The position numbers were made by a program, and so were the translations under genes. From positions 1-20,688 of the forward strand of contig JBBSQY010000053.1 of NCBI GenBank assembly GCA_038243585.1: a stretch of 20,688 bases of DNA, in the 5' to 3' direction. Position 1 is the first letter of the stretch. Each line of letters starts with the position of its first letter. The notes beneath the pieces were generated by a model. The model did no database searches. It saw only the letters and a program-made list of their open reading frames with translations, and was not told the origin of the DNA. This DNA is from Candidatus Sumerlaeales bacterium. GTDB lineage: Bacteria; Sumerlaeota; Sumerlaeia; Sumerlaeales; Sumerlaeaceae. Below are positions 1 through 20,688 of the stretch, piece after piece.

Positions 1-1
1 C

Positions 2-595
2 GGCGTTTTTATTTTCTTTCTCCCGGGAGATTCTCTGCTGTTCATCGCCGGTTTCGTATGCTCTGTGGCCGGTGGTCCTTTAGATTTCTGGGTTCTGGCA
101 CCGCTGCTTTGCGTGGCGGCCATTGCCGGTGACGCCGTTGGTTATACTATCGGACGGAAGATGGGGCCCCGAATATTTCAGTTTGGAGACGCAGCCTGGC
201 CGAGCGAATGGTCAGCGAGGGCTGTATGGGCACTGCTGGTTTCTCCTGGCTTTTGGTTTAATCGTAAACATCTGGGCAAAGCTCACGAGTTTTACGAAAA
301 ACATGGCGGCAAGACCATCGTATACGCCCGATTCGTCCCTATTGTCCGCACGTTTGCGCCTCTCGTGGCAGGGGCGGCCGCCATGACCTATGGCCGCTTT
401 GCCAAGTTCAATATTTTTGGCGGTATCGGATGGATTTTTTCCATGATGGCGCTGGGCTTTTATTTTGGTCAGATCGACTTTGTTAAACAAAACCTGGAAA
501 AGGCCGTGCTGCTTGTAATCTTTCTGTCGATTCTTCCCATACTGTTTGAGTTTGGCAAAGCCTACCTGCAAAAGCGCCGGGCTAGCGCATCTTAA
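2..595 (+). CDS. dedA: DedA/SNARE-associated (VTT domain) membrane protein, 5'-truncated by window edge
   Basis: The frame is open from position 2 (GVFIFFLPGDSLLFIAG...). It has the DedA motifs FLPGDSLLF, AIAGDAVGYTIGR and FYEKHGGKTIVYARFVPIVRTFAPLVAG. Confidence 0.92.
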   Translation, partial: GVFIFFLPGDSLLFIAGFVCSVAGGPLDFWVLAPLLCVAAIAGDAVGYTIGRKMGPRIFQFGDAAWPSEWSARAVWALLVSPGFWFNRKHLGKAHEFYEKHGGKTIVYARFVPIVRTFAPLVAGAAAMTYGRFAKFNIFGGIGWIFSMMALGFYFGQIDFVKQNLEKAVLLVIFLSILPILFEFGKAYLQKRRASAS

Positions 596-625
596 CCAGC
601 AACTATCTAAAGACTGTAAGTGCGA

Positions 626-1327
626 TCACTGTTGTTGAACATCAAGTGCGGCCCTCAACAGCGCATTTTCATCAACTCGTTGTTTATAGTCGGGACTCCA
701 GAAAGCGTATTTTATGACGCCGTTGCGGTCAATTATGTATGCTGCCGGCACTGGCAGAATATGGTGACTTTCGCCTGAGCTTTTTTCCAGGTCGATAGGG
801 TTTTTAAATGCCAGGTATCGATTTATCGTTCCATCGTCCACGCGAAAGGCCAGTCCGAAGGCGCGAGTCGCCTGCGCAGAACTGTCCGATAACAAGGTAT
901 AGTTAAGCTGATTCTTTTGGGCGGTCTCCCGCAAAAATTGCGGGGCATCGGGAGAAATGGCGACAATTTGGAAGCCCGCGCTTGTCAGATCATCCTCGAT
1001 CGCGGCCATTTTGGCCAGATGGGTGTTGCAGTATGGACACCACCCACCTCTATAAAAGAGAAGTACGGTCGGGCCGGAGCTATAGATGTCGCGCAGGTTT
1101 AACGGCTTTCCGTCCACTGTAAATACTGGAGCCGACGCGGCCTTTTCGCCCACTTTGAGCGGTTTGACTTCGCTTGGGGTGGTCGCGATATCGGAGGCGG
1201 CATCGGTAATCGTCAGGGCAGGCTGCGCGGATAATTGTGTTGTTTGAGCATTGAAACAAAATGCAGATGCTGATAAAATTAAAGCCGCACCTGACTTCTT
1301 AATAAAATTAGGGCATAATAAGGACAC
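626..1327 (-). CDS. Exported peroxiredoxin-like (AhpC/TSA family) redoxin
   Basis: FYRGGWCPYC motif, VAISPD, LLSD and LPVPAAYIIDRNGVI. N-terminal signal-peptide-like segment. GTG start with AGGAG Shine-Dalgarno 7 nt upstream. Confidence 0.88.
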   Translation of the reverse strand: MSLLCPNFIKKSGAALILSASAFCFNAQTTQLSAQPALTITDAASDIATTPSEVKPLKVGEKAASAPVFTVDGKPLNLRDIYSSGPTVLLFYRGGWCPYCNTHLAKMAAIEDDLTSAGFQIVAISPDAPQFLRETAQKNQLNYTLLSDSSAQATRAFGLAFRVDDGTINRYLAFKNPIDLEKSSGESHHILPVPAAYIIDRNGVIKYAFWSPDYKQRVDENALLRAALDVQQQ

Positions 1328-1544
1328 GATGTTTCTCCTATGGTAAGGTTCTTTTTTACGGACAAGACAAGAACGACACTAAGTAACGATGTACGAGTTT
1401 TGTGCCATATCCGAGAATTCCTGCCAAGTTACTTTCTCATGTCTTTATGGGTTGCAATAGCGTCCGGGGATCACATGAAGTCTCTTCCACATCCGTGTAT
1501 TTGCTTCCTGCAGGCATAATAGTTTTATTTTAAAAAGTTAGACA

Positions 1545-2318
1545 ATGATCAGAAAAACCTGGAACACAGACAAATGGCTTCTTACGGCGCAGGCGGAACA
1601 CGCACGCCTTTCGGCGATCATTGCCGCGTCGTGGCACTTCCCCAGTGATAAACCTTCCGATGAAGTATTTAAATCTGTGCTGACCCATGATGACGGATGG
1701 AGAGAGATAGACGCTGTTCCAAGTGTAAAGACAAACGGGGATCCGCAAAGTTTTGATGAAGTAAAACTTGAGGTTGCTACGCCAATCTATACGCGTTCCA
1801 TCGAAATGCGTAAAGACGCCGGGCATCTTTACGGGGCGTCGCTAGTCGCAGGCCATTTTCTTTATCTTGTGGAAAACGCTGATCTTAGTAGAGCCTCCAC
1901 AGCGGACGCAAAGGCGGCCGGCCAGTTTTTAGCGCGCCAGCGGGCAAACCTGAATTTGATGAAAACGACTATTGAACAAAGAGATGGTGCTGATCAGCTT
2001 CTAAATTACGATCTCGATTTACGTTTTTTACAGGTTTGCGATTATCTTTCACTGCTTCTATGCACGGATTTTACTGGCGAGGAAATCATTGAAGATGTGC
2101 CTTACCTGCATAAGGGCGATGCTCTGACAGTGACCCGTCCGGGTTCCGGCTTGGCGTTATGCCTTTCTCCACTCCCTTTTAAGAAAAATTTGCGCGATCA
2201 CCTGACGTCATGGACGGTACCATTCATGCCCTACGATTCTACAGATGAGCTCCAATATGCCATGGAAGAAATGAAGACTGTTTCTAACGAGGTCCACCTC
2301 GGCGCGCCCAACTGCTGA
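1545..2318 (+). CDS. DUF3891-like protein (HD-like putative metal-binding protein)
   Basis: N-terminal pattern MIR...LL.AQ.EHARLS..IA..W, then HDDGW and LQVCDYLSLLLC, which match my recollection of the DUF3891 family. Confidence 0.7.
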   Translation: MIRKTWNTDKWLLTAQAEHARLSAIIAASWHFPSDKPSDEVFKSVLTHDDGWREIDAVPSVKTNGDPQSFDEVKLEVATPIYTRSIEMRKDAGHLYGASLVAGHFLYLVENADLSRASTADAKAAGQFLARQRANLNLMKTTIEQRDGADQLLNYDLDLRFLQVCDYLSLLLCTDFTGEEIIEDVPYLHKGDALTVTRPGSGLALCLSPLPFKKNLRDHLTSWTVPFMPYDSTDELQYAMEEMKTVSNEVHLGAPNC

Positions 2319-2390
2319 TTGACACTTGCTTCTCTGTATTATGCCTACCATTAATTGATTTTAGAACTTGCTTAAGGATTTTTGATTATC

Positions 2391-2867
2391 ATGAAGAAAC
2401 CATTTCAAACTGCTTCGTTAAAACTAACTCTAACGATGGCCCTTGCGATTTTTACGCTGATGATGCCTGCGTCACCAGGAAACAGCCGGCCATACGCAAG
2501 TGACCCCAGCCAGTGTAAATTCGGCATCGATGTACCGATGAATTATCGCGGCAAGGAAATGATTTGTCTTTATAATCTTGAGAGGCTGCTAGACGCGAAA
2601 CAGGCATGGGCTAAGGATAACCGCGCGGGCCGGGGCAGTCTGGTCCCAAGTTCGGAATCGCTGGCGCACAACTATTTTAGAGAGTACAAGTTTGGGCGAC
2701 GGACGCCTTGTGATGATGAGACGCAGAAACTGGATGCCTACCGTCCTATTTGCCCATCCGGTGGTCAATATATAGTCGGCAACGTGGGTGAGCGCCCAAA
2801 GTGCAGCTATCACGGAGACTCGCTGCGTGACTATGATCAGCACATTCGCGTGCCGCACACCCATTAG
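2391..2867 (+). CDS. Exported Cys-rich hypothetical protein with a pilin/pseudopilin-like globular domain
   Basis: Signal-peptide-like N-terminus (MKKPFQ...LTMALAIFTLMMPA). Pattern C-x-x-NL..L..AKQAWA..N...CPSGGQY.VG...E.PKCS.HG. Alternative TTG start at 2382. Confidence 0.6.
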   Translation: MKKPFQTASLKLTLTMALAIFTLMMPASPGNSRPYASDPSQCKFGIDVPMNYRGKEMICLYNLERLLDAKQAWAKDNRAGRGSLVPSSESLAHNYFREYKFGRRTPCDDETQKLDAYRPICPSGGQYIVGNVGERPKCSYHGDSLRDYDQHIRVPHTH

Positions 2868-2881
2868 TTCCGGCGTTTACC

Positions 2882-3523
2882 ATGACAAATGACACCCCTG
2901 CCGTAATTGGCGTAATGGCTTCAGGTCGCGGCTCTAATTTTGCCGCGCTGTTGCAACGGCAAACCGAAAACTACTTTCAAAACGCCAAAATTGCGTGCTT
3001 GATTTCCAACCGTCCTGCCGCCCCAGTACTGGATCTGGCTCAGGAGGCGGGCATTGCTGCCTACCCGGTGCCGCCGGGGGATTTCGACTCCCTGGAAGTT
3101 TATGAGCGAGAAATCGTTCGACTCTTTGATCAGCATGAGATAAACTGGCTGGTATTGGCAGGATATATGAAAATAGTCGGGCCAACTATATTGACCAGAT
3201 ATGGCGGCCAAATTATTAATATCCATCCTTCTCTGCTTCCGGCCTTCCCAGGGCTGAATGCCCAGCGGCAAGCCCTTGATTACGGAGTTCGCGTATCCGG
3301 CTGTACTGTGCATTTTGTTGACGACGGACTTGATTCCGGACCTATTATTGCCCAGCGTAGCGTACCTGTTATGCCGGGAGACACCGAAGAAGACCTCTCA
3401 GCACGAATTCTCGTGGAAGAGCATGAACTGTTTCCGCGGTGTGTAAGAGCCATAACCGAATATGCCTGGAAATTGGAGGGACGGCGTGTGGTCTTCGAAG
3501 ACCGCAATCCTGGATCCCCCTGA
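2882..3523 (+). CDS. purN: Phosphoribosylglycinamide formyltransferase
   Basis: ASGRGSNF, LAGYMKI, INIHPSLLPAFPG, GCTVHFVD.GLDSGPII.Q and EH.LFP motifs. Confidence 0.97.
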   Translation: MTNDTPAVIGVMASGRGSNFAALLQRQTENYFQNAKIACLISNRPAAPVLDLAQEAGIAAYPVPPGDFDSLEVYEREIVRLFDQHEINWLVLAGYMKIVGPTILTRYGGQIINIHPSLLPAFPGLNAQRQALDYGVRVSGCTVHFVDDGLDSGPIIAQRSVPVMPGDTEEDLSARILVEEHELFPRCVRAITEYAWKLEGRRVVFEDRNPGSP

Positions 3524-3559
3524 CCCCCATTACTATATTGAAAAGCAGTCAACGCACTT

Positions 3560-4852
3560 ATGATAGAACGTTATTCAACACCGGAAATGAAAGACCTTTG
3601 GAGCGAGCAGGCAAAATTTCAGGCATGGCTTGATGTGGAGCTTGCAGCCTGCGAAGCCTGGACAGCAGTCGGCAAAATATCCGCAGAAGATATGGCGACC
3701 ATTCGCGACAAAGCTGCATTTACGGTGGACCGCATTGAGGAACTGGACAATACTCTCCACCACGACGTCATTGCCTTTACCACTAATTTGGCGGAAAACA
3801 TCGGCCCCGCATCCCGTTTTGTTCACCTTGGCCTTACATCCACGGATGTGGTGGATACGGCACAGGCGCTGCGCCTGCGTCAGGCCGGCGAGCTCATCCT
3901 GGATGAACTCGACAAGCTTATTGAAACATTAAAAACGCTGGCCATTGATCACCGGGGAACGGTTATGATGGGCCGCACTCACGGCGTTCACGCCGAACCT
4001 ATCACCCTGGGTCTTAAATTTCTGGTGACCCACCAGGAAATGTTGCGCAACAAGCGACGCCTTGAGCAAGCGCTGGCAGACGTCGCCGTCGGAAAGATCA
4101 GCGGCGCAGTCGGAACTCACGCCCATACCGGGCCGGCGTTCGAAGAAAAGATTTGCGAACATCTTAACCTAAAACCAGCCGAAGTGGCCACGCAGGTTCT
4201 TCAGCGGGATCGACACGCCGCTTTTGTCGCAGCCATAGCCGTTTGCGGCGGAACTATCGAAAAAATGGCTGTGGAAATTCGCCACCTTCAGCGGACAGAG
4301 GTCCGTGAGCTGGAAGAGCCATTTGCCAAAGGGCAAAAAGGCAGCAGCGCTATGCCTCACAAGCGTAACCCCGTTAAGTGTGAACAACTGACCGGTCTCA
4401 GCCGCCTCCTGCGCGGCTATTCAACGGCCGCTATGGAAAACCAGGCACTCTGGCACGAGCGCGATATCAGCCATTCCAGTGCTGAACGGGTGCTGATTGG
4501 CGACAGTACTACCCTGATTCATTATATGATACGTCTGCTCAACAAGGTGCTTTCCGGTCTGCACGTTTACCCGGAGACCATGCTCTCCAATATGGAAAAG
4601 ACGCGAGGGTTACTTTTTTCACAAAAAACGCTGCTTTCAATCGTTGAAAAGGGTCTAAGCCGTGAAGAGGCTTACGACGTCGTTCAAACCGCTGCCATGG
4701 CAACCTGGGCAGATCCTGACAAAACATTAAAGGCGGAATTGTTGAAAGACAGCCGGAATCCGCTGTCAGAAGCTGAATTGACAGAGCTTATGAACTATAA
4801 GCACTTTCTGAAATATATAGATGATATCTATGCAAGAACCAGTATAGCTTAA
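3560..4852 (+). CDS. purB: Adenylosuccinate lyase
   Basis: MIERYS N-terminus, HDVIAF, VHLGLTSTDVVDTA, GRTHGVHAEP, fumarate-lyase signature GSSAMPHKRNP and WHERDISHSS. Confidence 0.98.
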   Translation: MIERYSTPEMKDLWSEQAKFQAWLDVELAACEAWTAVGKISAEDMATIRDKAAFTVDRIEELDNTLHHDVIAFTTNLAENIGPASRFVHLGLTSTDVVDTAQALRLRQAGELILDELDKLIETLKTLAIDHRGTVMMGRTHGVHAEPITLGLKFLVTHQEMLRNKRRLEQALADVAVGKISGAVGTHAHTGPAFEEKICEHLNLKPAEVATQVLQRDRHAAFVAAIAVCGGTIEKMAVEIRHLQRTEVRELEEPFAKGQKGSSAMPHKRNPVKCEQLTGLSRLLRGYSTAAMENQALWHERDISHSSAERVLIGDSTTLIHYMIRLLNKVLSGLHVYPETMLSNMEKTRGLLFSQKTLLSIVEKGLSREEAYDVVQTAAMATWADPDKTLKAELLKDSRNPLSEAELTELMNYKHFLKYIDDIYARTSIA

Positions 4853-4937
4853 AATTTTTCGGTTCTTAACAATGATTGGCACCATCCAGCGTCCAATGTT
4901 ATAAACTTGTCAGAGATTTATGGAGAGGGCCCTAAAC

Positions 4938-6671
4938 GTGTTTCAAAAACTTGCCACTATCGCGCTACTGCTATGTGCTTCCGCCGGCTTTGCCGAGGTC
5001 GTCACCATTGAGAGCTTTGAAAACGACGGGGATCCTGCCAACTGGCAGGTAAACGTTACGGCTGGCCACACGCTAAACGCCACTGTCACAGGCCCTGTGC
5101 CGGAGTTTGTAACAACAGATGTGACAGAGGGAATTCTGGCGGGCAAATTCCTTGCCACCTGGAACCAGACAACCAGCCCGACAGCCGAAAATGTGTATGA
5201 TGTGGATGGACCTTCAGTCTACTGGGCGGTGCGCTATAATGTCAATGCGCCCGCTTCGCTCCCCAATAACTCCATTGCGACCGCTGATGGACTTTTGCAG
5301 GCGGATATAACAAATCTTTCTTCCGCCCCCGTCTGGGTCGCGTTAGCGGTAGATAGTGTTGTCAGTTCACAGCTTGAACGTGGCCCGCTGCACCTGATCG
5401 ACGCTGGATCATCAGCCACTTATGTCTGGGATTTCGCGACAACGCCGCCGGTTGGTTTTGACACGGGTGATGGTGTATTCAGTGGCGATGTCCAGCGGCT
5501 GAAGTCGCTGCTTGTCTACACGCCGGTCCAACCGACAGATTCGACGCTGGCGCTTACGGTGGATAATATCCGCAACGGCAACAGCCCTCCAATTCCGACC
5601 GTCGATCCTCCGAAAATTCTTTCTCTTACTCAGGGCGTCAGCCCTGGCGAAGCTGTATTAACATGGGCTGCTGAGTCTGACCCCAATGTCGCTGCTTATA
5701 GTATTTTTGTCGCCACGGACGTAAACTTCGGAACTCCGGAAATTAACCGTCTCACATTTCCACAAAATCCTGTTACCACGGTGCCTGCGGCGCAGCGTTC
5801 TGTAGTATTGTCAGGTTTGCCTACCGATCGAAGTGTCTATGTTAAAGTCGGCGACAGCTCCTCGTTTAAGGACGAAGGAGAGGACGTGTTTAATCCAGTA
5901 TTTACCGCGTTTCTAAATGCCGATGGAGCGCCTCCTCAGGATCGAATTGTCATTGATCACAACCTGCTGGCCTATGACGATCTAAATTTTGTTAAATACG
6001 GGTATGCCCATGCAGCTGTATATACAGCACAGGCGCTGGCCGGTTTAGACCGGACGTTCGACTCTGTTTCTGCGGAAGCGGTTGATACCGGTGTCGCTTC
6101 ATTAACTCCCGCCCCGGACGGAATTGTTATCTGGAGCAATCTAAAAGATGGCGAAATCGCCGGCACTTCTCTTTCCTCACCATCCCGATTGGCGATTTCC
6201 AACTTTCTTGCTAATGACGGAAAACTTATAATCTCAGGGTCGGCGTTAGCTCAGGATTTAGGAGCATCCCCTGGAGTCCTTGAAGCGCTGTTCCAGGCGT
6301 CGCTCCAGACCGGCAACATAGGCGTATCAGTTATCAAGCCGATCGCTCCGCTGACTACCGCCCCGTTGTCTACGGGCCTCAACCCGGCAACAAACGCCGT
6401 TGCCTATTTCAGCAGCGACAATGACGGCATCTTGCCCGCCGGCGGCAGCGCTTCCCTTGCAACTTACAATAATATACCAGCAGTAAATTCTGTCGCGGCC
6501 GTCGGGAAGGAAAACTCCTTTGTATTTCTAGGGTTTGCTTTCGAAACCGTTGGCAACTCCTCCGGGCCTTCTGCCAGTGCGCTGGCCCGCGAGAATTTGA
6601 TGAACGACATGGTAAATTATCTTAACGGAATCGGCGAAACGGACGCAAAAGACTGGCAGCTGTTCAACTAA
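4938..6671 (+). CDS. Secreted/surface protein: beta-rich N-domain, FN3-like middle, alpha/beta C-domain, terminal DWQLF motif
   Basis: Signal peptide (FQKLATIALLLCASAGFA|EVV). GTG 4938 follows GGAGAGG (alternative ATG at 4920). Pro-rich linker SPPIPTVDPP; FN3-like AVLTW...Y.I...LSGLP...VYVKV; C-terminus ETDAKDWQLFN. Confidence 0.7.
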   Translation: MFQKLATIALLLCASAGFAEVVTIESFENDGDPANWQVNVTAGHTLNATVTGPVPEFVTTDVTEGILAGKFLATWNQTTSPTAENVYDVDGPSVYWAVRYNVNAPASLPNNSIATADGLLQADITNLSSAPVWVALAVDSVVSSQLERGPLHLIDAGSSATYVWDFATTPPVGFDTGDGVFSGDVQRLKSLLVYTPVQPTDSTLALTVDNIRNGNSPPIPTVDPPKILSLTQGVSPGEAVLTWAAESDPNVAAYSIFVATDVNFGTPEINRLTFPQNPVTTVPAAQRSVVLSGLPTDRSVYVKVGDSSSFKDEGEDVFNPVFTAFLNADGAPPQDRIVIDHNLLAYDDLNFVKYGYAHAAVYTAQALAGLDRTFDSVSAEAVDTGVASLTPAPDGIVIWSNLKDGEIAGTSLSSPSRLAISNFLANDGKLIISGSALAQDLGASPGVLEALFQASLQTGNIGVSVIKPIAPLTTAPLSTGLNPATNAVAYFSSDNDGILPAGGSASLATYNNIPAVNSVAAVGKENSFVFLGFAFETVGNSSGPSASALARENLMNDMVNYLNGIGETDAKDWQLFN

Positions 6672-6716
6672 CAGAAACTCTTGCCATTCCCATGTTCCGG
6701 TGGGAAATCAGGGGTC

Positions 6717-8168
6717 ATGCAGACTGATAAATTAACCCTTGTTGTTATCTTTCAGGACGATGACTACTCGTCCTGCGTCCGGTACATTTTTGATTTGTTT
6801 AGTCGCGTACATGGCTATGCTTGCCATTTTGTTGCGGATAATCAGGATAGGATGGCAACGGCGGATGTCGTCATCAAGTATGGCGAGATGACGCCTTTTA
6901 GCGACTCAGGCTCTGACACTCCTACCATAAACGTTCATCGCTGCCGGTTTTTTAGCGATGAGTTTGGCAAGTCCAACAAGCCGCCGGAAAACTTCAGTCT
7001 CCTTTTGACAGCCTCAAAAGCAACCGCATTTATGACGATGGCCCAACGAACCGCTACTAGCGCCACTATTGTGCACGATGTTATTGCTGCCGCGTTTTAC
7101 CTGCTCAGTGGTTACCACGACTGGACCACACAGTTGCGGGATCCGGCAGGGCGTGTCCTTTCAAGCCAGATCGCTCTGCCTGTCGAGACTTGGGACATGC
7201 CTCACGTAAACCACTGGTTTCGACAGCTTGATGAGCTCGTTCGTTCGTTACATCGGCGTGAGACAGAGACCACACAGCCCGCTATGACGCCCGCTGGCCT
7301 TCAGACGATATGCCTTACCCATGACGTAGATCTTCTGCGCAAATACCGTCCCGGCAACCTTGGACGCCACCTGACGCGGACGGCCAAAGCCAATCCCGCG
7401 CAAATGCTTAGTGAAACACGGCGAGCCGCACGGGTCTTGTCTGGCCGAGAGCGTGACCCATACGACAGCATCGATAGCCTGTATACAGTAAAAGAGCGCA
7501 TTTCCGCTCCCTCAACATTTTTCTTTCTTGGCAGCAAACCAGGTGGCCACAATGGGGACTACCAGGCAGGCGGTCGCGAGGCCCGAAATCTCATGACCCG
7601 GGCCCGAGGCTTCGGAGATGAACTGGCGTTCCACGGCAGCTGGGAATCGTCCGATTCCGCTGAGCTCACGCGCGATGAAAAAGAAAAGGTTCAGCAGGCC
7701 GTGCAAACTCCAATCCAAGGGGCTCGTCAGCATTATCTGCGTTTTGAAACCCCTGACACTTGGAAACACCTTGCCTCTGCTGGTATCCGATATGACTCTT
7801 CGGGCGGTTTTCCCGATCGCTGCGGGTTTAAATACGGGTGGTCCGGTTGCTTTTACCCGTTTGATCTGGACGCCATGCACCCGCTGCCGATCCTTGAAAT
7901 TCCGCTCGTATGCATGGACATAACCTTGTCATCGTATGAAAAAATTCCGGCTGAACTCGCGCTGGAAAGGCTTTCTACCCTCCTCGACAGTGCATGTGAC
8001 GGAGTGCCAGGCGGCGCTTTTGTGTTCCTCTGGCATAACGTAATGGGCGACCGAGTCGCCTATCCCGGCTATTTTGACACTTTCGAATACTTCTTTTCTG
8101 TGGCATCCGGCAGCGCTCGCTATATCACCATGGCGCAGCTTTGCGATGAGTTTGAGTCTCCTCGTTGA
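6717..8168 (+). CDS. Polysaccharide deacetylase family protein (CE4-like/NodB fold) with N-terminal extension
   Basis: CLTHDVD, STFFFL, ELAFHGS, GARQHYLRF, GIRYDSS.GF, LEIPLVCMD and FLWHN motifs. Alternative TTG start at 6681. Confidence 0.85.
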   Translation: MQTDKLTLVVIFQDDDYSSCVRYIFDLFSRVHGYACHFVADNQDRMATADVVIKYGEMTPFSDSGSDTPTINVHRCRFFSDEFGKSNKPPENFSLLLTASKATAFMTMAQRTATSATIVHDVIAAAFYLLSGYHDWTTQLRDPAGRVLSSQIALPVETWDMPHVNHWFRQLDELVRSLHRRETETTQPAMTPAGLQTICLTHDVDLLRKYRPGNLGRHLTRTAKANPAQMLSETRRAARVLSGRERDPYDSIDSLYTVKERISAPSTFFFLGSKPGGHNGDYQAGGREARNLMTRARGFGDELAFHGSWESSDSAELTRDEKEKVQQAVQTPIQGARQHYLRFETPDTWKHLASAGIRYDSSGGFPDRCGFKYGWSGCFYPFDLDAMHPLPILEIPLVCMDITLSSYEKIPAELALERLSTLLDSACDGVPGGAFVFLWHNVMGDRVAYPGYFDTFEYFFSVASGSARYITMAQLCDEFESPR

Positions 8169-9736
8169 TTCACGACCGGGATTTCAGCAGTCCGGCTATA
8201 TCTCGCGTCGAAAAGCTCACTCTGCTCTTACTTGCGTTGCTTTATGCCGTGCCTGTTATTGTCTGCTGGAACAGTGGATATCTGGATTTTGGCGACGGCA
8301 ACTATATGTATATTTCCTGGCGGCTTAGCCAAGGCGCTGTCCTGTACCGCGACATCCTGGCCCCTCAGCCTCCGCTGCATCTCTACATCGGCGCCGGGTT
8401 GGCGTGGTTGGGAGAGCGATTACTCCCCCACCCATTGTGGGCTTTCCGCGGCTTCAGCCTGGCGTTGCACCTGGCGACGATGGTGTTGGTGTGGATGACA
8501 GCACGGGTCGTTCACAGCAAAAATGGCAGTACCGCCCATCCAGTTATTCCACTGGCAGCCGCCGCCATTTATCTCCTGCTGCCTATTGGCTTCTGGTGGA
8601 CACTGGGATATCAGTCACAACCGCTGCTGATATTTCTCCTTCTGATCATGTTTTATGGGGTAGTTCGCAATACAGGTAAACTGACAGGAGTCGCCGCAGC
8701 AGCGGCAGGCCTTGCGCTGCTGACCAACATGACCACCGCCCCCTACGTGCTTTTCACCGGAGGTTGGCTGCTCCTTCGACATTTCCGCCACGGGCTATTG
8801 TTCTGCCTGCTTACCGCTCTGCCGTCCCTCATTGTCATTCCGACCATGGAGGCCTATACCGGGGCCTATATCAGCAACGTTTTTGAAAATCAGGCAGGAG
8901 CCTTTCCCCGGCCGGATGTCCTTGCTCAATCCGGCCAAACGGTGTCCGGTTACGTCATGGGAAAAATTATCACGGAGGGCGGAGACGTGCTTCGCCTGGA
9001 GGGATCTTGGGTCGCCCTTGCCGCTTTAGGAATGCTGATTTACGGGGCACGACGCAGGCAGATTGCCACAGAGTACGTGCTATTTTTTTCGTTTTTCAGC
9101 CTTTGCTCAATCCTGTACGTCGCCAAAGGCGGCACGGTAGACTATGTGTTCTCCCTCGCAGAGCCCTATGTAGCCATTTTTGCAGCGACATCCGTGGTTG
9201 CTGCCGGCTCGTATTTCTGTCGAATGTGGCGCGAGAGTCCGAGCTGGAAAAATCTTACCCCCCTGGCCGCGCCCTTTATAGGTTTAGTGCTACTTCTGGC
9301 AGTCGCATGGCCAGGCATCCACTTTTCTTACCTGACCCTGAACCAGCAAACTTATGAACTTACGGAACCAGAGACCATGCGTCTCGTATCATGGATAAGA
9401 CAACGAACCAAACCCGATGACCTAATTATTGCCCCACCCCATCTGGCTTTTATGGCACGTCGGCATATCGTTGAGGATTACAGCGAACACTTTCTGTGGC
9501 GTCTGAAATACATGAACGAACGGCTGGACGGAGAGGAAGGTCGCGCCGTAAAAACCATTCAGGCTATGGCCGCGCAGCTAAACCAGAAAAACCTGCCATT
9601 CCTGGTGCTCGATATGAACCAGACAGGCATCCTGCCGGAAATCATTCAAGCCGTCGAGGCAAATTACCGACCCCTGCTCGACGAACCGCTGCGGACACTT
9701 AACACCCCGCTCCAACTCTATGAGCCGAAGCGATGA
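8165..9736 (+). CDS. Polytopic membrane protein, probable GT-C fold glycosyltransferase (ArnT/PMT-like)
   Basis: The first TM helix is followed by DFGDGNYMY...G.VLYRDI..PQPPL, a typical GT-C first-loop pattern. About 10 or more hydrophobic segments and a soluble C-terminal domain. The TTG start overlaps the upstream TGA (TTGA 8165-8168). Confidence 0.7.
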   Translation: MIHDRDFSSPAISRVEKLTLLLLALLYAVPVIVCWNSGYLDFGDGNYMYISWRLSQGAVLYRDILAPQPPLHLYIGAGLAWLGERLLPHPLWAFRGFSLALHLATMVLVWMTARVVHSKNGSTAHPVIPLAAAAIYLLLPIGFWWTLGYQSQPLLIFLLLIMFYGVVRNTGKLTGVAAAAAGLALLTNMTTAPYVLFTGGWLLLRHFRHGLLFCLLTALPSLIVIPTMEAYTGAYISNVFENQAGAFPRPDVLAQSGQTVSGYVMGKIITEGGDVLRLEGSWVALAALGMLIYGARRRQIATEYVLFFSFFSLCSILYVAKGGTVDYVFSLAEPYVAIFAATSVVAAGSYFCRMWRESPSWKNLTPLAAPFIGLVLLLAVAWPGIHFSYLTLNQQTYELTEPETMRLVSWIRQRTKPDDLIIAPPHLAFMARRHIVEDYSEHFLWRLKYMNERLDGEEGRAVKTIQAMAAQLNQKNLPFLVLDMNQTGILPEIIQAVEANYRPLLDEPLRTLNTPLQLYEPKR

Positions 9737-9776
9737 ATAGCATTCAAGAAGAGTATTTAATGTAAAATCTTAATTC

Positions 9777-10973
9777 ATGACCAATACGAAAAGCCCACTT
9801 GTAAACAGTTTGAGAGGCGCAACTTTGGATGAAATCTTAAATAGCGCGCGCCAAATTGCGAAAGATATTCTAACCGTTGACGCAGAACAAGTTGACACGG
9901 ACGCCCGCTGGCCGGAACGTGGCATCCGAGCATTGCAGCAGGCGGGGTTAGGCGGTCTAGTCGTATCTGAGGAGTTTGGGGGCCTGGGACAAGGGGCCCT
10001 GGCATTGGTTCGTGTAGCAGAGATTCTCGGAACCGAGTGTACGTCGACTGGATTATGCTACGGAATGCATTGCGTTGGAGCAGCGGTTATCGGGGCGAAA
10101 GCCACTCCGGATCAAGGCGAGCGTTATCTGAGACCGATTGCTCAAGGTCACCACTTAACGACCATAGGCCTGAGCGAGCCAGGAACTGGAGCTCATTTTT
10201 ACCTTTCGGAAACTAAGCTGAAAGCTGTTGACGGCGATAGCTATCAGATTTCCGGCACCAAAAGTTTCGTGACTAATGGCGCCCACGCCGATTCGTATGT
10301 CATCTCGACCGTTGCAGCCGATCCCGGCGCTCCCCCCGGTCAATTTTCGTGCGTGCTAGTCAATGAAGGAACTCCCGGTCTCGACTGGCAGTTGCCGTGG
10401 GACGGAATGGGCATGCGTGGTAATTCTTCCTGCTCTCTTAAATTGAATGAAGTTAAGATTTCCAAACGTGACCTTATTGGCGACGAAGGGGATCAAATCT
10501 GGTACATTTTTCAAGTGGTTGCTCCATATTTTCTCACCGCGATGGCTGGCACCTATCTGGGTCTGGCCTCAACTGCACTTAGAATTGCGCAGGATCACTT
10601 GACCAGCAGGACCTATTCGACATCCGGGGTTTCTCTTGCTCAAGTTCCAGTTCTCCAGCACCGTATCGGGGTCATGTGGGGCATGCTTGAGCGGACACGC
10701 CAACTGGTTTATTTCGCCGCCAGCCAGGTTGACCAGGGCGGTCCTGACGCCCTGCCTGCACTCTGTTCCGCCAAGGCTGAAGTAGCCGACTGCGCCGTTA
10801 ACCTTGTCAACGAAGCGATGACACTACTGGGCGGAATCGGATATCAACGCGGAGGCAGAATGGAGCGACTGATGCGTGATGCTCGTGCGGCGCATATTAT
10901 GGCTCCTACAACCGATGTACTCCGGACGTGGGTCGGCCGGTCAATACTTGGCCAGCCGCTGCTCGCGGATTAA
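9777..10973 (+). CDS. Acyl-CoA dehydrogenase-fold flavoprotein (catalytic Glu apparently absent)
   Basis: GLGGL.VSEEFGGLG, GLSEPGTG, ISGTKSFVTNG, WDGMGMRG, AK..VA, LLGGIGY and ERLMRDAR motifs. Confidence 0.92.
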   Translation: MTNTKSPLVNSLRGATLDEILNSARQIAKDILTVDAEQVDTDARWPERGIRALQQAGLGGLVVSEEFGGLGQGALALVRVAEILGTECTSTGLCYGMHCVGAAVIGAKATPDQGERYLRPIAQGHHLTTIGLSEPGTGAHFYLSETKLKAVDGDSYQISGTKSFVTNGAHADSYVISTVAADPGAPPGQFSCVLVNEGTPGLDWQLPWDGMGMRGNSSCSLKLNEVKISKRDLIGDEGDQIWYIFQVVAPYFLTAMAGTYLGLASTALRIAQDHLTSRTYSTSGVSLAQVPVLQHRIGVMWGMLERTRQLVYFAASQVDQGGPDALPALCSAKAEVADCAVNLVNEAMTLLGGIGYQRGGRMERLMRDARAAHIMAPTTDVLRTWVGRSILGQPLLAD

Positions 10974-10976
10974 CCA

Positions 10977-13421
10977 TTGAACAAGGTCTTACTGTACAAG
11001 GTCGATCCTATAACCTCTGACTTACTTCGTAGTTCTAACGACAAATTGGCTGAGTTTCAGCCAGTAGCAAGTCCAGACGAAGTGGCAACGATAGTAGCAG
11101 ACCAATCCCATGTGGTGGACGCGCTGGTCATCGGCACCTTCGTTGCGGATCCGGTCCGAGTGGCTCAGCAAACTTACGCGGTCAGCCGAGATGTAGGCGT
11201 AATGTTGCTGACAGAGACAATCCATTTAGATCAACTGACCAGGGCAGTTCAGTTTTCTCCGCTCCTTGGAAACGGTACCGTGTGTGTAGCCGTGGAGGAC
11301 ACAGCAAAAGTGCTGGAAGCATTTTATCAGACTCTTACGGCGGTGCGACGTCGACGTACACATCGAGCAACTATCGCTGCGGTCGACACGCAGATTCAGT
11401 CACAACTGCCTCCTATTCTGCATGGAACCTACGTTGAGCATCTGCTACACCACGCGCCCATAGGGGTGGTGGCAACAGATGAATTTGGAAAAGCCCTGGC
11501 GTGGAACACATTTGCAACAACGCTCACTGGCATTGTCGAGCGTGACGCATTAGGTGCTAGATTTCCCAGCCTTTATCCGGAGCCCTGGAGATCTCAGCTC
11601 GAGGCATTGATTACCAACGTCTCGACCAGCCCGCTTGACGGCTGGCCACCTCTTATAGTGGAAAACGCCACTATGGCCGTAGAAATGAAGATATCGCTGC
11701 TTGAGGGAGCTAAAGACAACCATCGTTTAATAATCCTCATGCGAGATATCACTATTCAACTGCGGGCAGAGCGCGAAGCCGCTGAGGCCACGCGTTTGTT
11801 AAAAAGCACCAACGAGGAACTGAGGAAAGCTCGTGATCGAGCCTTTGATGCAAGCCGCGCCAAAAGTACTTTTCTAGCCAATATGAGTCACGAACTTCGT
11901 ACTCCATTAAACGCGATTATCGGCTATGCTGAGATGCTGCAGGAGCAGGCACAGGATGGTTTACATGATGACCTTCCGGCTGACCTTCGTCGGATAAGCT
12001 CTGCGGGACGTCACCTTCTAATGCTGATCGGTGAAATTCTTGACATATCAAAAATCGAAGCTGGAAAGATGGAACTTTATATCAGCCGCTTCGACTTAGG
12101 GACATTAGTGGATGAAGTCACCGCGACAGTTCAGCCGCTGATTGAAAAGAACAGGAACCGGTTAATGACCACCTGCGATCAAGACCTTGGCCTGATGCAA
12201 ACGGATGAAACTAAGGTTCGCCAGATACTTTTCAACCTGCTCAGTAACGCTGCAAAGTTTACTGAAAACGGTACAATTAAGTTGTCTGTCGACCGGGAGA
12301 CAACCGATCAAAACAATCCAATCGATCGCGGCGACAAAGTGGATACAATAGTTATACAGGTATCTGATAGCGGCATTGGAATGTCTGAACAGCAAATTGA
12401 ATCGCTTTTCCGTGAGTTCAGCCAGGTCGACCCGTCATCAACGCGTCGCCACGGCGGAACAGGGCTTGGGCTGGCAATAAGCAGACGATTCAGCCAAATG
12501 ATGGGAGGGGACGTTAACGTCACCAGCACCCCTGGAACTGGCTCTATTTTCACAGCAAAGCTACCTATGATGGTTCCGGGTACTACGGATATTCCGTCTG
12601 AAAATATTGGTTTACTTGAAGCCGGCTTCAGTCGGGAGGTGGGATCGTCTTCTTATTCTCCAAATACCATTCTTGTCATTGACGATGACCCAACCGTGCA
12701 CCAACTGATGCGCCCCCTGTTGGAGAAAGAAAGATTTCATGTCGTTAGCGCCATGGATGGCAGACGCGGAATTGAACTCGCCAGGGAGATACATCCTCGT
12801 GCCATTATTTTAGACATTTTAATGCCAGAATTAGACGGTCGGTCAGTTCTGACTGAAATTAAAGCCGACCAAAAGCTTGCTGATATTCCTGTTATAATTG
12901 TCAGCCTTGTTGACCACAAAAACCTTGGCTTTGCTCTCGGGGCAACCGATTACCTGACTAAGCCATTTGAGCGCGAACGCTTGCTTTCCATATTACGCAG
13001 GTATCAATGCGACCTGCACACCTGCAGGGTTCTGCTTCTTGAGGATGATCTCGATACAAGGGATCTGCTGAACCGGCTGCTTATAGCTGCCGGATGCTCA
13101 ACGGTTACCGCCACTAACGGCCGGGAGGGACTTAGAGCTATGGAAGCCAGTATACCTGATATAATCCTTCTCGACCTTATGATGCCCGAAATGGACGGCT
13201 TCGAGTTTTTGGAAAGGGTACGTCAGGAGCCACTGTGGCGAAACACCCCGATAATCGTAATCACTGCCATGGAACTTAACGACGACGACCGCCATAACTT
13301 AAACGGAGAGGTTCAGCGAGTTCTTTATAAGGGCCACTACACTCGCGATGATCTTTTGCAGGAAATCTGCGACACGGTGGCGAGTCTCCCTCGCTTGCCG
13401 GAAAACGTTGAACACTCATAG
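10977..13421 (+). CDS. Cytoplasmic hybrid sensor histidine kinase: pseudo-receiver-like domain, PAS, HisKA, HATPase and two REC domains
   Basis: PAS ([13 protein letters not shown]...WN...RDIT). H-box [20 protein letters not shown]-box [11 protein letters not shown]1 DSGIG, G2 GGTGLGL. REC1 VIDDD/LDILMP/TKP and REC2 LLEDD/LDLMMP. No TM helix. TTG start 3 nt after the upstream stop. Confidence 0.95.
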
Positions 13422-13536
13422 ATTATACAGCAGAAGGTGCTTTAGATTGACGAAAGACTCATGACACCAGAGTCTAATTTATCCATGGAATTTGCCGCCG
13501 CCGCAGACGTATAAGCTAAATCTGTATGCAACGGCT

Positions 13537-13623
13537 GCCGGGATGGTGAAATTGGTAGACGCAAGGGACTTAAAATCCCTCGACCGTAAGGTCGTCCGGG
13601 TTCGATTCCCGGTCCCGGCACCA
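13537..13623 (+). tRNA. tRNA-Leu (anticodon TAA)
   Basis: Acceptor GCCGGGA/TCCCGGC plus ACCA. Anticodon arm AGGGA-CTTAAAA-TCCCT (TAA at 13571-13573). Long variable arm GACC-GTAA-GGTC. T-loop GGTTCGATTCC. Confidence 0.97.
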
Positions 13624-13929
13624 CCTGTACCTATTGCGGCACTAACAGCCAGTATCGTTTGCGGTATCTGCAAAGCGAGGGTGGAATCTAAAACCCATTA
13701 TGTACGGTCGGCCGAAAATCAGCACTTTAATAACATCACGTACTTTGCGCTGTTGAGCACATTTTTGAAGCGTGAATCATAAAATGCTAGCTTTTTATGA
13801 GGTTAAACGATGGCTGATAAAACACTTACACATTAAACGTGCAGTTTCTGGTGAGACTTAGAGCCGAACTCATCGCAGTTTCACAAAAGCACATTATAAG
13901 TGCATTAACTTTTTATCGAGGAATAGGGG

Positions 13930-14154
13930 TTGACACAGTATGATAAGACCTTATGGCTCTTGATGAATCAAATGTATCACCCAGTTTTTTCTGAAAGCAG
14001 TTTACCATCGCTTATGGCTGATAAGCCTACATTTGTTACTGACTATGAAGCTCCCGGGATTGAAGCTGTCCTCACCTCTGAAGAGGTTGAGCGGGAGATT
14101 CTATATGCAGGTAGCCTTACTCCACCGATCCCCTTTAACCCAATCCCGGACTAG
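13930..14154 (+). CDS. Small peptide, possible RiPP-precursor-like (74 aa from TTG 13930, or 46 aa from ATG 14014)
   Basis: ORF in an AT-rich intergenic region, with GAGGA 7 nt before TTG 13930. The C-terminal half reads DYEAPGIEAVLTSEEVEREILYAG-SLTPPIPFNPIPD. Confidence 0.5.
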   Translation: MTQYDKTLWLLMNQMYHPVFSESSLPSLMADKPTFVTDYEAPGIEAVLTSEEVEREILYAGSLTPPIPFNPIPD

Positions 14155-14222
14155 CTGATCGCCAAGACGCAACGGGACTGCGGGGTCGGCAGTATTTGGA
14201 ACAAAACGAGAAGGGCCTTTTT

Positions 14223-17200
14223 TCAGTAAACGTCCACGATGTTAGCGTCATCTTCCTCGTCACTGCGCGGCCTCTTACTACTAACAACATTTTCATACCT
14301 CAGCGGCGACAGCGCGTGAAGCAATGAAAGATCCATTTCCGCCTCCGCAACTATGCGAATTCGATCTTCCGGCAAAATCTTTTTTAGCGCGTAGTAGAAT
14401 GGTGGACTGAAAAATATCGGCGTTTTTTCAATTCCCCTGGCATGCCACCGGGACATTGCTCCATCCGGGACTTGTTGCAGGCTAACCGTCGTCCCCTGAC
14501 CACGGTAATAAGATATCAGATTCTTGATCAGACGCAGCGTACGAGTGTCTTCGCCCGCCAGATCCAGTTCAAGACCTTTCACATGGCGGCTCATCTCCTG
14601 CACCATTCGCAGCGTAAAAGCCGTAAAGCCTTTTACATAAACTTCATCTTTGCGGCGCTGAACTGTGCCGCCAATAAGAACAGGTGCGCTCGCATGAAGA
14701 GCCTGATCATACAGCTTGCTAATCTTGACCGGCATCGTAACCACATGACCTTCAAGATCAAGCAGTATATGCTCCTTCTCTTCAACCAGTGGGCTGCCTG
14801 ATTCCACGTGATCCAGAAAGCCCGCCACATGAACTTCCTTGCCCACCATGCGCGGGACAAGATCTCCAGGTGCCAGCGCCCGACATTTATCTACCAGGTC
14901 TTTATAAAGCAATAGCTGGTCAAACCCGATACAGTAGCCCGCCGCGGCTATCTCGTTTCGAATGATCTCCTGCAAGGGCAGTTCCGCCGTGTCCGGAGGT
15001 TCAACGGAGACCATAGTGGAGGGACGATCATCCTGCTCATCGAACAAACTTGGCGAGCCTGCGTCCCGTCGCGCAATCTCCACATCATGTTCCACGAGAT
15101 AGAGCATCTGGCTGCGCCGATACCCGAAACCATCCAGAGCCCCTGCCTTCACAAGGTTGGTCAGAACGCGCGTGTTTATTAATTTTGAATCTGTGCGCCG
15201 CACCAGATCCATAAGGTCGTTATAATCGCCGCCCTTGCGAGTCTCGTTCAATTCCGTGTAAGCCCGATGCCCTACGCCTCCAACTACCATCAGACCAGTG
15301 CGAATCGCCTTATGCACCTGGCTGAACTCGTATACGCTGAGGTTAATATCCGGCGGAAGAATCTTAAGTCCCATTTGCTTGGCTTCGCGAAGGATAACCG
15401 TAAACTTACGTCGGTTTTTAAATGTGTGGGTCAGAAGTGACGCCATGAAACTCATGGGGTAATGCGCTTTCACGTAGGCACAACGATACGTAAGCAGACA
15501 TTCGGGCACGTGTTCGCGCACGTCACTGTCCCCCGCCGCATTTGGAGAACGTTCCAGCCCTTTTACTTTGAGTAATTCCATAAACGTTCGCGGCCTGTGA
15601 GCCCGTAGCAGAGACTTCAGTGTAATACTGCTAAAGGGTTCAATGCCGTTGGTTAATCCGCGACACAACAAGTCATACGTCGCGTGGTCATCCATCGGAA
15701 TGCGGTCCGGATCGAAGGCAGAGTTCTCTTCTTTCCGCACCCAGTTCGCCGCTGAATCCAGGATGTTTAACACCGGGTCCGTCATCACCGTAATTCGGGG
15801 AATATGAAACAAATCCAGGGCGTTGCCATCCATCTGCGTTACAAGCTGATCGTCTACTGGCACCCGCGGCGTGAGGTGGTTTAAGTTTTCTGCGGAAATG
15901 GCAAACTGGTTTTCGTCTAGCGACAGATCGCGCGGGCGTGGCAAAAGCCGAGACAGCAGAAAGTTCTCAAATTCCGCGCTGGGAAGCGCCACACCGTCGA
16001 CCTTACCGGGGAAAAAGTCTTCCAGCGGGGAATCCACCGTCAGATTCCGATACTCAGGCAAGTCTGTTTCATGGTCCGTCCGGCCAGGCTTAGCGTACAG
16101 CCATGCCCTTACTTCACGTCCCAGTCCACTCGATTGCCACCAGGTAAATTTGCCGACCGCGCTACAAAAATCATGGCCGAAGGTTTCTCGCATAAAGTCA
16201 TGCAGAGCCTCAATATGGCGCAAGGGCATCTCTACGGATAAGGCGGGTTCGGCTTCGTTATTGTCTCTGGAAAACCCGAGGAATCTCATTTTATAGTCGA
16301 GGGGATTGATCCGCGTAATGCCCAGAATGTAAGCGACCAGGCTGGTAATCATATCGCCCCGACCAACGCCCACGCTGATCTTGTTTTTCCGAACAAACTG
16401 GGCGATGTTCCACAGCAACAGCATATTGTTTGAAAGGCCGTGAGTTTTTATGTAGTCAAACTCTTCGTTTAGCCGGTTTTTAATATCCGGCGAGAGCTCA
16501 ACAAAACGTGCTCGTGCTTCGCGAAAGGCCAGATCCCACAGAAAGCTGTCTGCGTCGAAACCTCGAACGAAGTCATGAACCGGGAACCGGCGCTTTTGAT
16601 AGTTCAGCTGAAAGGAACAACGATCTGCCACTTCCTCGGTCGCATACAACGCCCGCGGATATTTCAAAAATCGATCGCGCATCTGCATGCCGCTGGCAAC
16701 ATGCTGAGAATGGGCAGTATCCCGCACCGCCTGGAACTGAAGAAAGCTCGGAAAGCGACCCCGCATAAGAAAATCGCGAGCAAGGCTGTCTTCCGGTCGC
16801 AGGTAGCACACGGCGTTTGTGGCCACGCATCTCACATTTAAAAAGTTGCTCAGCGCAAAGATTTGGTCATTGATCTGCTTCTGGCGCGAGACCTCCACAT
16901 CTTCCAGCTGAAGAATCAGGTTGTCTCTCCCGAAAATTCTTGCCAGTTTGCGTATGTAATTTTCTGTCTCTTCGACGCGGTTGTTTAGTAGGAGATGGTA
17001 GAGCTCAGAAGAAGAACTGCCGGTGAGCGCGATCAGGCCGCCTGCGTGTTTTTCCAGCGATTCCAAATCGATCCGGGCCTTGCCCCGCTTGCTCTGGGCG
17101 TGGCTGATGTTTACCAGACTGACCAGATTTCGATAGCCCGCGTCGGTTTCCGCTAACAGGACAATCCGGAACGGCTGATCATTGGTCATTTCTGATTGGG

Positions 17201-17414
17201 CAATAGGCACTATGGTCATATCGCAACCAATGACTGGACGTATGCCCGAATCTCGACATGCCTGGCAAAAAGACGCGACGCCGGCAAGCGTGTCCTGGTC
17301 CGTCAAGCCGAGCGCCCGCATCCCCAAGCGCTCTGCATAACGCACCAGATCACGGACTGATGCTACTCCATCAGGTGAAAAATGGCTGTGTACATGAAGA
17401 TGGACAAAATCCAA
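14223..17414 (-). CDS. dnaE: DNA polymerase III alpha (DnaE) homolog, predicted catalytically inactive
   Basis: PHP (FVHLHVHSHFS.DG, ALGLTD, GYRNL..L), palm (VGVGRG...SLVAYILGIT.INP), YVKAHYP..FMASLL, ILPPDIN.S, HhH (GVG..A), LVKAGALD, OB-fold and CTD. Uninterrupted 1063-aa ORF, but the PDIDxD and KxD motifs are replaced. Confidence 0.9.
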   Translation of the reverse strand: MDFVHLHVHSHFSPDGVASVRDLVRYAERLGMRALGLTDQDTLAGVASFCQACRDSGIRPVIGCDMTIVPIAQSEMTNDQPFRIVLLAETDAGYRNLVSLVNISHAQSKRGKARIDLESLEKHAGGLIALTGSSSSELYHLLLNNRVEETENYIRKLARIFGRDNLILQLEDVEVSRQKQINDQIFALSNFLNVRCVATNAVCYLRPEDSLARDFLMRGRFPSFLQFQAVRDTAHSQHVASGMQMRDRFLKYPRALYATEEVADRCSFQLNYQKRRFPVHDFVRGFDADSFLWDLAFREARARFVELSPDIKNRLNEEFDYIKTHGLSNNMLLLWNIAQFVRKNKISVGVGRGDMITSLVAYILGITRINPLDYKMRFLGFSRDNNEAEPALSVEMPLRHIEALHDFMRETFGHDFCSAVGKFTWWQSSGLGREVRAWLYAKPGRTDHETDLPEYRNLTVDSPLEDFFPGKVDGVALPSAEFENFLLSRLLPRPRDLSLDENQFAISAENLNHLTPRVPVDDQLVTQMDGNALDLFHIPRITVMTDPVLNILDSAANWVRKEENSAFDPDRIPMDDHATYDLLCRGLTNGIEPFSSITLKSLLRAHRPRTFMELLKVKGLERSPNAAGDSDVREHVPECLLTYRCAYVKAHYPMSFMASLLTHTFKNRRKFTVILREAKQMGLKILPPDINLSVYEFSQVHKAIRTGLMVVGGVGHRAYTELNETRKGGDYNDLMDLVRRTDSKLINTRVLTNLVKAGALDGFGYRRSQMLYLVEHDVEIARRDAGSPSLFDEQDDRPSTMVSVEPPDTAELPLQEIIRNEIAAAGYCIGFDQLLLYKDLVDKCRALAPGDLVPRMVGKEVHVAGFLDHVESGSPLVEEKEHILLDLEGHVVTMPVKISKLYDQALHASAPVLIGGTVQRRKDEVYVKGFTAFTLRMVQEMSRHVKGLELDLAGEDTRTLRLIKNLISYYRGQGTTVSLQQVPDGAMSRWHARGIEKTPIFFSPPFYYALKKILPEDRIRIVAEAEMDLSLLHALSPLRYENVVSSKRPRSDEEDDANIVDVY

Positions 17415-17612
17415 ACGATTCCCAAACCTAGTTCATAATCTATATTTAAATGCAGAGCAGGAGTCGCTCACGGCAAGCATAAACATTTGCCGCGCCCTAT
17501 TGTGCGTTTTTTCTTTTGCGTATGGAATGATAGTTTTTCTTGCCCCGCTGGTCCAGGTTGTCACACAGATAATTCAAAGTCGCAAATCATGATCACAGAG
17601 GCCCAACTACCA

Positions 17613-18749
17613 ATGCCTAAAACCATTAATGTCGGCATGATCGGCTATGCCTTTATGGGCAAAGCCCACAGCGCCGCGTATCGCGATGTTCCCCGTTATT
17701 TTCCTGAGCTTGACTTGCAACCGGAAATGAAGGCCATCTGTGGCCGAAATGAAAAGGCTGTAAGAGAAGCCGCTGAACAATTCGGTTGGGATTCCTATGA
17801 GACCGATGCCATGGCTCTTATTAATCGTACAGATATTCAGGTAGTGGATGTGTCGTCTCCAGGTTGGGCACATAGAGATCAAGTGATCGCTGCAGCAAAA
17901 GCGGGCAAACATATTATTTGCGAAAAACCCATCGCAAACAATCTGGCCGACGCCAGGGCGATGGCGAAGGCCGTGACAGAAGCGGGCGTTTCCAGCTTTG
18001 TGATGTTTAACTATCGACGGGTGCCGGCGGTAGCACTTGCCCGGCAAATGATCGAGGCCGGTGAAATTGGTGAGATTTACCACATACGCGCTTGTTATCT
18101 GCAGGACTGGATCGCCGATCCACAGTTTCCAATGGTTTGGCGGCTGGACAAAGAGCTGGCGGGCAGTGGTGCCTTGGGAGATATTGGCAGCCATATTATT
18201 GACCTGGGTCGTTTTCTTGTGGGTGAACTGGAAGAAGTCTGTGCCACCACGAAAACGTTTATCAAGGAACGACCTACCGCCCCTGGCTCAAAAGAAACGG
18301 GAACGGTGACAGTTGACGACGCGGCGGCCTGGCTTGCGCATTTCAAAAACGGTGCCCTTGGAACCTTCGAAGCCACGCGTTTTGCCCGAGGACGAAAGAA
18401 CGCCAACCGGTTTGAAATTTTTGGATCAAAAGGCAGCCTGGCGTTTGATTTTGAAGAAATGAACAAATTACAGTTTTGGTCTGCCGCGGATAGTGAAAAG
18501 TTTCAGGGGTTCCGGGAAATCCTAGTGACGGAATCCGGGCACCCGTATATGGATGCGTGGTGGCCTCCAGGTCACATCATTGGCTATCAGCATACTTTCG
18601 TAAACGCGCTGCGCGACTTCTTTGATGCTATAAGTAAAGGGGTTAAACCTTCCCCAGACATAAATGATGGCGTAGCAGTACAGGCGGCGCTTGAGGCCAT
18701 AGCGCAGAGCTCTGACACTCGCAGTTGGGTCAGGCTGGACGATCTTTAG
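17613..18749 (+). CDS. Gfo/Idh/MocA family NAD(P)-dependent oxidoreductase
   Basis: VGMIGYAFMGKAH, AGKHIICEKP, FNYRRVPA, GSGALGDIGSHIID and WWPPGHIIGY motifs. ATG 17613 lies downstream of GAGG; the ORF is open from 17487. Confidence 0.93.
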   Translation: MPKTINVGMIGYAFMGKAHSAAYRDVPRYFPELDLQPEMKAICGRNEKAVREAAEQFGWDSYETDAMALINRTDIQVVDVSSPGWAHRDQVIAAAKAGKHIICEKPIANNLADARAMAKAVTEAGVSSFVMFNYRRVPAVALARQMIEAGEIGEIYHIRACYLQDWIADPQFPMVWRLDKELAGSGALGDIGSHIIDLGRFLVGELEEVCATTKTFIKERPTAPGSKETGTVTVDDAAAWLAHFKNGALGTFEATRFARGRKNANRFEIFGSKGSLAFDFEEMNKLQFWSAADSEKFQGFREILVTESGHPYMDAWWPPGHIIGYQHTFVNALRDFFDAISKGVKPSPDINDGVAVQAALEAIAQSSDTRSWVRLDDL

Positions 18750-18803
18750 CAGATGTGACTGTCCTTGACTGAATTTACTTCTGTGACTTCACACAATTTT
18801 CTT

Positions 18804-18819
18804 TGGCACGCGATTTGAT
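18804..18819 (+). promoter_or_regulatory. Candidate sigma-54 (-24/-12) promoter
   Basis: TGGCACGCGATTTGAT versus consensus TGGCACG-N4-TTGC(A/T). GG-N10 spacing is correct, but the -12 element reads GA instead of GC. It lies about 50 nt upstream of ATG 18868. Confidence 0.45.
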
Positions 18820-18867
18820 TAGGTTTATAGCGAGAACTTAAACAAAACGCATCCGAGGAAACAGACA

Positions 18868-19380
18868 ATGAACACTACGATGAGAATGAAGGCAATTCCC
18901 TACGAGCAGGCCGCACCCTCGCAAGAAGGGCTTATGTTCGAGCAAATTGTCACCGTCAAACGCATTGTAATCACTTCGGCAATGTTGTTGGTATTCGCGC
19001 TAATGGCCTTGGGATTTAGCACGGCTCAGGCCGGGGTCTCAAGTTCCTGGCACTCGGATTTCGAATCAGCTAGAGATCAGTCGCAGCGCCTCAACAAGCC
19101 TTTATTTGTGATGATTGCGCGGGAAGGGTGTCATGCCTGCGCTGAGATGGAACAACATCTGGCTAATTCCTCCAGCCGCCGCGCCCTCAGCGGAGCAGTT
19201 AAAGTTCGTCTGGAGTCTTCCGCAAATCCTCAGATGACGGCGCGTTACGCCGCCGGCGGCACTCCGACAACTCTTGTTTTTGCCCCTGGCAATTATCAGG
19301 CTCCAGTCTACTCCTTTACCGGAGTAATGGATACAGGCACAATTGTTCAGGTAGGCCGCAGTCTTAACAGCATGAATTAA
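18868..19380 (+). CDS. Exported thioredoxin-family protein (CHAC active site)
   Basis: GAGGA Shine-Dalgarno; hydrophobic signal ending TAQA. W..DFE.A...S....KPLFV, GCHAC and cis-Pro loop GTPT. Confidence 0.85.
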   Translation: MNTTMRMKAIPYEQAAPSQEGLMFEQIVTVKRIVITSAMLLVFALMALGFSTAQAGVSSSWHSDFESARDQSQRLNKPLFVMIAREGCHACAEMEQHLANSSSRRALSGAVKVRLESSANPQMTARYAAGGTPTTLVFAPGNYQAPVYSFTGVMDTGTIVQVGRSLNSMN

Positions 19381-19411
19381 ACCGATTTGATTCAACCCTC
19401 CAAGGTAATGT

Positions 19412-19450
19412 AAACGCCGCCATATCGATAGATATGGCGGCGTTTTAATT
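19412..19450 (+). terminator. Intrinsic terminator, possibly bidirectional
   Basis: Perfect 15-bp stem AAACGCCGCCATATC-GATA-GATATGGCGGCGTTT with a T-rich tail, 31 nt after the thioredoxin stop. Confidence 0.85.
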
Positions 19451-19720
19451 TCAGTAGCAGTCGTCCCGCCGGTGTAGCCTAAGGTTTGAAAGGAGCTGCG
19501 TAGCCCATCATTCCTTTATCTGATCAACCGCACCGGCACACATGTCATGATAAATGTATTGACATATCCTTATACAATCAGCGGGTTAGTATTGTTTTCA
19601 ACCTGCATTATTATGAAATTCTGACCGAATTTCGTCACTTCCAACCGTAAAAATTTGATTTCCCAGAATGCTAATGGAGCAAGCCTGTAGTAAGCACACG
19701 ATGTCGCAACATCGCCCTGC

Positions 19721-19796
<76 letters not shown>

Positions 19797-19840
19797 TTTT
19801 TCTTAACTACGCGCCGCCTTCGCAATAGGGCTTTGAACTC

Positions 19841-20686
19841 TTAACGCTTGTCCCCTACAATCGCATCGTACACCAAATGGATTATGCTGCCGTATCCTTG
19901 ACCTGTGGTAGCAGCCATTCCCATTTCACAGGTGCGGCAGGTGGAATAGTACCGGGCGTCGCTAGCCGCATCCGCCCCGCACGGACCGGCTTTTCCGGCA
20001 ATCACAGATGGATCACCCTCGGAGCCGGCCTCCAGTCCCATTTTTCTACGAATTTCGCCTGCCTCCGGAGATGTCGCGCTTATAGTCAGTTCCGGGTATA
20101 GCAATCCCCTGTCACCAGCAAACCCACAGCATTCGGCCAGCACCGGCAGCTCCACATCGTCTGCAAAGGTATTGGCCACTTTCAGCAGATCAGGGGTCCA
20201 TCCTTGTTTCATTACTGTACACGTCGGATGCAGCACGACCTGACGCTTCAGCTTCGGCCAGGTTTCTCGCTCCGGCAGAATCTCCTTCGCCAGCCAGGTT
20301 GGCAGGTCCAGGATTCGCAGCTTTTTCCAACGTGCGAGCGCTTCGCCTCCAAGATATCTGTCACACTGGATCAACTGGCCGGTGCATGGAGAAGTGTCGC
20401 TTATAATTGTCCAGCGTCCGCCATCGCTTGCTTCCCATAAGGCGGCCACCGTTTTTTCCGCCGCGATGCGTCCTGCGTCATCGAACCCCTTGCTAAAGAA
20501 AGGCTGACCGCAGCACAGCCCGCCCAATCCTTTGGGCCAGATAACCTGGCGGCCACACGCTTGCGCAACGGCCACAACCGCTTCCGGAACGGAGACGCTG
20601 GAGGGCTCGCCGGCTATCACGCCCATGGAACGGGTAAGACAGGTGGCGAAATAGACAACCTTAGTTCCAATAAAAGCGGGATCAAG
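19841..20686 (-). CDS. C-terminal CCG domains of an FAD- and Fe-S-binding oxidoreductase (Fe-S-type D-lactate dehydrogenase-like), 5'-truncated by window edge
   Basis: The frame stays open to the edge (LDPAFIGTKVVYFATCLTRSMG). Motifs LCCGQPFFSKG, DTSPC, LHPTC, CCGFAGDRG..YPELT.SA and STCRTCE.GM. Confidence 0.88.
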   Translation of the reverse strand, partial: LDPAFIGTKVVYFATCLTRSMGVIAGEPSSVSVPEAVVAVAQACGRQVIWPKGLGGLCCGQPFFSKGFDDAGRIAAEKTVAALWEASDGGRWTIISDTSPCTGQLIQCDRYLGGEALARWKKLRILDLPTWLAKEILPERETWPKLKRQVVLHPTCTVMKQGWTPDLLKVANTFADDVELPVLAECCGFAGDRGLLYPELTISATSPEAGEIRRKMGLEAGSEGDPSVIAGKAGPCGADAASDARYYSTCRTCEMGMAATTGQGYGSIIHLVYDAIVGDKR

Positions 20687-20688
20687 TA

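Follow-up and report, generated by a model that had tools for sequence, protein, structure and literature searches.

In the window, the whole stretch of 20,688 nucleotides that was analysed, two genes lie 3 nt apart on the plus strand. The first (9777-10973, start codon ATG, 398 aa) encodes a flavoprotein of the acyl-CoA dehydrogenase (ACAD) fold that was assigned to a kinase-linked subfamily by Pfam (PF02771/02770/00441), a structure model and a subfamily profile. The second (10977-13421, start codon TTG, 814 aa) encodes a soluble hybrid histidine kinase composed of a pseudo-receiver, a helix, a PAS domain, HisKA, HATPase and two receivers. An AT-rich gap of 40 nt (9737-9776, no strand; 9 G+C) separates the ACAD gene from an upstream glycosyltransferase-like gene and is a possible promoter or ribosome-binding region. 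No sigma-70 consensus was found in the gap, and a promoter and terminator scan gave fewer sites than shuffled sequences. On the other side, a tRNA-Leu(TAA) was detected with ARAGORN at 13537-13623 of the plus strand, 115 nt past the kinase stop. It is a flank of the variable region and lies outside the module; in a genome of the same genus (G061) a 91% tRNA match follows the same dnaE-like gene and the module is absent. The gene spacing, the AT-rich gap and the flanking tRNA had been described in an earlier note on this DNA and were all borne out.

The model of the ACAD (pLDDT 89.8) shows the three-domain ACAD fold and superimposes on known ACADs with a TM score of about 0.88 at 24-30% identity. 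The protein scored 632 bits on the subfamily profile versus at most 223 bits for other ACADs of the host phylum. The subfamily is very conserved (mean column identity 65%), and its carriers belong to at least six named phyla and to the host phylum of the source genome. In the sources its members are called only ACAD-family or AidB-like. In a tree made by a quick method, the window ACAD had no starred clade and was not assignable to the sulfur clades. The best-scoring NCBIfam model was NF049984 (Rv1679/FadE16), and membership was rejected at 255.7 bits against a cut-off of 600. DszC (64.7 bits, cut-off 850) and SfnB (96.9 bits, cut-off 430.9) were rejected likewise. The structural matches also include 8phe, which we take to be the ACAD9-ECSIT entry. 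The source genome (G000, 89.7% complete) encodes a single ACAD, and a search for ETF across all of it gave no match, which carries the absence claimed by the earlier note beyond the window. Hydratase, thiolase and CoA-ligase genes, also claimed to be missing, had no match among the ORFs scanned with Pfam.

The residues of the ACAD were followed in an alignment of 106 rows. T166, R278, Q294, G352 and G353 are invariant and T378 is found in 102 rows; we take these to be FAD-contact positions, equivalent to T168, R281, Q292, G353 and T378 of MCAD. The catalytic Glu at the position of MCAD Glu376 is absent in all rows (Ser in 58, Ala in 46, Gly in 1 and Thr in 1), and M375-A376-P377-T378 (10899-10910, plus strand) stands in place of the Y-E-G-T catalytic loop of solved ACADs. 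At the position of IVD Glu254 in helix G every row has Phe (residue 252). The roles of the catalytic and the ETF-docking Glu residues were taken from PMC10925408. The docking positions were mapped via alignments to BCD and IVD and not via MCAD: that of MCAD Glu212 is Trp208 in 106 of 106 rows, and at the alternative site twelve residues on (LCAD Glu260; position 220) Glu is absent among the eight commonest residues, which account for 102 rows. The helix lining the substrate pocket carries the motif C94-x-G-M97-H98-C99-V100 (10056-10076, plus strand), with M97, H98 and V100 in all rows, C94 in 97 and C99 in 91. At the Asp/Arg positions that we assume from MCAD to bind CoA, Pro and Leu are invariant, and Met and Phe occupy the positions of the acyl pocket. 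Acyl-CoA sensing, one of the possibilities raised by the earlier note, therefore looks unlikely and was rejected as the main reading. The protein is predicted to bind FAD and not to be an acyl-CoA dehydrogenase.

Residues 1-142 of the kinase (10977-11402, plus strand) gave no match in a Pfam scan and adopt a (beta/alpha)5 receiver fold in the structure model, with a long helix at the end. They had not been recognised as a pseudo-receiver in the first reading. The domain aligned to the receiver 3kcn over 133 residues (VIA-align Z 15.2, rmsd 2.9). The phospho-acceptor position is Gly53; across the 106 rows it is Gly in 89 and Asp in 3, and Gly occupies it in 87% of 150 library matches. The acidic pair that follows beta1 in receivers (positions 7-10) and the Lys that follows beta5 (103-106) are not conserved in the 106 rows, and a phosphorylatable N-terminal receiver was rejected. 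The conserved motifs are P59-x-x-x-A63-Q64 and F93-x-P95-x-x-G98. Since the profile comparison with the kinase's own receiver gave a probability of only 0.7%, the relationship to receivers rests on the fold. An Atlas search returned unnamed or putative response-regulator clusters (0.90-0.92), which serve as a lead only. Clustered at 50% identity, the pseudo-receiver family counts no fewer than 455 clusters (E <=1e-10).

In the model of residues 1-264, the receiver fold is followed by the long helix and the PAS domain, and no membrane or periplasmic part is present, in agreement with the earlier description of a kinase without such a sensor. The PAS domain (about aa 153-260; 11433-11756, plus strand) was matched by Pfam from 153 to at least 213 (PF00989, E 1.4e-5) and by Foldseek to FixL and other PAS domains. 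It is poorly conserved among the partner proteins, and in L023, one of the partners, another segment occupies the usual place of the first PAS. The kinase core (11859-12569, plus strand) consists of HisKA (aa 295-363) with His305 at 11889-11891 and HATPase_c (aa 409-531). Two canonical receivers with an acceptor Asp follow at 12669-13376 of the plus strand (PF00072 in two stretches, best aa 565-673; the end of the second is approximate). With these parts the protein is a hybrid histidine kinase.

The earlier note had proposed to ask whether homologues of the ACAD regularly precede signalling genes sharing one N-terminal domain. For kinases and cyclases this was confirmed with close homologues. 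The next gene downstream of the ACAD encodes a pseudo-receiver in 51 of 55 genome loci. With a profile from which those loci had been left out, the same holds for 73 of 80 metagenome loci, where the 7 misses are contig edges with at most 215 nt remaining. None of 19 ordinary ACAD controls has one, so the linkage is far beyond chance. Conversely, a search starting from the domain found the ACAD upstream in 10 of 11 and 3 of 4 matches (13 of 15, 4 of these 13 loci being already known), and each of five genomes tested contained one strong domain match. The exceptions are a strong domain match whose upstream gene is not the ACAD (L168), an additional ACAD copy that lacks a partner downstream, in a genome where the paired copy is 38 kb away (L197), and a truncated ACAD that stands alone (L051). 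A fused ACAD-kinase protein was not found at E 1e-60 among 7,999 longer-protein candidates, in what was a weak search.

An ordinary acyl-CoA dehydrogenase that came to lie beside the kinase by chance on a transferred fragment would fit the impression of a recent gain: within its phylum the subfamily is present only in the source genome, 1 of 75, and a tRNA adjoins. By tetranucleotide distance the module ranks at the 76th percentile of its genome, and a search for a tRNA-end repeat found none, so a recent transfer has no compositional proof. This explanation is hardly credible, as the linkage spans six named phyla with non-homologous outputs, the controls lack it, and the missing catalytic and ETF residues and the lack of an ETF match speak against an ordinary enzyme. 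The ACAD/kinase pair is a real, conserved module.

The outputs attached to the pseudo-receiver are diverse. The 41 partner proteins comprise 37 kinases (11 hybrid), 3 GGDEF proteins and 1 incomplete protein, and HisKA_3, HWE, SpoIIE and STAS outputs occur among 24 selected domain-bearing proteins. Phosphatases sharing the N-terminal domain, which the earlier note had also asked about, thus exist (PP2C type, SpoIIE), as do STAS proteins, but both came from a protein search without genomic context. A FixJ-like regulator is added at 42 loci. Enzyme-regulator cassettes are common, and together with this regulator their commonness would suit a metabolic ACAD that is controlled by the kinase, or merely co-expressed with it, in an autoregulated cassette. 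We consider such a reversed or loose direction improbable: the same input domain heads GGDEF, STAS and SpoIIE proteins, which have no transcriptional output of their own, and the domain is rarely found without the ACAD.

These comparisons establish the obligate gene pairing, the dedicated domain, the swapped outputs, the residue losses and the folds. The most probable reading, which we favour at somewhat better than even, is that the two genes form an input module in which the flavoprotein, as co-sensor, acts on the pseudo-receiver. This protein of the ACAD fold would bind FAD without dehydrogenating acyl-CoA or passing electrons to ETF, and would serve as a soluble co-sensor for the N-terminal pseudo-receiver of the next gene's product. 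A small ligand bound next to the flavin in the plugged pocket, or a redox change of the flavin, could alter the contact between the two, and the long helix would relay the change via the PAS domain to the fused output, here the hybrid kinase. FAD occupancy, physical contact and the direction of signalling are what we infer. The first reading of the flavoprotein as the signal input to the kinase is partly supported.

The contact was approached in two ways. Mutual information over 106 paired rows gave a top z of 6.98 versus 6.1-6.9 in permuted pairings, which is no signal; the pairwise identities correlate at 0.86, which is due to co-inheritance and does not argue for contact. For a complex predicted from two ACAD copies, FAD and the pseudo-receiver, with the PAS left out, the scores were 0.08 and 0.29 where 0.32 was the mark to reach, and the prediction, made without folded controls, counts neither for nor against contact. 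In RNA runs X1-X4 at L183, contigs of up to 150 kb spanned the whole stretch, too long to read co-transcription.

The ACAD could instead be an active enzyme of another chemistry, such as a flavin oxygenase, an oxidase or a C-S cleaving enzyme, and form a small product that the PAS domain or the pseudo-receiver binds as a ligand, with or without contact. The loss of the Glu is no proof of a dead enzyme, since the ACAD-fold proteins Dms1-3 oxidise DMS without a Glu base; according to PMC13352529, the substrates of such Group D flavin monooxygenases are small organosulfur compounds, DMS and DMSO among them, and Dms1 and Dms3, which it lists as DszC- and SfnC-like, use free FMNH2 supplied by MsuE. 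The invariant pocket residues M97, H98, M375 and P377 are shared with sister ACAD families (L172, L173) that sit in metabolic clusters, one with radical-SAM/SBP genes and one with sfnG/ssuD, and the top structural matches include the 3-sulfinopropionyl-CoA desulfinase 5af7 (Z 46.0, rmsd 2.2, 375 aligned). We nevertheless regard an active enzyme as rather unlikely. Dehydrogenases (Z 47.7) come nearer to the model than TdsC (Z 40.1) or DnmZ (Z 40.6) do, and neither a flavin reductase nor a pathway gene is found repeatedly across the clades. A diffusible product would not require a dedicated receiver-fold domain, yet this domain is retained in every type of output, unlike the PAS, which shows little conservation and has been replaced in one case. 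An NAD(P)H oxidoreductase-like ORF was seen near the module at L194.

For a co-sensor, a small reduced-sulfur compound (DMS, methanethiol or sulfane sulfur) is a serious candidate signal at a little under an even chance, O2 or the cell redox state is nearly as likely, and something else is less likely. Of 50 hosts, 19 combine the module with an AlkB-like oxygenase, which is DMS-induced in Methylophaga; these 19 are all Pseudomonadota, and 18 of them also have a methanethiol oxidase-family gene. The remaining 31, including the source genome, have neither an AlkB-like orthologue nor a strong methanethiol oxidase match, which makes a universal DMS signal less likely. Outside the sulfur clades the neighbouring genes differ widely, so the ACAD is not accompanied by a common pathway, and the quick-method tree did not support the independence of the two sulfur-linked clades from each other. 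It is rather unlikely that the ACAD has been repurposed as a flavoprotein receptor, with dimethylsulfide or methanethiol as its ligand, that in Thiobacillus, Methylophaga, Methylotenera and Hyphomicrobium would turn on, via the kinase and the FixJ-like regulator, an AlkB/XylM-type oxygenase carrying out the first step of DMS breakdown, and that in Bacteroidota, Acidobacteriota and others, including the source organism, would serve other outputs. If so, DMS sensing would extend far past DMS degraders. The first step in Methylophaga thiooxydans is described in PMC6548844 as still to be identified, and in H. denitrificans the cluster Hden_0719-0748, with a putative DMS monooxygenase, belongs to neither the sHdrR nor the SoxR regulon (PMC12423496). 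For these genes the module is a candidate regulator, with working genetics in at least one of the organisms, and it makes the first step a testable question.

No description of an ACAD-kinase module was found among the open-access papers listed by the literature searches. The ACAD resembles acyl-CoA dehydrogenases (SCAD/BCD, MCAD, IVD, IBD) in fold and FAD-contact residues and differs from them in lacking Glu at both catalytic positions, in the Pro/Leu and Trp replacements and in the lack of a host ETF match. It shares the MH and M-x-P motifs with L172, a relative from the Rv1679/FadE16 side, but the genes after L172 encode an Rv1680-like binding protein and a radical SAM protein and not a pseudo-receiver protein. 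With the Group D monooxygenases (Dms1-3, DszC, SfnB/MsuC) it has in common an ACAD fold without the Glu base. A non-enzymatic partner role of an ACAD is known from ACAD9 of ACAD9-ECSIT, a mitochondrial assembly factor. In the RpfF-RpfC system of Xanthomonas, a fold of fatty-acid metabolism is likewise coupled to a receiver, as the crotonase RpfF binds the C-terminal, phosphorylatable receiver of the hybrid kinase. The closest parallel, already drawn in the earlier note, is RsbQ-RsbP, for which PMC3183031 describes a bipartite module with one input coupled via a coiled coil to a kinase, a PPM phosphatase or a diguanylate cyclase, contact being proposed as the signal. This logic fits, with the gene of an enzyme-fold protein next to a signalling gene and diverse outputs fused to one input. 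The parts do not: the partner is an ACAD-fold flavoprotein and not an alpha/beta hydrolase, the constant piece is the pseudo-receiver ahead of the PAS and not the PAS itself, which differs in L023, and STAS and HWE outputs are found too. By analogy, the module can be regarded as like the RsbQ-PAS module but made of new parts, a portable bacterial input module that joins a flavoprotein of the ACAD fold to an unannotated family of pseudo-receivers, neither of them known in such a role.

The window holds two adjacent open reading frames on the + strand. The first (9777-10973) encodes a 398-aa protein with all three ACAD domains of Pfam, and the second (10977-13421), which begins with TTG, encodes an 814-aa hybrid kinase with PAS, HisKA, HATPase and two receiver domains. 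They are separated by 3 nt, with a 40-nt AT-rich gap 5' of the ACAD gene and a tRNA-Leu gene 3' of the kinase gene. The ORF and tRNA calls thus bear out the pair, the spacing and both flanks as described in the earlier note. The N-terminal 140 residues or so of the kinase had no Pfam match. In the whole source genome (89.7% complete), this ACAD is the sole one and no ETF was found. Upstream in the window are a protein of 583 aa (4920-6671), which has an apparent signal peptide but matches no Pfam family significantly, and a DUF7033 protein with a membrane glycosyltransferase-like gene (6681-9736). The latter gene is present in 5/5 family relatives searched, each time with a similar-sized ORF upstream. 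A tRNA-Glu(TTC) lies at 19721-19796.

A structure predicted for residues 1-264 of the kinase (pLDDT 89.8) showed five strands and five helices followed by the PAS domain, and the last of these helices extends as a 34-residue helix. The N-terminal domain superimposes on receiver domains (Z 15.2, rmsd 2.9, 133 residues). Over 106 aligned ACAD/partner pairs, the phospho-acceptor position is Gly in 89 and Asp in 3, and no conserved equivalents of the acidic pair and the Lys of receivers were found; we call the domain a pseudo-receiver. Its conserved residues are P59, A63-Q64, F93-x-P95, G98 and a basic pair at 126-127.

Linkage of the two genes was tested with a GTDB genome scan, which gave 55 ACAD loci (54 at 43-62% identity) from Pseudomonadota, Bacteroidota, Acidobacteriota, Myxococcota, Deinococcota and Fibrobacterota. 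A pseudo-receiver profile matched the gene immediately 3' of the ACAD in 51 of them, a count that is partly circular because the profile was made from 40 of these loci and the window. Where a start could be assigned, the intergenic gaps were -4 to +42 nt. The four misses are L050 and L053, where the contig ends inside the ACAD gene, L051 with a truncated ACAD and L055 with a distant one (25%). For an independent test, the best 80 of 324 metagenome matches were used. The pseudo-receiver was downstream in 73 (4 of them weak, 16-20 bits), and at most 215 nt of contig remained after the ACAD in the other 7, whereas with ordinary ACADs of the host phylum it was found within about 1.5 kb in 0/19 control loci. 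A plasmid locus (L171, 50% identity) likewise has it. The ACAD homologues are therefore consistently linked to partners sharing this domain, which the earlier note had proposed to check.

In the reverse direction, the profile was searched against 401 whole genomes of one Bacteroidota order and 401 of Acidobacteriota. The former gave 11 matches in 10 genomes, with an ACAD of the kinase-linked subfamily directly upstream in 10 (one broken), and the eleventh was weak and partial (32 bits). In the latter, 3 of 4 matches had the ACAD upstream (one frameshifted). Of the 13 positive loci, 4 were already in the forward set. The fourth Acidobacteriota match is a true exception, L168:581-2293, a pseudo-receiver protein with a different upstream gene. 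Genome G1321 has a second ACAD copy without a partner in a sulfur island (L197:9672-10838), with the paired copy 38 kb off. In a Bacteroidota clade (L024, L041, L054, L118, L128, L133), the ACAD gene is immediately preceded by one or two response regulators of a single domain, in some cases together with additional kinases. Throughout the Thiobacillus/Hyphomicrobium clade, two small genes occupy this place (L179:12718-13308; 28 loci). One encodes a Nif11-like protein of 92 aa (Pfam E 7e-4, below cut-off), the other a protein of 99 aa without a family; both are possible accessory parts.

Within the host phylum, the subfamily was found in 1/75 genomes, the source genome only (632 bits vs at most 223 elsewhere). 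The distance between the flanking glycosyltransferase-like and dnaE-like genes is 1.2-1.4 kb in two genomes of the same family and 4.5 kb here. The cassette was probably acquired laterally; the sequence composition of the module speaks neither for nor against this.

A library search with the pseudo-receiver gave 762 clusters at E 0.001 and 455 at 1e-10, and the match started at or before residue 55 in 150/150 among the matches listed. The outputs of 41 partners were 37 kinases (11 hybrid), 3 GGDEF proteins and one cut short. HisKA_3, HWE, SpoIIE and STAS outputs, known from proteins alone, occurred among 24 library proteins chosen as atypical or long. P0092, P0139 and P0116, which begin with the domain, are RsbR-like STAS proteins and a SpoIIE phosphatase that also carries an ATPase domain of anti-sigma type; they hint at a role in partner-switching stress pathways. 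The partner kinase L023:7137-9569 has, behind the pseudo-receiver, a segment that fails to align with the usual PAS, which leaves the pseudo-receiver as the constant part.

The ACAD model is closest to dehydrogenases (TM about 0.88, Z 47.7). T166, R278, Q294, G352 and G353, which we take to contact FAD, are invariant over the 106 rows, and Met97, Phe252 and Met375, presumably lining the acyl pocket, are also invariant. An Asp/Arg pair that we assume to hold CoA is replaced by Pro250/Leu253. The ETF-docking Glu position is an invariant Trp208, and the alternative docking Glu, twelve residues on, was absent among the commonest residues (102 of 106 rows). Over the 106 rows, the position of MCAD Glu376 is Ser or Ala almost throughout and never Glu, and that of IVD Glu254 is an invariant Phe; the roles of these glutamates follow PMC10925408. 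We favour, with some reserve, a flavoprotein that would act on the pseudo-receiver as a putative co-sensor, the long helix relaying the change to the PAS domain and then to the output; the main rival explanation, an active enzyme that produces a ligand, is less likely. Rv1679/FadE16 was the top NCBIfam model, yet membership was rejected at a score of 255.7 against a cut-off of 600. Two sister ACAD subfamilies share the MH and M-x-P motifs, lack the catalytic Glu and have no pseudo-receiver. One (L172, 4998-8998) adjoins an Rv1680-like binding protein and a radical SAM gene; the other (L173, 363-8038) neighbours sfnG, ssuD and a gene for OmpW, a protein that is likewise encoded upstream of the module at 14 loci of Thiobacillus type.

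In two Pseudomonadota clades, the gene after the kinase usually encodes a FixJ-like regulator. The regulator-kinase-ACAD triple has three further genes nearby, for a diiron membrane protein (annotated as a desaturase), a truncated globin and a 2Fe-2S/FAD/NAD reductase. The similarity of the diiron protein to AlkB alkane monooxygenases (E 4e-28) includes the histidine boxes. These three genes (L175:170-3847, contig G880:C25; orthologues in L002, L007, L016, L022 and L194) make up a conserved cluster in the vicinity of methanethiol oxidase. The cluster is a candidate methyl-hydroxylating DMS monooxygenase that, we assume, resembles XylM/XylA. Fifty module-bearing genomes were surveyed, from 49 of the GTDB-scan loci plus the source genome. 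An AlkB-like orthologue (at least 50% identity) was found in 19, and 18 of these had a strong SBP56/methanethiol oxidase match. The remaining 31, the source genome included, had neither, with two distant AlkB-like matches and one weak SBP56 match set aside. The SBP56 gene is 6-28 kb from the module in 4/5 genomes checked, one of the four (G883) scoring below the MtoX cut-off. In the Methylophaga family, the ACAD occurs in 12/83 genomes, all within the 14 that have the oxygenase, and in the Thiobacillus family both occur together in the identical 11/121 genomes; such kin are not independent, and a single island may be the cause.

In M. thiooxydans, the expression values on DMS and on methanol are 1359 v 10 (desaturase), 618 v 12 (oxidoreductase) and 601 v 21 (globin) in Table S6 of PMC6548844. 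Strand and tag range match these genes to the AlkB-like cluster, and MDMS009_167 (Table S9) is the orthologue of the kinase. In that paper, the desaturase is read as lipid repair and the first DMS step is given as not known, with a monooxygenase possible. In H. denitrificans, Hden_0719-0748, including a putative DMS monooxygenase and MtoX, respond to thiosulfate and lie outside the sHdrR and SoxR regulons, according to PMC12423496. The order of Hden_0728-0735 in its supplement is that found beside regulator, kinase and ACAD in L194; by this synteny, Hden_0725-0727, absent from the supplement's list of changed genes, may therefore be the module. Against a DMS-only signal stand the hosts, most of which are without the pathway, the induction of the H. 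denitrificans cluster by thiosulfate too (PMC12423496), and the CysB-, Fur- and LysR-like ORFs, assigned by sequence, in these islands. A sensor of O2 would be just as fitting for an oxygenase-globin operon as one of DMS. DMS-oxidising enzymes of the ACAD fold do exist and are classed as DszC- and SfnC-like in PMC13352529.

Taken together, the sensing module is real and widespread and apparently undescribed; no description of an ACAD-kinase module was found in the open-access literature. RpfF-RpfC and ACAD9-ECSIT may be analogous systems. The RsbQ-PAS module (PMC3183031) likewise has an enzyme-fold partner, a dedicated input domain and interchangeable outputs. The analogy to RsbQ-RsbP drawn in the earlier note therefore holds for the working logic but not for membership, because the enzyme-fold partner and the input domain both differ from those of the ACAD/pseudo-receiver pair.

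Follow-up and report, generated by a model that had tools for sequence, protein, structure and literature searches.

The window analyzed here, a stretch of 20,688 nucleotides from a Candidatus Sumerlaeales bacterium, contains a long gene that raises the question of what a bacterium might do with a copy of a replicative DNA polymerase from which the catalytic residues have been lost. The original prediction had described this gene as an intact open reading frame of 1063 amino acids with the domain order of DnaE, and this description is accurate: no internal stops occur over its 1063 codons (Table 1). For convenience, the gene product is called the dead paralog below, and its relatives the dead family.

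Table 1. Features of the dnaE-like locus (positions are those of the window)
Feature	Position	Strand	Remarks
Gene of the DnaE paralog, predicted polymerase-dead	14223..17414	-	1063 aa; TTG start; stop 14223-14225
Divergent intergenic region, 72 nt	17415..17486	.	Between the paralog gene and a GFO/IDH/MocA oxidoreductase gene
PHP domain, residues 5-170 (Pfam)	16905..17402	-	Ligands H5, H7 and D15 retained
GRGDMITS (351-358)	16341..16364	-	GRGSAAGS in canonical DnaE
FLGF (378-381)	16272..16283	-	FERF in canonical DnaE
PALSVEM (390-396)	16227..16247	-	PDxDxDF in canonical DnaE; E. coli P400-F406 = P390-M396; D405 replaced by E395
DENQ (500-503)	15906..15917	-	HAAG in canonical DnaE
RITVMTD (540-546)	15777..15797	-	KxDFLGL in canonical DnaE; contains T542, the D555 column
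Junction of the fingers deletion, ~residues 619-638	15501..15560	-	~100-107 canonical residues gone
(HhH)2 / β-binding domain, residues 682-770	15105..15371	-	Canonical invariant residues retained
SPSLFD (787-792)	15039..15056	-	Aligned with the internal clamp-binding motif of canonical DnaE; low-confidence, disordered loop in the AlphaFold2 model
OB-fold region, ~residues 860-951	14562..14837	-	β strands in the AlphaFold2 model
Family-specific conserved CTD motif FFSPPFYYALKKILPE, residues 1001-1016	14367..14414	-	
Extreme C-terminal IVDVY	14226..14240	-	Behind an acidic stretch; conserved in closer relatives only

The locus encodes a full-length homolog of DnaE

A Pfam search of the window protein detected the PHP domain, DNA_pol3_alpha (residues 292-534, at 79.6 bits only), HHH_6 (residues 682-770) and, of the finger domain, the first half only (residues 549-626, corresponding to profile positions 2-79 of 166). 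When the protein was compared with PDB sequences using phmmer, it matched Taq α with E = 2.8e-79, and its AlphaFold2 model (pLDDT 87.4, pTM 0.83) had full-length DnaE1 structures from Taq and Mycobacterium tuberculosis as its best Foldseek matches (E = 1e-57, TM scores up to 0.68-0.69). We conclude from Pfam, phmmer and Foldseek that the window protein is a C-family DNA polymerase homolog with a DnaE-type fold. It shares this fold, and the order PHP-palm-thumb-fingers-(HhH)2-clamp-type motif-OB-CTD, with the DnaE1 structures of Taq (2hpi/3e0d), M. tuberculosis (7pu7) and Escherichia coli (2hnh/5fku), and the HhH, OB-fold and C-terminal domains that had been noted at the outset were recovered by Pfam, AlphaFold2 and Foldseek. 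In contrast to DnaE1, the dead paralog falls below the cut-offs of the NCBIfam DnaE1 equivalogs PRK05673 (458 bits against 1002) and PRK06826 (462 against 1260), and the only NCBIfam dnaE model that it passes is the superfamily model TIGR00594 (441.5 against 434.35).

To score conservation, we called a column conserved if it reaches 90% conservation or more among 192 canonical homologs, and scored it in 68 full-length members of the dead family. The β-binding/HhH domain resembles that of DnaE1, with 13 of 17 such columns retained at 80% or more in the dead family. Further, at 33 columns conservation reaches 80% or more in the dead family but stays below 30% in canonical DnaE; these include Asp-281, Phe-282, Arg-284, Asp-287, Ser-290, Trp-293 and Pro-1004.

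Catalytic residues of the palm and fingers are replaced or deleted

The palm was mapped by direct HMMER alignment to E. coli α (2hnh), with Taq α (3e0d) as a second reference. As shown by this alignment, E. coli Asp-401, Asp-403 and Asp-555 correspond to Ala-391, Ser-393 and Thr-542 of the window protein, and Taq α agrees, with Asp-463, Asp-465 and Asp-618 in the triad columns. The original prediction of aspartate loss at these three sites is thus borne out, and the changes that it reported in GRGS, FERF and HAAG are real. The fingers deletion is visible as query residues 623-638 facing residues 699-821 of Taq α, and removes RPGP, YQEQ, RRAMGKK and GYGFNKSHS. GRGS, FERF, HAAG, RPGP, YQEQ, RRAMGKK and NKSH are motifs that function around the nucleotide pocket of DnaE, and in every member of the dead family each of them is either deleted or replaced. 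Of the canonical conserved columns, 39/68 in the palm and thumb and 30/38 in the fingers are retained in 20% or less of the 68 full-length members. The Asp triad is missing from every member in the three sets that we examined (24/24, 75/75 and 47/47), and the D555 column is occupied by Thr, Arg, His, Asn, Ile and other residues across the dead lineages. The sequence therefore predicts, with high confidence, that the dead paralog has no polymerase activity.

The dead family is near-universal in Candidatus Sumerlaeota and under purifying selection

Of 75 genomes from the phylum Candidatus Sumerlaeota, about 70 carry a gene of the dead type (68/75 by profile span, to which the genus of G039 and G040 was added), all of the genomes compared being uncultured metagenome-assembled genomes. 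Sharing of the Asp loss among orthologs, which had been left for comparison, therefore proves to be phylum-wide: neither the triad nor HAAG nor the fingers segment is present in any of the 47 copies inspected from other genomes, whereas 0/65 loci from other phyla had dead-type losses. The 268 aligned homologs split cleanly into 75 without and 193 with the triad. The same genome also encodes, as the original prediction asked, a canonical DnaE1 with all motifs (G000:C13:67372-70863). In both FastTree and IQ-TREE phylogenies, the dead family lies outside DnaE1 as a separate clade on a long stem; by an AU test, the grouping of the dead family with Sumerlaeota DnaE1 in one clade is not rejected (p = 0.21).

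For four unsaturated genome pairs, dN/dS of the dead gene was 0.164, 0.185, 0.150 and 0.115, and that of DnaE1 in the same pairs was 0.175, 0.177, 0.155 and 0.098. In the genus of the window, dS is saturated and dN was 0.11-0.14 for the dead gene compared with 0.13-0.15 for DnaE1. Hence, the expectation of dN/dS below 1 holds, and purifying selection on the dead paralog is as strong as that on the replicative DnaE1. The dead paralog is a working protein and no relic; from the sequence comparisons, it is almost certainly functional and under selection. Such strong selection on the gene in almost all of the phylum makes a non-enzymatic job probable.

A clamp-type motif is retained behind the (HhH)2 domain

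In canonical C-family polymerases, the internal β-clamp motif QL[SD]LF lies C-terminal of (HhH)2, with positions 1, 4 and 5 being the most important, and DnaE2 and DnaE3 retain positions 4 and 5 only (Timinskas 2014, PMC3919608). The column of this motif reads QSNLFD in the genome's own DnaE1 and SPSLFD in the dead paralog, where the site forms an island of conservation: positions 4 and 5 have column entropies of 1.4 and 0.5 bits compared with ~3 bits in the flanking linker. Among the 47 orthologous genes, 42 have [LFM]F at positions 4-5, which is missing in the other 5, and only 10 have Gln at position 1. Because a search of the window's own assembly (89.7% complete) with PF02768 and TIGR00663 yielded no dnaN, DnaN was taken from relatives, and a complex prediction combining same-genus DnaN (L082) with residues 700-860 scored 0.15 against a mark of 0.32, which counts neither for nor against binding. 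On the strength of the retained motif, we slightly favor the prediction that the dead paralog binds the β clamp.

The PHP site is degraded in most members

One alternative is that the protein is kept for its PHP domain, with the dead polymerase serving as the scaffold of a nuclease or phosphoesterase, i.e. a 3′-5′ exonuclease acting as a stand-alone proofreader, or a pyrophosphatase, which the regions that bind clamp and DNA would bring to DNA. The HxH...D ligands are retained in most members of the dead family, and some lineages have a complete or nearly complete site: P0034 and L019 read HHD-H-E-H-C-D-H, and L012-L014 and L021 have 8/9. Further, PolX proteins with a dead polymerase and a conserved PHP site have been described (PMC12926913): in PolX1 with its inactivated polymerase site and in PolX-like proteins, as in the dead family, the polymerase site is lost and the protein persists. 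However, the PHP exonuclease site that is conserved there is decayed in most dead DnaE members. The window protein has 3/9 metal ligands, the other six columns being occupied by Gln-40, Asp-65, Arg-83, Ser-133, Ala-201 and Cys-203, and fails the nine-ligand proofreader pattern HHDHEH[C/H]DH (PMC12926913). Over the 68 full-length members, retention is 29% for the fourth-ligand His, 6% for the sixth His, 6% for the Cys, and 37% and 38% for the closing D and H, and even HxH is gone in whole lineages (L030-L033, L051, L052 and L034-L047). This loss of ligands across members and lineages implies that PHP chemistry cannot be the function that maintains the family, and we consider this alternative unlikely; judging from the ligand pattern, PHP activity is at most ancestral, or survives in a few branches.

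Genomic context does not tie the gene to the PolY-DnaE2 system

A second alternative is that the dead paralog serves as an accessory hub of an error-prone PolY-DnaE2 system, i.e. as an ImuB-like adaptor built on a C-family fold. ImuB is a dead polymerase that serves as a clamp-binding hub (PMC12926913), and the genome under study contains a DnaE2-like gene that overlaps a Y-family polymerase gene and retains the catalytic motifs PDIDIDF, KIDLLG, GRGS and YQED. The dead gene and DnaE2 lie side by side in one relative (G060), in convergent orientation and 40 nt apart. However, several observations point away from such a partnership. In our genome, the PolY-DnaE2 operon lies on a different contig from the dead gene, which extends the original statement that the latter is outside an imuAB cassette. 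A GAAC-N4-GTTC palindrome, which we take to be a LexA site, is found ~40 nt upstream of polY, whereas none is present in the intergenic region upstream of the dead gene, and the extended form of the palindrome occurs nowhere on the dead gene's contig. Finally, a second strong PF07733 match of the DnaE2 type is present in only 21 of 75 phylum genomes, compared with ~70 for the dead paralog, and families f7, f8, f13 and f15 carry the dead copy without DnaE2. A role in the PolY-DnaE2 system is therefore, in our estimation, a little less probable still than a PHP-based one.

The wider gene neighborhood is variable. In the window, the dead gene is flanked by the oxidoreductase gene and by a 96-aa ORF of no assigned function; its neighbors vary across 11 relatives, and the 74 flanking ORFs at 10 distant dead-gene loci include no shared neighbor. 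The lack of a conserved neighbor means that the context does not indicate a pathway. As a side observation, a GNAT gene recurs as an upstream neighbor, at no more than two loci, which are related.

Continued polymerization and neutral decay are improbable

It could also be argued that DNA synthesis (or another nucleotidyl polymerization) persists in the protein by way of a non-canonical active site. On the question of substitute acidic residues at the metal sites, which the original prediction had raised, the outcome is mixed: the columns of D401, D403 and D555 are occupied by Ala, Ser and Thr in the window protein, but the palm strand still has one acidic residue, E395, aligned with E. coli D405, and a carboxylate is retained there in 56/68 full-length family members. 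A precedent is provided by archaeal PolB2, which was predicted to be inactivated (PMC2527604) and of which one member was later reported as a translesion extender (PMC8764526). Further, although the dead paralog is not the sole dnaE in the genome under study, the original concern about a sole dnaE is touched by two related genomes of family f14, in which no canonical dnaE was found, nor any C-family homolog other than the dead copy; we note that synteny around dnaE1 is absent between families f13 and f15. If the absence of canonical DnaE from f14 is real, it would be hard to reconcile with a purely accessory role. Against continued polymerization, two of the three catalytic Asp columns have no conserved acidic residue in any dead lineage, the Ser of GRGS, the Glu and Arg of FERF and the whole of HAAG are gone, and the segment of the fingers that carries RPGP, YQEQ, RRAMGKK and NKSH is physically missing in 68/68 full-length members, which makes an active enzyme very improbable. 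The retention of E395, like the fingers deletion and the degradation of the PHP site, had been overlooked in the original reading.

That the gene is a neutrally decaying duplicate or an annotation artifact is the least credible reading, since, despite three interrupted copies among ~70 (split into two ORFs in G020, N terminus in another frame in G045, stop near the N terminus in G010) and branches longer than those of DnaE1, the gene reads through its 3.2 kb without interruption in the window, as do the great majority of the copies in other genomes, dN/dS is 0.12-0.19, the family is conserved over its full length down to 25% identity, and its structure is predicted confidently.

Discussion

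The reading that we prefer, with a probability of roughly 0.6, is that the dead paralog is a non-catalytic pseudo-polymerase, i.e. a paralog of the Pol III α subunit encoded by a near-universal chromosomal gene of Candidatus Sumerlaeota, which acts as a clamp- and DNA-bound subunit. According to this model, the protein would no longer synthesize or proofread DNA, would dock on the β sliding clamp via the internal xxx[LF]F motif that it has kept and would bind duplex DNA via (HhH)2, and so may be a structural or regulatory subunit at sites of replication or repair. For example, it could sit on clamps or pass them to other proteins, or the newly conserved surface of its C-terminal domain could link partners to each other. 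The role as a scaffold, regulator or decoy that was originally proposed would be consistent with the retained clamp-type motif and HhH domain, which lend it indirect support.

The Y, B and X families include dead polymerase homologs that play structural parts, and these have been key to how mutasomes and the eukaryotic replisome are understood. Among these, ImuB offers an analogy in logic: like the dead paralog, it is a full-length polymerase homolog that has lost its catalytic carboxylates, retained a clamp-type motif and is maintained by selection (PMC12926913). However, the two belong to different fold families (Y and C, respectively), and the dead paralog is unlinked to DnaE2 and distributed independently of it. 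Archaeal PolB2 (PMC2527604) and the dead C-terminal module of eukaryotic Pol ε (PMC2669801), both of the B family, are likewise conserved clades with disrupted active sites that are maintained for other roles, but in another polymerase family and other domains of life, and the missing fingers segment distinguishes the dead DnaE from them. DnaE2/ImuC and the dead family have in common that they are second DnaE-type genes in addition to DnaE1, that their PHP site is degenerate and that their clamp motif is weak. In contrast to the dead family, which forms a different clade, DnaE2 retains every catalytic motif, and the genome's own copy sits in a PolY operon; as a mutasome component it also differs from the dead gene, which is without imuA/imuB or Y-family linkage and without an upstream GAAC-N4-GTTC.

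The portions of the C-family surveys considered here describe PolC and DnaE1-3 only and mention inactivation for PHP or DnaQ domains only (PMC3919608, PMC12926913). Within the literature covered on catalytically inactive DnaE paralogs, we found no published polymerase-dead C-family lineage. No literature combining Sumerlaeota with DNA polymerase III was found, the Sumerlaeota genome paper (PMC8092238) contains no mention of "polymerase" or "dnaE," and the part of the PMC12926913 supplement that was searched contains no "Sumerlaea," "BRC1" or "Sumerlaeota," although its further files could list such outliers. In the source annotations, dead-type genes are named "DNA polymerase III alpha subunit," "PHP domain-containing protein" or "hypothetical protein," and this inconsistency makes annotation-based polymerase counts wrong for Sumerlaeota. 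We tentatively suggest, at somewhat less than even odds, that the dead family is the first recognized dead lineage of C-family polymerases, a fifth DnaE-type group that arose at the base of the phylum or earlier and serves as a clamp-riding structural subunit in replication or repair. In its boldest form, this proposal allows that f14 may have a replisome without canonical DnaE, built around the dead scaffold and a polymerase of another family. If the proposal is correct, the dead paralog would be to the bacterial C family what ImuB and the dead Pol ε module are to theirs, and bacteria would have a further type of component for the replisome or for repair, held under replicase-level constraint without polymerization. 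It would also represent a natural separation-of-function α subunit, in which binding to the clamp, DNA and partners occurs without catalysis.

An intact DnaE-like protein without polymerase catalytic residues

The DnaE-like gene of the window was predicted to be an intact ORF for a catalytically dead DnaE paralog, and both the ORF and the positions of its two altered motifs proved exact (see the table of features). Against the NCBIfam dnaE equivalog models, the protein scored 458-462 bits, below the cut-offs of 1002-1260, and TIGR00594, a superfamily model, was the sole NCBIfam dnaE model that it passed.

Features of the window gene and of related loci (G, genome; C, contig; L, cut-out locus; G000 is the genome of the window)
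Feature	Position	Strand	Remarks
Dead DnaE paralog ORF	14223-17414	-	Intact, TTG start, 1063 aa
PALSVEM motif	16227-16247	-
RITVMTD motif	15777-15797	-
PHP domain	residues 5-170	-	Pfam
DNA_pol3_alpha	residues 292-534	-	Pfam, weak, 79.6 bits
Finger domain	profile positions 2-79 of 166	-	Pfam, first half only
HHH_6	residues 682-770	-	Pfam
C-terminal IVDVY	14226-14240 (residues 1059-1063)	-	After acidic stretch
Other window features	10977-13421, 2882-4852, 1545-2318	+	Ordinary genes
Canonical DnaE1, G000	C13:67372-70863		Every motif, all nine PHP ligands, OB domain
DnaE2-like gene, G000	C2:29347-32919		Catalytic motifs intact
DnaE2-like and Y-family polymerase genes, G000:C2	L059:7345-12119	-	4-nt overlap
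Convergent dead paralog and DnaE2-like gene, G060:C132	L174:1030-4602, 4642-7998	+, -	40 nt apart
Dead-type DnaE, family f14	G042:C33:9245-11647 (L035); G043:C28:61788-64853 (L034)

Residues 339-645 were mapped onto solved structures with HMMER. The E. coli segment P400-D401-F402-D403-V404-D405-F406 (2hnh) aligned to P390-A391-L392-S393-V394-E395-M396, and the column of E. coli D555 is occupied by T542. D401, D403, and D555 form the catalytic triad of C-family polymerases, and Taq alpha D463, D465, and D618 fall in the same columns; alignment to both proteins thus upholds the predicted loss of the triad, with E395, at the D405 column, as the one remaining carboxylate. The alignment also agreed with the predicted replacement of GRGSAAGS by GRGDMITS, HAAG by DENQ, and FERF by FLGF. 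Because residues 623-638 lie opposite Taq 699-821, some 100-107 fingers residues are missing, and the absent stretch holds the canonical RPGP, YQEQ, RRAMGKK, and GYGFNKSHS segments. In canonical DnaE, the fingers and palm motifs lost here hold the incoming nucleotide. Of the PHP metal ligands, H5, H7, and D15 are kept, and the other six columns read Q40, D65, R83, S133, A201, and C203. All results here derive from MAG sequences and prediction; on that basis, a two-metal polymerase of the known C-family kind is excluded, and in this organism the protein is without a PHP site as well.

The dead paralog belongs to a family found across the phylum Candidatus Sumerlaeota (BRC1)

A word-indexed search returned 37 clusters with 31-100% full-length identity to the window protein; those that bore names were called 'PHP domain-containing protein [Candidatus Sumerlaeaceae]', 'DNA polymerase III alpha subunit', and the like. 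An exhaustive HMMER search returned many further representatives with 25-37% identity. In the ESM Atlas, a 109-member cluster is labeled 'hypothetical protein', with Sumerlaeota as its commonest taxon. An alignment of 268 sequences split into 75 without the Asp triad and 193 with it, with no intermediates; all 75 (two of them fragments) also lack the YQEQ column. Common loss of the Asp residues among orthologs, as foreseen, extended to 47/47 genes cut from 47 other genomes, which also lack HAAG and the fingers segment. When a profile of 24 dead-family members was run against 75 genomes of the phylum, a match spanning the deletion junction in one stretch was found in 68 (G028 counted from fragments); the full-length dead-type ORF of G040 is more divergent, G039 has fragments, and the profile found no dead-type match in G002, G048, G059, G070, and G074 (66-87% complete). 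Among the 80 loci listed in a pattern scan, all 14 Sumerlaeota loci were dead-type, and loci of other phyla had KxD[FL]LG in 65/65 and PDxDxD in 60/65 cases, the remaining five being partial ORFs. Since the patterns are biased to the dead family and the listing is limited to 80 loci, absence of the dead type outside the phylum is likely but not proven.

FastTree analysis of 115 sequences, rooted on DnaE2, grouped the 38 dead representatives in a single clade (support 100; long stem, 0.78) outside the DnaE1 clade, and 14 of 15 Sumerlaeota DnaE1 sequences formed a clade of their own. An IQ-TREE tree of 50 sequences gave the same picture. Long-branch effects bear on all of these results for the dead clade and, because a tree joining it to the DnaE1 of the phylum was not rejected by the AU test (delta lnL 33.6, p = 0.21), DnaE1 may have been duplicated at the level of the phylum, with one copy then evolving faster.

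Timinskas et al. (2014, PMC3919608) recognized PolC and DnaE1-3, and a 2026 study of 3070 complete genomes (PMC12926913) used the same C-family groups; in the accessible portions of both, inactivation is discussed for PHP or DnaQ only, and no polymerase-dead C-family group is described. Sumerlaeota are absent from one supplement of the latter, polymerases go unmentioned in the Sumerlaeota genomics paper PMC8092238, and a literature search for a closer precedent found nothing. The Y family (ImuB), the B family (PolB2 and the Pol epsilon module), and the X family are known to include dead homologs. The window gene belongs to the C family, for which a dead lineage appears not to have been described in the portions of the literature covered.

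Replicase-like selection, with canonical-type constraint in the putative DNA- and clamp-binding regions

The dN/dS values (Nei-Gojobori, codon alignments) were below 1, as anticipated, ranging from 0.115 to 0.185 in four unsaturated genome pairs and resembling those of DnaE1.

dN/dS in unsaturated genome pairs
Pair	Dead paralog	DnaE1
G025/G024	0.164	0.175
G025/G023	0.185	0.177
G024/G023	0.150	0.155
G006/G005	0.115	0.098

In the window genus, where dS is saturated, dN was 0.11-0.14 for the dead gene versus 0.13-0.15 for DnaE1; in genus g2, also with saturated dS, the dead copy is faster (63.5% versus 81% identity for DnaE1). Three orthologs are interrupted: L050 (G020:C14) is split into two ORFs, L171 (G045:C16) has its N terminus in another frame, and L173 (G010:C300) has a stop near the N terminus. 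These interruptions in MAG copies may be sequencing errors or real lineage-specific decay.

Positions conserved at ≥90% in 192 canonical homologs were scored in 68 full-length dead members.

Canonical columns retained in the dead family
Region	Conserved columns	Kept at ≥80%	Kept in ≤20% of dead members
PHP	47	19	8
Palm and thumb	68	13	39
Fingers	38	6	30
Beta-binding/HhH domain	17	13	2
OB and CTD	5	3	1

The AlphaFold2 model (55-row family alignment; pLDDT 87.4, pTM 0.83) was matched best by Foldseek to the complete alpha subunits of Taq, M. tuberculosis, and E. coli, followed by PolC; Pfam, the model, and Foldseek agree with the predicted retention of the HhH, OB, and CTD regions. Where canonical DnaE has its internal clamp-binding motif, the window protein reads SPSLFD (residues 787-792) and the DnaE1 of the same genome QSNLFD. 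Positions 4-5 read [LFM]F in 42/47 genes and position 1 is Q in 10/47, with column entropies of 1.4, 0.5, and 1.7 bits versus ~3 bits in the surrounding linker. In the accessible text of PMC3919608, the consensus is QL[S/D]LF, positions 1, 4, and 5 matter most, and DnaE2 and DnaE3 retain positions 4-5 alone. Residues 787-800 were modeled as a low-confidence loop, which would be as expected for a linear motif.

Thirty-three columns are ≥80% conserved in the dead family and <30% in canonical DnaE, among them a 281-293 cluster and FF[SC]PP[FL]Y, a CTD motif around P1004. Closer relatives (~≥50% identity) end in an acidic run and [IV]VD[VAMED]Y, a tail absent from distant family members and reminiscent of known acidic C-terminal docking tips, e.g. 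that of SSB.

Genome context and possible functions

The G000 assembly (3.43 Mb, 99 contigs, 89.7% complete), of which the window is contig C53, contains three DnaE-type genes: the canonical DnaE1, the DnaE2-like gene, and the window gene. A canonical dnaE elsewhere in the genome was a check proposed with the original prediction, which also placed the window gene outside any imuAB cassette. It stands alone: 72 nt separate it from a divergent GFO/IDH/MocA oxidoreductase gene, and an unknown ORF of 96 aa converges on it. The remainder of the window looks ordinary, with genes for a hybrid histidine kinase that carries two receiver domains, a purN-like formyltransferase, adenylosuccinate lyase, a DUF3891 protein, and an acyl-CoA dehydrogenase; several ORFs of 161-583 aa had no Pfam match (2382-2867, 4920-6671). 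The convergent pairing with a DnaE2-like gene in G060 was not seen in the other genomes examined. PF02768 and TIGR00663 found no dnaN in G000; same-genus relatives have dnaN, and its absence is probably an assembly gap.

Replicase-like constraint and near phylum-wide retention imply that another function must exist. We favor a non-catalytic subunit that would be bound to clamp and DNA, because the regions under canonical-type constraint are those predicted to hold duplex DNA and the clamp; the CTD may present a family-specific partner surface. A PHP nuclease fails as a family-wide function, as the ligands are lost in most lineages, including the window protein. It may be ancestral, because a few deep branches (L012-L014, L019, L021, and protein P0034) keep 8-9 of 9 ligands, and the polymerase site therefore seems to have been lost earlier than the PHP site. 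An accessory function for DnaE2/PolY is disfavored. In G000, the last nucleotides of a Y-family polymerase gene (403 aa, IMS domains) are also the start of the DnaE2-like gene, and ~40 nt upstream of this operon (near L059:12144-12159) lies TAGAAC-N4-GTTCTA, a putative Cheo-box-like SOS operator. AGAAC-N4-GTTCT occurs 9 times in G000 (~3 expected) and nowhere on the window contig, and no GAAC-N4-GTTC-type palindrome was found upstream of the window gene; the dead gene thus shares neither linkage nor a common upstream box with DnaE2/PolY, and a DnaE2-type match occurs in only 21/75 phylum genomes. Residual polymerase activity is unlikely, with the caution that PolB2, predicted dead in the accessible text of PMC2527604, had a member later reported active in that of PMC8764526. 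Neutral decay is excluded by dN/dS values close to those of DnaE1.

Only the dead type was found in family f14

Canonical DnaE1 (PF07733 ≥290 bits) was found in 72/75 phylum genomes, the exceptions being G059 (66% complete), with no DnaE-type match of any kind, and the f14 members G042 (87% complete) and G043 (93%, 60 contigs). In the latter two, no DnaE1, DnaE2, or PolC was found; PF07733, the DnaE1 of the window genome, and TIGR00594 matched the dead-type ORF alone. Both have PolA and a B-family polymerase, the latter present also in G036 (family f13), and G043 has dnaN. A common binning gap is the sober explanation; a true loss of canonical DnaE in this family, if real, would be remarkable.
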